Assembly: GCA_007130825.1 (NCBI GenBank)
Contig: SLRT01000018.1
Location: 1 to 63,608 of the forward strand
Length of the DNA: 63,608 nucleotides
Origin: Syntrophomonadaceae bacterium
GTDB taxonomy: Bacteria; Bacillota; Dethiobacteria; DTU022
Reading direction: 5' to 3'
In this document: piece by piece, positions 1 to 63,608 of the stretch
Numbering within the stretch: position 1 is the first letter of the stretch
Layout of the letters: every line of letters begins with the position of its first letter
Notes under the pieces: model-generated
What the model was told of the DNA's origin: nothing
What the model saw: the letters and a program-made list of their open reading frames with translations, nothing else
The model's database searches: none
Made by a program: the position numbers and the translations under genes

Positions 1-606
1 AGCGATATTTTCGGGACCTTCGGCAAGGATAGTTTTTTCCAATTCCCGGGCACAACTTACGTTGCAGTCTGGATAAGTTGAATCCCGGTAACAGCGGTAA
101 CAGTGCGGAGCCGGAACCAGGGGGAAAGGCATAACCAGTGGCGAATAGAGGCTTCGTCTTTGAACATTGCCGGCAGCAGAAAGGGTGGCAATAGAACTGC
201 CGTGATAACTGAGGTGACGTCCGATAAATTTCCACTTGTTTTGATTACCTTTTTGGCGGTGATATTGAATCGCGATGCTGAAAGCTGTTTCATTGGCTTC
301 TGTTCCACCGGAAACAAGATATGCATAGTCCAAACCGGGAGGGGCAGATTCTGTTATCAGGCGGGCCAGCTCTTCCTGCGGCCGGCTGGTAAACATCGTG
401 CCGTGGGCAAAACAGGTCTGTTTTGCTTCCTGATACAAGGCCTCGGCCACGGAGGTGACTCCGTAACCAATATTTGTTACCACACAACCGGAGGCCCCAT
501 CCAGATATCTTTTTCCGTTACAATCCCAAACAAAAACTCCCTCACCTTTTGCGATAACCGGATAATCTTTTTCTAATGAACGGTAAAATACATTGGAGTT
601 ATCCAA
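1..606 (-). CDS. Class III PLP-dependent aminotransferase, N-terminal part (gene continues past the window start)
   Basis: Absent from the ORF track because it is open at the window edge. My minus-strand translation from TTG at 606 (GAGGTGA upstream) reads LDNSNVFYRSLEKDYPVIAKGEGVFVWDCNGKRYLDGASGCVVTNIGYG...YLVSGGTEANETA...GRHLSYHGSS, typical of class III aminotransferases. 606 nt is exactly 202 codons. Confidence 0.8.
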   Translation of the reverse strand, partial: MDNSNVFYRSLEKDYPVIAKGEGVFVWDCNGKRYLDGASGCVVTNIGYGVTSVAEALYQEAKQTCFAHGTMFTSRPQEELARLITESAPPGLDYAYLVSGGTEANETAFSIAIQYHRQKGNQNKWKFIGRHLSYHGSSIATLSAAGNVQRRSLYSPLVMPFPLVPAPHCYRCYRDSTYPDCNVSCARELEKTILAEGPENIA

Positions 607-621
607 GCCCTAATCACCTCA

Positions 622-1953
622 TCACGAGATAGTGGAGTACCTGCCGCTAAAATAAAAGAAACCAACTGAAAAGATCAGCACTATTATGCCCAGGATAATC
701 CAGCTGTTGGCATACGCATCGCTGAGATCAGCGATCAGGCCGAATATGGGCGGGGTGATTACCGTGCTGGTGCGGGGGAAAATAAGAGCCAGGCCGGTTA
801 CTACGCCGATATACTCTTTTGAAACCAGCTCGCTGACCGCCGTGAAATAAATAGCAATTACCCCCATGGTGCAAAAGCCAAACAAAAAAGAAAAGCTCAG
901 GATGGCGTAGGGAGGGAAATAAAACCTGCTCACAACGAGGCCGAAAAAGAGGGCCAGTGCGGAAATAAGCATTCCGAGCAGAAAAAGTCCTTTGCGCCTG
1001 TCACCATGAAATACTCTTTCATTGATCAGCCCCCAGACAGGCTGGCCGGCTACTCCCCCGATATGGAAAGTGCCCAGGCCCAAACCGGCAAATGCAGCAG
1101 AGGTGCCCAAATCCCTGGTCAGGTAGAGCGGGAAATGTCCGGTCACAGAAGAAATACTCATGCCGAAAACGATGCCCATAGTGAATACGCTCAAAAGGTA
1201 ACGGTTTTTGATCAGCGCTAACAGATCTTCTTTCAGGGAACCAGTTTTGATTTCAGGGGAGGCAGTCGCTTTTTCCTCCCGGATCTCCGGAGGCTGATAG
1301 AATTTTAGGATAAAAAAAGTGACCATAGCGGCAAAAACGCTGCCGAAGATCAGGGCTGTGCGCCAGCCCAACATTTCACCCAAGAAAGGAAGCATGACAG
1401 CGCCTAAAACGCCTCCAAGGCCTCCTCCGCCATGAACAATGCCCATCGAAAAGCTTCTTTTCGATGGTTCAGACAGTTCTATTACTCCCTTGTTGACCGA
1501 GGGTGTAATAACACTGAATGCGGTCCCAGTAAAGAAAGCAAGCACAAGGATGATCCCGAATAAAGGGGAGAAGGAATGGAGCAGGATCATAAAAGCTACT
1601 ACTCCCACCCCGAGGACCAGTCCCCTTTTTGTTCCCAGGTAATCAGCAATTCGTCCGCTGAAAACAGCAATGAACACAGCGCTTAAAAAGTAGAAACTGG
1701 TGTAAAGACCAACCTGGGCTCTGCTGACGAGGAATTCTTCCTGGACCAGAGGCAGCAGGGCTTTAAATCCCTGTACATTGGCAAATACGGCAATATATGC
1801 CGTAGAGATGATTAGTAATAGGATCCAGTTTTTTGGGTTTCCAGCTTCTTTGTGATTGTTTTTCATCCAGTACACCGATACATTATCTGCTTCAGAGTAT
1901 TCATATACCAGTATTTGCCCCCAGTAGTTATTTAACTGATATAAGATTAACAC
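622..1953 (-). CDS. MFS transporter
   Basis: 443-aa ORF with about 12 hydrophobic segments in two halves, split by a charged loop (QPPEIREEKATASPEIK). The real start may be ATG at 1866 (MKNNHKEAG...). Confidence 0.85.
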   Translation of the reverse strand: MLILYQLNNYWGQILVYEYSEADNVSVYWMKNNHKEAGNPKNWILLLIISTAYIAVFANVQGFKALLPLVQEEFLVSRAQVGLYTSFYFLSAVFIAVFSGRIADYLGTKRGLVLGVGVVAFMILLHSFSPLFGIILVLAFFTGTAFSVITPSVNKGVIELSEPSKRSFSMGIVHGGGGLGGVLGAVMLPFLGEMLGWRTALIFGSVFAAMVTFFILKFYQPPEIREEKATASPEIKTGSLKEDLLALIKNRYLLSVFTMGIVFGMSISSVTGHFPLYLTRDLGTSAAFAGLGLGTFHIGGVAGQPVWGLINERVFHGDRRKGLFLLGMLISALALFFGLVVSRFYFPPYAILSFSFLFGFCTMGVIAIYFTAVSELVSKEYIGVVTGLALIFPRTSTVITPPIFGLIADLSDAYANSWIILGIIVLIFSVGFFYFSGRYSTIS

Positions 1954-2185
1954 AAGTGCGGAAAAAATTCAGTAGCATTTAGAGATATCTCTTTAAAACG
2001 AAGCATATGGGCTGAAGCATTTTCCCAGGAGTTTGGTTTAAATGAAACCGGCGTGTTTTCTATAAAAAGGTTTTTTGTGTTTGTTGCCGAATGATTTTAA
2101 TTCCGGACTTAATTTTACCCTCCGGCTGTCTTGAAATCGGGGCGCTTATAAGACGAATCCGTAAAGAAGGTGGGTGGTAATTAAT

Positions 2186-2713
2186 ATGGGTTATATTTTC
2201 AGCAAAAGAATTTGGGCAAGATTAACCCCGGCCTTGTTATTTGGCTTGCTTTTTATCTATTGCCTGATATCACCTGTGTCGGCAGCGATGTATGGGGATG
2301 TTAATAGTGATGGAAAAATCAATGTCCAGGATGTGGCCATGGTGATGCGGCATGTTCTAAGCCTTGAATCCTTAAGTGAAAAGGAAATTATATTTGCAGA
2401 TGTCAACAGCGACGACGTTATCAATGTCCAGGACGTAACTTTAATCATGCAGAAGTCTCTGGGATTAATAGAGGAATTTCCAGACATACCGGATGCTGCA
2501 CCGGGTTTAATTAAAGAGTTCATAGTTGCCGAAGGATTAACACCCGGCAATAAGACCGTTATTGTTATTCTTGACACGGCCGATCCGCAGGATTATCAAG
2601 TCAAAGTGGGTGGCACTGTTTTAAGCTACCAGGATACGGCACAGGGGTTTAGAGGTGAAGTGTCTGAAGAAAATGCTAAGCGCAGCCAGTTAGAAATTCG
2701 AAAACTAGATTGA
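2186..2713 (+). CDS. Small secreted dockerin-repeat protein
   Basis: N-terminal signal peptide, then two Ca-binding dockerin type I-like repeats (DVNSDGKINVQDVAMVMRHVL and DVNSDDVINVQDVTLIMQKSL), then an unrecognised tail of about 80 aa. The ATG at 2186 follows AAGGTGGGTGG; the ORF track starts at GTG 2174. Confidence 0.75.
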   Translation: MGYIFSKRIWARLTPALLFGLLFIYCLISPVSAAMYGDVNSDGKINVQDVAMVMRHVLSLESLSEKEIIFADVNSDDVINVQDVTLIMQKSLGLIEEFPDIPDAAPGLIKEFIVAEGLTPGNKTVIVILDTADPQDYQVKVGGTVLSYQDTAQGFRGEVSEENAKRSQLEIRKLD

Positions 2714-2777
2714 GCTTTGCGTGGGATGGCGCAAACTGAGTATTGAAATGAAAATTAGTTAAATCGGAGGTTTAATA

Positions 2778-3158
2778 ATGACTTTGGAATTTTATTCTAC
2801 AAAAACAGCACCTGAAGCGGTTGGCCCTTACAACCAGGCAGTTAAAGCAGGAAACCTGCTCTTTATTTCTGGACAACTGCCTCTTGACCCGGCCACGGGC
2901 GAAATGGTCAAAGGGGACGCAGGGGCGCAGGCAAAGCAATGTATGAAAAATGTTCTTGCCCTCCTTGAAGCGGCAAAGTTGTCTGATAAAAGTATCGCAA
3001 AAACAACTATATATGTCAGTGATTTGAATGATTTTAACCTGGTTAATGAAGTTTATGCTTCTTTTTTTACAGGAGAATATCCGGCCAGGGCTTGCATTGA
3101 AGTCTCGGGCTTGCCCAGGGGCGCTGATGTGGAAATAGAAGCGATTGCCTGCTACTAA
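2778..3158 (+). CDS. ridA: RidA/YjgF-family reactive intermediate (enamine/imine) deaminase
   Basis: 126 aa. GPYNQAVKAGNLLFISGQLPLDP...ARACIEVSGLPRGADVEIEAIA is the classic YjgF/RidA signature and length. Confidence 0.9.
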   Translation: MTLEFYSTKTAPEAVGPYNQAVKAGNLLFISGQLPLDPATGEMVKGDAGAQAKQCMKNVLALLEAAKLSDKSIAKTTIYVSDLNDFNLVNEVYASFFTGEYPARACIEVSGLPRGADVEIEAIACY

Positions 3159-3201
3159 ATGCATTGTGGTAAAAAATACCTGCTATATGGATTAAAATGA
3201 G

Positions 3202-4341
3202 GTGTTAAAGTTGCAGACAACTCACAATATAATATTCGAAGATTCGAGAAGAATCGGCGCTTTAGATGATCAAAGCATTGATCTGGTTGTCACTTCACCA
3301 CCTTACCCGATGATAGAGATGTGGGATGATCAATTTACGAAAATGAATCCTGATGCCGGCATTTATCTTAAAAACGGTAGCTATGGAAAAGCATTTCAAT
3401 CAATGCATGCAATTCTGGATGAGGTCTGGTGTGAATTATATCGCGTGATGAAAGTCGGTGCAGTGGCCTGTATAAATATTGGCGATGCCACGCGTACTAT
3501 CAACAATCGTTTTCAATTATTTGCCAACCATTCCCGCATACAAAACAGGTTTTTTGAGCTTGGCTTTGATGTCCTGCCCCTTATTTTGTGGCGTAAACAG
3601 ACCAACGCTCCCAATAAATTTATGGGTTCGGGCATGCTGCCGGCGGGTGCTTACGTAACTCTTGAACATGAATATATACTGATTTTCAGAAAAGGTCCCA
3701 AACGAAAGTTTTCAACGGCTGAAGAGAAGCATAAGCGGATGCTGAGCAGTTTCTTCTGGGAAGAAAGGAACCTTTGGTTCTCCGATCTTTGGGATTTCAA
3801 GGGAGCCAGGCAGGAAACGAACAATTGTCAATTACGCAACAGGAGCGGAGCTTTTCCTTTAGAGCTGCCCTTTAGGCTGATCAACATGTATTCAGTCTTT
3901 GGAGATACGGTACTTGATCCTTTTATCGGCACCGGAACGACAGCCATGGCGGCTATGGCTGCCGGAAGAAATAGCACTGGCTGTGAAATAGACCCCGGTT
4001 TTTTTGAACCGGTTAAAAAAAGAATTACCGGAGATCCGCATGTGCTAAACAACTATAACCTAAAAAGAATAAAAAATCATCTTGAATTTGTCCGGAACTA
4101 TAACGGGATAAAAGGTGAATTAAAGCACACCAACAGCTATTTTGGTTTTCCGGTAATGACCGGGCAGGAAAAAGAATTAAAGTTAGCTTTTGTCAGAACA
4201 GTGGAAGAGCAGGGGGATAATTGTTTTAAGGTCACATATTTTAGTGATCAATATATACAAAGCATTGATCCCGGGCAGCTGAATATAGATCAGCTTACCG
4301 ATGATCACGGGATCCAGTCCACGATTCTTTTTAACGATTAG
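3202..4341 (+). CDS. Beta-class N4/N6 DNA methyltransferase (SPPY motif, likely m4C), no adjacent endonuclease
   Basis: Motif IV is DLVVTSPPYPM near the N-terminus and motif I is LDPFIGTGTTAMAA about 200 aa later; IV before I gives beta-class order. There is a C-terminal extension of about 110 aa. An alternative start is TTG 3211, after GAGGTG. Confidence 0.85.
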   Translation: MLKLQTTHNIIFEDSRRIGALDDQSIDLVVTSPPYPMIEMWDDQFTKMNPDAGIYLKNGSYGKAFQSMHAILDEVWCELYRVMKVGAVACINIGDATRTINNRFQLFANHSRIQNRFFELGFDVLPLILWRKQTNAPNKFMGSGMLPAGAYVTLEHEYILIFRKGPKRKFSTAEEKHKRMLSSFFWEERNLWFSDLWDFKGARQETNNCQLRNRSGAFPLELPFRLINMYSVFGDTVLDPFIGTGTTAMAAMAAGRNSTGCEIDPGFFEPVKKRITGDPHVLNNYNLKRIKNHLEFVRNYNGIKGELKHTNSYFGFPVMTGQEKELKLAFVRTVEEQGDNCFKVTYFSDQYIQSIDPGQLNIDQLTDDHGIQSTILFND

Positions 4342-4672
4342 CGCTGATAGAAGTATTCCAAACAGGTATGCATTTCCTATTCTGTAAGATATAATACATT
4401 TCAGCCAGGCCGGAAAAGATCTTACCGGTATGATTAGAGTATACGGCCATTTCGCCGGGCTCCAACAATAGTGGATGCAAGCGCGCTTCTCGCCACGGCT
4501 GTCTGCTTTGAAGGGGAAAGGGGTGAAAGTGTACCCGGCCTTATAAACCCTCCTACCCTTGAGTGGGGATGGTCGGGGGTGAAAAGTATAGTATTAACCA
4601 TGTGCGGTTCGGGCAAAAAATTCTCAACTTACCGTGCTCCGATAAGATTCTGACTCAAGAAAAAGGAGTGTA

Positions 4673-5479
4673 TTGTTAAAAGTGAAGCAACTAAATAATG
4701 CTACAAAGTACCCGGTGTTAACCCTCGAAAAAACACTTCAGATTATCAATATTATGAAGGAGGGGCCAAATGACGGAGTAAGGATTAAAGATATCAGCCA
4801 AAAACTAAATATGGGCAAAAGCACCGTTCACCGTATCCTGAATACTCTTTTAGCCCACGGTTATGTTGAGCAGGGCAGTGACAACAAAAAGTACCGCCTC
4901 GGATGGAAATTTTTTGAAGTAGGAAGCATTGTTCCCCGCCAGCGTAACCTTAATAATGTTGAGCTGAAAGTACTTTGGGATCTTTGCGAAAAGTACGAAG
5001 AGACGGTCAACCTGGGGATCAGGATTTATGATAAAGTGGCCATTGTAGCCAAGGCAGATCCCCAAAAGGTTCTTTTTAAGACAGGACCTTACCTGGGAGA
5101 ACAGGAACCGGTACATGCTACTGCCCTGGGTAAAGCTCTTATTTCTGGGTTAGGTGAAGAAGAACTGGAAAAATTATTTGCCCGAAAGTCTTTGGAAAAG
5201 TATACCAATAACACGGTTTCCAGCCTGGCGGAGTTAAAAAAGCAGTTAGCGCAGGTGTGCAAGCAGGGTTACGCATTTGATCGGGAGGAGCTTTCTGTCG
5301 GTTTAACCTGTATCGCCATGCCAGTATATAATTACAGTAATGAAATTATTGCCGCCATCAGCATTAGCGGCCCTTCGTTTCGAATGGATCAAAATAAAAT
5401 CATGATCTGCAGGGAAGGTTTAAAGCAAGCCTGCAGCCAGCTGTCTGTTTTCTTTGGTTCTAGTAACAAAAGTAATTAA
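4673..5479 (+). CDS. IclR-family transcriptional regulator
   Basis: 268 aa with an N-terminal wHTH (GVRIKDISQKLNMGKSTVHRILNTLLAHGYV) and a C-terminal IclR effector domain (LTCIAMPVYN...IAAISISGP). Confidence 0.9.
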   Translation: MLKVKQLNNATKYPVLTLEKTLQIINIMKEGPNDGVRIKDISQKLNMGKSTVHRILNTLLAHGYVEQGSDNKKYRLGWKFFEVGSIVPRQRNLNNVELKVLWDLCEKYEETVNLGIRIYDKVAIVAKADPQKVLFKTGPYLGEQEPVHATALGKALISGLGEEELEKLFARKSLEKYTNNTVSSLAELKKQLAQVCKQGYAFDREELSVGLTCIAMPVYNYSNEIIAAISISGPSFRMDQNKIMICREGLKQACSQLSVFFGSSNKSN

Positions 5480-5728
5480 AAAAATTGGCAGTTGAAATGC
5501 CGAAGCTGTTAGGGAAAAAGTTTAATAACGTTTGTGAAAATGAAGGCCTGGTTGTAAAGGGTTTTTTATTTAATAATTTTTAGTTCTGATAATAGGAACA
5601 CAGTATTTTATTGTAAAATTTTTTTAGAATCATGCAGGAGATTATAAATTATTCGCGAATATTTCAAGGCACTAGAAAAAAATAGCAATTTTTAGGCCTT
5701 TAAAGTATATTAAGAAAGAGACCAGAAT

Positions 5729-6931
5729 ATGGATACAATAAAACGAGCTGTAAACTCGGTAATTGATGAAGTGATCAGTCTAAGGCGGGATTTTCACGCT
5801 AATCCCGAGCTGGGGTTTGCGGAGCATCGCACAGCGGGAATAATTGAAGAATATCTACACGAACTCGGGATCGCAACAAAGAGAATGGCTGAAACAGGCG
5901 TAGTCGGTATGATTGAAGGAGAAAATTCAAATCCGGTTTTGCTGCTGCGAGCCGACATGGATGCCCTTCCGGTTGAGGAAGCAAACGATCTTTCTTACTG
6001 CTCAGGGTGTCCCGGAGTTATGCATGCCTGTGGACACGATGCTCATATGGCCATGTTGCTCGGGGCAGCAAGGGTGCTGAAGGGTATAAGTAATGAGTTG
6101 GCAGGCAGTATTAAGCTGGTCTTTCAGCCTAACGAGGAAGTTGCCGGGGCGCTGAGCATGATTGAAGAAGGAGTGCTGCAAAATCCGACTGTGGATGCAG
6201 CGATGGGACTGCACATCTGGGCCCCCTTAGTGACCGGCAAAATAGGGGTTTGCTCGGGCGCGGTCATGGGCGGCCTGGAGGTTTTTAAAATTACTGTCCA
6301 GGGTAAGGGTGGACACACCGGTTATCCGGAGACAGCGATAGATCCAGTGATTGCCGCAGCGGATATCATCCAGACGGCGCAACGAATACAAACCAGGGAA
6401 ATTAGTCCGGGGAAACCTACAGCAATTATCTTTGGCCGCATCTCTGGGGGAACCAGGGCGAATATAATTCCCGATACCGTTATACTGGAAGGATCTGTGC
6501 GCACTCTTTATGCCGACCATGAGGATGAAAATCCGATGCAGCGTTTAAAACAGCTTGCCGAGAAGGTAACTGCAGTCCATGGCTGCAGCTGCAAAGTAGA
6601 GTGGTACCGGGAAAATATACCACTGATTAACGATCCCTTTATGGCCCGCCTTGCTGCTGCAGTTACCCGGGAAATGCTCGGCAGTGAGGGATTGGTTTCA
6701 GACCTGGCCTGTATGCCGAGTGAGGACTTTTCTGAGTTTTCCGCCCGTGTTCCCGGTGTGTTTACATTTTTAGGAACCGGTAATAAAGAAAAAGAAAGCG
6801 ATTATTCCCATCACAATCCTCGTTTTAATATTGATGAAGACAGTTTACCGCTGGGGGTAGAGATGTTTGTCCGGTTCGCGCTGAGGTTTTTCAATGATGA
6901 GGAGGTGTTAAAAAGCAAAACTATCTATTGA
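5729..6931 (+). CDS. M20-family amidohydrolase (N-acyl-amino-acid / hippurate hydrolase type)
   Basis: 400 aa. RRDFHANPELGFAEHRT, LLRADMDALP and MHACGHDAH are metal-ligand motifs typical of M20D amidohydrolases. Confidence 0.9.
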   Translation: MDTIKRAVNSVIDEVISLRRDFHANPELGFAEHRTAGIIEEYLHELGIATKRMAETGVVGMIEGENSNPVLLLRADMDALPVEEANDLSYCSGCPGVMHACGHDAHMAMLLGAARVLKGISNELAGSIKLVFQPNEEVAGALSMIEEGVLQNPTVDAAMGLHIWAPLVTGKIGVCSGAVMGGLEVFKITVQGKGGHTGYPETAIDPVIAAADIIQTAQRIQTREISPGKPTAIIFGRISGGTRANIIPDTVILEGSVRTLYADHEDENPMQRLKQLAEKVTAVHGCSCKVEWYRENIPLINDPFMARLAAAVTREMLGSEGLVSDLACMPSEDFSEFSARVPGVFTFLGTGNKEKESDYSHHNPRFNIDEDSLPLGVEMFVRFALRFFNDEEVLKSKTIY

Positions 6932-6985
6932 AAGGTAGCTTGACGCTAGATGTTGATTGTATTTTAATTATTTGGGGGTATGTAA

Positions 6986-8116
6986 ATGATAAGCAAAAAT
7001 AAGCTTTGGATGTTGTTGATACTGGTTACCATTCTGGCTGCCGGACTTGTAATGGCGGCAGGCTGTGAAGAGGCACCGGTGGAAGAAGAAGAGCCGGAAG
7101 AAGCAGTTCCCGATGATGAGGTAGAGGTAGATGAACCTGTTCTCGATGAGGTTATAGAAGCCAGGCTCGCTTCTGAAGAAATCGAAGGCGATTTCATGAC
7201 TGTGTGGGCGGAGAATTTTTCCGAGCACATGTATGATTGGTCTGACGGTAAATTCCAGCTGGATGTTTATCCGATGGGAACTCTCGGCGACCTTCGTGAT
7301 ATTAACGAGCTGGCTCAGCTGGGCGTAGTGGAATATGTTTTCTCCGACTTTGCCTGGATTGGCGCTTTTGTTCCCGAGGCTATGGTATTTGGCCTGCACT
7401 ACATGTGGCCGGAAGAACGGCCCTGGGAAGTTATGGAGTGGGTAGTCAGGAACGGAGAAACGATGGACATTCTCGAAGAGAGCTATCGCCGTGAAGGCCT
7501 GGTTCCCTTAAGCATCATGTTTGAAGGTTGGCAGTGGATGACAGCGAATGAACCAATCGAAACAGTAGAGGATATGCAGGGCTATGATGTGCGGATTATG
7601 GCTTCTGATATGCTTAACGAACAGTACCTGGCTCTTGGCGCTTCTCCCACCCCGATGGATTACGGAGAAGTATACAGTGGCTTACAAACCGGGCTTATTG
7701 ACGGCCAGGTAAACCCGCTGTTTGCGATCAAGAGTATGGATTTTTACCAGGAACAGGATTACTTTACCCAAATTTATGCCGAGGTGTTTGTCGGTATCCC
7801 GACCATAAACATGGTATTCTTTGATAGTCTGCCCGAAGAAGTGCAGCAGGAGCACCGGGAATGGTGGGCTCAGGCCATTTTACCCGCAGCAGACTGGATT
7901 AACGACCGGCATGAATCGGACCTCAATGCCATGTTGGAAGATCGGCCTGAGATTGAAATAATCGAGGTTACCGGTGAAGAGCAGGAAGGGTTTAAAGAAA
8001 AAGCAATGGAAGCTCACGAGAAATTCTTTGAGTATGGCGGACCAAACGCAGAAGCTATTTACGATGCGCTGGTCAGCGATATTGAGCAGGCCAAACAAGA
8101 ACTGGATATAGATTAA
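6986..8116 (+). CDS. TRAP transporter substrate-binding protein (DctP family), lipoprotein with an acidic linker
   Basis: Signal peptide plus lipobox (LVMAAGC), a Glu/Asp-rich linker of about 45 aa, then a DctP-like body (LGDLRDINELAQLGVVEY...GLQTGLIDGQVNPL). It is followed by DctQ and DctM genes. Confidence 0.9.
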   Translation: MISKNKLWMLLILVTILAAGLVMAAGCEEAPVEEEEPEEAVPDDEVEVDEPVLDEVIEARLASEEIEGDFMTVWAENFSEHMYDWSDGKFQLDVYPMGTLGDLRDINELAQLGVVEYVFSDFAWIGAFVPEAMVFGLHYMWPEERPWEVMEWVVRNGETMDILEESYRREGLVPLSIMFEGWQWMTANEPIETVEDMQGYDVRIMASDMLNEQYLALGASPTPMDYGEVYSGLQTGLIDGQVNPLFAIKSMDFYQEQDYFTQIYAEVFVGIPTINMVFFDSLPEEVQQEHREWWAQAILPAADWINDRHESDLNAMLEDRPEIEIIEVTGEEQEGFKEKAMEAHEKFFEYGGPNAEAIYDALVSDIEQAKQELDID

Positions 8117-8134
8117 CATTAACCGAGAGCACAT

Positions 8135-8171
8135 GCCCTGCAGCGGAGAAAATACCGCTGCAGGGCTTTTT
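8135..8171 (+). terminator. Intra-operon intrinsic terminator/attenuator between the TRAP binding-protein and permease genes
   Basis: Perfect 12-bp stem GCCCTGCAGCGG / CCGCTGCAGGGC (8135-8146 and 8155-8166), an 8-nt loop, then TTTTT. Confidence 0.75.
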
Positions 8172-8191
8172 AAAAAGTGAGGTTAAGCTAT

Positions 8192-8719
8192 ATGAACTCA
8201 ATTTTTAGGATAGTCGGCAAAATTGTGGACTGGTTCGAGGTGTTGGTATTAAGTTTAGGAGTTTTTCTGCTTGCCGCCCTGTTAATCGCCAATGTAATTG
8301 CCAGAAATTTTTTCAGAAGCATATATTATGCCGAAGAAGTATCGATGATCCTGGTAATTTTTATCACTTTTGTGGGCTTGAGTTATGCAGTTCGCAAAGC
8401 AAGGCATATTCGCATGGGAGCTATTTTTGATGCGCTCAACCCGAAATGGCAAAAGATCATGTTGTTCATAATTGCCGGTTACAGCGCATTTTTTATGTTT
8501 TTAATGGCCTACTATGCTTATGAATACGTGGTAACGGCCCGGTTAACGATGCAGGTCACTTCTTCTTTGCGTATTCCGTACTGGATAATTGTGGTTATTG
8601 TCGTTATCGGCTTTTTTTCAGCCGGAATTCAATATATACGCACGATCATAAAAAATATTATTGAAAAAGATGTCTGGCTCTCCCCGGAACAGCAGAGTGA
8701 ATATGAGGCAGAAGGGTAA
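8192..8719 (+). CDS. TRAP transporter small permease (DctQ family)
   Basis: Four hydrophobic helices, DctQ-like size, sits between the DctP and DctM genes. The ATG at 8192 lies 9 nt after GTGAGG; the ORF track starts at 8177. Confidence 0.85.
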   Translation: MNSIFRIVGKIVDWFEVLVLSLGVFLLAALLIANVIARNFFRSIYYAEEVSMILVIFITFVGLSYAVRKARHIRMGAIFDALNPKWQKIMLFIIAGYSAFFMFLMAYYAYEYVVTARLTMQVTSSLRIPYWIIVVIVVIGFFSAGIQYIRTIIKNIIEKDVWLSPEQQSEYEAEG

Positions 8720-8749
8720 GCATCATTTGTGGAAGGTGGTGAGATATAG

Positions 8750-10027
8750 TTGCTATTTTTAGGCATGAGTATGTTGACGAAGTTACTGCTAGGTTTTCCA
8801 TTTATGGTTGTAATCCTGGGTTCATTGATCCTTTATTTCTGGATTTATATGCCCGGTTTTAATATGCATGTTTTAGTTCAGCAGGTGGTTTCCGGTATAA
8901 AGCCCCCGGCCCTGGTGGCAGTGCCCATGTTTATTCTCGGAGCGTCGATCATTACCTCCGGCCAGGCGGCGGGGAAGCTGATTGATATGGTTAAATCTTT
9001 TGTCGGGCATATCCCCGGCGGACTGCCGATTACCACAAACGCCAGCTGTACCCTTTTTGGTGCGGTTTCAGGTTCTACCCAGGCTACAGTGGCTGCAATC
9101 GGCGGCACCATGCGACCGATGCTTTTGCAGGCCGGTTACCCCAGTTCTTTTACCCTTGGCCTGATCATCAATTCCAGTGACATTGCTTTTTTAATTCCTC
9201 CCAGTATTGGCTTTATCGTTTACGGCGTGGTAACCGGCACTTCGATCGGTGAGCTTTTTCTGGCCGGAATCGGTCCCGGGTTGCTCATTTTTTTCTTGTT
9301 TTCTATATACAGTATTTTTTATTCCAGGTATAAAAAACTTGGCCAGCTTCCCAAGGCAAATTGGAGCCAGCGGGCCGCGGCCATTAAAGACGGTCTTCCC
9401 GTAGTTGGTTTTCCGGCGATTATTGTCGGCGGAATCTACGGCGGCATTTTCAGCCCAACCGAGGCGGCGGCTGCCGCGGTGGCCTATGCTCTCTTTTTGG
9501 AACTGGTGGTTTACCGCTCTCTTACAATAAACAGGTTGGTTGATAGCTTTTTACAAACCGGGGTAATTACCGGTGTTGTATTTATTTTGGTGGGCGCCGG
9601 GCAGGGGCTTTCCTGGATGTTAAGTTTCCTGCGTATACCGCAGCAAGTGCTTGGTCCAATGTTTGGAGTCGATCCTTCATATATAACCGTGGTCATGATT
9701 ATTGTCGTATCTTATTTTGTAGCCTGCATGTTTGTCGATCCGATTGTAGCTATCTATGTGCTAAGCCCTGTTTTTGCCCCCTATGTAATTCAGGCCGGTG
9801 TGGACCCGGTTTTGCTTGGTGTCCTGGTTACTCTGCAGGCGGCTATCGGATCAGCAACTCCGCCTTTTGGCTGTGATATATTTACGGCCCAGCTTATCTT
9901 CAGGCGGCCTTACCTGGAAGTGATCGGCCACACACCGCCTTTTATAGTAATTCTTATCCTGGTTACCGTGATCCTGGTGGCCTTTCCGCAAATAGCGCTG
10001 TTTTTGCCGGCTACCGCTTTATTGTAA
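8750..10027 (+). CDS. TRAP transporter large permease (DctM family)
   Basis: 425 aa and highly hydrophobic (about 12 TM), with DctM-like motifs (PMFILGA, FGAVSGS..AT). Confidence 0.9.
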   Translation: MLFLGMSMLTKLLLGFPFMVVILGSLILYFWIYMPGFNMHVLVQQVVSGIKPPALVAVPMFILGASIITSGQAAGKLIDMVKSFVGHIPGGLPITTNASCTLFGAVSGSTQATVAAIGGTMRPMLLQAGYPSSFTLGLIINSSDIAFLIPPSIGFIVYGVVTGTSIGELFLAGIGPGLLIFFLFSIYSIFYSRYKKLGQLPKANWSQRAAAIKDGLPVVGFPAIIVGGIYGGIFSPTEAAAAAVAYALFLELVVYRSLTINRLVDSFLQTGVITGVVFILVGAGQGLSWMLSFLRIPQQVLGPMFGVDPSYITVVMIIVVSYFVACMFVDPIVAIYVLSPVFAPYVIQAGVDPVLLGVLVTLQAAIGSATPPFGCDIFTAQLIFRRPYLEVIGHTPPFIVILILVTVILVAFPQIALFLPATALL

Positions 10028-10068
10028 GAATTAATTAAGTGATTATCAGGGTTTGGGGAGGTTTAATC

Positions 10069-10800
10069 TTGCGCTACCGGGCTAAACCGGGTCAGGTTAG
10101 TTACGGCGAGGCGATCGGCATACTGCTATTGGACAGCTGTGCGCCTTTTATTCCCGGTGACGTTGCCAATGCTTCCACTTTCAGCTTCCCGGTCCGTTTT
10201 CAGCGGGTGCCAGGTTTGAGTGTGGAGCGCATCTTTAATCATGACCTGACGCTTTTGGATGATGTAATTGAAGCGGCCCGGGAGTTAAAGAAAAACGGGG
10301 TTAGGGCGATAAGCGGTGACTGCGGTTTTATGGCTTTATACCAGCACGAACTGGCCGAAAGGGTGGGCCTGCCAGTTTTTATGTCCAGCCTTCTGCAGGT
10401 TCCTTTTATGAACCATTTGATTGGGAAAAAAGAAAAGATCGGTATTCTCACAGCCAATGCCGGTTCACTTAACAGCGAAGTGTTACGCCTTTGCGGAGCG
10501 GATTTCCCCGACAGGCTTGTTATTGGTGGGCTGGAGAACAGCCCTTATTTTCGGTCTGCATTTATTGAAGAAAACGGCGAGTTGGACAGGGAACAAGTTG
10601 AAAATGAAGCAGTTTCAACGGTTCAGAAAATGGTGGAAAATGTTCCTGAAATCAGGTTGCTACTACTTGAATGCAGTGTCCTTCCGCCCTACGGGGCGGT
10701 AATACAGCAGGCTACCGGTCTGCCGGTGTTTGATTATGTTACTATGATCAATTATGTATATAACGCAGTGGTGAAGCAGCGTTTCAACGGTTTTATGTAG
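10069..10800 (+). CDS. Asp/Glu/hydantoin-racemase-superfamily protein (EutA-like / arylmalonate-decarboxylase-like)
   Basis: IGILLLDSCAPFIPGDVANASTFSFPVRF..., GDCGFMALYQ and LLLECSVLPPY fit the two-Cys racemase-like fold family. The TTG at 10069 follows GGGGAGG; the ORF track starts at 10039. Confidence 0.7.
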   Translation: MRYRAKPGQVSYGEAIGILLLDSCAPFIPGDVANASTFSFPVRFQRVPGLSVERIFNHDLTLLDDVIEAARELKKNGVRAISGDCGFMALYQHELAERVGLPVFMSSLLQVPFMNHLIGKKEKIGILTANAGSLNSEVLRLCGADFPDRLVIGGLENSPYFRSAFIEENGELDREQVENEAVSTVQKMVENVPEIRLLLLECSVLPPYGAVIQQATGLPVFDYVTMINYVYNAVVKQRFNGFM

Positions 10801-10968
10801 TACGGTTTTTTTATATGAGCAAAAAATCAGGTTTTAGCTTCATTTTTACAAAGGTTTGCCTGGATAACCGGTTAAACTGCCGTTAATATAAATAAATTGT
10901 TGAAGGCAGGCTTAAATATAACAGCTTGAGGGCCTGCCAGGTAGCGGGTAAAACAAGGAGGACTGCGT

Positions 10969-12147
10969 ATGTCAAGTGTATTTTCAACCGGGGAATATCA
11001 GGAAAGGATCAAAAAAACCAAGCAAAAAATGACCGACAAGGGTATTGATCTGCTGATAATTTCTCAGCCGGCCAATATGAATTACCTGACCGGTTACGAT
11101 GGCTGGAGCTTTTACGTGCACCAGTGTGTGCTTGTGCACCAGGAACAGGAAGAACCGATGTGGCTGGGCCGCGGCATGGATGCCAACGGAGCCCGTTTGA
11201 CTACATTTTTATCTGAAGAAAACATCCGTGAATATGCCGATGATTACGTGCAATCGACGATCAAGCACCCGATGCAATTTGTGGCTGGTGTGATCAAGGA
11301 AAAGGGTTGGGAGAAAAGCGTAATCGGGGTGGAAATGGATCAATTCTACTTTACTCATCACGCCTTTACCTCCCTGGAAAGTTCTCTTCCCGGGGCCAGG
11401 TTTAGCGATGCCAATACCCTGGTTAACTGGGTCAGGGTAGTTAAATCAGACGCAGAAGTTGAATTCATCAAGCGGGCCGGAAAAATCTCAGAAAAAGTAA
11501 TGGATGCCGCCCGGAAAGCTATTAAAGTTGGCGTTCGCGAATGCGATGCAGCAGCAGCTGTTGCTTACGCTCAATATGCCGGCACCGCTCAATATGCCGG
11601 GGATTACCCGGCGATCGTTCCCCTGATGATGGCCGGGGAGGCGACCAAAACCCCACACCTGACCTGGACGGAAAAGATTTACCAGGAAGGTGAAGCAGTT
11701 TTACTTGAGCTCAGCGGAGCCTACAGGCGTTACCATGCCCCGATTGCCCGGACGCTTTTTTTAGGGAAAAAACCGCCTAAACTTCTCAATGATACCGCCT
11801 CGGTCGTGCTGGAAGGGCTCAACAAGGCACTTGAAACCATAAAACCGGGAGTAATCGTTGAAGAAGTGGAAGCGGCCTGGCGGCAGGGAATTGCCCATTC
11901 CACGGTGGTCAAGGAATCGCGGATCGGCTATTCTTTCGGGCTCAATTATCCGCCGGACTGGGGCGAACACACTATAAGTATCAGGCCGGGAGATAAAACT
12001 GTGTTGCAGCCGAACATGATGCTGCACCTGATCCCTGGAATCTGGTACGATGAAGTTGGTTTTGAATTGGATGCCAGTGTGCGGGTTATTCCCGGGGGTT
12101 ATGAATCGGTTTATGACTACCCACTGGAACTTTTTCTTGAAGGATGA
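10969..12147 (+). CDS. M24-family hydrolase with creatinase-type N-domain (Xaa-Pro peptidase / creatinase / ectoine-hydrolase DoeA-like)
   Basis: 392 aa. The N-domain reads GIDLLIISQPANMNYLTGYDGWSFYV. The C-terminal pita-bread fold reads AGDYPAIVPLMMAG...YHAPIARTLFLG...GYSFGL. Confidence 0.8.
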   Translation: MSSVFSTGEYQERIKKTKQKMTDKGIDLLIISQPANMNYLTGYDGWSFYVHQCVLVHQEQEEPMWLGRGMDANGARLTTFLSEENIREYADDYVQSTIKHPMQFVAGVIKEKGWEKSVIGVEMDQFYFTHHAFTSLESSLPGARFSDANTLVNWVRVVKSDAEVEFIKRAGKISEKVMDAARKAIKVGVRECDAAAAVAYAQYAGTAQYAGDYPAIVPLMMAGEATKTPHLTWTEKIYQEGEAVLLELSGAYRRYHAPIARTLFLGKKPPKLLNDTASVVLEGLNKALETIKPGVIVEEVEAAWRQGIAHSTVVKESRIGYSFGLNYPPDWGEHTISIRPGDKTVLQPNMMLHLIPGIWYDEVGFELDASVRVIPGGYESVYDYPLELFLEG

Positions 12148-12213
12148 AGAAGTTGAAGGATGAAGAAGAATGAAGAGATAAGGAAGAGATAGGGAAGAGA
12201 TAGGGAAGAGATA
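12139..12213 (+). repeat. Purine-rich tandem repeats overlapping the 3' end of the M24 gene
   Basis: GAAGGATGAAGAAG occurs twice, then four units of the 11-mer GAAGAGATA(A/G)(G/A). The stretch is almost entirely A and G on the + strand. Confidence 0.8.
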
Positions 12214-12249
12214 AAATAGAAATTCGGTGATGCTTATCTGAAATAAGCT

Positions 12250-12273
12250 TGGACCTGCACCGGTCCGGTTTTT
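12250..12273 (+). terminator. Probable intrinsic terminator after the M24 hydrolase gene
   Basis: GGACC TGCACC GGTCC hairpin followed by GGTTTTTG. Confidence 0.5.
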
Positions 12274-12332
12274 GTCCAGACTTAAATGTAACTGTATTGT
12301 AACTATATTATTATGCGAAAGGAGAATTAACC

Positions 12333-13181
12333 TTGTCTAAAAAGAGTGTTTTAGATTTCATCAGGATGAAAAAAGAAAATGACAAAGTGGCCTGGGTTAC
12401 CGCTTACGATTTTCCGACGGCGATGTTTGCCGAACAGGCCGGGATGGATATGATCCTGGTCGGAGATTCTTTGGGGATGGTTATTCTCGGTTACAAGGAT
12501 ACTATTCCTGTAACCATGGAAGATTGCCTCTCCCACAGCCGGGCAGTCCGCCGCGGTGCGCCCAAGACATGGATTGTCGGGGACATGCCTTTTGGTTCTT
12601 ACCAGACAAGTGACGAAGATGCGGTAAAAAATGCGGTTCGTTTCTTAAAAGAAGCCGATATGGATTGCATCAAGCTGGAGGGAGGCGTCCGGGTAGCCAG
12701 CCGGATCCGGGCCATCAACAATGCCGGCATCCTGGTCATGGGTCACATCGGGCTGACTCCGCAAAGCGCCGGTCAGCTGGGCGGTTTCAGGGCTACCGGT
12801 CGGGATGTAAAAACTGCCCGTAGTTTGATTGAAGATGCCCTGGCTGTCCAGGAAGCGGGAGCTTTTTCTATTCTCGTTGAAGCAGTTGCGCCCGAACTGA
12901 CCGAATTTTTGACCCGTAAACTTGACATCCCCGTTTACTCGATCGGCGCCGGAGTATACTGCGACGGTCAGCTTTTGATTTGCGGGGATATGCTTGGACA
13001 ATTCCAGGCCTTTACACCGAAATTTGTCAAGGTATATGCCAATATTGCTGAAACAAGTGTTAATGCTTTCAAACAGTACATTTCAGAAGTTAAAAACGAA
13101 GAATTTCCGACTGACGATTATGTTTATCCGCGTAAAGACAGTATGGAAGATTTCCAAAAGCTGTTTGATGAATACAGCTAA
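12333..13181 (+). CDS. panB: 3-methyl-2-oxobutanoate hydroxymethyltransferase (ketopantoate hydroxymethyltransferase)
   Basis: 282 aa. VAWVTAYDFPTAMFAEQAGMDMILVGDSLGMV...GDMPFGSYQ...KLEGG is the canonical PanB sequence. TTG start after AAAGGAG. Confidence 0.92.
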   Translation: MSKKSVLDFIRMKKENDKVAWVTAYDFPTAMFAEQAGMDMILVGDSLGMVILGYKDTIPVTMEDCLSHSRAVRRGAPKTWIVGDMPFGSYQTSDEDAVKNAVRFLKEADMDCIKLEGGVRVASRIRAINNAGILVMGHIGLTPQSAGQLGGFRATGRDVKTARSLIEDALAVQEAGAFSILVEAVAPELTEFLTRKLDIPVYSIGAGVYCDGQLLICGDMLGQFQAFTPKFVKVYANIAETSVNAFKQYISEVKNEEFPTDDYVYPRKDSMEDFQKLFDEYS

Positions 13182-13429
13182 AACCCAGTGGCAAATTTTT
13201 ATGTTAGTAGAACAATGAAAAGCAGCAAGTAAAGGCAGTAAAGGGGACTTTTGGGGCGCTTCTGAAGCGTAGTGGAATTTAACCGGGACATTTTTCCCAC
13301 AGAAGTTATCTCTTATTACCTTCGGGGAGTCGACGGTACCGTTCCTCTGGCGCAGCGGCTGAATAACTATAAGTAACTCTTTATTGCAGGGTTGGATTAT
13401 TAAATAATATATGGTGGAGGTTGTTTGCA

Positions 13430-14371
13430 ATGTCTTTCGAAAAGATTGAAAAGTATATTCAGGAAAAAACCGCTTTTCCTTTGCGGGATCGCTATGATTT
13501 ACCCACATCGCAGTTTACCTTTCCCGATGGTTCGCATTACCGGATTGAGATTGCCGGTATGGAAAATATTTCTAACCTGGAAATCATGACCAGAGAAGCA
13601 GAAAAAAGAAAAGTTCCTGTCCACCGGGTTATTTCAACGGTGAGAGGAGCGGCTCTGATGGATAAAAAGGAACTGGAAGAGTATGCCCGGTTTGCCGCAG
13701 ATAATAAATATGAAGTGATCATTAATCCGATACCAAGCAGGGGCTGGGATAGCGGCCGCCAGTATACAACTTCAGAAGGGTATGTCTCCGGCATGCGGCT
13801 CAGAGGCAGCGACAAAGTATATGAGTGGTTAAAGGAGTTTGACCGCTGCCTGGAAGCCGGCATCCGCGGTTTTCTGATACCCGATGAAGGCTTATTGGCC
13901 CTGGTCACGCAAATGAGGGCAGACGGAGTTTTCTCGGATGATGTGAAGTTCAAAGTATCGGTTTTTGCCGGCCATGGCAGTCCCCACGGCGGGAAACTGC
14001 TTGAGGATCTGGGCGCCGACAGCTTTAATCCGCTTGGTGACCTGACTTTACCCATGTTGGCCTCGATCAGAAGCACAGTAAAACTGCCCCTGGACATTTA
14101 TGTCAGCCTGGTCGAATCGATGGGTGGATTCCAGCGTTTCCACGAATGTCCGGATATTGCCCGAATCAGCGCCCCGGTATATTTCAAGATCGAACCAGGC
14201 CGGTCCGAGGCCGAGATGTACAACGCCTGGGTGGACGACGGATTACTCAACCACCTTGCCGCCCACCGGGTAAAAATTGCCCAGATCTGTATCGAATGGG
14301 TGGAACGATCCGGCTTAGGCCTGGTCTTAAAAGATGGCGGAGACGATCTGTCTGTTCCCAGGCCTGTATAG
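13430..14371 (+). CDS. Conserved-looking hypothetical protein of about 313 aa, family not recognised
   Basis: Long ORF with ordinary composition. The ATG at 13430 follows GGTGGAGG. I recognise no motif; the alternating hydrophobic/charged pattern may suggest an alpha/beta-barrel enzyme. Confidence 0.6.
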   Translation: MSFEKIEKYIQEKTAFPLRDRYDLPTSQFTFPDGSHYRIEIAGMENISNLEIMTREAEKRKVPVHRVISTVRGAALMDKKELEEYARFAADNKYEVIINPIPSRGWDSGRQYTTSEGYVSGMRLRGSDKVYEWLKEFDRCLEAGIRGFLIPDEGLLALVTQMRADGVFSDDVKFKVSVFAGHGSPHGGKLLEDLGADSFNPLGDLTLPMLASIRSTVKLPLDIYVSLVESMGGFQRFHECPDIARISAPVYFKIEPGRSEAEMYNAWVDDGLLNHLAAHRVKIAQICIEWVERSGLGLVLKDGGDDLSVPRPV

Positions 14372-14408
14372 AAGTTTATTCGAAGACACTTATTACGGCG
14401 CCCATGCA

Positions 14409-14442
14409 CCCTCCCCTCCCCGTTAAGACGGGGAGGGGAGGG
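14409..14442. other. Perfect 14-bp GC-rich hairpin (CCCTCCCCTCCCCG / CGGGGAGGGGAGGG) with no U-tract
   Basis: Arms at 14409-14422 and 14429-14442 with loop TTAAGA. It lies between the hypothetical gene and the dehydrogenase gene. Confidence 0.6.
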
Positions 14443-14532
14443 GTAAAAGGCAATTTGAAAAAAAATAATAACAGTTTATAGAGTCAAACAGATTATGACC
14501 TGTTTAAATTACTTAAGAAGGGATTGGTTATT

Positions 14533-15768
14533 ATGAGTGCGAATCCACTCAGCACCGCCCTGTATTCCCTGCGCCAGGCAGCCGGCTTGGCCGGTCTTGA
14601 TCCAAAAGTGATCGAACTCCTAAGCACACCGAAGCGGACCATGGAATTTACCTTTCCGATGCGTATGGACAACGGCGAGGTGCGGATATTTACTGCTTAC
14701 CGGGTCCACTGGTGTGATGCTTTGGGCGGTTTTAAAGATGGGACAAGGTTTACCGAAAACCTGACCCTGGATGAGTTGAAGGCCTTGGCGCTGTGGATGA
14801 CCATCAAGCATAGTGTAGGCGGGATTCCCGCCGGTGGCGGTAAAGGGGGTATTGTAGTTAACCCTGAAGATTTGAGCGAGTGGGAATTGGAGAGGCTTTC
14901 TCGAAATTACATGCGCCACTTACCCATGAAGGGAGCCTGGGTTGATGTGCCCGGTGCAGATATAGGCACCAGCGAAAAGACCCAGGGTTGGATGCTTGAC
15001 GAATACGAGTCGATTATCGGATTTCACAGCCCGGCAGCGGTTAACGACAAACCGACCGCGGTGAGCGGTACTCTTGGAACTGATGAAGCTACCGGGCTTG
15101 GGGTTTACTTTGTTTTTGAGCAGGTGGTGAAAGATTTTGGCTTTGAAAAAAACTGCAGCGTTGCAGTGCAGGGATTCGGTAAAGTAGGTTCGATTCTGGC
15201 TAAATACCTCACAGAAAACGGCTATAAAGTAATTGCTGTCAGCGATGTCTATGGTGGAATATTTTCAGCCAACGGTATAGATTGCATAAAATTGAATGAA
15301 CATCTCAGTAAAACAGGTTCGGTGGTTGATTTTCCGGGTACTGAACCTGTTTCCAATGATGATTTACTGGAACAGGAAGTCGATGTTCTGATCCCGGCTG
15401 CCGTGCAGAGTGTAATAAATGAAGATAACGCTTCGCGGATCAAAGCTAAAATGATCATTGAAGCAGCCAACGGCCCGGTAACTTCGGAGGCAGAAGAAGA
15501 ACTCAGGGCTAAAAATATTCCGGTGATCCCTGATGTAGCCTCCAATGTCGGAGGGGCGATTGTTTGCCACTTTGAGCGAATCCAGGGCCTTACCGACGAA
15601 TACTGGGATATCGCGAGAGTCAGGAGCCAGCTAAAGGACTGGATTACAAGGGCTTATCATCAGATGCTGGCCACAGCTGCAGATAAAAAAGTTTCTTTAC
15701 GCATGGCGGCCTGGATTAATGCCCTGTTGAAAATCGAGGCTTCGGTTAAAAAGCGGGGCTGGGTGTAA
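14533..15768 (+). CDS. Glu/Leu/Phe/Val-family amino-acid dehydrogenase (glutamate-dehydrogenase-like)
   Basis: About 411 aa. The catalytic Lys motif is GGIPAGGGKGGIVVNP and the Rossmann motif is VAVQGFGKVGS. The ORF track starts at 14524. Confidence 0.9.
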   Translation: MSANPLSTALYSLRQAAGLAGLDPKVIELLSTPKRTMEFTFPMRMDNGEVRIFTAYRVHWCDALGGFKDGTRFTENLTLDELKALALWMTIKHSVGGIPAGGGKGGIVVNPEDLSEWELERLSRNYMRHLPMKGAWVDVPGADIGTSEKTQGWMLDEYESIIGFHSPAAVNDKPTAVSGTLGTDEATGLGVYFVFEQVVKDFGFEKNCSVAVQGFGKVGSILAKYLTENGYKVIAVSDVYGGIFSANGIDCIKLNEHLSKTGSVVDFPGTEPVSNDDLLEQEVDVLIPAAVQSVINEDNASRIKAKMIIEAANGPVTSEAEEELRAKNIPVIPDVASNVGGAIVCHFERIQGLTDEYWDIARVRSQLKDWITRAYHQMLATAADKKVSLRMAAWINALLKIEASVKKRGWV

Positions 15769-15862
15769 GCCTTATTCAAGAACACCCGAATCAGCGATGC
15801 CAATGCCCTTGACCATGTTTGCCGGGTATGCTTAAATGGACATATCCGGCATATTACCATAT

Positions 15863-15940
15863 GCGCCCGTAGCTCAGCCCGGATAGAGTAACTGACTTCG
15901 AATCAGCAGGTCGCAGGTTCGAATCCTGCCGGGCGCACCA
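15863..15940 (+). tRNA. tRNA-Arg (anticodon TCG)
   Basis: Hand-folded cloverleaf. The acceptor stem is GCGCCCG/CGGGCGC. The anticodon loop is CT-TCG-AA. The T-arm is GCAGG-TTCGAAT-CCTGC. The CCA end is encoded. Confidence 0.9.
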
Positions 15941-15964
15941 GTATAAAAAAAGGGTTTTCGGGGA

Positions 15965-16288
15965 TCATGGTTCCCTGAAAACCCTTATCGGTTTATATAA
16001 AAACATCTTCAACCCGGTAGCATATATAAATAAAAATAACTCCCTTAACTCCGGTTTTAAAAATTCTTGAACCTCAAAAACATAACCTTCAGGCCCATTG
16101 ATCAAAAAAGACTTTAGTCCTATATCTTTTAAAGCCTTGATTTCCCCTATGCCGGTTCTAAATACCCGCGCCCATCTTACGTCCAGCGCTATTTCCAGCT
16201 CAAGGACTTTTTCGAAAAAGGAACAAGCAGCAGAAAAATCATCAAAATACAGGAATGTTATTTGAGATGACACCTTGCTAACACTCAT
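15965..16288 (-). pseudogene. Glyoxalase/VOC-family remnant (internally shortened)
   Basis: The N-terminus ITFLYFDDFSAACSFFEKVLELEIALDVRWARVFR and the later FLINGPEGYVFEVQEF resemble the two ends of a VOC domain. The middle is missing and an unrelated tail is appended. Confidence 0.4.
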
Positions 16289-16630
16289 AATGAGCCACCA
16301 TCCTTGTTTAAGATAAACTATACATTTTCAACAATAAGCATCCAGGGCGCCGTATATTGTAAAGTATTAAAGTGGCAAGAGAAGCAATATATTCATGTTC
16401 TAATCAATTTAATAAGATTTGTGCAAGGAATACTGAAAAATATGAAGAAATATATGCTAAACAAAAAAGAATAATGCCGGACAATATCAAATCAACCATC
16501 TCTCCACAGGATTATTTCAAAGAAAAGAAATTCATTGCAAGGACAGGTTCTTAAGGATAGGGTCTTAATGATAGTTTTCACTGCCAGATTGTCCGCTGAA
16601 CCGGCTAAAGCAAGAAAGATAGACGGTATC

Positions 16631-16772
16631 TTAAGGGCCTTACTTCCAAAATCCAGTGCATTATTAGCAGGACTTTTTTGAAAGATCCCGCAAAAGCCGG
16701 GGAACCGTGCGTTTGACAGGTGCTATTTCTAACCTCAACTTTGATGAAACTGGTTTGCCCGGGTCAGGTTTG
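16631..16772 (+). repeat. Dispersed intergenic repeat, copy A (most diverged)
   Basis: Aligns by eye with copies B-E through the blocks GACTTTTTTGA.AGATCCCGCAAA.GCC, CGTTTGACAGG, CAACTTTGATG and a CTGG/CCGG hairpin. Confidence 0.7.
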
Positions 16773-16800
16773 ATGCTTTAAATAGGAGGGGGGATGAAGT

Positions 16801-16908
16801 ATGAGTTATGTTATGACATATCTTAATGCAATAATTTTTATAGCTATAGTTTTGGGAACTTTCATCGGGGTATATTTACTTGTTCGCAGCAGTTTTGAAG
16901 ATAAATAA
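16801..16908 (+). CDS. Possible 35-aa hydrophobic peptide (MSYVMTYLNAIIFIAIVLGTFIGVYLLVRSSFEDK)
   Basis: Below the ORF-track size cut-off. AGGAGG lies 11 nt upstream. It has a single TM helix with a charged tail and sits directly downstream of repeat copy A. Confidence 0.3.
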   Translation: MSYVMTYLNAIIFIAIVLGTFIGVYLLVRSSFEDK

Positions 16909-17115
16909 ACGTTTCCGAGCCAAAATTTTAGCGTAACTGTTTTCGGTTTTCAAAGAACTTGGTAGCCGGTCAGGCCAGCCTGAGCCGATACAAGCGAATT
17001 GACAACCGCTTGATCATCAGCAGGAAAGACCTGAAATCAAATAGCAGGGCTTTTTTCTATCATAAAATAGACATATCTGCGGTGCAAGGTGCAGGTTTTT
17101 ATAATATTATTTAGG

Positions 17116-17247
17116 CCCTTAATTATGAAGTGCTGCGCATTTTTGGCAAGACTTTTTTGAGCGATCCCGCAAATGCCGATGTACACTACGTTTATTAGGG
17201 GTCATTTTGAAATCCAACTTTTATGGTACCGGCTTGTCCGGGTTAGG
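17116..17247 (+). repeat. Dispersed intergenic repeat, copy B
   Basis: CCTTAATTATGAAGTGCTGCGCATTTTTGGCAAGACTTTTTTGAGCGATCCCGCAAATGCC...ACGTTTATTAGGGGTCATTTTGAAATCCAACTTTTATGGTACCGGCTTGTCCGGGTTAGGA. Closest to copies C and E. Confidence 0.85.
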
Positions 17248-17415
17248 AGAGATCTAAAGTGTGTTCAAAGAATACTGCGAATGAAGATCTGAAGCTAAAT
17301 AAGCATAAAGCGGAAAAAGAAAAAACTGGAATAGTATACAGCTGTGCCGGTCCAAGAATAGACCCGGAAGAAAATACAAACTGTAATTATTATAAAAAGC
17401 TACATCATTATCAGG

Positions 17416-18483
17416 CTAATGTTTATCCAGATAATGCACAGGATTAACCGGAATTCCATCATGATGCACTTCATAGTGAAGATGTGTACCTGTAGTTCGG
17501 CCGGTTTTACCCATGTAACCAATTGTTTGGCCTCTTTCTACCTTTTCTCCGTGTGTAACAGCAAATCCATTCAGGTGAGCATAATAAGTTTCATAACCAT
17601 AACCGTGATCAATAATCAAAAGATTGCCCAGGCTTCCCCGGTAGCCGGAATATACAACCACTCCACCAGCGGTGGCCCGGATAGATGATCCGAACGAACC
17701 AGCTATATCGATACCGGTATGAAACTGGTAACCATCATCATATGGAATATTTCTTGTGCCAAACCCGGAGGTAATACGTCCTCGTGCAGGCCAGATGCTG
17801 GGTCTGGCTTCAACCTGCTCTATCTTGGCTTCTACTTGCTCTATATATGTCCCCACATAGGTGTCAACATCATCGAGTGTACCGGATCTTTTCAGGACGA
17901 TATCTCGCAAGATGACAAGATTATCTGCTGCCCGATCAAGCACCTCCCCTGAAACAGAACGATTTCCATATGAATTTTGATAGCTTAGAACACTGTCTTT
18001 TGCATTTAAATACGCACTGGAGGAATTTGACGGGTTAATACTGTTAAGTGAGTTATGCGTATTAGAACCGTTATATATATTATATGGATTAGCAGCAGGT
18101 CGATTATTCCCGGTATCACTTGTTTCAGGCTCAACCTCATTTATGCCCTCAAGATCTTCTAATTCATCTAATTTTTCTGTAACGCTGTCTATCAGCTTGT
18201 CTAAGTCGTCTATCTGCTGATTTACCTGTTGCGCTTCAACAGTCAGGGCGCTAATTTCTGCTTCTTGAGCCCGGGTTATCTGCCGGAGTTCCCGGGTGTT
18301 TTGTGCCTCAGCTGCAGCAACAAGATAAATGTAGCCAAGAGCAGCAACACCGGCTACACCAAGCACAAAGAAGACTACCGCTAGTTGGGTTATATGAAGT
18401 GGAAGTCTCAGGCTGAAAGTGGTCTCTTCAGAATGAGGGACGATCATAATTGTAAAACAGCGTTTTACTTTCTGTGATGTCAT
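17416..18483 (-). CDS. M23-family (LytM-type) peptidoglycan endopeptidase, membrane-anchored with a coiled coil
   Basis: The C-terminal domain reads HTGIDIAG...GNLLIIDHGYGYETYYAHL...GYMGKTGRTTGTHLHYEV. There is an N-terminal TM and a coiled coil. The likely start is ATG 18483 (MTSQKVKR); the ORF track extends to 18594. Confidence 0.85.
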   Translation of the reverse strand: MTSQKVKRCFTIMIVPHSEETTFSLRLPLHITQLAVVFFVLGVAGVAALGYIYLVAAAEAQNTRELRQITRAQEAEISALTVEAQQVNQQIDDLDKLIDSVTEKLDELEDLEGINEVEPETSDTGNNRPAANPYNIYNGSNTHNSLNSINPSNSSSAYLNAKDSVLSYQNSYGNRSVSGEVLDRAADNLVILRDIVLKRSGTLDDVDTYVGTYIEQVEAKIEQVEARPSIWPARGRITSGFGTRNIPYDDGYQFHTGIDIAGSFGSSIRATAGGVVVYSGYRGSLGNLLIIDHGYGYETYYAHLNGFAVTHGEKVERGQTIGYMGKTGRTTGTHLHYEVHHDGIPVNPVHYLDKH

Positions 18484-18935
18484 ATTCTGTATTTGCCCTT
18501 TCAGCAAAATCTTTTCTTCAAAAAAGCCGATACGAAAAGACCACCCCTTACCCCCTCCGTCCAATTTATTTGCAGCAGTTATCATTCTTGCCAATCATAC
18601 CGGGGTAAGGTCCACATGGAGCAAAAGAGGGAGGAAATTACTTGGCTCTTATTTTAACGCCTGAAAGTTACGAGAATATTACAAACAAATTACGATTTTG
18701 TTACAATCTGACTTAAAGTAAAATGAGCGATATCTGAATTATTTATTACTTTTAAGAAGGAATATTGCAAAAGTTGCAGAACAAATTAATCAAGCAAATA
18801 TTTTGTGATCTATACCTTTCAAGGAGGTGGAGAAGCTTATTGTCAAATTAGTTTGGAGCATGGGAAAGAGGCAAAGGTTCTTTTATAATTATTAATTCCT
18901 TGCATGATGGGAAAATTATTTATGAAAGGATGATC

Positions 18936-20711
18936 ATGATGGCTTGCCCAAACGAACACCAAGACAATGACAAACAACAAGATAGCAATGCACTGGAAGC
19001 TGATGCTCAAACAGGTTTAGGGGGCAGAATAAAAATACTGTCAAGCAGTTTGAAAAATAATAAATTCAAGCTTTTGGGAGCAGTAATAGCTGCGCTGCTT
19101 GTCCTGCTGGTAATTGTATATTTAGTTTATCCCCGGCCGGACTTTGAAGTAAAAGCTTTCGCTATGCCTGATGAAGTTGTATCCGGTGATGAAATGGTGA
19201 TTACCGCAGATGTGGAAAATATCGGCCGCGCCCGCGGAGCATACAGCGTAACTTTGTTTTTCGATGACGATGAAGTGGAAGTAACCGATATTATGCTGGA
19301 TGCCGGGGGAAAAGACAGTTTGGAGTTTAGCGTTCCCGTCGATTATTCTCCGGGAACCTACCCGGTTTATTTGGGGCTGGGTCCTGAGAAAGACTATTTC
19401 GAAGAATTGGCGAGCTCGGTAGAAGTTTTAAACCCGTTTACTGTGGAAGGCTTTGAAGTGCCTGAAGAAGTGTTTTACGGGGAGGATTTGTTAATTGCCA
19501 TTGGTGTTGAAAATATCAGTTCCTCTCAAGCTCCATACAGTGTAACTTTATTTGTTGATGACAATGAAGTGGAAGCAACCGATATCATGCTGGACGCCGG
19601 GGAAAAAGAAGTGTTGGAGTTTAGCGTTCCCGTCGATTATTCTCCGGGAACCTACCCGGTCCACCTCGGTTTGGGTCCTGAAAAGGATTATTGTGAAGAT
19701 CTGGCGAGTTCGCTGGAAGTCTTGAATCCTTATGTTGTGGAAGATTTTGATGTCCCGGAAGAAATTGCTTACGGGGCCAATTTGTTAATTAGCGCCGCTG
19801 TTGAAAATATAAGCGCTACAGAAACGCCATATAATGCCACCCTGTTTATTGATGGCGATGAGGTGGAAACAAAGGAGATCATGCTGGGCGGCGGCGAAAA
19901 AGAGGTTTTGGAGTTCAGTACCCCTGTCGATTATTCATCGGGTAGTTACCCGGTTGCCCTGGAGCTGGGTCCGGAAGAGACCAGTTTTGAAAAACTGGAG
20001 GGTTCATTGCAGGTTTATCGGCCGGCTGAATTTGTGGTAGAAAATTTAAGCCTTACTTCCCGGACGGTAGATGTCGGTGACGATGTAGTGGCAAGGGTTT
20101 CTGTAACCAATGTTGGAGATGTGCAGGGCAGCCATACGGTTTCCCTGACGCTAAACGGAACAGTCATCGACAGTCAAGAGGTCTCCCTTGACGGGGGAAG
20201 CCAAACAGAGTTGTCTTTTCCGCTCACCATCAATAATCCGGGCAGCCATACAGTGGCGGTAGGAGGTTTAAATACAAGCGTAACTGCATATCAAATTGAA
20301 CGTCCGGCTAATGGGACCGTTTTGGTCAATAAAATATCCGGCGGAGACGGGGAATTAAAAATTACCAATAACCGTTCAGTAGACAGCCTTGTTGTTCTTT
20401 CTGACCCCGGCAAGCCGAAAGAGCCCCTGATGGCTGTTTATCTCCGGGCAGCAAGCTCAACAACTGTCCGTTCCATCCGTGATGGCACCTATGAAATATA
20501 TTATAGTTTTGGATCGCAGTGGGATGCTCATTCGAGAAAATTTACGCAAAATGCGGAATATGGCCGGTTTGAAGAAGAAAAAAAGTTTGAAACCACCCGC
20601 CGTGCCGACTACATCGAGTATTCAATATGGGAGTTGGAATTTTATGTTTTAGATGCTGATATGCCTGCGCGCACTCGAACAATACCTGCCGACCAGTTCC
20701 CTTCCTGGTAG
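18936..20711 (+). CDS. Membrane-anchored, acidic CARDB-like repeat protein
   Basis: N-terminal TM (LLGAVIAALLVLLVIVYLVY), three near-identical domains of about 98 aa, one diverged CARDB-like domain (VSVTNVGDVQGSHTVSLTLNG) and an unrecognised C-terminal domain of about 140 aa. The ORF track starts at 18900. Confidence 0.8.
   Translation: MMACPNEHQDNDKQQDSNALEADAQTGLGGRIKILSSSLKNNKFKLLGAVIAALLVLLVIVYLVYPRPDFEVKAFAMPDEVVSGDEMVITADVENIGRARGAYSVTLFFDDDEVEVTDIMLDAGGKDSLEFSVPVDYSPGTYPVYLGLGPEKDYFEELASSVEVLNPFTVEGFEVPEEVFYGEDLLIAIGVENISSSQAPYSVTLFVDDNEVEATDIMLDAGEKEVLEFSVPVDYSPGTYPVHLGLGPEKDYCEDLASSLEVLNPYVVEDFDVPEEIAYGANLLISAAVENISATETPYNATLFIDGDEVETKEIMLGGGEKEVLEFSTPVDYSSGSYPVALELGPEETSFEKLEGSLQVYRPAEFVVENLSLTSRTVDVGDDVVARVSVTNVGDVQGSHTVSLTLNGTVIDSQEVSLDGGSQTELSFPLTINNPGSHTVAVGGLNTSVTAYQIERPANGTVLVNKISGGDGELKITNNRSVDSLVVLSDPGKPKEPLMAVYLRAASSTTVRSIRDGTYEIYYSFGSQWDAHSRKFTQNAEYGRFEEEKKFETTRRADYIEYSIWELEFYVLDADMPARTRTIPADQFPSW
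19137..20024 (+). repeat. Three tandem in-frame repeats of about 294-300 nt inside the CARDB-like gene
   Basis: Repeat units are 19137-19436, 19437-19730 and 19731-20024. Units 1 and 2 share a long identical run (TTGGAGTTTAGCGTTCCCGTCGATTATTCTCCGGGAACCTACCCGGT). Confidence 0.85.
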
Positions 20712-20721
20712 CTATTTTAGA

Positions 20722-20853
20722 TCCTTAAGCCTGAAGAGCTGCGCATTTTTGGCCGGGCTTTTTTGAGCGAACCCGCTAACGCACATGTAGATAACGTTTA
20801 GCAGGGGTCATTTTCAAATCCAACTTGATGGCAACGGTTTGTCCAGGTTAGGA
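20722..20853 (+). repeat. Dispersed intergenic repeat, copy C
   Basis: TCCTTAAGCCTGAAGAGCTGCGCATTTTTGGCCGGGCTTTTTTGAGCGAACCCGCTAACGC...ACGTTTAGCAGGGGTCATTTTCAAATCCAACTTGATGG...GTCCAGGTTAGGA. It starts 11 nt after the CARDB gene stop codon. Confidence 0.85.
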
Positions 20854-20918
20854 TTTTAAGCAGATTTTAAACTGTTCCCATAAGCTGTTACCTTCACTTG
20901 TCGCAAAGGAGGATAATA

Positions 20919-21104
20919 ATGCCGGAAGAGGAATACAAAATAACTGATCGCGCTCTTAGAAAAATGGTCAAGCTGGAGAGTTACATAAGCGTCATGGCGG
21001 AAGGTCATGATAAGGAGAGACTGACCAGGGCCTACCTTGAATTAGTTGAAGATTTGGGGTTGCCCCCTGAATATGGAGAAAGTATTAGAAGAGGTCGGCT
21101 TTAA
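20919..21104 (+). CDS. Small hypothetical protein (61 aa, charged, helical-looking)
   Basis: Strong RBS AAAGGAGG 7 nt before the ATG (MPEEEYKITDRALRKMVKLESY...). No recognisable family. Confidence 0.5.
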   Translation: MPEEEYKITDRALRKMVKLESYISVMAEGHDKERLTRAYLELVEDLGLPPEYGESIRRGRL

Positions 21105-21279
21105 GAAGCATAGTTTCCTGAAGTGCGGGAAGTCAACAGGCGGGCTTTTCGGAAGGCTATTACAGGTGGATATTTGGTTAAAAGGGTATGCCTGAGCTTA
21201 TAGAAAAATTTTCACCCATGTCTCTGGCGGTGTTAAGTAATGCGGTAAATAAAATTTTCTCCCAACAGGAGGGTAAAAA

Positions 21280-21474
21280 ATGAAGCCTAAAGTTATTATA
21301 ATTCTGGTTCTTGTAATTCTATTATTAATAATTTTAATCCAGAATACCCAGGTCGTAACTTTGCACCTGCTTTTCTGGTCGGTATCTATGTCCCAGATTA
21401 TTCTCATTGCCGCTGTCCTGCTTTGTGGTTTTATTATTGGCTACCTGGCCTCGATGTTAACCAGAAAAAGATAA
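21280..21474 (+). CDS. LapA/DUF1049-like small two-TM membrane protein
   Basis: 64 aa, with two hydrophobic helices flanking NTQVVTLHLLFW, then a basic tail. RBS is CAGGAGGG. Confidence 0.65.
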   Translation: MKPKVIIILVLVILLLIILIQNTQVVTLHLLFWSVSMSQIILIAAVLLCGFIIGYLASMLTRKR

Positions 21475-21926
21475 TAATATGCTACAAAATAAGAAAGCCG
21501 GTCATCGAAGAATATTTTTCAACTCCGGGGCGTGATTATAAATGTTCAGGCTGTTAAAAAGACAGTAAACAGTGCTGTTATGTTATTGTTAAGCTGCTAA
21601 GTTTCCGGGCCATAAATTTTAACTCTTGTGATAATAACTTGACCATGTTTCCCCAGTTTTCCTGTGTAGCTCCGAAGCTCGCCGGGGTTTGCACAATGCA
21701 AATCGATGTCCCCAAAGCATTAGCGCGCTGTTTCGTTTCTTCCCATATAAAACATAGCAGTTGCAATTATCATAGTTCAAGACAAAGTTATGCCTGAATG
21801 CCCGGTTTAAGCCCAAGCTACAGTATTACAGGCTTATGTAACAGGCTGTATCAGGAAACCGGGGGTCAAAGGGATTTGTACAGCGAAGAAAAAAATCGAC
21901 TGTGAAAAGTAAAGGACATAAAAATA

Positions 21927-24446
21927 GTGAAAATAAGGGGTAAAATAGAACAAAACATACCCTTTCATTTGCCGGCGATACTGATGCTGGGAATTGTTTC
22001 ACAGGTTGCCCAGGTCCTGCTTTTGCGGGAACTGCTGATGGTTTTTCATGGCAACGAGCTCTCGATCGGGCTTATCCTGGCCGCCTGGATGTTCTGGGTC
22101 GGGGTTGGCAGCCATCTGGGCGCAATCGTTATCGAAAGGGTTAACAAATCTTTATATCTGCTTGCAGGCAGTGCTGTGGGGGTATTGCTTGGTTTGCCTG
22201 CAACCATTATGCTTGTTCGTGTTCTGCGTGGTTTTTTCGATATTCCACCCGGCGCCCAGCTTTCCCTGGTCGAGATGACAGTTTCCTGTTTCTTACTGAT
22301 GGCCCCGGCCTGCCTTTTGCTGGGTGCACAGTTTGTGTTTCTTTCAAGAATATGGCGTGAAAGCGAGCAGGCTGTGGACACTTCCGGCGCCGGAAAGACT
22401 TACGTCGGAGAAGCGGCCGGCAATATGCTCGGCGGGATCTTATTTACGTTCCTGCTGGTCCATTATCTTAATGCTTTTCAGTCTGCATTACTGGTCGGTT
22501 TTTTCATGCTTGCCGCCGTTTATTTAATAATACGGAAAACTACAGCTGCGATCCTGCCGTCAGGGCGCCTGGATGCTGCAATATTGCTTCTGATGATTTT
22601 AAATGTTTTGTCCTTTTTGTTACTGGAAAATTTGGATCACTTGGCTTACCGGGCCCAGTGGCAATATTTTACACCGGATCATGAGCTTGTAGAAACCCGC
22701 CAGTCTAAGCATGGGGCCATTGCGGTGGTCCGGCGTAATGACCAGTATACGTTTTTTCAAAGCGGGCATCTAATCTTTAGCACGGCCGGGCCTGAGGCAA
22801 TTGCACCGGGTCTTGAAGAACAAGAGGCGGTGGAATTTGCCCACCTGGCAATGGTCCAGCATGAAAAGCCTGAAAGGGTTCTTCTGATCGGCGGTGGATT
22901 AAGGGGAGTGCTCAGCGAAATAGCAAAACATCCGGTGAAAAGGGTTGACTATATTGAGCTGGACGAAGTTTTAACTGAAACAGCCCGTCCGTACGTTTCC
23001 CGGGCCACTTTGGATACACTGGATGATCCCCGGGTGCGCCTGATTCATACCGACGGGAGGCTTTTTGTGAAAACAACTGGTCAGAATTACGACATGATTA
23101 TTGTCGATATACCCGATCCGGCCACAGCAGCCCTGAATCGCTATTACACCCGGGAATTTTTCACTGAAGCTGAGGACCTGCTCAATGATGATGGTGTTTT
23201 AGTAGCCGGGGCCGTGTCTACTCCAGATCTACGCGGTACCGCTGTGGCCAACCGAAATACTACGATCTATCATACCCTGAACAGCGTTTTTTGCCGGGTG
23301 CTGCCGGCCGGCGAAAGGTTTATGTCATATTTTGCGACGAATGAACCCGGACAGGTCTCTTTAGATGCAGCCGTACTTCAGGATCGATATGTCAAAAGGG
23401 GAATTGATGCAAATGATTTTTCACCGGAACATTACCAGGTTATGCTGGAGGAAGGCCAACTCAGGCGGGTTAACTGGATAGTTCGCAACCACGGTCGAAG
23501 CAGCACGGCCCATCTCGAGGGGCCGGCAGCGGGGCCAGTTTCTCCCGGTTCCCTGGCTGAACAGGAAGCTCTGGAAAAAGATCTGCCGCCGGTTGAAAAA
23601 CGCTACTTTATCAACACTGATTTAAAGCCGATCGGCTATTATTATACCCTGATGCACTGGGACCGGTTGACCCGTCCGGACGATGATAAGACATTGCAGT
23701 GGCCTTTGCATATTCAGTGGTGGTGGGTTCTGCCGCTTTGCTTTATTCCCCTGATTACTGTACTTGGGTTACGGTTTGGTTTGAACGGTGCAGGTAAAAA
23801 TGCCGGGGCTGTTCATAATTACAGCCCTGAAAAAAAGGCGGATACTAACTTCGCGATTCTTTTCGCCGTCTTTACCACCGGGTTTTCGACAATGGCCCTG
23901 CAAATAGCCCTGCTGTTTTCTTTTCAAAGTATATACGGTTTTATCTACGAAACAGTGGGCCTGATTGTGGCCATGTTCATGTGTGGCCTGGCGCTAGGCG
24001 CCTCGATGACCAATCGTCATGTTAAAAATAAAACTAACATAAACACTTTGGCCGGTGTCCAGTTAATTATTGCTTTGCTTGCTGTTTTAATCGCTGTTGT
24101 AATATCCCGGGCGGCGGCAGTAGAATACCCGGCTTTGATTTTTATGTTTTTTTCGATACTCACTTTTTCAGCGGGGTTAATCAACGGGGTTGATTTTCCA
24201 CTTTCACTGGCCTGTTATATGGACCTGAACAGGCAGGCCGAAAGAACTGCCGGGAGTGTTTACGGTGTTGAGTTGTTTGGTGCATGTACTGGCGCAGTTT
24301 TAGCCAGTGCGTTTGTGGCTCCCGTGCTTGGCATCATTGCCTGCTGCCTTTTTGCCGGTATTGCCAATTTTACTGCTTTTGTAGTACTATTAAGCAGCAG
24401 GAGGGGATCATTATGGCTGAAAAAAACCTATTCAAGGGCAAGTTAA
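21927..24446 (+). CDS. Polytopic membrane protein fused to a spermidine-synthase-like (SAM-dependent aminopropyl/methyl-transferase fold) domain
   Basis: 839 aa: about 7 TM, then a soluble core with VLLIGGGLRGVLSEIAKHP.VKRVDYIELD and YDMIIVDIPDP (SpeE-like motifs), then about 7 more TM. Confidence 0.8.
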   Translation: MKIRGKIEQNIPFHLPAILMLGIVSQVAQVLLLRELLMVFHGNELSIGLILAAWMFWVGVGSHLGAIVIERVNKSLYLLAGSAVGVLLGLPATIMLVRVLRGFFDIPPGAQLSLVEMTVSCFLLMAPACLLLGAQFVFLSRIWRESEQAVDTSGAGKTYVGEAAGNMLGGILFTFLLVHYLNAFQSALLVGFFMLAAVYLIIRKTTAAILPSGRLDAAILLLMILNVLSFLLLENLDHLAYRAQWQYFTPDHELVETRQSKHGAIAVVRRNDQYTFFQSGHLIFSTAGPEAIAPGLEEQEAVEFAHLAMVQHEKPERVLLIGGGLRGVLSEIAKHPVKRVDYIELDEVLTETARPYVSRATLDTLDDPRVRLIHTDGRLFVKTTGQNYDMIIVDIPDPATAALNRYYTREFFTEAEDLLNDDGVLVAGAVSTPDLRGTAVANRNTTIYHTLNSVFCRVLPAGERFMSYFATNEPGQVSLDAAVLQDRYVKRGIDANDFSPEHYQVMLEEGQLRRVNWIVRNHGRSSTAHLEGPAAGPVSPGSLAEQEALEKDLPPVEKRYFINTDLKPIGYYYTLMHWDRLTRPDDDKTLQWPLHIQWWWVLPLCFIPLITVLGLRFGLNGAGKNAGAVHNYSPEKKADTNFAILFAVFTTGFSTMALQIALLFSFQSIYGFIYETVGLIVAMFMCGLALGASMTNRHVKNKTNINTLAGVQLIIALLAVLIAVVISRAAAVEYPALIFMFFSILTFSAGLINGVDFPLSLACYMDLNRQAERTAGSVYGVELFGACTGAVLASAFVAPVLGIIACCLFAGIANFTAFVVLLSSRRGSLWLKKTYSRAS

Positions 24447-25600
24447 ACCGCCGGAACTTCCTTAAAACCGGGGCTGCCGGGTTTTGCTCCCTCTGCCTGG
24501 CCGGTATCTACGGTTGTGCTCCGGAGCAACATGACCAGGAAAAACCTCCGGAAGGAACCCCGGCTGAAATAAGCAAGAAGGGCCTGATTAAGACCAGGCT
24601 TTCCCCCTGGTATACTGAACTGGAAAATGGAAATGTGCGCTGTGAACTATGTCCGAAACTCTGTGAACTGGAGGAGGCTGAAAGAGCGCCCTGCCGGGTG
24701 CGGGAAAACCGTGATGGTGCCTTGTACAGCCTGGTTTACGGCAACCCGGTCCTGGTTCAGGAAGATCCGGTCGAACGGAAACCTTTTTACCATGTTATGC
24801 CAGGCAGCCGTGCACTTTCGATTTCAACGGCCGGCTGTAACCTGGCCTGCAAGTTCTGTGAGGTTTGGGATATGGCCCTGGTGTCGCCGGAGGAAGTTCA
24901 CGCCTATGATATGCCCCCGGAAACGGTGATGAAACATGCCCGGGCCGGCGATGTGCGCTCGGTAAGCTACGCCTTTGGGGAGCCGGTTGTTTATTACGAG
25001 TATACCTCGAAGGTTGCTGATCTGGCCAGGGAAGCCGGTTTTTTGAACCTGATGCATACCGCCGCTTATATCCAGCCCGAACCACTGCAGGAAATTATCA
25101 CCAGGATGGATGCGGTTAATGTCGATTTGAAGGGTTTTGATCAAGAATTCTACCGGGAATATGTGGGCGGAGAACTGGAAACAATCCTCGAAAACTTAAA
25201 AATTATCCGTGATGCCGGAGTGCATCTCGAAATAACCAATATAGTGATCCCCACTTTAAATGATGACAAAGAAACAATAGAAGAAATGTGTAAGTGGGTG
25301 GCAAATGAACTGGGCACAGATGTGCCCTTCCATTTTGCCCGTTTCTATCCGCTCCACAAACTTTCCGCCCTGCCGCGGACACCGGCTTCAAAACTTGATC
25401 AAGCCCGGAAGATAGCTTTGGACGTGGGGCTAAAATATGTTTATATCTCCAGGGTTACCGGCCATGAGGGGGAGAATACTTTTTGTCCGGTCTGTAAAGA
25501 AAAGGTGATCGATCGGGAGGGCTTTATAATCGATGAAATCAAAGTGGATCACGGTGCCTGCGAATACTGCGGCACCGATCTGCCCGGTCTGTGGGCCTGA
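24413..25600 (+). CDS. Radical-SAM enzyme of the AmmeMemoRadiSam/PflA-like type, with an N-terminal twin-arginine signal and a lipobox-like Cys
   Basis: MAEKNLFKGKLNRRNFLKTGAAGFCSLCLAGIYGC, then CELCPKLC...PCRVR, then the radical-SAM motif GCNLACKFC. The ATG at 24413 follows AGGAGGGG and overlaps the upstream gene by 34 nt. Confidence 0.85.
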   Translation: MAEKNLFKGKLNRRNFLKTGAAGFCSLCLAGIYGCAPEQHDQEKPPEGTPAEISKKGLIKTRLSPWYTELENGNVRCELCPKLCELEEAERAPCRVRENRDGALYSLVYGNPVLVQEDPVERKPFYHVMPGSRALSISTAGCNLACKFCEVWDMALVSPEEVHAYDMPPETVMKHARAGDVRSVSYAFGEPVVYYEYTSKVADLAREAGFLNLMHTAAYIQPEPLQEIITRMDAVNVDLKGFDQEFYREYVGGELETILENLKIIRDAGVHLEITNIVIPTLNDDKETIEEMCKWVANELGTDVPFHFARFYPLHKLSALPRTPASKLDQARKIALDVGLKYVYISRVTGHEGENTFCPVCKEKVIDREGFIIDEIKVDHGACEYCGTDLPGLWA

Positions 25601-25608
25601 TCGGAGAG

Positions 25609-25644
25609 CGCCTTAATTGTCCGGGTTTTTATGGTATTAAGGCG
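25609..25644. terminator. 9-bp perfect hairpin filling the gap between the convergent radical-SAM genes
   Basis: CGCCTTAAT (25609-25617) pairs with ATTAAGGCG (25636-25644). The 18-nt loop contains a T5 run. Confidence 0.45.
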
Positions 25645-25645
25645 G

Positions 25646-26770
25646 TTAATCGATCCTCTGGCGATGGATTTCGTACTGACCCAGGGAACGCTCATCCAGG
25701 TTTGTCAGTCCGGCTTCCTTGGCCCATGCTATCGCTTCCACGAATTCTTCCGATGTAATCGCGCGGGCGATTTTTTCATATTCAAAAGCCTTGAATTCAA
25801 CCCGGTACTGGGACATGATATTTACATAAGTGTCTTTTGATAAGTTTTCTGCTACCCAGTAGGCGAATTCGCGGGGATTGGAAACCCGGTTGGGCATGAC
25901 CAGGTGGCGGACCATCAAACCGCTTTTGGCTATATAGCGTTGATCGGTAATCAGGTTTCCTACCTGGCGATGCATTTCGATCAGAGCCTCCTGGGACCTC
26001 TGCGGGTAGTCATCAGCTTCGGCCAAATTATACCGTTCAGCTTTATCGCCGTCCATAAATTTCATATCCGGCAGGTAAATATCGACAATGCCATCTAACA
26101 GCTCGACAATTTCTTTGCGTTCATAGCCGCTGGTATTGTAACAAAGGGGCAGGTTTAAACCGTTTTTATGGGCAATGCGGGCAGCCCGCAGAATGTTGGG
26201 CATTACGTGGGTCGGTGTGACCAGGTTGATGTTATGACAACCTTTACGCTGCAGATCGAGCATCATTTCCGCAATTTCCTCATCGCTGACTGTACTGCCC
26301 CGACCCTTGTGGGCAATCGGATAGTTCTGGCAAAAAACACAGCGCAGGTTGCAATTGGAAAAAAATATGGTTCCGGAACCGTTATGCCCCACAAGGGGTA
26401 TTTCTTCACCAAAATGAGGCTGCCGGCTGTAGACAACTGCAGTATTTGTAGTCTGGCAGAATCCTTTCTCGCCCCTGCTGCGTTTTTCGCCACAGCGACG
26501 CGGGCAGAGCTCGCATTCTTCAAATATGCTGTAGGCCTTATCGATTCTTTCAGCAAATTTGCCGTCTGCTTCCAGCCTGGCATAAGCCGGCTGCCATGAT
26601 TCAAATTCTTCGCCCGGTGTGTCTATCGGTGTTACTACAGGGTCCTCTGTGGGAGTACATGCTTTTAAAAGCCAGGATCCCCCGGCCAGGTAAAGTAACC
26701 CGGCGCCACCGGCAAGGAAAATATTTTTAAGCAATTTTTCACGGGACAAAGCCATTACTATCAACCTCAC
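25646..26770 (-). CDS. Radical-SAM enzyme (PflX/COG1313-like) with an N-terminal hydrophobic anchor
   Basis: MALSREKLLKNIFLAGGAGLLYLAGGSWLLKAC, then CELCPRRCGEKRSRGEKGFC, then SNCNLRCVFCQN (CxxxCxxC). Confidence 0.85.
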   Translation of the reverse strand: MRLIVMALSREKLLKNIFLAGGAGLLYLAGGSWLLKACTPTEDPVVTPIDTPGEEFESWQPAYARLEADGKFAERIDKAYSIFEECELCPRRCGEKRSRGEKGFCQTTNTAVVYSRQPHFGEEIPLVGHNGSGTIFFSNCNLRCVFCQNYPIAHKGRGSTVSDEEIAEMMLDLQRKGCHNINLVTPTHVMPNILRAARIAHKNGLNLPLCYNTSGYERKEIVELLDGIVDIYLPDMKFMDGDKAERYNLAEADDYPQRSQEALIEMHRQVGNLITDQRYIAKSGLMVRHLVMPNRVSNPREFAYWVAENLSKDTYVNIMSQYRVEFKAFEYEKIARAITSEEFVEAIAWAKEAGLTNLDERSLGQYEIHRQRID

Positions 26771-27364
26771 CTCCTAAAGCACAGGGTTTATGGACTGGTA
26801 AATGGCGTTGAGTTTAACAGCAGTAAATTTGACTCTAAAAATCAAGCAGCAATGCTTTATTTTATGCTTATATTATACCAAGAGAAAAAATAATTTAAAA
26901 GCTGCAGTGGATCACCGGGAGTGAAAAGTTCGGTAAAATCTTAGATCCTACAAGATAAACAGCTTAGCCGGGCTGTTTTTTTACGGAGACTATACCCTGA
27001 ACTGTCTTTTCTGTCAGGATTGGCGCTACCGTTTTCTGACCAGGGAATTGAGTCTCCTATTCCTATAATGCCATGGGGAAGGTCCGCAGTGGTTGGCCGG
27101 TATAGAGGCAGTAATAATCAGCCTGTTACCTGTTTAATCTTATCCACTTCCCGCTCTTAGCAGGAATATCTGCGAGTACAAGCGAATTTTAAATATAAAT
27201 CATCCATGCACTGCATGCACTGATTGCATGCAGTGCGTGTAACCCTGCAGTTAATCCTGCAGTCAATTAACCGCGATATGGTTAGCCCTGGATGCGCATG
27301 CTCAGTTTTAGGGATGGCCCGGGGAAAGGTAAGCCGGGAAGCTCATTTTTTTGTCGCAGTCAGG

Positions 27365-27393
27365 TTGTCAATCATTTTTTTTCCCGTTATAAT
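27365..27393 (+). promoter_or_regulatory. Sigma-A-type promoter upstream of carA
   Basis: TTGTCA, a 17-nt spacer, then TATAAT, about 80 nt upstream of the carA ATG. Confidence 0.5.
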
Positions 27394-27471
27394 CATAAAG
27401 ATATATTGATTAACGGTTACAGGTGACTGACCGAATTAGCTTTTTCTGCAGCATACAGGTAAAAGGAGGAG

Positions 27472-28581
27472 ATGGCCCTGCGAGCTTTATTGGTGTTGGA
27501 AGACGGTTTTACCATGAAAGGGGAATGTTTTTCCGGAGAAGGTGAGGTATATGGGGAAGTGGTTTTTAACACTTCAATGACCGGTTATCAGGAAATGATT
27601 ACTGATCCTTCGTATCGGGGTCAAATCCTGGCGTTTACTTATCCTGTGATTGGCAGTTGTGGAATAACTGAATACGATATGGAATCGGACTCTCCCCAGG
27701 TGGAGGGTCTTTTGGTAAAGGAACACTGCCGGAGACCACGTAATCAGCGAGCCCAGGATTCTTTAAGCAACTACCTCGAAAATAACCAAATCCTGGGCGT
27801 GGAAGGGATCGACACCCGCTCACTTACCCTTCACCTGCGCAGAGCGGGCACAATGAAGGGTGTTATCTCGACCATAGAAAAAGATCCGGAAGTTCTTCGG
27901 CAAAAGCTGATAGCCAATCGGGAAATTGACACCCGGGATCTGGTCGGCGAGGTATCCAACCCACAGTCTTTTTCCTGGGCCTACCCGGAGAGCGGTTTTC
28001 ACGTGGTAGTTTATGATTACGGGGTTAAATTTAATATTTTGCGCCACCTGACGCTCCGTGGATGCCGGGTAACAGTTGTTCCTTACCGGACCACCGCTGC
28101 AGAAGTAGTGTCGCTCAAGCCCGAAGGGGTGGTTCTCTCTAACGGACCCGGGGATCCGGCTGATCAAAAATCCCTTGTTCCGGAAGTACGAGCGCTTTTT
28201 GGCAAAGCGCCTCTTTTCGGGATTTGCCTTGGCCATCAATTGTTGGGTTTGGCTGCTGGTTTGCAGACTTATAAGCTGACTTTTGGCCACCGGGGCGGTA
28301 ATCATCCGATCAAGGATCTATCAACGGGAAAGGTGCACATTACTTCTCAGAACCATGGTTACTGTGTGCTCCTGGAAAAAGAATACGAGGGAACGGTGCC
28401 GACACATATTAATCTTAACGATAACACACTGGAGGGGATGGAAAACCGGGATCAAAACTGGTTTTCAGTACAGTATCATCCTGAAGCTTCTCCGGGACCC
28501 CATGATTCTACATATTTATTCGACAAATTTATAAGTTTAATGGAAGAAAAGGCCGGAAGGGAGGGCGGTAAAAATGCCTAG
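27472..28581 (+). CDS. carA: Carbamoyl-phosphate synthase small (glutaminase) subunit
   Basis: 369 aa. [18 protein letters not shown], the catalytic GICLGHQLL and [10 protein letters not shown]. It overlaps the carB start by 8 nt. Confidence 0.95.
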
Positions 28582-31500
28582 GCGGAACGACTTGCAAAAA
28601 ATTATGCTTATTGGATCAGGGCCGATTGTTATTGGCCAGGCTTGTGAATTCGACTATTCCGGAACCCAGGCCTGCCGGGCTTTGAAAGAAGAAGGTTATG
28701 AGGTGGTTCTGATTAACAGCAATCCGGCCACAATCATGACCGATCCGGTTATGGCCGACCGAACCTATATTGAGCCCCTGACCGTGGAAGCGGCAACTCT
28801 TGTCATCGAAAAAGAACGCCCGCAGGCCCTTTTACCGACCCTTGGTGGGCAGACTGCTTTAAATATTGCCGTGGAGTTATCAGAAAGCGGAGTGCTTGAT
28901 CACTATGGTGTAGAGTTGATCGGGGCGAATTCTGAAGTTATCAACCGGGCTGAAAACCGTGATCTTTTCAAAGAGGCCATGAATCGGGCCGGACTGGAAT
29001 CGGCCGAAAGTTCTCATTTGAAGAGTGTGAGCCAGGCCCTGGAGTTTGCTGCCCATAAAGGTTATCCCCTGGTAATCCGCCCCTCTTTCACCCTCGGCGG
29101 CGCCGGGGGCGGCATTGCCTATAACGAGGAACAACTGGTTGAAATGGTTTCGGTTGGATTAAACAGCAGTCCAATCAGGCAGATTTTGGTCGAAGAAGCA
29201 CTGATGAACTGGAAAGAGTTTGAACTGGAAGTTATGCGTGACCGTAATGATAATGTAGTAATTGTCTGCTCGATAGAAAACATGGATCCGATGGGGGTGC
29301 ACACCGGGGAAAGTATAACCGTAGCCCCGGCGCAAACTCTCAGCGACCATGAATACCAGATGATGCGTGATGCTTCTATCCGGGCCCTGCGGGAAATCGG
29401 GGTTGAAACGGGAGGCTGCAATATTCAGTTTGCTATGGATCCCGAAACCAGCCGCATGGTAGTGGTGGAGATGAACCCGCGGGTTTCTCGCTCATCAGCT
29501 TTAGCTTCCAAGGCTACCGGTTTCCCGATTGCCAAAATTGCCGCCAAGCTTGCTGTCGGTTACAGCCTGGATGAATTGTCTAACGATATCACCAAGGAAA
29601 CCCCGGCTTCTTTTGAACCGACCCTGGATTACGTGGTGGTAAAGATTCCCCGTTGGGATTTCGATAAATTTCCGGAAGCCGACCAGGTTTTGAACACCCG
29701 TATGAAATCTGTGGGGGAAGTAATGAGCATCGCCCGCACTTTTAAAGAAGCTTTGCAAAAAGCGCTGCGTTCCCTGGAGCAGGGTTTTGACGGCCTGATG
29801 GAAGAAGAAATGCCTTCTGAAATCAAAGACCGCAAAGCATGGTTAGAGAAACAATTACAGCGACCCCGGCCGGATCGAATATTTAGCATTGCTGTAGCCC
29901 TGCGGGAAGGTTTTACCCCTGATGAAATAAGCAAACTCAGTGGAATTGACGGGTGGTTCATAGATCAGATGGAACAGTTAATCCGGCTGGAAAAAGAATT
30001 ACGATCAATCAGGGAATTAGACGAGGGAATTCTGTGGCGGGCCAAGGCCTGGGGATTTTCAGATGAGCGGATTGCCCGGCTGGTTGGAGATAGCGAAGCA
30101 GAAGTTCGCCGGCGCAGGCAGGCATGGTCCATATATCCTGTTTACCGGCGGGTGGATACCTGTGCCGGAGAATTTGAGGCGCATACTCCCTATCTTTACT
30201 CAACTTACGAACAGGGTGCTGCCGAAGGGGCGGTAGCCGAATCCATTTCCGGAAAGGAAGCGAAAAAGGGTAAGATCATCATATTAGGCAGCGGTCCAAA
30301 CCGTATTGGCCAGGGCCTGGAATTTGATTACTGCTGCGTGCGCGCGGCTTTAACTTTAAGGGAAGAGGGCTACGAAATTATAATGGTCAACTGCAACCCG
30401 GAAACGGTAAGCACAGATTACGATATTTCCGACTGCCTTTATTTTGAACCCCTGACCCTGGAAGACGTGTTAAACATCTGTCATGAGGAAAATCCTGACG
30501 GTATAATACTGCAGTTTGGAGGCCAAACACCTTTGAAACTGGCCCAACCGCTGTTGGAAGCAGGCATGCCTTTATGGGGCACTTCTCCCCGGGACATTGA
30601 CCGGGTGGAAAACAGGCGTGAATTTGCCGGAGTGATTGATAAACTTGGTCTGTGGGAAATGGCCCACGGCACAGCCGGTAATCCCGCAGAAGTCCAGGAC
30701 ATTGCCGGCAAGTTGGGTTTTCCGCTGCTGGCCCGTCCTTCTTATGTCCTGGGAGGAAGGGCTATGCGGGTGGTCTACAATACAGATGAACTGGAAAAAT
30801 ATATTTATTCTCTACCGGAGTTAAGCCCGGGCAACCCTTTGCTGTTAGATAAGTTCCTGGAGGGGGCAGTTGAGATTGATGTCGATGCCGTTAGTGACGG
30901 AAACCTGGTGGTAGTGGGGGGAATCATGGAGCACGTGGAGCATGCCGGGGTGCATTCCGGTGACAGCTGCTGTGTTCTGCCAACTTACAGCATTGGCCCG
31001 CAGCAGTTAAGAGAAATCCGCAGGCAAACGGAAATGCTGGCCCGGGAACTGAATGTTATCGGGCTGTTAAATATTCAGTTTGCAGTTCGGGGACGAGAAG
31101 TATTTATTCTGGAAGCCAACCCGCGGGCTTCCAGGACCGTGCCTTTTGTCGGTAAAGCCATCGGGGTGCCCCTGGCCGGTCTGGCGGCCCGGGTCATAGC
31201 CGGGGCTTCTTTGACGGAACTTAACTTTACAGCTGAAATAGTTCCTGATTATTATTCAGTCAAGGAAGCGGTTTTTTCGTTTATTCGTTTTGATCAGATG
31301 GATATTGTGCTTGGCCCGGAAATGCGTTCCACGGGAGAAGTTATGGGTATTGATTATGATTTGGGCATGGCCATGGCCAAGGCCCAGCGCGCTGCAGGCA
31401 CGCCTTTTCCCCTGGAAGGCCGGATATTTATCACAGTTGCTGACTGGGATAAGCCGCAGGCGATTGAACTGGCCCGGGGCCTGGCCAGGCTGGGTTTTCA

Positions 31501-31810
31501 TTTGATGGCCACCTCGGGGACAGCTGCTGCCTTTCGCGATATTGGTATCAACGTCGAGGAAGTAAAACGCATTAGCGAGGGCTCACCGCACATGCTGGAC
31601 TACATTAATGAAAACAAAGTAGACTTGATTATCAATACTCCCGAAGGCTCTGGAGCCAAATCGGACGGGGCCCGCATGCGCCGTTATGCAGCACAGCGGG
31701 GAGTTTCGATAATTACCACCATGCAGGGGGCCCTGGCCGCCCTGGAAGGGATCCAGGCCATTAGAAAACAAAAAATGGCAGTTCGCTGCTTGCAGGACTA
31801 TTATACTTGA
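28574..31810 (+). CDS. carB: Carbamoyl-phosphate synthase large subunit
   Basis: 1078 aa with duplicated ATP-grasp halves ([21 protein letters not shown] and [19 protein letters not shown]) and a C-terminal MGS-like domain. Confidence 0.95.
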
Positions 31811-31831
31811 AAATAGCAGACCGTTTATTAT

Positions 31832-31960
31832 ATCCTGCCCTGGACAGGATAGCGTCATAAAGTTGGGTTTTAAGTGACCCCCTGTAAACATAGCATAGAC
31901 CGGTGTTTGCCGGATCACTAAAAATTCTTGCCAAAATGGCGCAGCACATTAGAATTAAGG
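31832..31960 (-). repeat. Dispersed intergenic repeat, copy E (reverse orientation)
   Basis: The reverse complement reads CCTTAATTCTAATGTGCTGCGCCATTTTGGCAAGAATTTTTAGTGATCCGGCAAACACC...GTTTACAGGGGGTCACTTAAAACCCAACTTTATGACGCTATCCTGTCCAGGGCAGGATA, collinear with copy B. Confidence 0.85.
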
Positions 31961-32011
31961 ACGCAATTAAACGGGCTTTATTCAAGCGGGATTGCATAAA
32001 CCGGCCTGTTC

Positions 32012-32424
32012 CTATTCACCGATTAGTTTGATGATCACCCTTTTTTTGCGCTTATCATCGAACTCGGCATAAAAGACCTGCTGCCAGGGTCCGAAATCGA
32101 GTTTTCTTTCGGTAATTGGGACTAATACCTGGTGACCGACAAGCATATTTTTCAGGTGGGCATCACCGTTATCTTCACCGGTACGGTGGTGGTTGTAGTC
32201 TGCGCGGTAAGGGGCCAGCTTTTCCAGCATCTGATCGATATCTTGAATTAATCCCGATTCGTTGTCGTTAATGTAGATCCCGGCGGTTAAGTGCATAGCC
32301 GATACCATGGCAAAACCTTCCCTGAGGCCGCTTTCCCTGAGCGCTTTTTCTACCTCCCCGGTTATATTATATACTCGCGCCGTTTTTCGGTATTAAAAGT
32401 AAGGTAAGTAGTATGCGATTGCAT
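32012..32424 (-). pseudogene. YjbQ/UPF0047-family (secondary thiamine-phosphate synthase) gene with a 1-nt frameshift
   Basis: The ATG at 32424 gives [19 protein letters not shown] and then a stop. Shifting one base continues [40 protein letters not shown]...RVIIKLIGE, which is the full-length family sequence. The span is 413 nt, one short of a multiple of three. Confidence 0.75.
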
Positions 32425-32647
32425 AAAATCATTCCCTTCCGGCTTAAATTAATGGCCCCGGTTTTTCTTCTTTACCGGCGGGTTAAAAACCTTTCTGGTA
32501 AATTAAAAAACTGGTATGATCAAAGCAGCCGTTGATCTGTGTATAAGCTTCGCAGTATTAGTTTGATCTGCTTCAGGAGGGACCAGGAAGAAGGGGTTGA
32601 AGACCAGCTAGATCCACATACGGCAGGCAAAAAGGGGGGTAAGGAGA

Positions 32648-34363
32648 GTGGAAAAACAGGGGACAGCGAAGATATTGGAAGAAATCGGGGTTCTTCTTGA
32701 GCTTAACGGTGAGAGCACTTTTAAAAGCCGGGCCTACTACAATGCGGCGCGCACGGTGGAGTTAATGGGCGAAGACGAACTGCACCGATTAGTGCAAGAA
32801 GACAAGTTAAAGGATGTTAAGGGCATTGGTAATGCTTTGAACGAGAAACTAAAAGAGCTTGTATTTACCGGCAGTTTGCCTTACTACGAGGAACTGAAAG
32901 CAAGTGTTCCCGGAGGCCTTTTGGAAATGCTTAGAGTGCCCGGGCTCGGACCCCGCAAAGTGAGAGCGCTTTACGACTTGCTGGAGATTACCACCCTTGC
33001 CGAACTCGAATATGCCTGCCGGGAGAACAGGTTGGTCAATTTAAAAGGCTTTGGCCCTAAAACCCAGGAAAACATTCTTGCCGGAATTGAATTCTTACGG
33101 CGTTACGAGGGACAATTCTTTTTAAATGAAGCGCGAGAAATTGCTGCTGCCCTCCTGGAAGAAATTAAAGGATTTTCTGCTTTGGGAAAGATAAGTTTGG
33201 CCGGCAGCATCAGGCGCTGCCGGGAGATTGTCAAGGATATTGACCTGGTCGCTGCTGCCGATCAACCGGGTCGGCTGACCCGTTTTTTCTCAGAACTGTC
33301 CCCGGTTAAAGAAGTAATTGCCCTCGGCGAGACGAAAGCTTCAGTTCAGCTGGAGGAAGGTATTAATGCCGATTTGCGCGTAGTCAAAAATAAAGAGTTT
33401 CCGTTTGCCCTTCATCACTTTACCGGCAGCAAAGAACACAACACAGCCCTGCGCCACCGGGCTAAAACCATGGGATTGAAAATTAATGAATATGGCATTT
33501 TTCGTAATGGAAACCTGCTTACCTGCCGCAATGAAACAGAGCTGTTTAATACCCTCAACCTTTCCTTTATCCAGCCGGAGTTACGTGAAAACTACGGAGA
33601 AATCGAAGCAGCAGAAGAAAATGCCCTGCCCGCTCTTTTGGAAGAACAGGATATTAAAGGCATATTCCATGTGCATACCAACTACAGCGACGGTATCAAT
33701 ACCCTGGAAGAAGTGGTCCGCTACTGCCGGGAAGCCGGTTATGAATATGTGGGTATTACCGATCACAGCCAGTCCGCCTTTTATGCCGGTGGTTTGAAAG
33801 AAGATGACCTGGCCAGGCAGGAAGAGGAGATTGAAGCGCTGCGCGAGAAGTACCCCGAACTAGGTATATTTCACGGGGTAGAATCAGATATCCGCGCCGA
33901 CGGCAGCCTTGATTACGATGAGTCGGTCCTGGAACGGCTTGATTTTGTAATTGCCTCGGTGCACTCCGGGCTAAAAATGGAGCGGGAAAAGATGACTGAA
34001 AGGCTGCGGCTGGCCCTTGCTCATCCACGGGTGAGCATGCTCGGGCATCCAACCAACCGGCTTCTTCTCGGCCGGGATAGTTCTCCGATTAATATGGAAA
34101 AGGTTTTTCAGGCTGCGCTGGAAAATGACGTGATCTTGGAGTTAAATGCCAGCCCGGCCCGCCTTGATCTTGATTGGCGGCATTTAAAGAAAATTAAGGA
34201 GATGGGCTTGAAGGTATCAATTAATCCGGATGCCCATCGCCTGGAGAGCTTCCGGGACACAAACCTGGGTGTGGCTATCGCCCGCAAAGGATGGCTGGAA
34301 AAGAAAGATATTTTCAACACCCGTACCCGCCGGGATGTGGAGGAGTATTTTATGCGCCGGTGA
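32648..34363 (+). CDS. polX: DNA polymerase X family protein with a C-terminal PHP domain
   Basis: 571 aa. It has HhH motifs, the pol-beta nucleotidyltransferase motif GSIRRCREIVKDIDLV, and PHP motifs FHVHTNYSDG and GITDHS. Confidence 0.9.
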   Translation: MEKQGTAKILEEIGVLLELNGESTFKSRAYYNAARTVELMGEDELHRLVQEDKLKDVKGIGNALNEKLKELVFTGSLPYYEELKASVPGGLLEMLRVPGLGPRKVRALYDLLEITTLAELEYACRENRLVNLKGFGPKTQENILAGIEFLRRYEGQFFLNEAREIAAALLEEIKGFSALGKISLAGSIRRCREIVKDIDLVAAADQPGRLTRFFSELSPVKEVIALGETKASVQLEEGINADLRVVKNKEFPFALHHFTGSKEHNTALRHRAKTMGLKINEYGIFRNGNLLTCRNETELFNTLNLSFIQPELRENYGEIEAAEENALPALLEEQDIKGIFHVHTNYSDGINTLEEVVRYCREAGYEYVGITDHSQSAFYAGGLKEDDLARQEEEIEALREKYPELGIFHGVESDIRADGSLDYDESVLERLDFVIASVHSGLKMEREKMTERLRLALAHPRVSMLGHPTNRLLLGRDSSPINMEKVFQAALENDVILELNASPARLDLDWRHLKKIKEMGLKVSINPDAHRLESFRDTNLGVAIARKGWLEKKDIFNTRTRRDVEEYFMRR

Positions 34364-34686
34364 ATAACAAGATGACGCCCTGATTAGAAGCACGGCCGAT
34401 TCTTGTGTTGTGCTTTACTGCATTTTCAGCCATGATTTGTTTCCTGGCTGTCAAAACCGGCCCTGAAGGGCGATAGTCGCGCGATCCCGGTTTTCCGGAG
34501 CAAAGAAAAACGGATCAGAAAGCTTAAAACCATACCCCTGGAAGAATGCTTACCTCAAAAAACCTGGGGAAGTAGCCTGTTATAAACTGCATCATAAGGA
34601 GAACCTGGGACCGAAGAAGCAATGATCGAGGTTCTGGGTAATGGCCGGGATTTCTATGATTTTTAAGTTAAGGAGGCTGAATTAGC

Positions 34687-36585
34687 TTGGATTATTTTCC
34701 GGAGGCAAAAATTCTTGATGTGGATTTAAGCAGAGGGTCGGTCGAAAAACGAAGTATCCCCGGTGAAATATACCGTCTCTATCCCGGCGGTTCAGCGCTG
34801 GGACTCTATTTGTTATTACAGGAAATGGATCCCGGAATAGAACCATTATCACCGGATAATATGCTGATAATGGCCGTATCCCCGCTTACCGGCCTGCCGA
34901 TCAGCGGTCAGAGCAGGATGACCATAACCACGAAAAGTCCGCTTTCAGGTGCGATTGGTGACAGCCAGGCCGGTGGGTTTTTTCCGGCAGAACTAAAAGC
35001 GAACGGCTGGGATGCAGTCTTGTTTCGGGGAAAGGCTCAGAAACCTGTTTACCTGTATATTCGGGGAGAAAAGGCTGAACTGCGTGATGCCGGTATGGCC
35101 TGGGGTAAAGTAACCGGTGAAGCTGAAAAAGCTATTCAAAAAGACCTTGGTGAAAAAGGTCTATTTATCGCCCAGATTGGACCTGCCGGGGAGAACATGG
35201 TCAAGTTTGCCTCTGTAATGAACATGTGCAACCGGGCCAATGGGCGCAACGGAACCGGGGCGGTAATGGGTTCAAAGAACCTTAAAGCTGTAGTGGTCGG
35301 AAAAGGCAAAAAGATCAAGCCGGCCAACCCGGAAAGATTTAAAGAATTGTCCGCAAAGATAAAAAGCAGGATAAGCGACAACCATGTAGTAAGCGGCCTG
35401 GCCGAGCACGGTACAGATCACGGACTGATCGGTATGAATTCAGCAGGATACCTGGTGACCAGGAATTGGAGATCAGGCTGGTTTCCCGAGGGAGCAGAAC
35501 AGATTACCGGCACGACCATGACTGAAACGATCCTCAAAAAAAGGGATACCTGTTATGCCTGCGCGGTAAGATGTAAAAGAGTGGTAGAAGTCCCGGGAAC
35601 GGTAGATCCTCTCTATGGGGGGCCGGAATTTGAAACCTGTGCCGCCCTTGGTTCTTACTGCGGCATAAGCAATTTAGAGACTATCGCCCTGGCCAATCAG
35701 TTATGTAACATGTACGGGCTCGATACCATTTCCTGTGGAGCCACCATATCATTTGCCATAGAGTGCTTCCAGAAGGGCTTGATTACCAGAGAAGATACCG
35801 GGGGATTGGAGCTTAGTTTTGGAAACGAACAGGTCGTTCCCGAATTAATCGAAAAGATTGCCCGGAGGCAGGGGTTCGGCAATATACTGGCGGAGGGAAG
35901 CCTGGAAGCTGCCCGGCAGATAGGCGCAGGTGCTATAGAACTGAGTATTACAGCTAAGGGCCAAGAGCTGCCTGCACACATGCCGCAGCAAAAGCCCTCT
36001 CTCGGCTTAATTTATGCAGTAAATCCTTTCGGCGCAGATCATCAGTCAAGCGCTCATGACCCTGTTTTAAATTCGCACCCGGAAAGCCAAACCAGGAAGT
36101 TTCTCTACCAGATCGGCATCTGGAAAAGATACGGTCCAGATCAACTGATCCTGGACGAGGGAAAAGTCCGTTTTGCCTTTAACAGCCAATGTTTTTATTC
36201 ATTGGCTGACACTCTCTGTCTATGCCAATTTGTCTGGGGCCCCTGCTGGCAGGTTTTCGGACCTCTTGAACTGGTTGATTTTTGCCGCGACGGTTTGGGT
36301 TGGGAAACTTCGCTTTATGAATTGATGCTGGCCGGAGAAAGACGGATCAACATGATGCGTTTCTTCAACGCCCGGGAAGGTTTTACCCGGGAAGACGATA
36401 TTTTGCCGGAGCGCTTGTTCACTCCGCTGCCCGACGGCCCTTCGGAGGGAGTGGCTTTGAACGAAGCAGAACTTAATGAAGCCCGCGAATTATATTACAG
36501 GTTTGCCGGCTGGGATCCCGGGACGGGAAACCCCACCGGGACTTCCCTGAAAAGGCTGTCTTTGGGCTGGCTGCTGGATAAATAG
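34687..36585 (+). CDS. aor: Aldehyde:ferredoxin oxidoreductase (tungstopterin AOR family)
   Basis: 632 aa with an AOR N-domain (PGGSALGLYLL...PLTG) and Cys ligands in DTCYACAVRCKR; the tail is typical of the AOR family. TTG start after AAGGAGG. Confidence 0.9.
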   Translation: MDYFPEAKILDVDLSRGSVEKRSIPGEIYRLYPGGSALGLYLLLQEMDPGIEPLSPDNMLIMAVSPLTGLPISGQSRMTITTKSPLSGAIGDSQAGGFFPAELKANGWDAVLFRGKAQKPVYLYIRGEKAELRDAGMAWGKVTGEAEKAIQKDLGEKGLFIAQIGPAGENMVKFASVMNMCNRANGRNGTGAVMGSKNLKAVVVGKGKKIKPANPERFKELSAKIKSRISDNHVVSGLAEHGTDHGLIGMNSAGYLVTRNWRSGWFPEGAEQITGTTMTETILKKRDTCYACAVRCKRVVEVPGTVDPLYGGPEFETCAALGSYCGISNLETIALANQLCNMYGLDTISCGATISFAIECFQKGLITREDTGGLELSFGNEQVVPELIEKIARRQGFGNILAEGSLEAARQIGAGAIELSITAKGQELPAHMPQQKPSLGLIYAVNPFGADHQSSAHDPVLNSHPESQTRKFLYQIGIWKRYGPDQLILDEGKVRFAFNSQCFYSLADTLCLCQFVWGPCWQVFGPLELVDFCRDGLGWETSLYELMLAGERRINMMRFFNAREGFTREDDILPERLFTPLPDGPSEGVALNEAELNEARELYYRFAGWDPGTGNPTGTSLKRLSLGWLLDK

Positions 36586-36823
36586 AGGTTTTATATGACT
36601 GGTCGAACTTTACTCCTTATACTATGCCCGGAGAATTACTGGGGGGCAAACCAGGCTCTTTTATATTCCCGCCGGCCGGGCAAAGAAGAATATTGAAGGC
36701 TGTTTAGGCCGGTATTTGCGCAGGCTTGTCTGTTTTCCATTTATCTTGTGCAGCGGGGAGCATGTGTTTTAAGCAGAAAATTTTTGTAAGCTATCCGCTG
36801 GAAATATTAAGGCGGCGATTATT

Positions 36824-37926
36824 ATGCAGGTAGTAAAAACCTCTTGTCCCTTGGATTGTTGGGATCAGTGTGCTTTAGTGGTTACCGAAAACAAGGGGAA
36901 AATTATTTCTATTGAGCCCGATCCGAGCCAACCGGTGACCGCCGAAATGATCTGCAGTAAGGGCAAGCGTCACCTGGAGCGGGTTAATCACCCTCAGCGT
37001 TTACGCTATCCCTTGCTAAAAAAGGGTGGTTTATTTAAACAGGTTAGCTGGACCGAGGCCCTGCAGGTAATGGCTGAAAAAATTGATCAGGGGCTAAAGA
37101 AGGATGGCCCCCTTTCACTGATGCATTTTTATGACGGTGCTTACAACGGACTGATAAAAAATATTGAATCCCGCTTTTTCAGCGCCCTGGGGGGGGCTCC
37201 ACTGTGCACCGGGGCAGCCTTTGTTGGGGGGCGGGCCTGGCTGCCCAGTACTATGATTTTGGATCAGTTATCGCTCATCCCTATGATGATCATCTCAACT
37301 CGCGATTGATCATCATTTGGGGGGCGAAATCCGGCCAATACTTCTGTTAACCTCCTGTCCTTTATCCGCAAGGCCCGTCAAAAAGGGGCCCGAATAATTT
37401 TAATTGATCCGGTTCAAACTGCGACATCCGCCCAGGCTGATCAGTATATCAGGGTCAGACCGGGCACCGACGGTGCGCTGGCCCTGGCTCTGGGCCGGGT
37501 AATTATCGATAATAATCTAACCGATACCGGAGTTATCGAAAATCACAGCAGTGGGTTCAGGCAGTTTGCAGATCTATGTGAAAAGTATACCCCGGAAAAT
37601 GTGAGCGGATTGACCGGGATTCGATTCATTCTACACACAGGTTGCCTCACCAGGGGAAATTACCGGAAGCCTATATTCATCCGCTTACAGCAGAAAAAGA
37701 GAACCTGAGCGATGGGCGTCGTATCCGGATATTTTCCAAAAGGGGCAGTATTGAAGCCGGTGTGTCGGTCAATGATCGGATTCCCCCGGAAACGGTCATG
37801 GTATATGAAGGCTGGTGGCATGCTTCCGGGACGGCAGTCAACAACCTTACGTCAGACTGCCTGACAGATATGGGCAATCAGGCAGCATATTATGACTGTA
37901 TGTGCCGAATCGATCCCCTGGATTAA
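36824..37926 (+). pseudogene. Molybdopterin (bis-MGD) oxidoreductase, degraded by at least two frameshifts and an internal deletion
   Basis: The N-terminal 4Fe-4S motif is CPLDCWDQC...C. The frame is lost in an 8-G run (37189-37196), after which the sequence continues GGSTVHRGSLCWGAGLAAQYYDFG. It is lost again at GCGAAATCC (about 37327). About 300 codons are missing before the C-terminal domain (LPEAYIHPLTAEKENLSDGRRIRIFSKRGSIEAGV...). Confidence 0.75.
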
Positions 37927-38024
37927 TTAACAACCACGGCTTTTTAAAACAAATCCAGACTGTACTGTTATTGAGTAACAGCTTTATTGTTATCCTGCGC
38001 TCAGCAGGAAATGGTTTTAATTGA

Positions 38025-38213
38025 TTATTGTTTGTTAGGAAACCTCAGTATTATAACTGCTGCCAGGACAAAAATTACCCCGACATACTGCACGGGAGCC
38101 AGCTTTTCTCCAAGGAGGATAAAAGCCGGCAGTATTGCCGCTACCGGTTCTATTGCCACGGTAATACTGGCTTTGCCTGCTTCCAGGTAGCTCAAGCCGG
38201 AAATATAGACCAT
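38025..38213 (-). pseudogene. C-terminal remnant of an EamA/DMT-family transporter
   Basis: Only about 60 aa remain (ASITVAIEPVAAILPAFILLGEKLAPVQYVGVIFVLAAVIIL), matching the last two helices of an EamA domain. There is no upstream coding continuation. Confidence 0.5.
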
Positions 38214-38413
38214 TATTTTGATTCAGCTGATTTTTATGGTAGTATAAAATTAAGGTGTTTATCGTCACAGCAATTGTCAATCGCTATAGTTTTTATACTT
38301 ATTTGATCAAGAAATACAATAAGTCCTTGTTTGCATGCTGTAAGTACTGGTACAAAGCGGAACTGGTAAGCGCTACCGGAGCGTTCATCTGAAAATTCTC
38401 CCGCTCCTTAAAT

Positions 38414-40894
38414 TTGTGGTTCCGTATTCAAAAGGAAGGTTTGTTTGTTCTGTATATTATAATAGCTGTCATTTTAGGCTTAATTATCATCTGGCTTTTT
38501 TACAGCAGACAACTGCAAAATTTGGTCCGCCCGGTTAATTTTTATGCTCAATGTTCCGGTGCGCCGAATTATGCTGCCGGTATCACCAGTGGCTCCCCCT
38601 TAAGTGATTTGGGCAGCCATTGCGGCTTTAAAGCTGTGCCGGGGGGAAAAGCGGCTGCCGGCAGCGCTCTTTTTGCCACAGTGGCTTCATTTGGGGCGGG
38701 ACGGCTGTACGATTTTGCTGCCTGCCTCTATGTCAATGACGGCAGTATTTATTTTAAGTCTCCGCAGTCCAGGAAGGTTTATTTTGAGCCCTACTGTATT
38801 GAAGAACAAGCCCGCGAAGGCAACTTTAAACTATGCAGCCGGCTCTATTTTATTCAGTATAACCTGGCCGTGTTGGAAACTGAGTGGGAAGTGACCGGAG
38901 AAACTGCCAGGGTGAGGCCAACCTGTTTTCTGATGCCGTTTCGTGGCCGTGACCTGGAGAACCCTTACCCCCATTTTAAAGGCTTTACTTTTTTCAAGGA
39001 AAGGGGTAACGGGCTGCAGTTATCCAGTCATCACCGTTTGCCCGGCCTGAAGATGCATGCTTATTTCCTGCCCTCGGACGGTCAGTATGGCGGTAAAAAA
39101 GAGTTAAATGGACCCTGGACAGATTTGCGACCGGGCCAAAAAATGAGCTGGTCCGTGATTATTTCTTTTTCGGCAGACGGAGATCATAAGGTTGTTCAGC
39201 GAGCCGAACGGGCTCTTCGAAACCTGGATACCCTGAAGAAAGGCGCTGAAAAGCGCTGGTCCCGTTTTGAACAAAAGTTACCCGTGCCTTATGAGACCAA
39301 TAAAGAATCTACACAGGTAACTCTGGAACTTGCGGCCTGGGCCCTGCAGAACAGCCTTTATTATCCCCGGGCTAAAATGCAGCGGTGGGGATCAGTGCCT
39401 GCGAAGGTTTACTTTCCTTTTTTCTGGGGTTGGGACACTCCGCAGCATGTGCTGGGCTTGAGTGAATGGAATCCCCAAAAAGCGGGCGATGTCTTACTGA
39501 CCCAGCTGGATGGAAATAATTTTGCTCCCGACAAGGCCCGGTTTAAATTAAAAATCAAGGGAATAACTATAGTGTCCGGATCTCAGCGCAACCTGATTCC
39601 GAGTAAGCTAAACGACTATTTACGCGGAGTTCTTGACTTTTATTCTCAGCCTCCGCTGCAGTCGTGGGCTGCAGTACGCGTTTACGAACGACTTACACGT
39701 TCGGAAGAAAAAATGCAGTTTCTAGATCAGGCTTTACCTCTTCTTAAAGCTAACTTGCGCTGGTGGGAAGAAAGCAGGAGGCTGAAAAATGGCTTATTCT
39801 CATACTTAAATGGTTTGGAATCAGGCCTTGATGACAGCCCCCGGTTTTATCCGCCAAGCTTTTTGCCCAGCTTTATCATTGGCCTGTTTCCCCGTTTTTT
39901 TTCGGCAATTGATCTTAACTGCTGGATTTTCCAGTCGTACATGAACACTTCTTACCTGTGCCGGAAGGCTGGTTTGGAAAAAGATGCAGATGATTACCAG
40001 GGTCGTGGCAGTGAACTGAAAGAAAGGATCGATGAAGAGCTGTGGTCTTCAGAGCATGAAGCCTGGTTGGATCGTCGCAATGGGAAATTCATCGAGGTAA
40101 TTACTCCCACGGTCTGGTGGCCTGCATTTGTCGGGGCCGGTTCCAGCCTGGGGAAAATACACACCGTGATTAAAAAATACCTGTTGAATCCAGATAAATT
40201 CTGGGGCCAGCATGGTATACCGAGCGTGGCTTTCGATGATAAGTCTTACAACAGCCGCAAAGACGGCTATTACTGGCGCGGGCAGATTTGGATGATTAAT
40301 AACTATGCCGCCCTGGAAGTGCTGTACCGCTTTGGCTATAGTAATGAAGCGGCAGAACTGCATAAACGGGTTATACGGACTCTTTATAATTCCAAAGGCC
40401 TTTATGAAATCTACAACGCCAGGACCGGTGCTGTGGGCTGGAGTTCACGCGGTCCCGGCGATCCTGCCGTTATGCAGTTTGGTATGACATCGGCCGGGGC
40501 TACACAAATTATTTTCTGCAGGTATCAGCATTTCAGGTATATATTTCCTGAAACTACTGAGCTATGCGGTCATATTCAGTGGGCGACAACCTTTGATCAG
40601 ATGCCGCTCTTATCGCCGCCAAGCGTCGAAGAATCTCCGCAAACCGCAATTTTACATGTAAATGTTACTGGAGAGCATGCTTACAAAGTGCCAAAGCTGA
40701 TCTTGAAGAGCTGCGACGGCAGATCGCTGCTTGAATCATCACTTTTAAGCCTTCGTTTCGAGAACCCGGCCGGCTGTATTGATCAAGATAGTTCAGTTAT
40801 ATTTACCTGGCAGGGTGAAAGTTTTCAGGTGCGGTTGGATAACAACTATGTGCTAAGGCCTTTTGCCCGGACCGGGAAGCTTAGTTCTGCCTGA
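38414..40894 (+). CDS. Membrane-anchored (alpha/alpha)6-barrel glycoside hydrolase (GH63 / MGH1- or trehalase-like)
   Basis: 826 aa with an N-terminal TM. FFWGWDTPQH, GLESGLDDSPRF and YYWRGQIWMINNY resemble the catalytic-barrel motifs of GH63/GH37-type enzymes. The family assignment is approximate. Confidence 0.65.
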   Translation: MWFRIQKEGLFVLYIIIAVILGLIIIWLFYSRQLQNLVRPVNFYAQCSGAPNYAAGITSGSPLSDLGSHCGFKAVPGGKAAAGSALFATVASFGAGRLYDFAACLYVNDGSIYFKSPQSRKVYFEPYCIEEQAREGNFKLCSRLYFIQYNLAVLETEWEVTGETARVRPTCFLMPFRGRDLENPYPHFKGFTFFKERGNGLQLSSHHRLPGLKMHAYFLPSDGQYGGKKELNGPWTDLRPGQKMSWSVIISFSADGDHKVVQRAERALRNLDTLKKGAEKRWSRFEQKLPVPYETNKESTQVTLELAAWALQNSLYYPRAKMQRWGSVPAKVYFPFFWGWDTPQHVLGLSEWNPQKAGDVLLTQLDGNNFAPDKARFKLKIKGITIVSGSQRNLIPSKLNDYLRGVLDFYSQPPLQSWAAVRVYERLTRSEEKMQFLDQALPLLKANLRWWEESRRLKNGLFSYLNGLESGLDDSPRFYPPSFLPSFIIGLFPRFFSAIDLNCWIFQSYMNTSYLCRKAGLEKDADDYQGRGSELKERIDEELWSSEHEAWLDRRNGKFIEVITPTVWWPAFVGAGSSLGKIHTVIKKYLLNPDKFWGQHGIPSVAFDDKSYNSRKDGYYWRGQIWMINNYAALEVLYRFGYSNEAAELHKRVIRTLYNSKGLYEIYNARTGAVGWSSRGPGDPAVMQFGMTSAGATQIIFCRYQHFRYIFPETTELCGHIQWATTFDQMPLLSPPSVEESPQTAILHVNVTGEHAYKVPKLILKSCDGRSLLESSLLSLRFENPAGCIDQDSSVIFTWQGESFQVRLDNNYVLRPFARTGKLSSA

Positions 40895-40940
40895 TGAAGA
40901 TCTGCGGTATAATTAATATATCACAGGAGGTTTAGTATCG

Positions 40941-41807
40941 TTGATAGACTTATTTATCAGAGGCATGATCATGTTAATTTTTGTGTCCGGTTCGATCGTG
41001 ATCAGCTATTTCACCACCCGCCTGATAGCTTATCTGGCCCCGTTTGCTGCGATCAGTGAGTTTTTTCTCTGGTCCGGGACGGTGGTACTTTCCGCTCTAC
41101 TGTTAATGGGCGCTGCTTATTCGTATGTTTACCATGGGTTCGGAGCCCAGGCTGATATTGTCCGCCGGAGACCGTCTGCCGGCAACAAGGTGGTCTTAAC
41201 CTTTGATGATGGTCCAAGCGAGGTATATACGCAGGAAATTCTGAAAATCCTGGCCGCAAAACGAGTGCGGGCTACTTTTTTCCTGGTCGGTTCCCAGGTT
41301 GACAAATATCCCGAAATAGCGCAGCAAATTGTCGAAGAGGGTCACGAAGTGGGCAACCATACTTACGGCCATATTACAGTACCCAACTCACCCCCGTCCC
41401 GGCTGGCTGCCCAGATTATGCGTACCAACCTGGTCATATTCCAAAATGCCGGTACCTATCCTCTCTATTTACGGCCTCCCCGGGGGTTATACGATATGCG
41501 GATGAGGCGTATTGCCAAACTTTTAGGACAGGAATTGGTGCTATGGAGTCTTTCTTCACAGGACTGGCATCCCCGGGCCACAAAGGATAGTGTCATCAGG
41601 CGGGTAGTTGAGAGGGCTTCGGGCGGGGACATTATTCTTTTTCACGACAGCGGTTCGCTGCTTGGAGGCGATGGAGCAACCCGGCGCCCGACAATTGATG
41701 CCCTGGGTCCGATAATTGACGGGCTGCGGGCCAAGGGGCTGGAGATATCCAGTATGGAAGAGTTCATGGTTTATCCTCCTGAGGTTACCCGCCGGGCATC
41801 CGGTTGA
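40941..41807 (+). CDS. Polysaccharide deacetylase (CE4 / NodB homology domain), membrane-anchored
   Basis: Two N-terminal TM, then VVLTFDDGPS, GHEVGNHTYGH and LRPPRG. Confidence 0.85.
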   Translation: MIDLFIRGMIMLIFVSGSIVISYFTTRLIAYLAPFAAISEFFLWSGTVVLSALLLMGAAYSYVYHGFGAQADIVRRRPSAGNKVVLTFDDGPSEVYTQEILKILAAKRVRATFFLVGSQVDKYPEIAQQIVEEGHEVGNHTYGHITVPNSPPSRLAAQIMRTNLVIFQNAGTYPLYLRPPRGLYDMRMRRIAKLLGQELVLWSLSSQDWHPRATKDSVIRRVVERASGGDIILFHDSGSLLGGDGATRRPTIDALGPIIDGLRAKGLEISSMEEFMVYPPEVTRRASG

Positions 41808-41928
41808 GGGTTGAATGTTACAAGCAGTTTATTCAGGTTTGTTTTGTGTAGATTTGTTTTAAGGATAAAAACTAAACGGTTATAAATCCACAAATTGAAA
41901 TAAGCGTAATTAGAAGGGTCGGGATCAA

Positions 41929-42804
41929 ATGAAATTCAATGAATTACTGCAAAAGAAGCGGGTTGTAATCTTTGACGGGGGAATGGGCAGTTCGCTGGCC
42001 GGACGCGGTTGTGATTCAAGCGGAAAGAGCAATTTAACAAGCTCTGACGCTGTGTCTGAGATCCACCGGGAATATGGCGAAGCCGGTGCTGATGTTTTAA
42101 TTACCAATACTTTTACGATGAACAGAATTAATATTGAATCGCACAGTTTGGATATTGATGTCAGGGAAGTGAACGCAGCCGGAGTCAGTCTGGCCCGTCA
42201 GGCGGCCGGTCAGAAGCGTTTGGTTTTTGGCGACATCGGACCTACCGGGCAGTTGCTTGAACCTTATGGTTCCTACACTGAAGATCAGTTTTATCAAAAC
42301 TATGCGGAACAGGCAGAGATTCTGGACAAAGAAGGGGTAGACGGCTTGATCATTGAAACCTTCACCGATCTGCGCGAAGCTGTTTGTGCTCTTAATGCAT
42401 GTAAAGATAGAACAAATATACCCCTGATACTGTCCCTGGCTTTTACGACAACCCAAAAGGGTGGCCGGACAATTATGGGCAGCACAGTTGAAGAAGCGGC
42501 AAAAGCTGCCGAAGAGTATGGCGCTGTGGCAGTGGGCGCAAACTGCGGTGATCTGGATCCTTTAGGTATGGCTGCAATTACAAATATCTTCCGGGATGCC
42601 GTGAAATTGCCGTTAATTGTCCAGCCCAATGCCGGTAAGCCCAAGCTGGTCGGGAGTGAAACGAAGTATGAAATGCAGCCTGCAGAATATGCCGACGGAG
42701 TGATGAAATGTATTGAAAAAGGAGCTTCAATAGTCGGCGGTTGCTGTGGAACTACTCCGGCTCATATCAAAGCGGTAGCGGACAGGCTGAAAGAGTTGAC
42801 TTAA
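41929..42804 (+). CDS. Stand-alone homocysteine S-methyltransferase-domain protein
   Basis: 291 aa. VVIFDGGMGS, ADVLITNTF and the Zn-ligand motif GGCCGTTPAHI. Confidence 0.85.
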   Translation: MKFNELLQKKRVVIFDGGMGSSLAGRGCDSSGKSNLTSSDAVSEIHREYGEAGADVLITNTFTMNRINIESHSLDIDVREVNAAGVSLARQAAGQKRLVFGDIGPTGQLLEPYGSYTEDQFYQNYAEQAEILDKEGVDGLIIETFTDLREAVCALNACKDRTNIPLILSLAFTTTQKGGRTIMGSTVEEAAKAAEEYGAVAVGANCGDLDPLGMAAITNIFRDAVKLPLIVQPNAGKPKLVGSETKYEMQPAEYADGVMKCIEKGASIVGGCCGTTPAHIKAVADRLKELT

Positions 42805-42945
42805 TTCAGACGGTAAACTGGCGGCTATATAATTTTTTAAGTCCTCTTTTTTGCTCTTTATTTATATTGTTTATTTGACATAAAAATTGCCAGGCTGGTT
42901 GATGAAGAGTTATTGCCGGTTAGTTTGAAAAAATTTCTTTTTCAG

Positions 42946-43473
42946 TTATTCCGGCGGATCGTATATTACACCGTGAGTATCGACGGTGATGCTTTTAATT
43001 TGCTGATCCTCATACGGCCTGTTATTCCTGCTTCGCTCGACACCTGCTATGCGGTCTGCAGCTTCCATACCTTCAATAACTTCTCCGAAGGCGGCGTACT
43101 GGCCGTCCAGGTGTGTGGCATCATCAACTACAACAAAAAACTGCGATCCTGCTGAATTGTACTCATTTGCCCGGGCCATCGAAAGCACTCCCCGCTGGTG
43201 GCTGATCGGATTGGGGTGACCGTTAGCGGCAAATTCTCCTTTAATTTTGTAGCCCGGACCGCCTGTTCCGTCGCCCCTTGGACAACCGCCCTGGATCATA
43301 AATCCGGGAATGACCCGGTGAAAGATCGTGCGGTCATAAAATTTCTTGCCGGCCAGGTGGATGAAATTACGCGCAGTATTTGGCGCACTCTCCGGATCAA
43401 GTTCAATCTTGATTATCGGGCCGTCAATCATTTCAATCGTTACTACAGGTCTTTTTTCTTCCATTTTAAACAC
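42946..43473 (-). CDS. ppiB: Cyclophilin-type peptidyl-prolyl cis-trans isomerase
   Basis: 175 aa. FHRVIPGFMIQGGCP and SMARANEYNSAGSQFFV. Confidence 0.92.
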   Translation of the reverse strand: MFKMEEKRPVVTIEMIDGPIIKIELDPESAPNTARNFIHLAGKKFYDRTIFHRVIPGFMIQGGCPRGDGTGGPGYKIKGEFAANGHPNPISHQRGVLSMARANEYNSAGSQFFVVVDDATHLDGQYAAFGEVIEGMEAADRIAGVERSRNNRPYEDQQIKSITVDTHGVIYDPPE

Positions 43474-43511
43474 TCCTGTTATTTTATTATTGACTGTTTA
43501 TCCGCCCGGTA

Positions 43512-44861
43512 TTATAACCGGTAGGTTTGATCCAGGTAATTGAGGGTAAATGTTTTTAAATCTGACTGGTGGCACATTGTTCCCATCATGGCATACAAGG
43601 CCGCTGCATCCTCACAGGCCTCGGGGCCTTCCTTAACCCGGTGGACGCTTCCTTCAAGTTCCGACAGGAAGGTTTCCCTGATTTTTGTATGCGGCGGGGT
43701 AACAATAAAATGCAAAGCCGGGGGGTTGTGCTGACGTCCCAACTGCCAGCCCTTTTCGGCCATCAAGTCGGCCAGGGTGTATACATCCAGCTGGCTGGAG
43801 CCCATGGCAAATACGCTCATTACCGGCCGGCCCAGGATTTCCAGCTTTCCGGTTTTCTCGATTCCATCCTGGAGAATACGGGTTGTCTCCATCACTTCTT
43901 TTGCCAGGCGCATATATCCTTCTTCACCGAGGTAGTTGATTACCGCCCAGGCAGCAGCTATGGGACCGCCCGGCCTGGTGCCGGTTACAGTGGCAGATCC
44001 GAAAAGCCCGCCGGGCCAATTGGTTAACACGAAAAATTGATGGCGGCGTAGTTCCGGATAACGATATATAATTAGGGAGGCTCCTTTGGCCGAGTAGCCG
44101 TATTTATGCAGATCGGCGGAAATCGAGGTGACCCCGGGAACCCGGAAATCAAAAGGTGGCACAGGATAGTTCAGGCGCTCGAGGAAGGGAAGCATAAAAC
44201 CGCCCAGGCAGGCATCAACATGTAAGTTGATGTCCCTTTCAAGGGCCAGCTCGCCAAGCTCTTTGATCGGGTCAACAACTCCGTGCGGATAGGCCGGGGC
44301 TGAACCAACCAGCATGATGGTGTTTTTGTTCACTGAACTTCGCAGGGTGTCCAGGTCTGCCCGAAAATCCGTATCCAGGGGTATACGCACCGTTTTAACT
44401 CCCAGGTAGTGGGCTGCTTTGTCCAAAGCCGGATGAGCGCTTTCGGGAATAATAATTTCCGGTTCGGAAATATCCGGCTTTTTAAAGCGGGCCTGGTCCC
44501 GGCTGGCTTTTACTGCCAGCAGCAAACTTTCAGATCCCCCGGAAGTCATAGCGCCGACAGCTTCATCGCCGCCATTAAATAAAGAGGCTGTTTTAGCGAC
44601 TACTTCTGTTTCAAACTTTTTTAAACTGGGGAAGGCTTTGGGGTCAAGTGCGTTGCCGTGAGAAAACAGGGTGTAGGCTTCTTTGATGATTTGATCAACT
44701 TCTTTGCCCGCATGATAAACCAGTCCCCATGACTGCCCATTTTCCCAACCGACATCTGCAGTACGGGCATGCCTCATTTCTGTTAAAAGCTCGTCTGGTG
44801 AAAGGCCTTTTTTTAGAAACAATCCTCGATTATTAATTGTCATCAATTTTTCACTCCACAT
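43512..44861 (-). CDS. Group II PLP-dependent decarboxylase / sphingosine-1-phosphate-lyase-like enzyme
   Basis: 449 aa. TSGGSESLLLAVK, HVDACLGGF and the PLP-lysine motif SADLHKYGYSAKG. Confidence 0.8.
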   Translation of the reverse strand: MWSEKLMTINNRGLFLKKGLSPDELLTEMRHARTADVGWENGQSWGLVYHAGKEVDQIIKEAYTLFSHGNALDPKAFPSLKKFETEVVAKTASLFNGGDEAVGAMTSGGSESLLLAVKASRDQARFKKPDISEPEIIIPESAHPALDKAAHYLGVKTVRIPLDTDFRADLDTLRSSVNKNTIMLVGSAPAYPHGVVDPIKELGELALERDINLHVDACLGGFMLPFLERLNYPVPPFDFRVPGVTSISADLHKYGYSAKGASLIIYRYPELRRHQFFVLTNWPGGLFGSATVTGTRPGGPIAAAWAVINYLGEEGYMRLAKEVMETTRILQDGIEKTGKLEILGRPVMSVFAMGSSQLDVYTLADLMAEKGWQLGRQHNPPALHFIVTPPHTKIRETFLSELEGSVHRVKEGPEACEDAAALYAMMGTMCHQSDLKTFTLNYLDQTYRL

Positions 44862-44889
44862 GGTTTAAGGTTTACCTTTTTACATTATA

Positions 44890-45981
44890 CTATGCTTCTT
44901 TTTTGAGTGGCTGAATATATACATAGATGTGATTGACGATTATCTTGAGCACGGTAAAAGTTGGTATCGCAAGAATAATGCCCAGCAGTCCTCCCAAACG
45001 GCCGGCGACAAGTACAATCAGGATAATGGCCAGGGGACTTAAAGATAGCTTGCGGCCCATTACCTGGGGAGAAATGACCATGCTTTCCAGCTGTTGGACA
45101 ATAACGATTACAACGATCACCATCACCATCGTTAACGGCGAATCGATGAGGCCGACTATCACGGCGGGAATGGAACCGATAAACGGTCCCAGGAAGGGCA
45201 CCACGTTGGTGATCAGGATGAATATAGACAAAATCAGGGCATAATCGAGGCCGAGTATTAAAAAGCCGATATAGGCCAAAACACCCACGAAGAGGCAAAC
45301 AATACCCAGACCCTGGAAGTAGGAACTAAGAAGCCTGTTCATTTCGGCCAGGGCATTGTTGATGTTCGTGGTATAATCCTGCGGAGCCAGGCGTTCGATC
45401 AGTTGGGGAATAAGCTTGCTGCCTTTTTCCTTAAGCATGTAGTAAAGCAGGAAGGGAACAATGATAACGGTCATGAATATACCGGTAACAAAATCGATTA
45501 ATGAGGCGATGCTGGTCGCTATTTGGGTGATGGTCCTGCTAACGGTTCCGGCTATATTATCTACAATATTATCGACATCCAATGCTTCCAGGTCGAGCAG
45601 GTTGGCAACAATAGGGCTGTCTTCCAGGTTGCTGATAAGTTGCCGAATTTCCCTGATGCCTTCGGGGATACTGACAGCCAGCTTGGTGAATTCTGCCTGC
45701 AGAATAGGACCGATGGCAAGAAAAAGTAGAACAAACAGGCCGATAATCAGCAGGTAGACAATTAATATGGCCACCGGACGGGGCAATTTATGGTTATGCA
45801 TCCAATCGACAACAGGAAAAGTAAAGTAATAAAGGACTCCGGAAATGAGAAAAGAAATGAACAGAGCTTCAAAAGCGATTACTATCGGCTGGAAGATAAA
45901 AGAAATATGGCTGCCGATATAAATAATCAGAAAAACGAGCAGAATACCGATTCCGGTTTTAAACAGTTTTGATTCCCACAT
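44890..45981 (-). CDS. AI-2E family transporter (PerM/UPF0118)
   Basis: 363 aa, about 8 TM, with the family-typical C-terminal half (NVVPFLGPFIGSIPAVIVGL...LESMVISPQVMGRKL.LSPL). Confidence 0.85.
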   Translation of the reverse strand: MWESKLFKTGIGILLVFLIIYIGSHISFIFQPIVIAFEALFISFLISGVLYYFTFPVVDWMHNHKLPRPVAILIVYLLIIGLFVLLFLAIGPILQAEFTKLAVSIPEGIREIRQLISNLEDSPIVANLLDLEALDVDNIVDNIAGTVSRTITQIATSIASLIDFVTGIFMTVIIVPFLLYYMLKEKGSKLIPQLIERLAPQDYTTNINNALAEMNRLLSSYFQGLGIVCLFVGVLAYIGFLILGLDYALILSIFILITNVVPFLGPFIGSIPAVIVGLIDSPLTMVMVIVVIVIVQQLESMVISPQVMGRKLSLSPLAIILIVLVAGRLGGLLGIILAIPTFTVLKIIVNHIYVYIQPLKKEA

Positions 45982-46264
45982 AGTTACTCCTCAGATTATC
46001 TCCGGTGTACCGCAACGGTTACAGCGAAGATTTTTTTGCTATGTCCACAGTTTTGCCAGGTTAATCTATGAGGTTATTTGCTTTCCGCTTTCTAAATCTC
46101 AGGAACGGGTATTATTTACAACGGCCTTTTCATTTTAGATCATAATGGCCAGGGCTTCAACAAATATTTAAGATCTCTAAGTTAATCCATGATCAATTTG
46201 TGAAAGAAGCATTAATCAATTCCGGTCAAGATGCTTCAGTTAAGATTACTCCGGTTCATCTGGT

Positions 46265-46918
46265 TTGGTTTTAAAACAGAGCGGATGGGCAGGAAAAAAC
46301 AATAGAGCCATGGAAATAGTTATTATCACCGAAAGGAGTGTGAAGCCATTGCAGTGCGACCGGTGCGAAAAGATTGAGTGTTTCGAGGGTAAAGACTGTC
46401 TCAATATGCAGGAAGAGGTTATAGAATCCTACACTGGTCAGGACCGGCTGATCCACCACGCAGCTGCCTTGATCGAGGGCGAATACTATATGCAGAAAAC
46501 AAGGGTGGAGGAGTTGATACTTTTTTGCCGGGAAATGGGTTATGAACGCCTTGGTGTCGCTTTTTGTATCGGACTCCGGGAAGAAGCGAAAGTGCTTTGT
46601 TCCTATCTGCGCAAGCACTTCAGGATCTACAGTGTCTGCTGTAAAATATGCGGCACTTCAAAAGATTACCTTGCGCTGCCGAAGATTAAAGAAGACGAGC
46701 CGGAAGTGATGTGTAACCCGATTATCCAGGCCCGGACCCTGCGGGACAATAAAAGCGAGATCAATGTTACTGTCGGTCTGTGCATCGGCCATGACATCCT
46801 GTTCAACCAGCATTCAAACGTTCCGACTACGGCCTTAATTGTAAAAGATCGGGTGCTTTCCCATAATCCGGCCGGAGCCCTTTATACCGGGTATTATAAA
46901 AGGCTTATCGGTGGATAA
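46265..46918 (+). CDS. DUF1847-family Cys-rich metal-binding protein
   Basis: CDRCEKIECFEGKDC...VCCKICG...MCNPI...GLCIGHD pattern. The start is uncertain (ATG 46310, or TTG after AAAGGAG at about 46348). Confidence 0.7.
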   Translation: MVLKQSGWAGKNNRAMEIVIITERSVKPLQCDRCEKIECFEGKDCLNMQEEVIESYTGQDRLIHHAAALIEGEYYMQKTRVEELILFCREMGYERLGVAFCIGLREEAKVLCSYLRKHFRIYSVCCKICGTSKDYLALPKIKEDEPEVMCNPIIQARTLRDNKSEINVTVGLCIGHDILFNQHSNVPTTALIVKDRVLSHNPAGALYTGYYKRLIGG

Positions 46919-47009
46919 CAAGCTTTTAGTTAATTTAATGCCCGGTGTTTTGAACTAAAGGACGGTTGGTTCCCGTGTGGAGTAGATAATCTGAGGAGTG
47001 ATATATTAA

Positions 47010-48005
47010 ATGGATAATTACCGGCGGAAGGATTCCTTCACTGGTCCGTTCACTGGAGGTGGAATTGAAACAGAAAGATTTAATAAATTATATGATCAGG
47101 GACGGAAGCCTGACCTGAAAACGGGAATGCGTCTTTATCTGGTGGTCTTCTTGCTGTTGCTGGTTATCGGATCAGTGGTGCAGGGTTTGAACCTTGAGAT
47201 TGGCATGATTATCACCCAATGGGTGCTGATTCTCCTCCCTGCCCTGTGGATCTTGAATCGTTACCGGGTAGACCGGGTCACTTTTGTTCGTATACGCCCT
47301 TTAAAATTCAGGTTTATTCCGGTTATTATTCTTCTTTCTGCTTCATTCTGGGTGCTGAACATGATTATCGCTGCCGGAATGGTCAGTGGGCTGATGGAAC
47401 TGGGGTATGAGCCAATAGTGGTTCTTGAGCCGCCGCAAACATTTCAGCACTACCTGGTTTACCTGTTTGTTATTTCAATTTCAGCCGGGATATGTGAAGA
47501 GATTTTATTCAGGGGAACGATCATGCCGGCCATGGAGGATCACGGGTTGGTGCCGGCAATTGTATTCAGTTCGCTGTTGTTTGCTCTTTTTCACATATCT
47601 TTTCTCAATCTTATTAGCACATTCATGATTGGAGCGGTGATTGCTGTAGTTGTAATCAAGACCGGGTCGCTTTGGGGCGGTATCTTTTATCATATGTTGA
47701 ATAATTTATTTGCTATCACTTACCTGTACTTTGCCGGTCAGCAGGAAACTGCGACCGAAGTCGATCCGCATGCTTACTGGATTGCCCTTCCCCTGTTGAT
47801 CCTGGCCCTGGCCGGTGCTTATTCCGGCTTAAAATTATTGCAGAAGCACGCAGATGTCAAGCCTCTTTTAAAGGACCGGGCTGCAGGGTGGCTGCCCAGG
47901 GGCTGGTTTAACGGGATTTTGGTCATCGCTTTGTTTTTGTTCCTTTTGATGGCCATGATTGAGCTTGTCGTCGGTTTCGGATGGTTTGGGTTGGATGTGT
48001 TATAG
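47010..48005 (+). CDS. CPBP-family intramembrane glutamic endopeptidase (CAAX protease / bacteriocin-processing type)
   Basis: Polytopic, with motifs EEILFRG, FALFH and HMLNN. Confidence 0.8.
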   Translation: MDNYRRKDSFTGPFTGGGIETERFNKLYDQGRKPDLKTGMRLYLVVFLLLLVIGSVVQGLNLEIGMIITQWVLILLPALWILNRYRVDRVTFVRIRPLKFRFIPVIILLSASFWVLNMIIAAGMVSGLMELGYEPIVVLEPPQTFQHYLVYLFVISISAGICEEILFRGTIMPAMEDHGLVPAIVFSSLLFALFHISFLNLISTFMIGAVIAVVVIKTGSLWGGIFYHMLNNLFAITYLYFAGQQETATEVDPHAYWIALPLLILALAGAYSGLKLLQKHADVKPLLKDRAAGWLPRGWFNGILVIALFLFLLMAMIELVVGFGWFGLDVL

Positions 48006-48059
48006 AGAGCCTGGCAGAAGCTGAAGTGGCTCGTTTAAAAAAAATAAGGAGGTTATAAA

Positions 48060-48578
48060 ATGGGTTTGGAAGGAAAACACCTAGCTGTTTTACTGGAGGA
48101 ACTTTATGAAGATCCAGAGTTTTGGTACCCATATTATCGTTTCCAGGAGGCCGGTGCCAGGGTAACCGCAGTGGCCCCGAAAGTTAAGGAGTATAAAAGC
48201 AAACATGGGTTTCCAGCTACGGCCGATCTGGCTGCAGTTGATGCTGAAGCAGAAAACTTTGATGCGGTAATAATTCCCGGCGGTTATTCACCGGACCACA
48301 TGCGCCGTTCGCGCGAACTGGTAGACTTTTTCAAACAAGCCTATGAACAGGGCAAAATAATCGCCGCCATGTGCCATGGCCCCTGGATGCTGGCATCAAT
48401 TGGGGCGATAAAAAATCGCAAAGTAACCGCGTTTTTCTCGATCAAGGATGATTTAATCAATGCCGGTGCAAATTTTGTCGATGAGGAAGTTGTCCGTGAC
48501 GGCAGTATCATTACTTCTCGCACACCTAAAGATTTGCCCGCCTTTTGCCGGGAGATAATTAAAGCTTTAAGCATTTAA
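48060..48578 (+). CDS. DJ-1/PfpI-family protein (PfpI-type intracellular protease / deglycase)
   Basis: 172 aa. DAVIIPGG and the nucleophile elbow AAMCHGPW. Confidence 0.9.
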   Translation: MGLEGKHLAVLLEELYEDPEFWYPYYRFQEAGARVTAVAPKVKEYKSKHGFPATADLAAVDAEAENFDAVIIPGGYSPDHMRRSRELVDFFKQAYEQGKIIAAMCHGPWMLASIGAIKNRKVTAFFSIKDDLINAGANFVDEEVVRDGSIITSRTPKDLPAFCREIIKALSI

Positions 48579-48580
48579 AT

Positions 48581-48702
48581 TTAAGTGCTGCGCATATTTG
48601 GCAAGATTTTTTAGCGATTCCGACAACGCCTTTTGTAAGCCATGTTTGGAAAAGGTCATTTGCAGTCCAACTTTATGGCACTGGCCTGTTCAGCCGGGAC
48701 AG
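48581..48702 (+). repeat. Dispersed intergenic repeat, copy D
   Basis: TTAAGTGCTGCGCATATTTGGCAAGATTTTTTAGCGATTCCGACAACGCC...AAAAGGTCATTTGCAGTCCAACTTTATGGCACTGGCCTGTTCAGCCGGG. It begins 3 nt after the PfpI-family stop codon. Confidence 0.8.
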
Positions 48703-48748
48703 CTAAAAAACTTAGTTTTAGCCATTGATCACGGAGGAATTACGCATT

Positions 48749-49690
48749 TCATCCGTGGTTTTTTTTGATCTTGAGAAAAGTTCCCCGCTCTTTTTGTTCC
48801 ATTTCAATTATATCCTTGGCCAATAGATGATTGATGTATTTTTGAATCTCTGAGGGTCGCAAGCTTAACATCTGCTGCAGATCTTTTACAGTGCAGGGCC
48901 GCCGGCGCAGGGTTTGCAAAATTTGTCTGCTGTGCGAATCGTTGAAGGTAAAGATTCTTTGGCCGGGTTTAAATGTATCAATTAATTCCGCTTTTTTTAG
49001 GTAAGAGGCGATCTCCTGCATTTTCCGGCTGTCTGCCGGTGTCACCCACTCTTCTGTTCCCGGCCTGTCGAGCGTTCCCAGCTGAATATGGTCCGGCCTG
49101 ATTTTGTCAAGGGCTTTTTTTAATGCGCTGATTTCTTCCGGATAGTCATTCAAACCGGGTGCTATAAAAACCTCCACTATTATTTTACCCATGTATTCAC
49201 TGCGCAGTTTAATCAATCCCTCAATTATATCTGCACATTTAAGATCTGGATGGGGGCGGTTTAACAGTTGGAAAGTTTTTTCAGTGGCTGTGTCCAGTGA
49301 AGGTATGATCAAATCCACGCCACCAGCCTGTTTGCGTACTGCCGCATCGGTAAATAAAGTACCGTTGGTTAGCAGACAAAGACTATAGCGGGGGTAGTTT
49401 TCCTTTAAAAAGTCTATTATTTCCCCCAAACCGGCATGGAGTGTTGGCTCACCGGAACCGGAAAAGGTGATGTAATCGAGATGTGGTTTATTTTCAAGAT
49501 AGTCACCCAGTTCTTCACGTACTTCAGCAGGCGGAACGTATTCCTTTCTTTCGACGGTACAATTAGTTGTTTTACCGCATTCACAATACACGCAGTCCAG
49601 GGTGCAGGTTTTAAGGCGGACCAAATCGACGCCGAGCGATACACCCAGCCGCCGTGAAGGCACAGGACCAAAAAGATGGCGGTATTTCAT
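48749..49690 (-). CDS. Radical-SAM protein (COG0731-like) with a C-terminal winged-helix-like tail
   Basis: MKYRHLFGPVPSRRLGVSLGVDL...CTLDCVYCECG (CxxxCxxC). The C-terminal tail of about 70 aa reads ILQTLRRRPCTVKDLQQMLSLRPSEIQKYINHLLAKDII. Confidence 0.85.
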   Translation of the reverse strand: MKYRHLFGPVPSRRLGVSLGVDLVRLKTCTLDCVYCECGKTTNCTVERKEYVPPAEVREELGDYLENKPHLDYITFSGSGEPTLHAGLGEIIDFLKENYPRYSLCLLTNGTLFTDAAVRKQAGGVDLIIPSLDTATEKTFQLLNRPHPDLKCADIIEGLIKLRSEYMGKIIVEVFIAPGLNDYPEEISALKKALDKIRPDHIQLGTLDRPGTEEWVTPADSRKMQEIASYLKKAELIDTFKPGQRIFTFNDSHSRQILQTLRRRPCTVKDLQQMLSLRPSEIQKYINHLLAKDIIEMEQKERGTFLKIKKNHG

Positions 49691-49824
49691 CGCTATCTAC
49701 CTCTTTTGTTATTTTTGATGATCCAGCTACCGGTAGTTGTTACCGATAAAAATAGCGGAATAGACCACCTGCTATATTCTGACTGGTAGCTGCAGATACG
49801 TTTTTAATATAACAAAAATTATTA

Positions 49825-49853
49825 TTGATGTATACCCATAAATCGGTTATAAT
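49825..49853 (+). promoter_or_regulatory. Sigma-A-type promoter of the NifX-like/ORP-like cluster
   Basis: TTGATG, a 17-nt spacer, then TATAAT. A TATACCCAT box lies in the spacer (49831-49839) and a second copy lies 34 nt downstream (49865-49873). Confidence 0.5.
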
Positions 49854-49897
49854 GATAATAGATATATACCCATTATTGGAGGAAGAAGGTGACCAGG

Positions 49898-50275
49898 ATG
49901 AAATTGGCAGTATGTGCTCAGGAGGAAAGTCTGGCAGCAGAAGTAGATCAACGCTTTGGCCGTTGTCCCTGCTTTGTGGTGGTAGACTCCGAAAGCGGTG
50001 AAATGATCAATTCAATCTGTAATGTTCATGCGGAAGCGGCGGGTGGAGCAGGACCGCAGTGCGCCCAGCTGCTAGCAGAAAGCGGTGTTGAGGCCGTAGC
50101 GCTGGGAAATGTAGGTCCGAAAGCGGCAACAGCTCTTGAAGCAGCAAAAATTATGATCTATACCGGTGTAGAAGGAACAGTAGAAAATACTGTGCAAAGA
50201 TTCAATGAAGGTAAGCTTTCGCCAGTTTCTCAGGCGACAGTTTCCGCCCATTCAGGGTTGAGAGGAAAACGGTAA
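49898..50275 (+). CDS. NifX/NifB-C-terminal-like (dinitrogenase FeMo-cofactor-binding fold; orange-protein family) protein 1
   Basis: MKLAVCAQEESLAAEVDQRFGRCPCFVVVD...GAGPQCAQLLAESGVEAVALGNVGPKA is the classic family pattern. The ORF track starts at GTG 49889. Confidence 0.8.
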   Translation: MKLAVCAQEESLAAEVDQRFGRCPCFVVVDSESGEMINSICNVHAEAAGGAGPQCAQLLAESGVEAVALGNVGPKAATALEAAKIMIYTGVEGTVENTVQRFNEGKLSPVSQATVSAHSGLRGKR

Positions 50276-50334
50276 AAAGGCTGGTGTTTTAGCCCAAAAA
50301 TGGTATATTTTGAAAAATATATGATTCAGGGGGT

Positions 50335-50697
50335 ATGATACCGATGATAGTTGCTGTTGCAACAGATGGAAACATGGTAGCGCAACATTTCGGGCGTTGT
50401 TCCGAATACACCCTATTTAAGATTGGTGACGGTGTAATCAACGAAGTAAATGTTATTGCCAATCCCGGCCATGAACCCGGCTTCCTGCCCGGTTACCTGG
50501 CCCAAATGGGGGTTAAATGTATCATTGCCGGAGGAATGGGACCCCGGGCCCAGTCTCTTTTTGCTGAAAAAAATATTGAAACCTGTGTGGGTGCCGCCGG
50601 TCCAACCAGGGATGTTGCAGAAGCTTACCTGTCCGGTAATCTTCAAACAGGAGTGAGCAGGTGTGATCATCAGTATGGCGGCCATAATTGTGACTGA
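50335..50697 (+). CDS. NifX/NifB-C-terminal-like (orange-protein family) protein 2
   Basis: IVAVATDGNMVAQHFGRCSEYTLFKI...GHEPGFLPGYLAQMGVKCIIAGGMGPRA. Confidence 0.8.
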   Translation: MIPMIVAVATDGNMVAQHFGRCSEYTLFKIGDGVINEVNVIANPGHEPGFLPGYLAQMGVKCIIAGGMGPRAQSLFAEKNIETCVGAAGPTRDVAEAYLSGNLQTGVSRCDHQYGGHNCD

Positions 50698-50735
50698 CTG
50701 TTTAAGGAAAATGAAAAGGAAAGGAGGTTGTGACT

Positions 50736-51068
50736 ATGCCTGGCTTTGATGGAACTGGTCCGATGGGTAGGGGGCCGGGTACAGGCGGAGGATTCGGTGT
50801 ATGCAGAGGTAGCCGGTTTTATCCGGGAGGCTCCAGAAGAGGCGGCTTCGGCTGCGGTCCTGGTTGGGGCCGCAGTTGGGGCCTCAGATGGGGGCCCTGC
50901 CACTGGTGGTCGTCTGCAACGGCTCCATATTACGGCCCTGCCTGGTCCGGACTGGAAGAAGAAAAAGCTTTCTTGAAAGAGCAGAAAGAACAGTTGAAAG
51001 CTGAAATGGCTGAAATGGAAAAACGGATGGCCGAGCTGGAAGAAGCAGCAGGTTCTGATCAGGATTAA
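50736..51068 (+). CDS. DUF5320-like protein (Gly/Arg/Trp-rich N-terminus, coiled-coil C-terminus)
   Basis: MPGFDGTGPMGRGPGTGGGFG... then EEEKAFLKEQKEQLKAEMAEMEKRMAELEE. The ATG at 50736 lies 8 nt after AGGAGG. Confidence 0.7.
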   Translation: MPGFDGTGPMGRGPGTGGGFGVCRGSRFYPGGSRRGGFGCGPGWGRSWGLRWGPCHWWSSATAPYYGPAWSGLEEEKAFLKEQKEQLKAEMAEMEKRMAELEEAAGSDQD

Positions 51069-51106
51069 GTAATTTTTCACCAGTTGCCTCTCCTCAGCTC
51101 CGGGCT

Positions 51107-51180
51107 GGAGGTGAGAAGTTAGAAAAAAGACAGCTTGCTTTTAGTTGTTCCGGTTAATAACCTTGACACTTCTCACCTCC
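51107..51180 (+). promoter_or_regulatory. 13-bp perfect inverted repeat pairing a Shine-Dalgarno-like GGAGGTGAGAAGT with ACTTCTCACCTCC
   Basis: Arms at 51107-51119 and 51168-51180, with a 48-nt loop. It lies in the 170-nt gap between the DUF5320 gene and the first ATPase gene. An upstream CCTCAGC/GCTGGAGG hairpin competes for the left arm. Confidence 0.4.
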
Positions 51181-51238
51181 AATTTCGTATTTTTATCTAG
51201 CTGTCAATGTGTACTACAGGAAGCGGAGAGATTAAATA

Positions 51239-52102
51239 ATGAATATAGTTGTTGCCAGCGGTAAGGGTGGGACCGGAAAGACGACCGTGGCTGTTAACCT
51301 GGCCCTGGCCCTCGATCAAGAAAAAACACAGCTGCTTGACTGCGACGTGGAAGAACCAAATGCCCACCTGTTTTTGAAGCCTGTTTTTGATAAATCCCGG
51401 GAAGTTGGCATTCCCGTGCCGGCAATAAATCTGGCACAGTGCAGCTTTTGCGGCCGTTGCTCCGAAGTATGTGCATTTAATGCCCTGGCGGTGTTAAAAA
51501 ATCAGGTAATGGTTTTCGAGGAGCTTTGCCACGGCTGCGGCGGTTGTGCCTACCTGTGCCCTGAAAGAGCAATTACCGAGCGCCATCGCCCGATCGGTAT
51601 CGTCGAGAGCGGCAAGGCAGGTAAACTTGATTATGGCCATGGCCGTTTGAACCCCGGTGAAGCAATGTCGCCTCCGCTGATTAATGCGGTAAAAAAAATG
51701 AGCAATCCTGAAAAGATAACTATTATTGATGCTCCGCCCGGGACATCGTGCCCTGTTGTCAGTGCTGTTAAAGGCTGCGATTATTGTGTGCTGGTGACAG
51801 AGCCCACTCCTTTTGGTTTAAATGACCTGGATCTTGCCTTTCAAATGGTAAATAAGCTCGATATTCCGGCCGGAGCTGTCATAAACCGCAGCGACCTCGG
51901 CGACGGTAAAGTAGAAGAATACTGTCAAATAAAAAACCTCCCTTTACTGCAAAAAATACCTTTTGACAGGGCACTGGCTGAATTGTATGCCTGCGGGGAA
52001 CCGGTGGTTTTACATCGATCTGCATGGCGCAACCGGTTCAGGGAGTTATTTACTAGTATTGCAGAGAGGCAGAAGGAGGTAGTCCGGTGGCGAAATATTT
52101 GA
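51239..52102 (+). CDS. MinD/ParA(CbiA)-type P-loop ATPase with an inserted 2x[4Fe-4S] ferredoxin domain, copy 1
   Basis: Deviant Walker A SGKGGTGKTT. The Fe-S motifs are CSFCGRCSEVC and CHGCGGCAYLCP. Confidence 0.85.
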   Translation: MNIVVASGKGGTGKTTVAVNLALALDQEKTQLLDCDVEEPNAHLFLKPVFDKSREVGIPVPAINLAQCSFCGRCSEVCAFNALAVLKNQVMVFEELCHGCGGCAYLCPERAITERHRPIGIVESGKAGKLDYGHGRLNPGEAMSPPLINAVKKMSNPEKITIIDAPPGTSCPVVSAVKGCDYCVLVTEPTPFGLNDLDLAFQMVNKLDIPAGAVINRSDLGDGKVEEYCQIKNLPLLQKIPFDRALAELYACGEPVVLHRSAWRNRFRELFTSIAERQKEVVRWRNI

Positions 52103-52962
52103 AGAAGCTGACCGTGATTAGCGGCAAAGGCGGAACGGGTAAAACTTCACTGGCAGGTTCTTTTGCCGCCTTGATCAGTCAGAAAGTGGTTATAGTAGAC
52201 GCTGATGTTGATGCAGCAAACTTAAGCCTGATAACCGGAACTGAGTTGCTTGAAAAGCACGAATTTCGAGCGTCAAAGGTTGCTGTTGTTGATCCTGAAA
52301 AATGCGCCGGCTGTGGACTTTGCCGGGACCTATGCCGTTTTGAGGCTGTTTCTGAGAATTTCTTTGTCAACCCGGTAGATTGTGAAGGCTGTGCTTTATG
52401 TGCTTATGCCTGCCCGCAGGAAGCGATCAGTATGGAAGAAAAAGTATCAGGGCAATGGTTTGTTTCACAAACCCCTTATGGAAATCTTGTCCATGCCCGC
52501 CTGGGGATAGCCGAAGAAAACTCCGGGAAGCTGGTTACGACTGTTCGTAATCGGGGTCAGGAGCTGGCGGAAACCGGTGGTAAAGAATATCTGCTCATTG
52601 ACGGTCCTCCCGGTATTGGCTGCCCGGTAATTGCTTCGCTGGCCGGAGTTGATGCTGCCCTGATCGTTATTGAACCCACCTTGTCAGGTATTCATGATCT
52701 AGAAAGGGTATTGTCTGTGTGCAGTTATTTTGGAATTACGGCAGCTGTCTGTATCAATCGTTATGATATGGGAATGACCCAGTCGGCATTGATCGAAGAT
52801 TACTGCCGGCAGGAAGACATCGTTATGGCCGGTAAAATTCCTTTCGATCGCGCTTTTGTCGAGGCTATGGTCCAGGGTTTGCCTGTAATAGAATATACAA
52901 ACGGGCTGCTTTGCAGGAAAATAAGCAGTTTATGGGATAAATTTACAGCCATCCTCAAATAG
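52087..52962 (+). CDS. MinD/ParA(CbiA)-type P-loop ATPase with an inserted 2x[4Fe-4S] ferredoxin domain, copy 2
   Basis: SGKGGTGKTS, CAGCGLCRDLC and CEGCALCAYACP. The GTG start overlaps the upstream gene by 16 nt. Confidence 0.85.
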   Translation: MAKYLKKLTVISGKGGTGKTSLAGSFAALISQKVVIVDADVDAANLSLITGTELLEKHEFRASKVAVVDPEKCAGCGLCRDLCRFEAVSENFFVNPVDCEGCALCAYACPQEAISMEEKVSGQWFVSQTPYGNLVHARLGIAEENSGKLVTTVRNRGQELAETGGKEYLLIDGPPGIGCPVIASLAGVDAALIVIEPTLSGIHDLERVLSVCSYFGITAAVCINRYDMGMTQSALIEDYCRQEDIVMAGKIPFDRAFVEAMVQGLPVIEYTNGLLCRKISSLWDKFTAILK

Positions 52963-53031
52963 TTGTGTTGTCACATATTTTTTGCTAAAATAAAATGCAA
53001 TCAATTAAATAAGTTTAGAGGGGTTTTAAGT

Positions 53032-53442
53032 ATGCCGCGTCCATTTAAACCACGTCGGGTGAGCACGATGCCCCGTTACACTTATTTCAAGCCGACAGGA
53101 ATTCCGATGCCTTTGCTGGACGAAGTTGTACTTACTGTTGATGAGATAGAGGCTATTCGGTTAAAAGATCTGGAAAAATTAGAGCAGCAGGAATGTGCAG
53201 TTCGCATGAATGTAGCCCAAAGCACATTACAGCGTATTCTTGCTTCGGCCCGTGAAAAAATAGCCCTGTCGATTATCGAGGGGAAAGCCATGCGTATCCA
53301 CGGTGGTCCTTTTGCCATCGAAGGTGAGCCCACCTGCCCGCGCTGTCGTCGTCGCAGATTCGGCCAGAAACCTCCACCTAAAGCTGATACTCCCGGTATT
53401 GGCGAAGAATATTGCCCGGAATGCGGCAGTGAAGAAGAATAG
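53032..53442 (+). CDS. DUF134/UPF0251-family putative DNA-binding protein with a C-terminal CxxC...CxxC tail
   Basis: MPRPFKPRRV...YFKPTGIP...LTVDEIEAIRLKDLEKLEQQECAVRMNVAQSTLQRIL (HTH-like), then CPRCRRRR...CPECG. The ORF track starts at 52963. Confidence 0.8.
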   Translation: MPRPFKPRRVSTMPRYTYFKPTGIPMPLLDEVVLTVDEIEAIRLKDLEKLEQQECAVRMNVAQSTLQRILASAREKIALSIIEGKAMRIHGGPFAIEGEPTCPRCRRRRFGQKPPPKADTPGIGEEYCPECGSEEE

Positions 53443-53585
53443 TATTTCTGCAAAATATAACTGCGCTGTTTTCCACTGTTATCAAAGGCTAAAACAGAAA
53501 AAATGATCGTGTCTGGAGCAAGAACAGGTTTACCTGGCTCTAATATTTCATGGTCATTCAGATCGGAGCACTCCCCCGGCTGTCG

Positions 53586-54488
53586 CTATAAGGCGCCCGG
53601 GGTTTTAATCAGGTGGGGCAGGATATGTTTACGCAGTTCTTTAACGGCCATAGTTCCGGTAATATGACCTTTGTCGATTACCGCGACGGGATAGTTCTTA
53701 TATGTTTCCATTTGTCTTTCAAAACGAATAACCTGGTCATAGCGGGCCAGCAGGGGAAAAAGGTTTTGATCTTTAACCTTGAAAAATAGATTATCAAAGT
53801 TTAGCGCTTTTGTAACCGCAGCCGGATTATCATGGACCGGGTTACCGGTAAGTTTTCTGTATACGGAATTGATGAAAACGTCATCCGGTGCTGTGCCGGC
53901 CAGCATCGGGAGATAAGTGCCTGCGGTGTTGCAATAAATTCGATGCAAATTGGTTACCCAACCTCCGAGGCTGATTCCCGAAACCACCACCCGGCTTCCC
54001 TTGCGCGCAGCGTAATTTGTCAGCGCTTCTACCAAATGCACCGATACAGCTAACAGGGCTTTGAAATTTGCCAGGTTGGCAATTTTTTTGATGTAGAGTT
54101 TATAAGAGCAGTGATAGGGGGCCCGAACAGCAATCAGGTTGGCCGGAATATCATTTTTTATTGCCAGGAAGATATCCCGGAAAGAACTTTTTCCAAGCGG
54201 CCTTCTACTGAAAGGCCTTTCATTGTTGCCGTGGTGGTAAATAAGGGTCGGGTACTGGTTGCCCCGCCACTCGGCGATATGAAATGCAGGGTCAAGTTCA
54301 CCGACCGCTGTCTGAGCGGGCGTTTCGTAATAACCTTCGCCCTCAATATCGGGCCATTTGAAGGTAACTGAATTTAAAAGTTCCTCATATGTGGGGCTTT
54401 CGATACTATTTCGAAATAGCTTGCTTTTACTAAATAACACAGATCCAAAATTAACAGAAAAACTGTCGATTAAAGCATGCTTGTTCAT
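53586..54488 (-). CDS. Alpha/beta-hydrolase-fold protein (function unknown)
   Basis: The nucleophile elbow is GISLGGW and the size fits the fold. The ATG at 54488 follows GAGGAG; the ORF track extends to 54542. Confidence 0.6.
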   Translation of the reverse strand: MNKHALIDSFSVNFGSVLFSKSKLFRNSIESPTYEELLNSVTFKWPDIEGEGYYETPAQTAVGELDPAFHIAEWRGNQYPTLIYHHGNNERPFSRRPLGKSSFRDIFLAIKNDIPANLIAVRAPYHCSYKLYIKKIANLANFKALLAVSVHLVEALTNYAARKGSRVVVSGISLGGWVTNLHRIYCNTAGTYLPMLAGTAPDDVFINSVYRKLTGNPVHDNPAAVTKALNFDNLFFKVKDQNLFPLLARYDQVIRFERQMETYKNYPVAVIDKGHITGTMAVKELRKHILPHLIKTPGAL

Positions 54489-54664
54489 TGTGCCGATTCT
54501 CCTCAGTAATTTAATTAAACAGCCGCAGTTATTTTCCTGCATTTTTATCGGACGCTTTTTTTAATATGTTTAAGGTTTGACCGATTTTGCTCTTGCCAGT
54601 TGGGCTGCAAAGTAATAAGCTCTAGATGTCATTTGTATATTTTGATCATCAATGAGGCGTTCAG

Positions 54665-55606
54665 GTGAAAGTTTCAATAGGAAATGCAAATCAGAATACG
54701 GCGGGTATTTTCTATGCCCTTTCTGCTTATGTTTTGTGGGGCATGTTACCCCTTTACTGGAAATTATTAGAAGATGTTACGGCTATAGAAATTCTGGCTC
54801 ATCGGATCTTGTGGTCCTTTGTATTAATGAGCCTGGTAGTTTTTTTTACCGGAGGATGGAAAAGTATAGTAGTTGCACTGGTTGATAAAAAGAAACTTTT
54901 ATTAATTTTTCTTTGCGGTTTTGTGGTCAGCTTGAACTGGTTTACTTATATTTATGCTGTCAACAGCGGTTTTGTTATTGAAGCGAGTATGGGGTATTAC
55001 ATTAATCCCCTGGTCGTAGTTTTGCTCGGGGTTACTGTGTTCAGGGAAAAGCTGGGCCGCTGGCAGCTTGCGGCGCTGTCACTTGCCGCCCTGGGAGTTT
55101 TGATTATTGCCGTGCAGTACGGCAGAATTCCCTGGATAGCTATTTTGCTGGCCGGTTCTTTCGCTGCATATGGCTTAATTAAAAAGATAGTCCACATGAA
55201 TCCGGTAAGCGGCCTGACTTTAGAAACATTTATTGTTATGCCCTTTGCCCTGCTTTTTATCGTCAATTTAGAAACTGCCGGGACCGGCGCTTTGGGCACG
55301 GTACCGATCCCGACCAAGCTTATCCTGGTCGGTGCAGGGCTTATTACTGCTACTCCACTATTTCTATTTGCCCGGGGCATTGAAAGAACCACTTTTTCGA
55401 TGATCGGTTTTTTGCAATATATTGCGCCTACAATTACCCTTTTCCTGGGGGTTTTTATCTTCACAGAGCATTTTTCACTTCCGCACCTGGTCAGTTTCTG
55501 TTTTATCTGGATCGCTTTGATTATTTTCACCCTGGCCAATGTGGGGATATTGAAAGAGCAGTCAAATATTAAAACTAAAGATTTTGTTTCCCACAAGGAA
55601 GCCTGA
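54665..55606 (+). CDS. rarD: RarD-type EamA/DMT-family transporter
   Basis: 313 aa and 10 TM. GIFYALSAYVLWGMLPLYWKLL...HRILWS is the RarD-type N-terminus. Confidence 0.8.
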   Translation: MKVSIGNANQNTAGIFYALSAYVLWGMLPLYWKLLEDVTAIEILAHRILWSFVLMSLVVFFTGGWKSIVVALVDKKKLLLIFLCGFVVSLNWFTYIYAVNSGFVIEASMGYYINPLVVVLLGVTVFREKLGRWQLAALSLAALGVLIIAVQYGRIPWIAILLAGSFAAYGLIKKIVHMNPVSGLTLETFIVMPFALLFIVNLETAGTGALGTVPIPTKLILVGAGLITATPLFLFARGIERTTFSMIGFLQYIAPTITLFLGVFIFTEHFSLPHLVSFCFIWIALIIFTLANVGILKEQSNIKTKDFVSHKEA

Positions 55607-56160
55607 TCATGATTATTGATATGATAAATTTTCCCGGTTGCATAAAACCATGATCAGCGCTACAGTTTTATGAGTTGTTCCGCCCTGGTTTAAAATCACC
55701 GACAGGCAAATTTTTGAATATTTTTTCCGAACTTGCGGCAGCTTTGGGCCATGAAATTGAAGCTTGAATATATAACCAGTTGCCTAAAAGTTAACTCTCA
55801 AGGGAATACAGCCGTTTCTACAGAGCGGCATATTTAAGGCCCGGTTTTGTGAGGTAAATTGTACCCCGGTTAATAAGCCTTTTACTTAAGGGTAAAGTTA
55901 CCGCCTCTTATTTAAGTACTTTGCCGACCGCCGGCAAACACTTTGCTAACCTGAACCAGGGATATCAATATTAATTTGTCAAATTTAATGCATTCAGTTA
56001 AAATCAGGGTGTATCAACAGGTATAAATATTAAAATGTTACTATGACCGTTGCAAGTTACCCTGGAATTAGATTGTCTACGAAAAATTGGGCTGCCTGTG
56101 TTTCGAGCTATTTGCGATGCCTCTGGTAGAATAACCATGAAAAGGTTGAGGGTAAATTAT

Positions 56161-56391
56161 ATGCGCCGCTGGAAAAGCAGTGAATTGGATAAAAAAATCA
56201 ATGAAAAAAGGGCGGAAGTAGATCGTTTTCTTCTAACGTCCCGCCAGGGCAAGATCATCAGGCGAAGACCGCGTGACAAAGAAGAGCAAAACGTTTTAGA
56301 TATGTTATGCAAAAAAAAATGGGAAGACGACCTCGCCAGGGGGAAAATAAAAATACTTAGCAGGAGAAAATGGTACTATGAGTTCGATTGA
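56161..56391 (+). CDS. Small, very basic hypothetical protein (76 aa from ATG 56161)
   Basis: MRRWKSSELDKKINEKRAEVDRFLL...RRRPRDKEE...KILSRRKWYYEFD. GAGGG lies 8 nt upstream. It overlaps the downstream gene by 14 nt. The ORF track opens at 56050. Confidence 0.45.
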   Translation: MRRWKSSELDKKINEKRAEVDRFLLTSRQGKIIRRRPRDKEEQNVLDMLCKKKWEDDLARGKIKILSRRKWYYEFD

Positions 56392-56956
56392 AAGGGCCAG
56401 GGAGGAACTGTATAAATTATCAGGTTCAGGTAAAAATCGTTTTGAAGTTATGGCTGAAACTACTGCCATAATTACGGAACTAATGGAAGCCCAGGGACTT
56501 AAACCTATAGTTGTAGGAGGGTTTGCGGTCGAAATATATACCAGGGGTCAATATACCACTCTGGACATTGACCTGGTTACAAAGGGAAGAGAGATTGCCG
56601 GAGATATTTTTATCAGTCTGGGTTTTTTGCGGGAAGGCCGTCACTGGTATCAACCAGAATTGGGCGTGGCTATCGAGATCCCGGATAGCAAACTTGAGGG
56701 GGCAGATGAAAGCAAAATAATAAGGCTGGAATTGCCAAGCGGAAGGTACCTTTATGTGATTGGTATCGAAGATATAATTTTAGATCGGCTAAGGGCTTGT
56801 GTGCACTGGACATCATCATCCGATTGTGAGTGGGGATTACGCATGCTAAAAGTTCATCTTAACTCCTTGGATTTAAACTACATGAAAGAAATGGCTGAAA
56901 AAGATCATTCCAGCACGGCCCAAAAGCTGGATGAGTGGTTGAAAGAAATGAATTAA
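56378..56956 (+). CDS. Minimal nucleotidyltransferase-fold protein (MNT/AbiEii-like core)
   Basis: 192 aa. The motif VVGGFAVEIYTRGQYTTLDIDLV fits the pol-beta-superfamily hG[GS]...DxD signature. The C-terminal half is helical. Confidence 0.6.
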   Translation: MSSIERAREELYKLSGSGKNRFEVMAETTAIITELMEAQGLKPIVVGGFAVEIYTRGQYTTLDIDLVTKGREIAGDIFISLGFLREGRHWYQPELGVAIEIPDSKLEGADESKIIRLELPSGRYLYVIGIEDIILDRLRACVHWTSSSDCEWGLRMLKVHLNSLDLNYMKEMAEKDHSSTAQKLDEWLKEMN

Positions 56957-57017
56957 AGTATATTAATTAACCCTACCTCTTTAACCTTCATATAGTCTCA
57001 AAAAAAGCGATCCTCTG

Positions 57018-57046
57018 TTGACAGGAAGGATAAATCATTTTATCAT
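57018..57046 (+). promoter_or_regulatory. Sigma-A-type promoter of the arsR-usp-acr3 unit
   Basis: TTGACA, a 17-nt spacer, then TATCAT. Confidence 0.55.
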
Positions 57047-57060
57047 ATTAACAAAAGCGA

Positions 57061-57080
57061 ATATGATCAATTGATTATAT
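57061..57080 (+). promoter_or_regulatory. Imperfect 20-bp palindrome, candidate ArsR operator
   Basis: ATATGATCAATTGATTATAT (core ATCAATTGAT is perfect), lying between the promoter and the arsR start. Confidence 0.45.
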
Positions 57081-57094
57081 GAAGGTGATCGGGA

Positions 57095-57466
57095 ATGGAA
57101 TCCAAATTAACAAGGATACTAAAAGCTTTAGCTGATGATACCCGCTTGCGGATGCTTAACTTACTGCAGCATTATGATCTCTGTGTCTGCGAGTTAGAAA
57201 TTTTGCTGGGAATTAGCCAGTCCAATGCTTCCAGGCACTTGAACAAGCTAACCAATGCCGGTTTGCTGGAATACTATAAAGCGGCCAAGTATGTTTATTA
57301 CCAGATCAACTCAGAAACCATTAAAGAATACCTGTTTATTAATGTAATTCTGACATCAGAAATTATGAAACTGGATCAATGCCGGAAGGATTACGAAAAG
57401 ATGGCTTATTACAAAAGCAAAGGTTATACCTGCGATGACTTAAAAGCGGGAATTGTAAACTTCTAG
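57095..57466 (+). CDS. arsR: ArsR/SmtB-family metalloregulator
   Basis: LADDTRLRMLNLLQHYDLCVCELEILLGISQSNASRHLNKL. The wHTH carries the CVC metalloid-binding motif. Confidence 0.85.
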   Translation: MESKLTRILKALADDTRLRMLNLLQHYDLCVCELEILLGISQSNASRHLNKLTNAGLLEYYKAAKYVYYQINSETIKEYLFINVILTSEIMKLDQCRKDYEKMAYYKSKGYTCDDLKAGIVNF

Positions 57467-57703
57467 TTAAACTCAAAATGGCATTTAATCAGGAACTAAC
57501 AAATATTTGTATTGACAGCAGGATAAAAGCAGTTTGTTTTTAAAACCAGCTTTTGCTTTTATTGTGTAGTTTCACTCGATAGCATGAAAAGCATTTATAA
57601 GGATGGTTCAAGATGGCTGAAGAACACAAGTTGGGCTTTTTGGTGCAGTTTTGTAAAATCATGAAGGCTTAAATACAGCAATTATATTGAACACGAAGAA
57701 AGG

Positions 57704-58567
57704 ATGAGTGAAATGTTTGAGAAGGTTGTAATGGCAACCGATTTTACGCCAGGCGGCGAAAAACTGTTTAACTGCCTGGGAGAACTAAAAGCAGTTGGCA
57801 CCAAAGAGATTATCCTTACCTGGGTTATGGAAATCAGGTATTCCGGCGGACCAAGCGGATCGCTGCAAAAGCAACACAGGCAGAAACTTGCGGAAAAAAC
57901 AAAAGAAATAGAAAAAATGGGGTTTAAAGCAAGTTATGAAGCACCGATCGGGTTCCCAGCCCGGGAAATTAACACTGTTGCTGAAAAAGTCGATGCATCG
58001 CTGATCGTTATTGCTTCACGAGGCAAGAACAGGGTCCGGGATTTTTTCCTGGGCAGTACTACATCTACCATGATCAGGCAAACAAAAACCCCGACCTTGA
58101 TTGAACGAATTGAGCTGATTGAAAGCCTGGGCGAAAAAGATTGCCAGCTGGTTTGCAGCCGTAAATTCGACTCAATTCTGATGCCGACAGATTTTTCAAC
58201 TGCGGCCGAAGAGGCGGAAAAAGTTGTCAGCGGTTTGGCTAAACATGCCGGCAAAATTGTCCTTGCTTCAGTGGTTGAAGAAGGGGAAAGTGAAGAAGAG
58301 ATTGAAGAGCTCAGGAAAAAAGCATCCAGGCAGCTTGAGGAGCTTGGTGAAAGCTGCAGAAAATCATGTCCGGAAGTGAAAATTAGGATAGAAACGGGCA
58401 TCCCATCGAAACATATAAAAACTATTGCCGAGGAAGAGGATATTACGCTGATTGTTCAGGGTATGCGCGGCAAAGGAGGAGTAGAAGGCCTGGTGCTGGG
58501 CAGTACGGCAGAAACAGTAGCCCGGACTTCAGCCCGGCCTGTTCTGCTCGTGCCTGCAAAAATATAA
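57704..58567 (+). CDS. Tandem-domain universal stress protein (UspA family)
   Basis: Two USP domains, each ending in a G-x2-G-x9-G(S/T)-like motif (FFLGSTTSTMIRQTKTPTL and LVLGSTAETVARTSARPVLLV). Confidence 0.85.
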   Translation: MSEMFEKVVMATDFTPGGEKLFNCLGELKAVGTKEIILTWVMEIRYSGGPSGSLQKQHRQKLAEKTKEIEKMGFKASYEAPIGFPAREINTVAEKVDASLIVIASRGKNRVRDFFLGSTTSTMIRQTKTPTLIERIELIESLGEKDCQLVCSRKFDSILMPTDFSTAAEEAEKVVSGLAKHAGKIVLASVVEEGESEEEIEELRKKASRQLEELGESCRKSCPEVKIRIETGIPSKHIKTIAEEEDITLIVQGMRGKGGVEGLVLGSTAETVARTSARPVLLVPAKI

Positions 58568-58622
58568 AGATCAAGCAATTTCAAACAAACTGTTATACTA
58601 ATTGAAGGAGTGATTGACAGAG

Positions 58623-59708
58623 ATGAGTGAACAAAAAGCTTATGAACTTAGTTTTTTCCACAAGTACCTTTCAGTTTGGGTGGCTTTGTGCATTTTGATC
58701 GGTGTCGGGCTTGGCCGTGTTATTCCCGGCGCAGCTGAGTTTTTAAGTGAGATCCAGGTAGAGCAGGTTAATATCCCGATTGCTATCTTACTCTTTGCCA
58801 TGATGTACCCAATCATGCTGCAGATAGATTTTAGCGAGGTAGTTAATGCGGTGAAAGCTCCGCGGGCGGTTATCCTGACTTTAGTTGTCAACTGGCTGAT
58901 CAAACCTTTCAGCATGTTCTTTTTTGCCTGGCTGTTTATGCGTATTATCTGGGCCCCGTATATCGGGTACGAGCTGGCGGGTGAATACATGGCCGGCATG
59001 ATTCTTTTGGGTATAGCCCCGTGTACGGCAATGGTCCTGGTTTTCAGTTACCTGGCCAAGGGCTTTATGGGCCTTACCCTGGTGTTGGTGGCCATTAACT
59101 CGCTGACCATGCTTGTCCTTTATGCTCCATTGGGCAATTTCTTATTAGATGTTGCAGAAATGCCCATACCTTTCATGACTATATTTTTGAGCATTATGCT
59201 CTATGTAGGGGTTTCGCTCGTAGCCGGATATGTTACCCGCAAGAGGTTGATTGCAACCCGGGGTATTGATTGGTACGAGCGGGTATTCTTAAAGCATATG
59301 GGCACTATTTCAGTAGTTGCCCTGCTGGCTACTTTAATATATCTTTTCATGCTCCAGGGTGATGTAATTATTGAAAATCCACTGGGTGTAGTTATGATTG
59401 CAGTACCCTTGATCATTCAGATAATGTTTATTTTTAGCTTGGGTTACCTGGTAGCCAAACTTATCGGCCTGACTTATGAAGAGGCGGCCCCGGCTTCTAT
59501 GATTGGGGCCAGCAACCATTTCGAAGTTGCTATAGCTACAGCGGTCACAGTATTTGGAGTAGGTTCCGGGGCTGCTCTTTCCACAGTAGTAGGAGTTCTA
59601 ATTGAAGTGCCGATCATGTTAACTCTGGTGACTATTTGCCTGAGAACTGCCCGCTGGTTTCCCAAAATGTCAGCTTACACTAACAAGATGTCAAAAGAGG
59701 ATCGATAA
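58623..59708 (+). CDS. acr3: ACR3-family arsenite efflux transporter
   Basis: About 360 aa and 10 TM. LSFFHKYLSVWVALCILIGVGLG, GIAPCTAMV and GASNHFEVAIA are Acr3 hallmarks. The ORF track starts at TTG 58614. Confidence 0.9.
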   Translation: MSEQKAYELSFFHKYLSVWVALCILIGVGLGRVIPGAAEFLSEIQVEQVNIPIAILLFAMMYPIMLQIDFSEVVNAVKAPRAVILTLVVNWLIKPFSMFFFAWLFMRIIWAPYIGYELAGEYMAGMILLGIAPCTAMVLVFSYLAKGFMGLTLVLVAINSLTMLVLYAPLGNFLLDVAEMPIPFMTIFLSIMLYVGVSLVAGYVTRKRLIATRGIDWYERVFLKHMGTISVVALLATLIYLFMLQGDVIIENPLGVVMIAVPLIIQIMFIFSLGYLVAKLIGLTYEEAAPASMIGASNHFEVAIATAVTVFGVGSGAALSTVVGVLIEVPIMLTLVTICLRTARWFPKMSAYTNKMSKEDR

Positions 59709-59786
59709 AGCGGTTTATAGAACTAAAACTGATCAACAGAGGGTGTATTACAAGCAAGCTTAATTAATACAACTAAAAGATCAATT

Positions 59787-59822
59787 AAAAGGCCTTCCCT
59801 GTGTTTGCGGGGAGGGCCTTTT
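59787..59822. terminator. Bidirectional intrinsic terminator between the convergent acr3 and permease genes
   Basis: AAAAGGCCTTCCC / GGGGAGGGCCTTTT forms a 13-bp stem with one G:U pair, an A-run on the left and a T-run on the right. Confidence 0.7.
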
Positions 59823-59852
59823 AATAAGGGGCTATAGATAGCTTTTATGGCG

Positions 59853-61028
59853 CTAAGACATGATGGTTCCGAAAATCATCCCGGAGATGGTGGCCATGAT
59901 TGACACCAGGATGACGAAGACTATAGTTTTTGACGTTCCCAGCACACTGCGGATAACCAGCATATTGGGCAGGCTCAAAGCCGGTCCGGCTAAAAGAAGG
60001 GCCAGTGCGGGTCCCTGCCCCATTCCGGAGCCAAGCAGGCCCTGGAGGATAGGCACCTCGGTCAGGGTGGCGAAATACATGAAAGCGCCGATAACAGAGG
60101 CGACCAGGTTGGCCTGGAAACTGTTGCCCCCGACCAGGGCTTCGATGTATTGGACAGGGATCAAACCGGCATCGCTTTCCGGGCGGCCCATCAGAAAACC
60201 GGCTGCCATTACCCCCGCAAAAAGCAAAGGCAGGATTTGCAGGGTGAAGTCACGCGTGGATTCGACCCAGGAAACCCGTTCCTCCCGGTCAAACCAGCGC
60301 CAGACCATAAAACCGAGAATGATTAAAAGAGCGGCCACCAGGTACCATTTGGCCTGGTAAACTGCATACCACAATCCGGCGGCTTCCTCGGGCCTACCAA
60401 GGGCGGCAATAACCAGGATTAAAATCAGGACCAGGAAGTAAGCCAGGTTTTGCAGCTGGCTGCGTTTTTCAGGAGCTTCTTCCTCCAAGCCCTGCATGGG
60501 GGATTCGGTCCTGTTCCGGTCTTCTTTCCTGTAGAGCAGGGCCATAATCAAACCTATAACTAAGGCGAAAATCACGGCGCCTATGGCCCGGGCCAAGCCA
60601 AGCTCCCAACCCAGGACCCTGGCGGTAAGGATAATGGCCAGGATGTTAATGGCCGGCCCGGAATAAAGAAAAGCGATCGCGGGGCCGATACCGGCTCCTT
60701 TTTTGTAAATACCGGCAAAGAGAGGCAGTACCGTGCAGGAGCAAACGGCCAGTACGCTTCCGGACACCGATGCGACCGAGTAAGCCAGCACTTTGTGCGC
60801 CCCGCCGCCGAAATACTTGATCACTGCCCCCTGGGAGAGGAAGTTGGCAATTGCCCCGGCAATGAAGAAAGCCGGAATCAGGGTTTGCAGTACGTGTTCG
60901 CGGACATAATACTGCAAGAGGGAAAAAGCTTCCATAATGGAAGCCTGGATATTTGGATGCTGAAAGGGGATAAAGTATGCGGCTATAAACACTAAGATCA
61001 GGATGATTGCTTTTCGCATGTTTCCCAT
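59853..61028 (-). CDS. COG0701/ArsP-like permease (putative organoarsenical/metalloid permease)
   Basis: 391 aa, polytopic, with the vicinal-Cys motif VCSCTVLPLFAG. It is paired with a small CxxC thioredoxin-fold gene, as is typical for this family. Confidence 0.75.
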   Translation of the reverse strand: MGNMRKAIILILVFIAAYFIPFQHPNIQASIMEAFSLLQYYVREHVLQTLIPAFFIAGAIANFLSQGAVIKYFGGGAHKVLAYSVASVSGSVLAVCSCTVLPLFAGIYKKGAGIGPAIAFLYSGPAINILAIILTARVLGWELGLARAIGAVIFALVIGLIMALLYRKEDRNRTESPMQGLEEEAPEKRSQLQNLAYFLVLILILVIAALGRPEEAAGLWYAVYQAKWYLVAALLIILGFMVWRWFDREERVSWVESTRDFTLQILPLLFAGVMAAGFLMGRPESDAGLIPVQYIEALVGGNSFQANLVASVIGAFMYFATLTEVPILQGLLGSGMGQGPALALLLAGPALSLPNMLVIRSVLGTSKTIVFVILVSIMATISGMIFGTIMS

Positions 61029-61104
61029 TGATTAAACACTCCCCTAACAGCCCGGAATGAACGGGCTGGAAACATTAAACCTGCTTTATTTGATGGATCA
61101 GTGG

Positions 61105-61344
61105 TTATTGTTCTTCCTGGATCCATTTCTTGATCTGGTCTTGTTTCGGGACCTTACCGGAAACTTTGACTTTGTCGTTAATGACCAGCCCTGGAGTCAT
61201 GAAAACATCATGTTCCATGATTTTAGTGGTATCTTCCACCTTTTCAACATCGGCCGGTAAGTTTAACTCCGCCAGGGCATTTTTTACTTCCTGTTCCATC
61301 TTTTCGCAGTTTTTGCAGCCGGGGCCGAGAATCTTAATTTTCAT
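61105..61344 (-). CDS. Small thioredoxin-fold redox-active disulfide protein
   Basis: 79 aa. MKIKILGPGCKNCEKME... carries a CxxC motif. Confidence 0.85.
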   Translation of the reverse strand: MKIKILGPGCKNCEKMEQEVKNALAELNLPADVEKVEDTTKIMEHDVFMTPGLVINDKVKVSGKVPKQDQIKKWIQEEQ

Positions 61345-61406
61345 CGCTTCCCGCTCCTTTCCTATTGATTAATCAATCTTAATTTGAGTAATTTTGTGCA
61401 TCCGCT

Positions 61407-61727
61407 TTAAACCAGCGTTTTTTGCCTTCTTTCCCAAAAAATCTTGAGCAGTTCAGAACTGGCTTCCAGCAGATCATGTATCCTTAAATCGGCTAGCCGG
61501 TAGAAAACCTTCAAGCCCTCTTTCCTCGATGATACCAGGCCTTCTTTTTTTAATATATTCAAGTGTCTTGACACATTGGACTGCTCCATCTGCAGTTCGG
61601 GCACAATTTTACACACGCAGAGCTCTCCGCCTTTTAAAAGCTCCAGGATCTGCAGCCTGGTCGGGTGGGCCAGGGCTTTGAGCATTTCCGCCTGGTAATG
61701 ATACCTGTTTTCAGCCATCCCTTTCAC
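61407..61727 (-). CDS. arsR: ArsR/SmtB-family metalloregulator (second copy)
   Basis: LKALAHPTRLQILELLKGGELCVCKI...QSNVSRHLNILKKEGLV. Confidence 0.85.
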   Translation of the reverse strand: MKGMAENRYHYQAEMLKALAHPTRLQILELLKGGELCVCKIVPELQMEQSNVSRHLNILKKEGLVSSRKEGLKVFYRLADLRIHDLLEASSELLKIFWERRQKTLV

Positions 61728-62041
61728 CTCTTAGAATTAAACTTATGTTGCTATATATAAATCTATTCATATAGTACCATAAACATAACTGCCTGGCAAC
61801 TCGAAGGAAAAACTTGAATTATTTATGCAACCAGGTTAACAATAAAAAACTTAGCCGGCTTATGCTGAGGCAACTTCAAATTGAACAAAAGGGATAACTA
61901 TTATATTCCCGGGCGCACCCCGGATCTAATAGCAGCCGGCGAAGGGTAAAGCAGGGCTGGTGTTTGCCGTAACAGGCAGGGGAAGGTAAAATGTGATCGT
62001 TTCGGTAAATAATAAAGATAAGAACACTGGGGGAGTGCATA

Positions 62042-62467
62042 ATGAATACTCAAAGTAAAAAAAGAAAAGTGCTCTTCCTGTGCACGGGTAATTCGGTGCG
62101 CAGTCAGATGGCGGAAGGTTTCTTAAAGGCCCTGGGCGGCGAGCGATTCGAAGTGAAAAGCGCAGGTACCGCTCCGGCCGGGATAAATCCGAGGTCAATC
62201 AAGGTGATGAAAGAGGTGGGCATCGATATCAGCTCCCAGTCTTCTGACCGGCTTGACCTACAAATGCTCGATAATGCAGACCTCTTGATTACCCTCTGCG
62301 GCGATGCCCGTGATAACTGTCCAATTGTTGCCCCGGGAGTGGAAAAGAGGCACTGGCCCCTGGAGGATCCTTCTTACCGGGTAGGGACGGAGGAAGAAAT
62401 AATGGATCGATTTAGAAAAACCCGGGACTTGATCAAAAAATACGCAGAAGATTTAATTGCAGAGTAA
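62042..62467 (+). CDS. arsC: Arsenate reductase, LMW-PTPase / thioredoxin-coupled type
   Basis: 141 aa. It has the P-loop LCTGNSVRS (CX5R-S) and the downstream Cys pair in TLCGDARDNCP. Confidence 0.9.
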   Translation: MNTQSKKRKVLFLCTGNSVRSQMAEGFLKALGGERFEVKSAGTAPAGINPRSIKVMKEVGIDISSQSSDRLDLQMLDNADLLITLCGDARDNCPIVAPGVEKRHWPLEDPSYRVGTEEEIMDRFRKTRDLIKKYAEDLIAE

Positions 62468-62540
62468 AACCGGCTTCAGGTGCATTTACAAGCATGTAAC
62501 TGAATGCTATAATATCAGCAAGTAATTAAATAATTGTAGC

Positions 62541-62690
62541 TTGTCAGGTGTCGATTGACTGAAAAGGGAAGCCGGTGAAAATCCGGCGCGGTCCCGCCAC
62601 TGTAAGTGGGAGTTGCCTCCTTGAAACCACTGGTAAAAACCGGGAAGGCAGGGGGTGCAGTGAACACGAGCCAGGAGACCTGCCTGACAG
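62541..62690 (+). promoter_or_regulatory. Cobalamin (B12) riboswitch aptamer
   Basis: AAAAGGGAAGCCGGTGAAAATCCGGCGCGGTCCCGCCACTGT and the B12 box GAGCCAGGAGACCTGCC. P1 pairs TTGTCAGG with CCTGACAG. Confidence 0.85.
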
Positions 62691-62728
62691 AGCGCTTAAC
62701 CCCTTCGGGTGAAAGGGTAAGGCGGGGT

Positions 62729-62760
62729 AAAAACCACGTGTTGCCGTGGTTTTTTGTTTT
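62729..62760 (+). terminator. Riboswitch expression-platform terminator
   Basis: AAAAACCACG TGTTGC CGTGGTTTTTTGTTTT. Confidence 0.8.
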
Positions 62761-62829
62761 ATAACATTAAACTTCAGCTTTCCTTGCTCAAAAACAGGGG
62801 TTAAGCAAAAAATAAAGGAGAGATAGGCG

Positions 62830-63608
62830 TTGAAAAAAAGTTTAATGTTTGCAGTAGTCTTTGCAGTAGCCAGCCTGTTATTGGCAGCTGGTTGTGCTGA
62901 GGTGGAGGAAGCGGTTGAACCTGATGAAGAGCAAGAGACAGCAGAAGTAAATGATGAAACTGTTGTTACCGACCAGATGGGCCGGGAGGTAGTAATTAAA
63001 GGTGTCCCGGAGCGGATAATTTCGCTTTCTCCGAGCAATACCGAGATAAGCTTTGCCCTGGGGCTTGGGGATCGGATAGTGGGTGTTACCGAGTACTGTA
63101 ACTATCCGCCCGAGGCAGAGGAAAAGGTTGCTGTCGGTGGTTTTGATTCTCCCAGCATTGAAAAAATTATCGAACTTGAGCCTGATCTGGTGCTTGCCTC
63201 CACCATTCATAATGAAGAGGTGCCGCGCCTGGAAGAACTGGATATAACGGTCCTGGTGATTGAAGCATCGACCTTAAGTGAGCTCTATGACAGCATGTCC
63301 CTGGTGGCAAAGATGACCGGGGTGCCCGATGCGGGCGAAGAGCTGATCGATTCGATGCGGGAACGGATCGACGCAGTGGAAAAAAAAGTTAGTTCAGTTG
63401 ATCCCGAAGATAAAGTGCGCGTTTTTTACGAGGTCTATTCCGATCCGCTGATGAGCGCCGGTGAAGGGGCTTTTATCAATGAAATCATTTCCCTGGCCGG
63501 CGGAGAAAATATTTTTGGCGATGTTGCTGAAAATTATCCGCAGATCAGCGCTGAAACAGTTGCTGAAAGGCAGCCCGAGATTATTTTATATCCGGATTAT
63601 CATGGAAC
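62830..63608 (+). CDS. BtuF-like ABC-transporter periplasmic binding lipoprotein (cobalamin / Fe3+-siderophore family), 5' part
   Basis: Not in the ORF track because it is open at the window end. TTG at 62830 follows AAGGAGAG. My translation reads LKKSLMFAVVFAVASLLLAAGC (lipobox) ...ERIISLSPSNTEISFALGLGDRIVGVTEYCNYP...LEPDLVLAS. Confidence 0.85.
   Translation, partial: MKKSLMFAVVFAVASLLLAAGCAEVEEAVEPDEEQETAEVNDETVVTDQMGREVVIKGVPERIISLSPSNTEISFALGLGDRIVGVTEYCNYPPEAEEKVAVGGFDSPSIEKIIELEPDLVLASTIHNEEVPRLEELDITVLVIEASTLSELYDSMSLVAKMTGVPDAGEELIDSMRERIDAVEKKVSSVDPEDKVRVFYEVYSDPLMSAGEGAFINEIISLAGGENIFGDVAENYPQISAETVAERQPEIILYPDYHG

Follow-up and report, generated by a model that had tools for sequence, protein, structure and literature searches.

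A short TTAGG-flanked intergenic repeat without inverted ends, probably a non-autonomous mobile element, in a lineage of uncultured soda-lake Bacillota

Why should the same non-coding block of about 137 nt turn up at several unrelated intergenic places along one bacterial contig? The window analysed here, i.e. the whole stretch of 63,608 nt, had been given a preliminary description that reported five collinear copies of an unclassified dispersed intergenic repeat and hesitated between a MITE-like element, a 3'-UTR or sRNA module and a protein-binding site. An nhmmer profile built from the five intervals of that description and run on the 63.6-kb window matched exactly five places (E = 1.7e-40 to 2.6e-30, the next match at E = 0.95), and an independent repeat search recovered the same family (families D2–D4, inverted pairs I1/I2). 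The shared sequence blocks first seen by eye are present in the aligned copies, and the original coordinates hold to within a few bases, except that copy D starts ~14 nt earlier. With its flanking 5-mers the repeat measures ~137 nt, around a core of ~127 bp that runs from CCCTTAA to TCCGGG. Copies occur on either strand, amid housekeeping genes and at distances of 0.5 to 28 kb from one another, as follows.

16632–16768, + strand: copy A (nhmmer E = 4.8e-34), 71% identity to the consensus
17111–17247, + strand: copy B, 94% identity to the consensus, the closest of all, with perfect TTAGG repeats
17111–17115, + strand: left TTAGG of copy B, the sole TTAGG at the empty site of the sister genome
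17116–17242, + strand: core of copy B, 127 bp, from CCCTTAATT to GTCCGGG, the segment found only in contig L037 when compared with contig L038
17226–17238, + strand: subterminal hairpin of copy B, CCGG-CTTGT-CCGG, ending 4 nt before the end of the core
17243–17247, + strand: right TTAGG of copy B, which completes the 5-bp direct repeat
20717–20852, + strand: copy C (nhmmer E = 1.5e-38), 86% identity to the consensus
31834–31966, − strand: copy E (nhmmer E = 2.2e-34), 76% identity to the consensus, 5-mers decayed
48567–48699, + strand: copy D (nhmmer E = 2.6e-30), 75% identity to the consensus

Nine further copies or fragments were found in soda-lake and Mono Lake metagenome contigs. Within the family some copies are truncated and some strongly diverged; the alignment used throughout comprises 13 full copies, which is a small sample. 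The edges are sharp: mean pairwise identity drops to background (~0.25) some 7 nt ahead of the CCCTTAA block at one end and directly after the terminal GG at the other, and the flanks of the 13 full copies are unrelated. The repeat is dense where it occurs, with five copies in the 63.6 kb of the window, three in 20 kb of contig L031 and two in 8 kb of contig L015.

The term "unclassified" proved apt. At gathering thresholds, Rfam recognised only a cobalamin riboswitch and a tRNA in the window and gave no match to the repeat, a permissive Rfam scan of positions 16500–17500 returned chance-level hits only (E at least 2.7), and the plasmid, phage and viral collections held no match. A pattern scan of the GTDB representative genomes, among which the host species is absent, produced 13 matches in unrelated GC-rich taxa, none of them fitting the profile. 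A peptide profile of the antisense frame drew only two proteins, leading to one new locus (L020) and to more of contig L016. In relatives whose CarB is 75–89% identical, the regions fetched around carB contained no copy. The family is restricted to one lineage of uncultured soda-lake Bacillota, where it occupies many unrelated intergenic sites.

The most telling comparison is that of copy B with its counterpart in a sister genome. Contig L038 of a conspecific MAG, 99.7–99.96% identical, lacks copy B exactly: its empty site reads ATTATTTAGG/AGAGATC (i.e. ...TTTAGG/AGAGA), whereas the filled site in contig L037 and in the window reads ATTATTTAGG followed by 127 bp and TTAGG/AGAGATC. Inspection of the flanks for target-site duplications, which had been suggested at the outset, thus finds one TTAGG at the empty site and TTAGG on both sides of the filled one. 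Compared by blastn, L038 and L037 (MAGs GCA_003564435.1 and GCA_003553735.1, the empty and filled members of the pair) align in two abutting blocks with a 5-nt overlap, around ~127 nt present only in L037, and the ends of this indel are exactly the family boundaries, which had been derived independently from the 13 copies. The copy is also present in contig L039. Since one copy is precisely absent from a sister genome that is otherwise almost the same, the repeat is a small mobile element, and the pair shows a recent gain or loss of copy B in the wild. This is the only polymorphic site found, and it does not separate insertion from precise loss by recombination between the two TTAGGs.

Copy B is the youngest copy and an insertion polymorphism within the species, combining its high identity to the consensus with a perfect TTAGG/TTAGG. 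Copies A, D and E, at 71–76% identity and with decayed 5-mers, are in every conspecific contig checked; these older copies are fixed, and their decay is almost neutral. Copy A, the 5-mers of which have become TAAGG and TCAGG, is old. Its place is a stretch with few genes downstream of a tRNA gene, 342 nt upstream of copy B, and both L037 and L038 contain it. Copy C is flanked by TTAGA and TTAGG, starts 5 nt past the stop codon of a CARDB-domain gene (590–603 aa) and is in all conspecific contigs. Copy E sits between the convergent genes carB and yjbQ, the gap between which is 201 nt in the window and 12, 95 or 145 nt in relatives without the copy; it is fixed in contigs L047–L049. The carB–yjbQ spacer of contig L024 was considered as a shortened copy, and the resemblance is not significant. 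The 5' end of copy D overlaps the final codons, stop codon included, of a DJ-1/PfpI gene (Pfam), a terminator lies 58 nt downstream, and the copy is fixed in contigs L047–L050. A look-up of the DJ-1 protein gave no match, the allele of the window being probably unique. Several Logan contigs end inside copy C and contig L051 ends inside copy D, as expected of independent assemblies that meet a multi-copy repeat.

The repeat sits at TTAGG, with TTAGG on both sides. Besides copy B, in which both flanking 5-mers are perfect, six copies keep the TTAGG at the right end; on the left, the 5-mers of these six have degenerated or are offset in the alignment, and a conserved pentanucleotide stands directly 5' of the left end in most copies. 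The direct repeat of copy B is either a target-site duplication or a recombination core. Because nearly every copy carries an identical flanking 5-mer, a duplication at insertion is not provable, and the flanking TTAGG could instead be a conserved element end beside a preferred target, by analogy with IS200/IS605. Terminal inverted repeats are absent from all 13 copies: when the first 40 nt were aligned to the reverse complement of the last 40 nt, scores were 8–12 against shuffle means of ~10 (sd 2), and none rose above its shuffles. The two ends of the consensus share only 4 nt in this alignment, and the best self-complementary stretch is an 18-nt imperfect palindrome around GATC. Standard cut-and-paste transposase models do not fit a repeat without terminal inverted repeats. 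The early suggestion of a MITE-like element survives in part, in that the filled and empty sites are precise, but the lack of inverted ends makes it no strict MITE.

The reading that we favour, with a probability of roughly 0.8, is that the repeat is a non-autonomous, target-specific mobile DNA element without inverted ends, resembling bcr1. It is a new family of small mobile DNA element of an ordinary kind. The enzyme that moves such an element in trans would be encoded elsewhere in the genome; it would presumably be either a transposase with a 5-bp staggered cut at TTAGG or a site-specific recombinase with TTAGG as its crossover core. Recognition by this enzyme may involve a small hairpin near the 3' end, and any effects on neighbouring genes would be by-products of the landing site.

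The hairpin in question had been noted before as looking compensatory. Across the 13 copies 90% of the cells of its 4-bp stem CCGG/CCGG are paired, with varying loop sequences, and one pair covaries (C-G in five copies, U-A in five, U-G in one), which agrees with that view; on the other side, 40 of 500 column shuffles score as well, the stem is broken in copy C, and the 6-bp hairpin of copy E is a different, non-homologous one. A candidate 5' hairpin, TGC-G-CA/TG-GCA, starts ~16 nt inside the left end; it is invariant, so that covariation is uninformative about it.

No coding role is visible. Conservation had been judged to act on nucleotides and not codons, and the substitutions indeed lack a 3-nt periodicity (chi-square p = 0.15–0.63), while a 2-nt indel and several 1-nt indels break every frame, leaving none open in all copies. 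On these two grounds a protein was ruled out in the sense frame (...LRIFGKTFLSDPANA...) as well as in the antisense one (KLDFKMTPNKRSVH...). Three of four copies are in frame with the upstream gene, which is not significant (~p = 0.1). Substitutions per column are near-Poisson (variance/mean 1.15), with 31 invariant columns observed and 23.5 expected. The conserved blocks are thus largely a product of substitution scatter and weak evidence for a protein-binding or RNA function; the slight excess of invariant columns and the kept 4-bp hairpin leave room for some function at the sequence level.

As to the enzyme, the earlier remark that the window holds no transposase was borne out: in direct Pfam scans or in the Pfam matches of the fetched gene-call tables, no ORF of at least 150 aa (some are without any match) fell into a transposase or integrase family. 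Neither the window nor any fetched locus contained a transposase or recombinase for the repeat, and the ~64 kb of the window and the fetched loci showed no longer element with these ends that could be its parent. An integron attC or cassette array was rejected, with copies on both strands and 0.5–28 kb apart, not palindromic, and no integrase found by Pfam.

Two explanations specify the way in which the repeat would move. A site-specific recombinase (tyrosine, serine or of the IS110-type DEDD class) might insert and excise it, TTAGG being the core common to donor and target. The same 5-mer beside nearly every young copy, the precise gain or loss of copy B and the lack of terminal inverted repeats all suit such an enzyme, which we nevertheless consider unlikely: no recombinase gene was seen near any copy, 5 bp is very short for the core of a tyrosine recombinase, and, TTAGG being so common, the enzyme would have to rely strongly on further target features, none of which is visible: flank identity is at background beyond the 5-mer. 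The other is a miniature derivative of IS200/IS605 (PATE) of 132 nt that would insert 3' of TTAGG without duplication and end in its own TTAGG cleavage site; miniature elements of this type move as single-stranded DNA by means of a Y1 HUH transposase. On this model the subterminal hairpins at both ends would be the binding sites of the enzyme. The filled and empty sites fit insertion of a 132-nt element ending in TTAGG after a TTAGG as well as they fit a 5-bp duplication, and the absence of inverted ends, the pentanucleotide abutting the left end of most copies, a hairpin that ends 9 nt before the right TTAGG end with one compensatory change and the possible small left hairpin point the same way. 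In IS608-type elements, though, the left and right hairpins resemble each other, and the two candidates here are unrelated in sequence, the left one being invariant and hence without covariation signal. Furthermore, neither the window nor any fetched locus has a TnpA/TnpB gene, and the IS605-related RNA motifs of Rfam gave no match. We rate this derivation as distinctly unlikely.

That the repeat acts as an RNA, whether as an sRNA gene or as a 3' or 5' UTR module for stability, termination or translation with copies kept by selection, is very improbable. It draws on the position of several copies (C, D, L15b and L031c), which begin 0–20 nt past a same-strand stop codon, on the small terminal hairpin of most copies, swapped for another in copy E, and on a report that the closest analogue, bcr1, is transcribed (PMC3184786). 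Folding speaks against it, with z-scores of −1.6 to +0.7, no better than shuffles, and a minimum-energy fold that differs in each copy. The RNAalifold consensus reaches only −9 kcal/mol with no covariation term, the helices it gave with five copies were lost at 11–13 copies, and a scan of all column pairs on both strands supported no helix; by inspection, a candidate GAGCGATCCC/GGGGTCATTT helix is broken by one-sided changes in copies A, D, L15b and L14. The copies share no conserved promoter, and a clear sense-strand terminator lies within 160 nt of only 2 of the 13. Three promoter candidates were discarded: a sigma-54 type (TGGCAC-N4-TTGT/C), in which the spacing is too short by one base and GG is not conserved, a sigma-D-like GCCGAT, which is not conserved, and an antisense TTGCCA-16-CATAAT in copy B, the −10 part of which is not conserved in other copies. 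Orientation is not fixed either. Copies A and B are opposite to both neighbouring genes, and the copy of L016/L031 is antisense between two plus-strand genes, which rules out a rule that copies are always co-oriented with the upstream gene. In addition, one copy is dispensable within the species and substitutions are near-Poisson. For the 3'-UTR or sRNA module of the preliminary description there was no positive evidence, the 4-bp hairpin being the only recurring helix. Finally, the copies might be left over from ordinary segmental duplications, or be a repeated protein-binding site, with no mobility at all. In its favour, no mobilising enzyme was found and substitutions are near neutral, but all copies have the same sharp ends within unrelated flanks, near-identical copies occur in different contexts (copy B and positions 3744–3867 of L015 are 99% identical over 124 nt), and the presence/absence difference matches the ends exactly and is bounded by the 5-bp direct repeat. 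Relatives, moreover, have no copy at the site orthologous to that of copy E or elsewhere around carB in the fetched regions. We regard this explanation as extremely improbable and already close to refuted.

Returning to a non-autonomous element moved in trans, the best parallel is with the group A bcr repeats of the Bacillus cereus group, which are small, non-coding and strain-variable, carry a fixed 5-bp direct repeat and have no associated transposase, a "site-specific recombination-like mechanism" having been proposed for them (PMC3184786, PMC6542083); bcr1 is also reported to be transcribed and to form a cruciform-like RNA of two hairpins that compensatory changes maintain. Like bcr1–bcr3, the repeat is small (~137 bp, ~155 bp in bcr1), non-coding and intergenic, has many copies in a narrow Bacillota lineage and no associated transposase, is distributed differently between close strains (copy B, at 99.7–99.96% flank identity), and lies between direct repeats of an unvarying 5-bp sequence, TTTAT in bcr1 and TTAGG here. 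The flanking pentamer and the host lineage, represented by an uncultured soda-lake Bacillota MAG, differ, and in contrast to bcr1 the repeat has no stable fold beyond one 4-bp hairpin with one covarying pair. The likeness is one of described features, sequence similarity not being expected, and because the host is not a member of the B. cereus group we do not claim membership in the bcr family proper.

Other classes of small repeats share less. ERIC/IRU sequences of enterobacteria (~127 bp) are comparable in length, intergenic location and variable presence between strains. ERIC is, however, an imperfect palindrome, while the best palindrome of this repeat is only 18 nt long and imperfect, and folds of the whole element equal those of shuffles. 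With MITEs such as RUP of Streptococcus pneumoniae, Correia/nemis of Neisseria, Nezha and Chunjie it has in common a size below 200 bp, non-coding intergenic sequence, multiple dispersed copies with flanking direct repeats, restriction to a lineage, the lack of a transposase gene and some copies that overlap gene ends. MITEs, though, have terminal inverted repeats as their defining feature and form a long stem-loop (PMC3184786), whereas none of the 13 copies has terminal inverted repeats and no long hairpin is formed. PATEs and REP/RAYT systems agree with it in lacking terminal inverted repeats, in their 3' subterminal hairpin and in the fixed short sequence that abuts the left end. REPs are described as GC-rich palindromes of 20–40 bp tagged GTAG or CGTC (PMC3733652); at 127–137 bp the repeat is not palindromic, and its consensus holds no palindrome tagged GTAG or CGTC, which separates it from REPs and BIMEs. 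From PATEs it differs in its two dissimilar hairpins and in the absence of TnpA/TnpB from the window and the fetched loci.

As a small repeat without inverted ends and with a fixed 5-bp repeat, this family would be a second, unrelated example after bcr1. It is quite doubtful, though conceivable, that it is the non-autonomous partner of an undescribed kind of mobile element that has no inverted ends, recognises TTAGG and is still active in a natural population of uncultured soda-lake Bacillota; the same mechanism might also move the bcr repeats of Bacillus. If this were true, identification of the enzyme, which might be a recombinase or else a transposase of RNA-guided or HUH type, would define a new transposition system. 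The filled/empty pair provides a defined target, TTAGG, and defined ends for the hunt.

Copies D and B illustrate the remodelling of gene ends by such elements, the stop codon of the DJ-1/PfpI gene coming from copy D and copy B sitting between a TATAAT box and the ribosome-binding site of a small ORF. The recurrent 130-nt block of this lineage is best masked as a repeat and not annotated as small genes or RNAs. Gene callers place spurious ORFs on it, e.g. P0001 and P0002, and assemblies break there.

A profile built from the five intervals of the preliminary description, which had reported a dispersed five-copy repeat family, found those five places only in the 63.6-kb window (E = 1.7e-40 to 2.6e-30; best non-family match E = 0.95), and a de novo repeat search of the window recovered the family independently; the reported observation is confirmed. 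The copies are 53–81% identical to one another and stand in unrelated flanks. Across 13 full-length copies, from the window and from metagenome contigs, the edges are sharp: mean pairwise identity reaches background (~0.25) ~7 nt before the CCCTTAA block begins and directly past the terminal GG. The repeat had been called unclassified, which agrees with Rfam: at gathering thresholds the only matches in the window were a cobalamin riboswitch and a tRNA, none on the repeat, and with permissive settings the A-B region gave chance-level matches only. REP, ERIC and attC identities were also rejected.

Refined coordinates of the copies in the window, flanking 5-mers included
16632-16768, plus strand, copy A
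17111-17247, plus strand, copy B
20717-20852, plus strand, copy C
48567-48699, plus strand, copy D
31834-31966, minus strand, copy E

Conspecific contigs from other assemblies, found via the 61-aa protein encoded directly downstream of copy C, are 99.7–99.96% identical to the window. In one of them (L038, a 164-kb contig of GCA_003564435.1) copies A and C are present and copy B is absent, and the alignment blocks around the B site abut with a 5-nt overlap. The empty site reads ...TATAATATTATTTAGG|AGAGATCTAAAGTG and the filled site ...TATAATATTATTTAGG|CCCTTAATT...GTCCGGG|TTAGG|AGAGATCTAAAGTG, so that a 127-bp core (window 17116-17242) is precisely present or absent together with one TTAGG, forming a 5-bp direct repeat. 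The limits of this segment are exactly the family limits inferred from the other copies. At the empty site (L038 6300-6345) a TATAAT box precedes TTAGGAG by 6 nt, and the GTG start of a 62-aa ORF comes next. In this layout copy B would have come to lie between a probable -10 box and the ribosome-binding site; its right-hand TTAGG rebuilds the AGGAG site (window 17090-17262), and the putative promoter is displaced by 132 nt. The window itself is 99.8–99.9% identical to contig PWFD01000032.1 of GCA_003553735.1, which encodes the same CarB protein, and differs from it by an extra 11 nt at 12182-12192 (GGAAGAGATAG), one 1-nt indel and ~23 substitutions over 20 kb (10.9–31.1 kb); it is slightly closer to a JGI contig, L039, from which it differs by 7 mismatches over 14 kb.

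Copy B is the nearest to the consensus (94%) and has a perfect TTAGG on both sides; over 124 nt it matches a metagenomic copy in other flanks at 99% identity. Copies A, D and E are older, with 71–76% identity to the consensus and decayed flanking 5-mers; D and E occur in every conspecific contig examined, and A in both that cover its site. Several independent assemblies terminate inside C or D, the kind of break expected at a multi-copy repeat.

A JGI metagenome scan yielded seven true copies in six loci, whose contig names suggest soda-lake sediment samples, and a search with a spurious ORF added one more, on a contig whose name contains MLSed, which suggests Mono Lake sediment. Three copies (one full, one diverged full-length and one 39-nt 3' fragment) lie in a 20-kb piece of a 120-kb soda-lake contig (L031). 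There the fragment (-) and the diverged copy (+) stand in inverted orientation at 17137-19034, flanking a TRAM/U5 methyltransferase gene and a DUF2196 gene, with the fragment adjoining the methyltransferase start codon; this pair may be a coincidence or the leftover of a composite arrangement. Among GTDB representative genomes a pattern scan turned up chance matches only, and no match came from viral contigs, plasmids or phages. In several more distant relatives of the host, which is an uncultured Bacillota MAG (CarB of the relatives 75–89% identical), 13–23 kb around carB was examined in each, and no copy was present. At the site orthologous to copy E, the carB-yjbQ spacer is 201 nt in the window versus 12, 95 or 145 nt in relatives, where yjbQ is not absent altogether.

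As had been proposed, conservation is not codon-level: substitutions lack 3-nt periodicity (p = 0.15–0.63) and every frame is broken by one 2-nt and several 1-nt indels, and a protein-coding repeat was rejected. A stably structured RNA or palindromic element was rejected as well. Fold z-scores ranged from -1.56 to +0.69 in six sense and two antisense copies, with a predicted fold that differs from copy to copy; RNAalifold on 11 copies gave -9 kcal/mol with an essentially nil covariation term, an exhaustive column-pair scan of both strands found nothing beyond G-U-rich noise, and the repeat has no terminal inverted repeats. Only one helix recurs, a subterminal hairpin of 4 bp (CCGG-N5-CCGG) with variable loops. 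The compensatory change suggested for it holds to the extent that 90% of cells are paired and one pair covaries (C-G in 5 copies, U-A in 5), but 40/500 shuffles equal its score, copy C breaks the stem and copy E carries another hairpin in its place, and the argument for RNA structure is weak. The shared sequence blocks likewise count for little: the variance/mean of parsimony changes per column is 1.15, 31 columns are invariant where a Poisson model predicts 23.5, and the substitution pattern is close to neutral decay. As for a self-contained sRNA gene, also rejected, the copies have no conserved promoter, and a clear sense terminator follows within 160 nt in only 2/13 (D and a copy on a fetched contig, L016). 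That of D occupies the position expected for the upstream gene's own terminator, and that of L016 may belong to the adjoining rubredoxin gene. Orientation relative to neighbouring genes is not fixed: C, D, E and three copies on fetched contigs (L15a, L15b, L031c) each lie closely downstream of a co-oriented gene, the L016/L031 copy runs antisense to the plus-strand genes on either side of it, and A and B are opposite in strand to both neighbours.

We regard the repeat as a mobile element, with a probability of roughly 0.8. It would be non-autonomous. Its 127-bp core is non-coding, lacks inverted ends and lies at TTAGG, with TTAGG on both flanks; the element was lately active at one site (B), or lately lost from it, and is otherwise in neutral decay within one soda-lake Bacillota lineage. 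As neither the window nor the fetched loci were found to encode a mobilising enzyme, we infer mobilisation in trans by one encoded elsewhere; the event at B was probably insertion rather than precise excision. TTAGG could be duplicated at insertion, serve as a recombination core, or be a conserved right end beside a preferred target, as in IS200/IS605. Within that overall probability of mobility, a transposase with a 5-bp stagger comes near to even odds, and a recombination core is a good deal less probable. An IS200/IS605-type end is slightly less probable again; such a miniature element is possible but unsupported: its two candidate hairpins do not resemble one another, and neither tnpA nor tnpB was seen in the window or fetched loci.

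By description rather than sequence, the closest parallel to the repeat lies in the group A bcr repeats known from the Bacillus cereus group, which are ~155 bp long, non-coding and strain-variable, with a constant 5-bp flanking repeat (TTTAT), no known transposase and a suggested site-specific recombination-like mechanism (PMC3184786; PMC6542083). Because the likeness is one of description, host and pentamer differ (TTTAT in bcr, TTAGG here) and the RNA fold reported for bcr1 has no counterpart, we do not assign the repeat to that family. The MITE-like option raised earlier is supported in a loose sense by the precise polymorphism at B; the repeat is not a classical MITE, since these are defined by inverted ends and a long stem-loop and the repeat has neither. 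The family is new and the kind of genomic parasite known; it occurs in an uncultured lineage and offers a clean natural insertion polymorphism; more would hang on it if the mobilising enzyme proved to be of a new type.

Copies A and B lie in a gene-poor stretch (15863-17415) of ~1.5 kb without a solid gene after a tRNA gene (15863-15937). It also holds a 107-aa ORF (15965-16288, -) and two small ORFs called by NCBI, none with a Pfam match; one (16801-16908), preceded by a strong AGGAGG site, encodes a very hydrophobic 35-aa peptide, suggestive of a small membrane peptide or a type I toxin. The last codons and TAA stop of a DJ-1/PfpI gene, whose Pfam domain ends at residue 168/172, fall within the 5' end of copy D (48567-48578, GCTTTAAGCATTTAA), so the element appears to supply the end of this gene. 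Adjoining copy E, yjbQ (32012-32428, -) carries an in-frame stop close to the 5' end and is called as 98 aa versus 137 aa in all relatives, and is thus probably N-terminally truncated or decaying. A molybdopterin oxidoreductase gene (36824-38414) is a 143–161-aa stump versus 666–669 aa in relatives, and only blastn-detectable remnants of the following EamA gene are left, a sign that genes are decaying locally in this species. Three tandem 294-nt repeats (61–77% identical; 19165-20046) in a 590–603-aa CARDB-domain gene are repeated protein domains unrelated to the element. Near the window start are a dockerin type I domain protein (2174-2713) and an N6/N4 DNA methylase (3202-4341), and the full-length cobalamin riboswitch (RF00174, 121.8 bits; 62529-62701, +) lies upstream of a gene running past the window end.

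Follow-up and report, generated by a model that had tools for sequence, protein, structure and literature searches.

The window analysed here is a 63,608-nucleotide stretch of DNA, and its region 48749-53442 holds an intact, real copy of the ORP (orange protein) iron-sulfur gene cluster. The ORP-complex gene cluster family was first described from Desulfovibrio. All seven open reading frames of the region proved to be present and intact, and the strands in the preliminary description were correct, with a radical-SAM gene divergent from six co-directional genes. The family names proposed there for the seven genes were borne out by Pfam profile searches, which returned matches to Nitro_FeMo-Co, CbiA, ParA, Fer4, DUF5320 and DUF134 (Table 1).

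Table 1. Features of the locus and its surroundings. Starts in the last column were refined by aligning the genes to relatives and from ribosome-binding sites.
Feature	Position	Strand	Evidence or placement	Refined start
DUF1847 Cys-rich protein	46265..46918	+	Pfam 171.8 bits	
Radical SAM enzyme, C-terminal winged-helix domain	48749..49690	-	Pfam Radical_SAM 61 bits	
Sigma-70-type promoter with two operator-like boxes	49822..49875	+	promoter scan, direct repeat	
Box 1, operator-like, TTATTGATGTATACCCATAA	49822-49841	+	overlaps -35	
Promoter -35 TTGATG	49825-49830	+	promoter scan	
Promoter -10 TATAAT	49848-49853	+	promoter scan	
Box 2, operator-like, TAATAGATATATACCCATTA	49856-49875	+	between -10 and RBS	
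NifX1, single-domain Nitro_FeMo-Co (IPR003731)	49898..50275	+	Pfam 75.6 bits	ATG 49898
NifX2, single-domain Nitro_FeMo-Co	50335..50697	+	Pfam 62.6 bits	ATG 50335 or 50344
DUF5320 protein	50736..51068	+	Pfam 79.1 bits	ATG 50736
Perfect 14-bp inverted repeat (TGGAGGTGAGAAGT / ACTTCTCACCTCCA), then U-rich run	51106..51181	+	repeat scan, folding z-score -2.2	
MinD1, deviant-Walker-A (SGKGGTGKT) MinD/Mrp-class ATPase	51239..52102	+	Pfam CbiA, ParA, Fer4	
MinD2, paralogous ATPase, same ferredoxin insert	52087..52962	+	Pfam CbiA/ParA, Fer4	GTG 52087, 16-nt overlap with MinD1 end
Promoter-like site ahead of DUF134	52968-52996		promoter scan	
DUF134 helix-turn-helix protein	53032..53442	+	Pfam 78.5 bits	ATG 53032 (136 aa, not 159)

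We compared the locus with 80 loci spread over more than 15 phyla of Bacteria and Archaea, counting genes as neighbours up to 5 kb from the ATPase pair. The pair was in tandem at every one of the 80 loci, and NifX-like genes lay within 5 kb at 75 of them. Other genes recurred to varying extents (DUF5320-like at 48 loci, Mrp at 40 and DUF134 at 20), and separate Pfam-annotated neighbourhoods agreed with this synteny. Recurrence of this gene set at 80 independent loci across many phyla puts the arrangement far beyond chance. The preliminary description had also presented the locus as a version that lacks the sigma-54 activator and carries DUF134 and DUF5320 instead. The divergent intergenic region indeed contains no promoter of the sigma-54 type, but the version is not unusual: by the recurrence counts, the DUF134/DUF5320 form is the common one. 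Within the phylum of the window, the ATPase was present in 103 of 201 sampled genomes, or about half.

NifX1 is by its sequence of the orange-protein/MTH1175/IssA-like, Orp8-like type, its PDB matches being MTH1175 (1.1e-16), the crystal structure 2wfb of the Desulfovibrio gigas ORP (E 1.4e-14) and TM1290 (1.7e-14). NifX2 is a free-standing domain of the MrpORP C-terminal (Di-Nase) type: it scored 97 bits against the NCBIfam MrpORP model NF041136 (model positions 265-365), matched TM1816 and PH0822 in the PDB, and carries HFGRC near its N-terminus and CDH...HNC at its C-terminus. The Di-Nase domain, which NifX2 has in common with Desulfovibrio vulgaris MrpORP, binds a [3Fe-4S] cluster and is marked by HFGxC and CDH motifs (PMC6345978). 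The NifX1 subtype was found at 70 of the 80 related loci and the NifX2 subtype at 58.

MinD1 and MinD2 are ~31% identical, and both contain two CX2CX2CX3C motifs in an inserted 2x[4Fe-4S] ferredoxin domain; they are of the Orp3/Orp4 type. With NifX1 matching 2wfb, NifX2 matching the MrpORP C-terminal domain and the ATPases fitting Orp3/Orp4, the ORP assignment made earlier stands. Across 80 MinD1 homologues, the Walker A motif, all eight ferredoxin cysteines, D164 and the switch-II Cys171 were invariant, and single-chain MinD1-MinD2 fusions of ~600 aa occurred in many representative clusters. A fold search with the AF2 model of MinD1 (pLDDT 97.2) placed it closest to archaeal MinD, ApbC, ATPase-type HypB and Cfd1, while PDB sequence and fold searches returned no match spanning both the ATPase and the ferredoxin insert. 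The metallochaperone ATPases Mrp/NBP35/ApbC, Cfd1, ATPase-type HypB and CooC, the group that supplies top structural matches, share with the pair the P-loop fold class, the logic of nucleotide-dependent dimerisation and cysteines near the dimer interface. MinD1 and MinD2 differ from this group in their insert of ~80 residues with 2x[4Fe-4S], and from Mrp in lacking its CXXC motif and reaching only partial PF10609 scores.

The DUF5320 protein, single copy in the genome, consists of an N-terminal motif (MPGFDGTGPMGRGPGTGGGFGxC), a low-complexity cationic Gly/Arg/aromatic stretch and an acidic C-terminal coiled coil. Its residues 1-72 include 23 Gly, 7 Arg/Lys and 13 aromatic residues (pI 10.3), compared to 15 G, 7 cationic and 14 aromatic residues (pI 10.7) in the thioferrate-binding tail of IssA, an iron-sulfur (thioferrate) storage protein of Pyrococcus furiosus (PMC5524996). 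This disordered segment of ~70 residues is therefore near-identical to the IssA tail in composition, a resemblance that is compositional and without homology. The same source places MTH1175, to which the NifX-fold domain of the locus is nearest, in the IssA clade and describes an 'IssX' clade as uncharacterised. The locus differs from IssA in that its tail-like segment belongs to a separate protein with an additional conserved N-terminal motif and a coiled coil. At 19 of 80 related loci, a NifX domain, a Gly/Arg tail and the DUF5320 coiled-coil module are fused.

The last gene of the operon encodes the DUF134 protein, single copy in the genome, which ends in a ribbon-like Cys4 tail (CPRC...CPEC) and is predicted to be the operon repressor. 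We scanned for operator-like sites with a matrix built from the TTATG-N10-CATAA palindromes that precede ORP-type clusters elsewhere. Box 1 was the top match of the whole 63.6-kb window, and box 2 follows at a spacing of 34 bp. At 14.1 and 6.1 bits, versus 20-34 bits for canonical palindromes, the boxes are degenerate; both are kept in five related loci. Exact TTATG-N10-CATAA occurred nine times in 895 kb, versus 1.0 in shuffles, and all nine sites were intergenic and upstream of ORP-type cluster genes, most of them within ~50 nt of the first gene. An operator-like site was present at 14 of 20 loci with DUF134 versus 14 of 60 without, the matrix having been trained on 9 of these 28 loci. Inside the cluster span, 14 of the 20 DUF134 loci had a palindrome of at least 12 bits, which in at least nine of the 14 preceded the start of DUF134 by 27-47 nt.

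One promoter for all six genes is a plausible prediction. The 170-nt spacer between DUF5320 and MinD1 (51069-51238) contains the 14-bp hairpin, which may be an attenuator or RNA-stability element and may divide the operon at the level of transcription. Related loci do not conserve the hairpin, their spacers having other sequences and lengths. Either the hairpin or the promoter-like site ahead of DUF134 could modulate transcription.

In the divergent radical-SAM protein, C29, C33 and C36 form the CX3CX2C motif, and residues 250-300 gave weak Pfam matches to ArsR/MarR/PF0610-like winged helix-turn-helix (wHTH) domains. Since PFL-AE, NifB, viperin and TYW1 were all among the best folds for its AF2 model (pLDDT 89), the match of the model is generic. 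Members of its subfamily lie within 5 kb of ~16 of the 80 ORP-type loci, archaeal ones included, and there are also homologues, 57-60% identical, that have no ORP cluster near them. The association of the enzyme with ORP-type clusters is genuine, but as an accessory it is facultative. The DUF1847 protein, encoded 1.8 kb beyond where the radical-SAM gene ends, is possibly a loose accessory, with homologues within or adjoining ORP-type clusters at three other loci (L036/L094, L058 and L060), two of them archaeal.

The orp operons of D. vulgaris Hildenborough comprise Orp3, Orp4, Orp5, Orp8, Orp9/MrpORP and the regulator OrpR. Common to both systems are tandem MinD-type ATPases with two [4Fe-4S] motifs each, an orange-protein-type NifX-fold protein and an anaerobe context. 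Here, however, a sigma-70 promoter and DUF134 replace the sigma-54 promoter and OrpR, the genes form one co-directional set and not two divergent operons, the Orp5 position is taken by a DUF5320 coiled-coil gene, no small Cys-rich protein being encoded just ahead of the ATPases, and the Di-Nase domain is free-standing, the Mrp/NBP35 domain being missing from the genome. For D. vulgaris, co-purification of Orp3, Orp4 and Orp8 has been reported, as has the in vitro transfer of Fe-S clusters to them from MrpORP (PMC6345978). No Mrp/NBP35 protein can be recognised in the genome studied here, where the best PF10609 score is 43 bits versus >300 for true members, so this published loader of the ORP complex is missing. 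The Mrp/NBP35 gene, found at the head of the operon in close relatives, has been lost from this locus, a point absent from the preliminary description. The whole genome also lacks any NifD/K/E/N-type protein, hence nitrogenase, and any NifX-fold gene beyond the locus, which makes a role in FeMo-cofactor synthesis unlikely, as previously argued from the window.

With moderate confidence, we take the most likely product of this sigma-70-driven ORP-family locus to be a cytoplasmic machine for holding and handing on iron-sulfide, or other metal-sulfide, material. The family assignments, synteny, domain fusions, box conservation and absence of Mrp and nitrogenase genes are observed, and its biochemical steps, the DNA binding of DUF134 and co-transcription are inferred. 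Deviant-Walker-A ATPases form ATP-dependent dimers, and MinD1 and MinD2 would form an ATP-dependent heterodimer in which the two [4Fe-4S] clusters per subunit may transfer electrons and the invariant switch-II cysteine of each could keep a metal or cluster in place where the two subunits meet. The orange-protein/IssA-like NifX1 would bind anionic metal-sulfide species without covalent ligands, and NifX2, of the MrpORP C-terminal type, would carry a Cys/His-ligated Fe-S cluster. DUF5320 would supply in trans the cationic tail and coiled coil that are NifX-fused in other lineages, and may help cargo binding or oligomerisation. The two boxes, overlapping the -35 and the start of the transcript, would let DUF134 repress the promoter, and metal or cluster status is probably sensed by its Cys4 tail. 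Counting against this reading are the missing Mrp/NBP35 loader, the degeneracy of the two boxes, the overlap between the matrix training set and the loci scored, the purely compositional likeness of DUF5320 to the IssA tail, the Mo-Cu cluster of the D. gigas protein, the original cell-division proposal for Desulfovibrio and the spacer hairpin.

Alternatively, the cluster could handle Mo or W sulfide, with or without copper, NifX1 carrying a thiometallate such as S2MoS2CuS2MoS2 that the ATPases load and unload for Mo/W homeostasis or detoxification. NifX1 resembles the D. gigas orange protein, which, as cited in PMC6345978, was isolated with a Mo-Cu cluster and not with iron sulfide. We nevertheless consider this unlikely: the recurrent partners are Fe-S proteins, the sampled Pfam-annotated neighbourhoods contained no molybdate/tungstate transporter or molybdopterin biosynthesis genes, and occurrence in half of the phylum's genomes is broader than a niche Mo-Cu function predicts.

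Cell division was the original proposal for the D. vulgaris ORP complex, as a putative role, and polar MrpORP foci and C-terminal amphipathic helices of Orp3/Orp4 have been reported (PMC6345978). Here, the MinD-like ATPases would bind the membrane or poles via such helices to position the septum or some other structure, with the Fe-S clusters as redox sensors. The best MinD1 fold matches include MinD, FlhG, FleN and ParA, and the MinD2 C-terminal helix has a high hydrophobic moment (0.74). However, MinC, MinE, FtsZ and other division genes were absent from the 80 neighbourhoods, where the constant partners are NifX-fold metallocluster carriers, Mrp/NBP35 scaffolds and ferredoxins, and accessory genes at individual loci encode DtxR (L094), NifU (L006, adjoining DUF5320) and DUF1847. 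In addition, the polar localization in D. vulgaris is tied to the Mrp domain that this genome is missing. We regard a cell-division or positioning role as quite improbable.

With NifB, NifX/NafY and NifH the locus shares NifX-fold carriers, a putatively dimeric deviant-Walker-A Fe-S ATPase and a nearby radical SAM enzyme, but the latter lacks a fused NifX domain and the ATPases bear the ferredoxin insert, not the NifH cluster arrangement. We strongly doubt that a novel complex metallocofactor is made here, with the radical SAM enzyme modifying a precursor, NifX-fold proteins carrying it and the ATPases acting like NifH in maturation: NifB structures are among the best folds for the radical-SAM model, its subfamily lies near ~20% of ORP-type loci in both domains of life and the switch-II cysteine presumably recalls the NifH cluster ligand in position, but the only cysteines conserved in the radical-SAM protein are the CX3CX2C triad and one in the wHTH, so that it lacks the NifB-defining auxiliary-cluster ligands, the PFL-AE, viperin and TYW1 folds match equally well, all three more distant homologues examined did not adjoin ORP genes, and ~80% of ORP-type loci have no subfamily member nearby.

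Taken together, our results favour the metal-sulfide-handling machine and place the locus as an ordinary member of the already published ORP family, plus a few local twists. Its DUF134/DUF5320/radical-SAM version is the widespread form in Bacteria and Archaea, not an odd variant.

The interval 48749-53442 contains seven intact ORFs in the order and on the strands claimed in the preliminary description, and a Pfam profile search supported every family assignment made there. The divergently transcribed gene product matched Radical_SAM (61 bits) and showed weak ArsR/MarR/PF0610-like winged-helix matches at residues 250-300, the two Nitro_FeMo-Co proteins (NifX1 and NifX2) scored 75.6 and 62.6 bits, and both ATPases (MinD1 and MinD2) gave CbiA/ParA-type P-loop and Fer4 matches. 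DUF5320 (PF17253) matched its model over the full length (profile positions 1-99) with 79.1 bits, the cut-off being 27, and DUF134 (PF02001) also lay above its gathering score (78.5 bits; cut-off 27). Gene starts were refined by comparison with relatives and inspection of ribosome-binding sites. NifX1 and NifX2 are the only NifX-fold genes in the 2.33-Mb genome (177 contigs, ~96% complete, the window being contig C91), which contains one copy each of DUF134 and DUF5320. Searching the whole assembly with the Pfam model PF00148 revealed no NifD/K/E/N-type protein, so a nitrogenase role is excluded genome-wide and not merely in the window, in line with the earlier view that FeMo-cofactor synthesis was unlikely. 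A convergent 318-aa ORF beside the cluster had no Pfam or NCBIfam match, and no homologue of it was found in the other 87 loci; its GISLGG (GxSxG-like) motif suggests an alpha/beta hydrolase.

Features in and around the cluster
Feature	Position	Strand	Remark
DUF1847 gene	46265-46918		Cys-rich protein
Divergent region	49691-49888		198 nt
Box 1	49822		overlaps -35
Box 2	49856		between -10 and RBS
NifX1	start 49898	+	refined start
DUF5320	start 50736	+	refined start
MinD2	start GTG 52087	+	refined start; overlaps last 16 nt of MinD1
Promoter-like sequence	52968-52996		TTGTCA-17-TAAAAT, in 69-nt gap before refined DUF134 start
DUF134	start 53032	+	refined start; 136 aa
Convergent ORF	53586-54542	-	318 aa

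When compared with sequences of solved structures, NifX1 matched MTH1175 (1.1e-16), its best structural relative, the Desulfovibrio gigas orange protein (2wfb, E 1.4e-14, residues 2-107) and TM1290, while NifX2 matched TM1816 and PH0822. NifX2 carries an HFGRC motif close to the N-terminus and a CDH motif close to the C-terminus, and scored 97 bits on the NCBIfam MrpORP model, covering only C-terminal positions 265-365 (whole-protein cut-off 450). In D. vulgaris, for which we took the gene content from two published descriptions (PMC6345978, PMC8359166), the ORP complex includes the paralogous Orp3 and Orp4, with two [4Fe-4S] motifs each, the small Fe-S protein Orp5, the orange protein Orp8, and Orp9, which is MrpORP (PMC6345978); the orp genes form two divergent sigma-54 operons controlled by OrpR (PMC8359166). 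Taken with this description, the fit of the ATPases to Orp3/4 and the matches of NifX1 and NifX2 therefore indicate that the window holds equivalents of Orp3/4, Orp8 and the C-terminal part of Orp9. Both systems possess the adjacent Orp3/Orp4-type ATPase pair with two ferredoxin motifs in each protein, and NifX1 is the counterpart of the single-domain orange protein Orp8 (IPR003731). In contrast to MrpORP, in which an Mrp/NBP35 domain is fused to Di-Nase, the window has only the Di-Nase half, as NifX2, and where Desulfovibrio encodes a small Cys-rich Fe-S protein of the Orp5/Dde_3197 type beside the ATPases, the window has a 170-nt non-coding spacer. The sigma-54 promoters and the OrpR enhancer-binding protein of Desulfovibrio are likewise missing: the divergent region contains no TGGCAC-N5-TTGC-like site, so that a sigma-54 promoter in this region was rejected, and no activator gene is present between the divergent genes, as the preliminary description had stated. 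The ORP interpretation put forward there was essentially right, as judged by the D. gigas ORP and MrpORP C-terminal matches and the Orp3/Orp4-type ATPase pair, and the locus is a typical copy of a system that is already published but has no settled function.

To determine how far the gene set is conserved, an ATPase alignment was scanned against one genome per species, which yielded 548 confirmed relatives, and the best 80 loci (47-69% identity to MinD1) were analysed. These loci come from Bacillota, Chloroflexota, Desulfobacterota, Omnitrophota, Ignavibacteria, Planctomycetota, Acidobacteriota, Zixibacteria and a spirochaete lineage (Leptospirales), and from the archaeal Methanocellaceae, Methanohalophilus, Bathyarchaeia, Altiarchaeota, Thermoplasmatota and Methanophagales, the nearest being from Bacillota, Dethiobacter alkaliphilus and Syntrophomonadaceae MAGs. 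For every locus we called ORFs and labelled them using iterated profiles that started from the window proteins; spot checks of these labels used Pfam itself and precomputed Pfam neighbourhoods.

Genes recurring at most 5 kb from the ATPase pair in the best 80 loci, 42 of which have full flanks
Gene	All loci	Loci with full flanks
ATPase pair in tandem	80/80	not counted separately
NifX-fold gene	75/80	40/42
DUF5320-like gene	48/80	27/42
Mrp/NBP35-like gene	40/80	23/42
DUF134	20/80	13/42
Radical-SAM label (any)	18/80	11/42

The neighbourhood conservation that the preliminary description had proposed to measure is thus evident, with the gene set recurring in Bacteria and Archaea among the best 80 loci, and this recurrence rules out a chance juxtaposition. 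Both NifX subtypes occurred together in 53 of the 80. DUF134 and DUF5320 are indeed present, as had been noted, but the recurrence counts show that this is the common form of the ORP-type system and not a peculiarity of the window. In an even sample of the window's phylum, a MinD1 orthologue at E <= 1e-40 was found in 103 of 201 genomes (88 of 164 genera), that is, about half of the sampled genomes carry an ORP-type ATPase, and where two MinD1-type matches were reported in a genome they were adjacent. An exhaustive search of 1.84 billion representative proteins returned 931 MinD1-type clusters at E <= 1e-30. The Methanocellaceae locus L094 (35-10956) is an expanded archaeal cluster, in which the core genes are interleaved with accessory genes for a DtxR-type Fe repressor, DUF169, ARMT1-like/DUF89, DUF364, ArsP_2, a metallo-beta-lactamase, radical SAM, DUF1847 and DUF123.

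MinD1 and MinD2 each contain the deviant Walker A motif SGKGGTGKT and two CX2CX2CX3C motifs, and are ~31% identical in the orthologue alignment. The AF2 model of MinD1 (pLDDT 97.2) gave its best PDB fold matches to archaeal MinD, ApbC, ATPase-type HypB and Cfd1, with FleN, FlhG and ParA next; PDB sequence and fold searches returned no match that spanned the ATPase together with its ferredoxin insert. Among 80 homologues representing the two paralogues, the Walker A motif, D34/D36, the eight ferredoxin cysteines, the Walker B residue D164 and Cys171, which lies in switch II seven residues after D164, were invariant, and Cys35 was ~90% conserved. NifH, CooC and Mrp often use cysteines of this region to bind a metal or cluster where the two subunits of the dimer meet, and by analogy Cys35 and Cys171 may form such a site. 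Unlike true Mrp neighbours, which score 309-332 bits on the Mrp/NBP35 model (PF10609), MinD1 and MinD2 match it partially, over the N-terminal P-loop stretch (70 and 42 bits), and neither has the CXXC cluster-bridging motif of that family outside the ferredoxin insert. Many of the best representative-library matches (P0138-P0159 and similar) are ~600 aa long and match the query twice, and they are natural fusions of the two ferredoxin-bearing MinD paralogues. Such MinD1-MinD2 fusions, together with fusions of NifX to a DUF5320 module, lend indirect support to the idea that the ORP-type proteins may form one physical complex.

We infer that the window cluster is co-transcribed as an operon. The 170-nt gap between DUF5320 and MinD1 contains a 14-bp hairpin without mismatches, with a U-rich run after it, and its fold is modestly better than that of shuffles (z -2.2). 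The hairpin is not conserved in related loci, whose spacers differ in sequence and length; given this mismatch and the modest z score, we rejected a conserved RNA element and treat the spacer as lineage-specific. Judging from its sequence, the hairpin could reduce read-through, which would give an excess of the small carrier proteins over the ATPases.

The window and its close relatives L003, L004 and L008 share their flanks (CPBP protease, PfpI, the divergent radical-SAM gene, and EamA downstream). In these three relatives a separate, genuine Mrp/NBP35 gene (309 bits on PF10609) heads the operon, while the window promoter abuts NifX1 directly. PF10609 detected no Mrp/NBP35 protein in the window genome (best score 43 bits), and tblastn with a relative's Mrp as query found only a 25%-identical P-loop protein there; because the assembly is ~96% complete, genome-wide absence is likely rather than certain. 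In L009, from a sister lineage, a 39-codon ORF (1431-1550) that reads PLDPELSSLGDKGRIEEY lies between the conserved promoter and NifX1; it corresponds to the C-terminus of the relative's Mrp and is a deletion remnant. The Mrp gene of the relatives, its absence from the window and the L009 remnant together indicate that Mrp was lost within the window's clade.

A promoter scan of the divergent region identified TTGATG-17-TATAAT, and the region also contains a 23-nt direct repeat with 34-bp spacing. Exact TTATG-N10-CATAA sites occurred nine times in 895 kb of related loci, compared to 1.0 in shuffles; all nine were intergenic and upstream of cluster genes, most within ~50 nt of the first gene. 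In an operator matrix built from these nine sites, box 1 scored 14.1 bits, the best match in the whole 63.6-kb window, and box 2 scored 6.1 bits. When six related promoters are aligned, the columns of both boxes and of the -10 element are conserved, and the boxes of Dethiobacter alkaliphilus (L010) are nearer the consensus than those of the window. Sites of at least 12 bits were present in 14 of 20 loci with DUF134 compared to 14 of 60 without, and site density inside the cluster spans was 4.5-fold that outside; as regards the nine loci used to build the matrix, both comparisons are in part circular. At least nine of the 14 DUF134 loci have their site 27-47 nt upstream of the start of DUF134. 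The natural reading is that DUF134 would repress at box 1 and box 2, a putative operator. The window DUF134 has a CPRC...CPEC tail, some form of which is carried by most relatives. It ends in an acidic tail, unlike the copies of L017, L027-L033, L052, L069 and L074, in which the Cys ribbon is followed by a Gly/Arg-rich tail resembling the low-complexity part of DUF5320. Besides the operon promoter, DUF134 may have a promoter of its own in the gap that precedes it.

We consider that the cluster probably uses ATP and electrons to store iron-sulfide material or pass it on, with DUF134 as its repressor. The handling of thiometallates is an unlikely alternative, and a division or positioning role appears less likely still. 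NifB-like cofactor synthesis is the least probable, as the radical-SAM protein lacks conserved auxiliary cysteines: among 37 homologues, only C29, C33 and C36 (CX3CX2C) and C266 in the winged helix are conserved, so the protein is not NifB-like. Its model (pLDDT 89) fits the PFL-activating enzyme, NifB, viperin and TYW1 to a similar degree, and on account of these generic matches and the missing cysteines a NifB analogue was rejected. NifB itself has auxiliary K-cluster ligands, usually a fused NifX domain and a nitrogenase genome, whereas the window protein has none of these. About 16 of the 18 radical-SAM labels in the best 80 loci belong to the window's subfamily (220-440 bits). This subfamily is found near ~20% of bacterial and archaeal ORP-type loci, far more than the ~0.4% to be expected if a gene occurs once in a 2.5-Mb genome. 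Three more distant homologues occur in unrelated contexts, which rules out an obligatory ORP partner, and the protein is a facultative accessory of ORP-type clusters. DUF1847 is similar in this respect: the window encodes one near the cluster, and homologues occur in or beside the ORP-type clusters of three other loci, L036/L094 (Methanocellaceae, adjoining the radical-SAM gene), L058 and L060, two of the three being archaeal.

The DUF5320 family is modular in related loci. In the window protein, an N-terminal MPGFDGTGPMGRGPGTGGGFGxC motif is followed by a stretch rich in Gly, Arg and aromatic residues and then by an acidic coiled coil. Elsewhere, many loci encode an additional ~75-aa protein directly upstream of the first ATPase, which combines the DUF5320 N-terminal motif with a CxCPxCG...PC...CPxCG ribbon (Cys6) and lies at the DUF5320 Pfam threshold, over profile positions 1-43 only; judged by position and Cys content, it is probably of the Orp5/Dde_3197 type. 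In 19 of 80 loci the coiled-coil module is fused, via a Gly/Arg/Met-rich linker, to a NifX domain, mostly of the orange-protein type, which links DUF5320 to a NifX-fold carrier; in L023 the NifX domain is fused to the Cys-ribbon module instead. Free and NifX-fused coiled coils did not show a complementary distribution, 14 loci having both. A lone DUF5320 gene lies directly upstream of genes for CODH/ACS (Prismane, CdhC), ferredoxin, NifU and DUF364 in L006 (6464-11300) and L007, and another follows a lone Mrp-like gene in L001, and thus DUF5320 also occurs outside ORP-type clusters.

Residues 1-72 of the window DUF5320 comprise 23 Gly, 7 Arg/Lys, 13 aromatic and 8 Pro residues (pI 10.3), and the 70-residue tail of IssA, which has been proposed to wrap anionic thioferrate, comprises 15 Gly, 7 cationic, 14 aromatic and 11 Pro residues (pI 10.7); MTH1175 has been placed in the IssA clade (PMC5524996). 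IssA joins an IPR003731 domain and a cationic Gly/aromatic tail in one polypeptide, whereas NifX1 ends 15 residues past its domain and the tail-like composition, a compositional likeness only, sits on the separate DUF5320 protein. Since DUF5320 resembles the IssA tail in composition and MTH1175 belongs to the IssA clade, a trans-acting, tail-like role for DUF5320 is plausible. It is conceivable, although improbable, that DUF5320 and the orange-protein-type NifX constitute a mesophilic counterpart of IssA, the iron-sulfur store of Archaea, split between two proteins and here free of Mrp. In that case the cationic Gly/Arg/aromatic segment of DUF5320 would wrap an anionic iron-sulfide polymer and its coiled coil would bring about assembly into particles; with ATP and electrons, the MinD heterodimer and its ferredoxin inserts would enlarge this store or draw on it, and DUF134 would read cluster status via its Cys4 tail at the two-box operator.

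The ORP complex is among the most widespread strict-anaerobe gene sets without a known cellular function. The window copy alone does not open the question of ORP function, but it adds usable handles in the Mrp loss, the boxes, the fusions and the accessories. It represents a natural variant that has lost the Mrp/NBP35 loader, of which a sister lineage keeps a deletion remnant; its compact sigma-70 promoter with two conserved boxes provides a candidate DNA target for the uncharacterised DUF134 family, and the radical-SAM/wHTH and DUF1847 proteins are recurrent but facultative accessories. If the split counterpart of IssA were true, anaerobic Bacteria and Archaea would possess a common, so far unrecognised, organelle-like system for iron-sulfide storage, and in the window's lineage this store would work without any Mrp/NBP35 scaffold.
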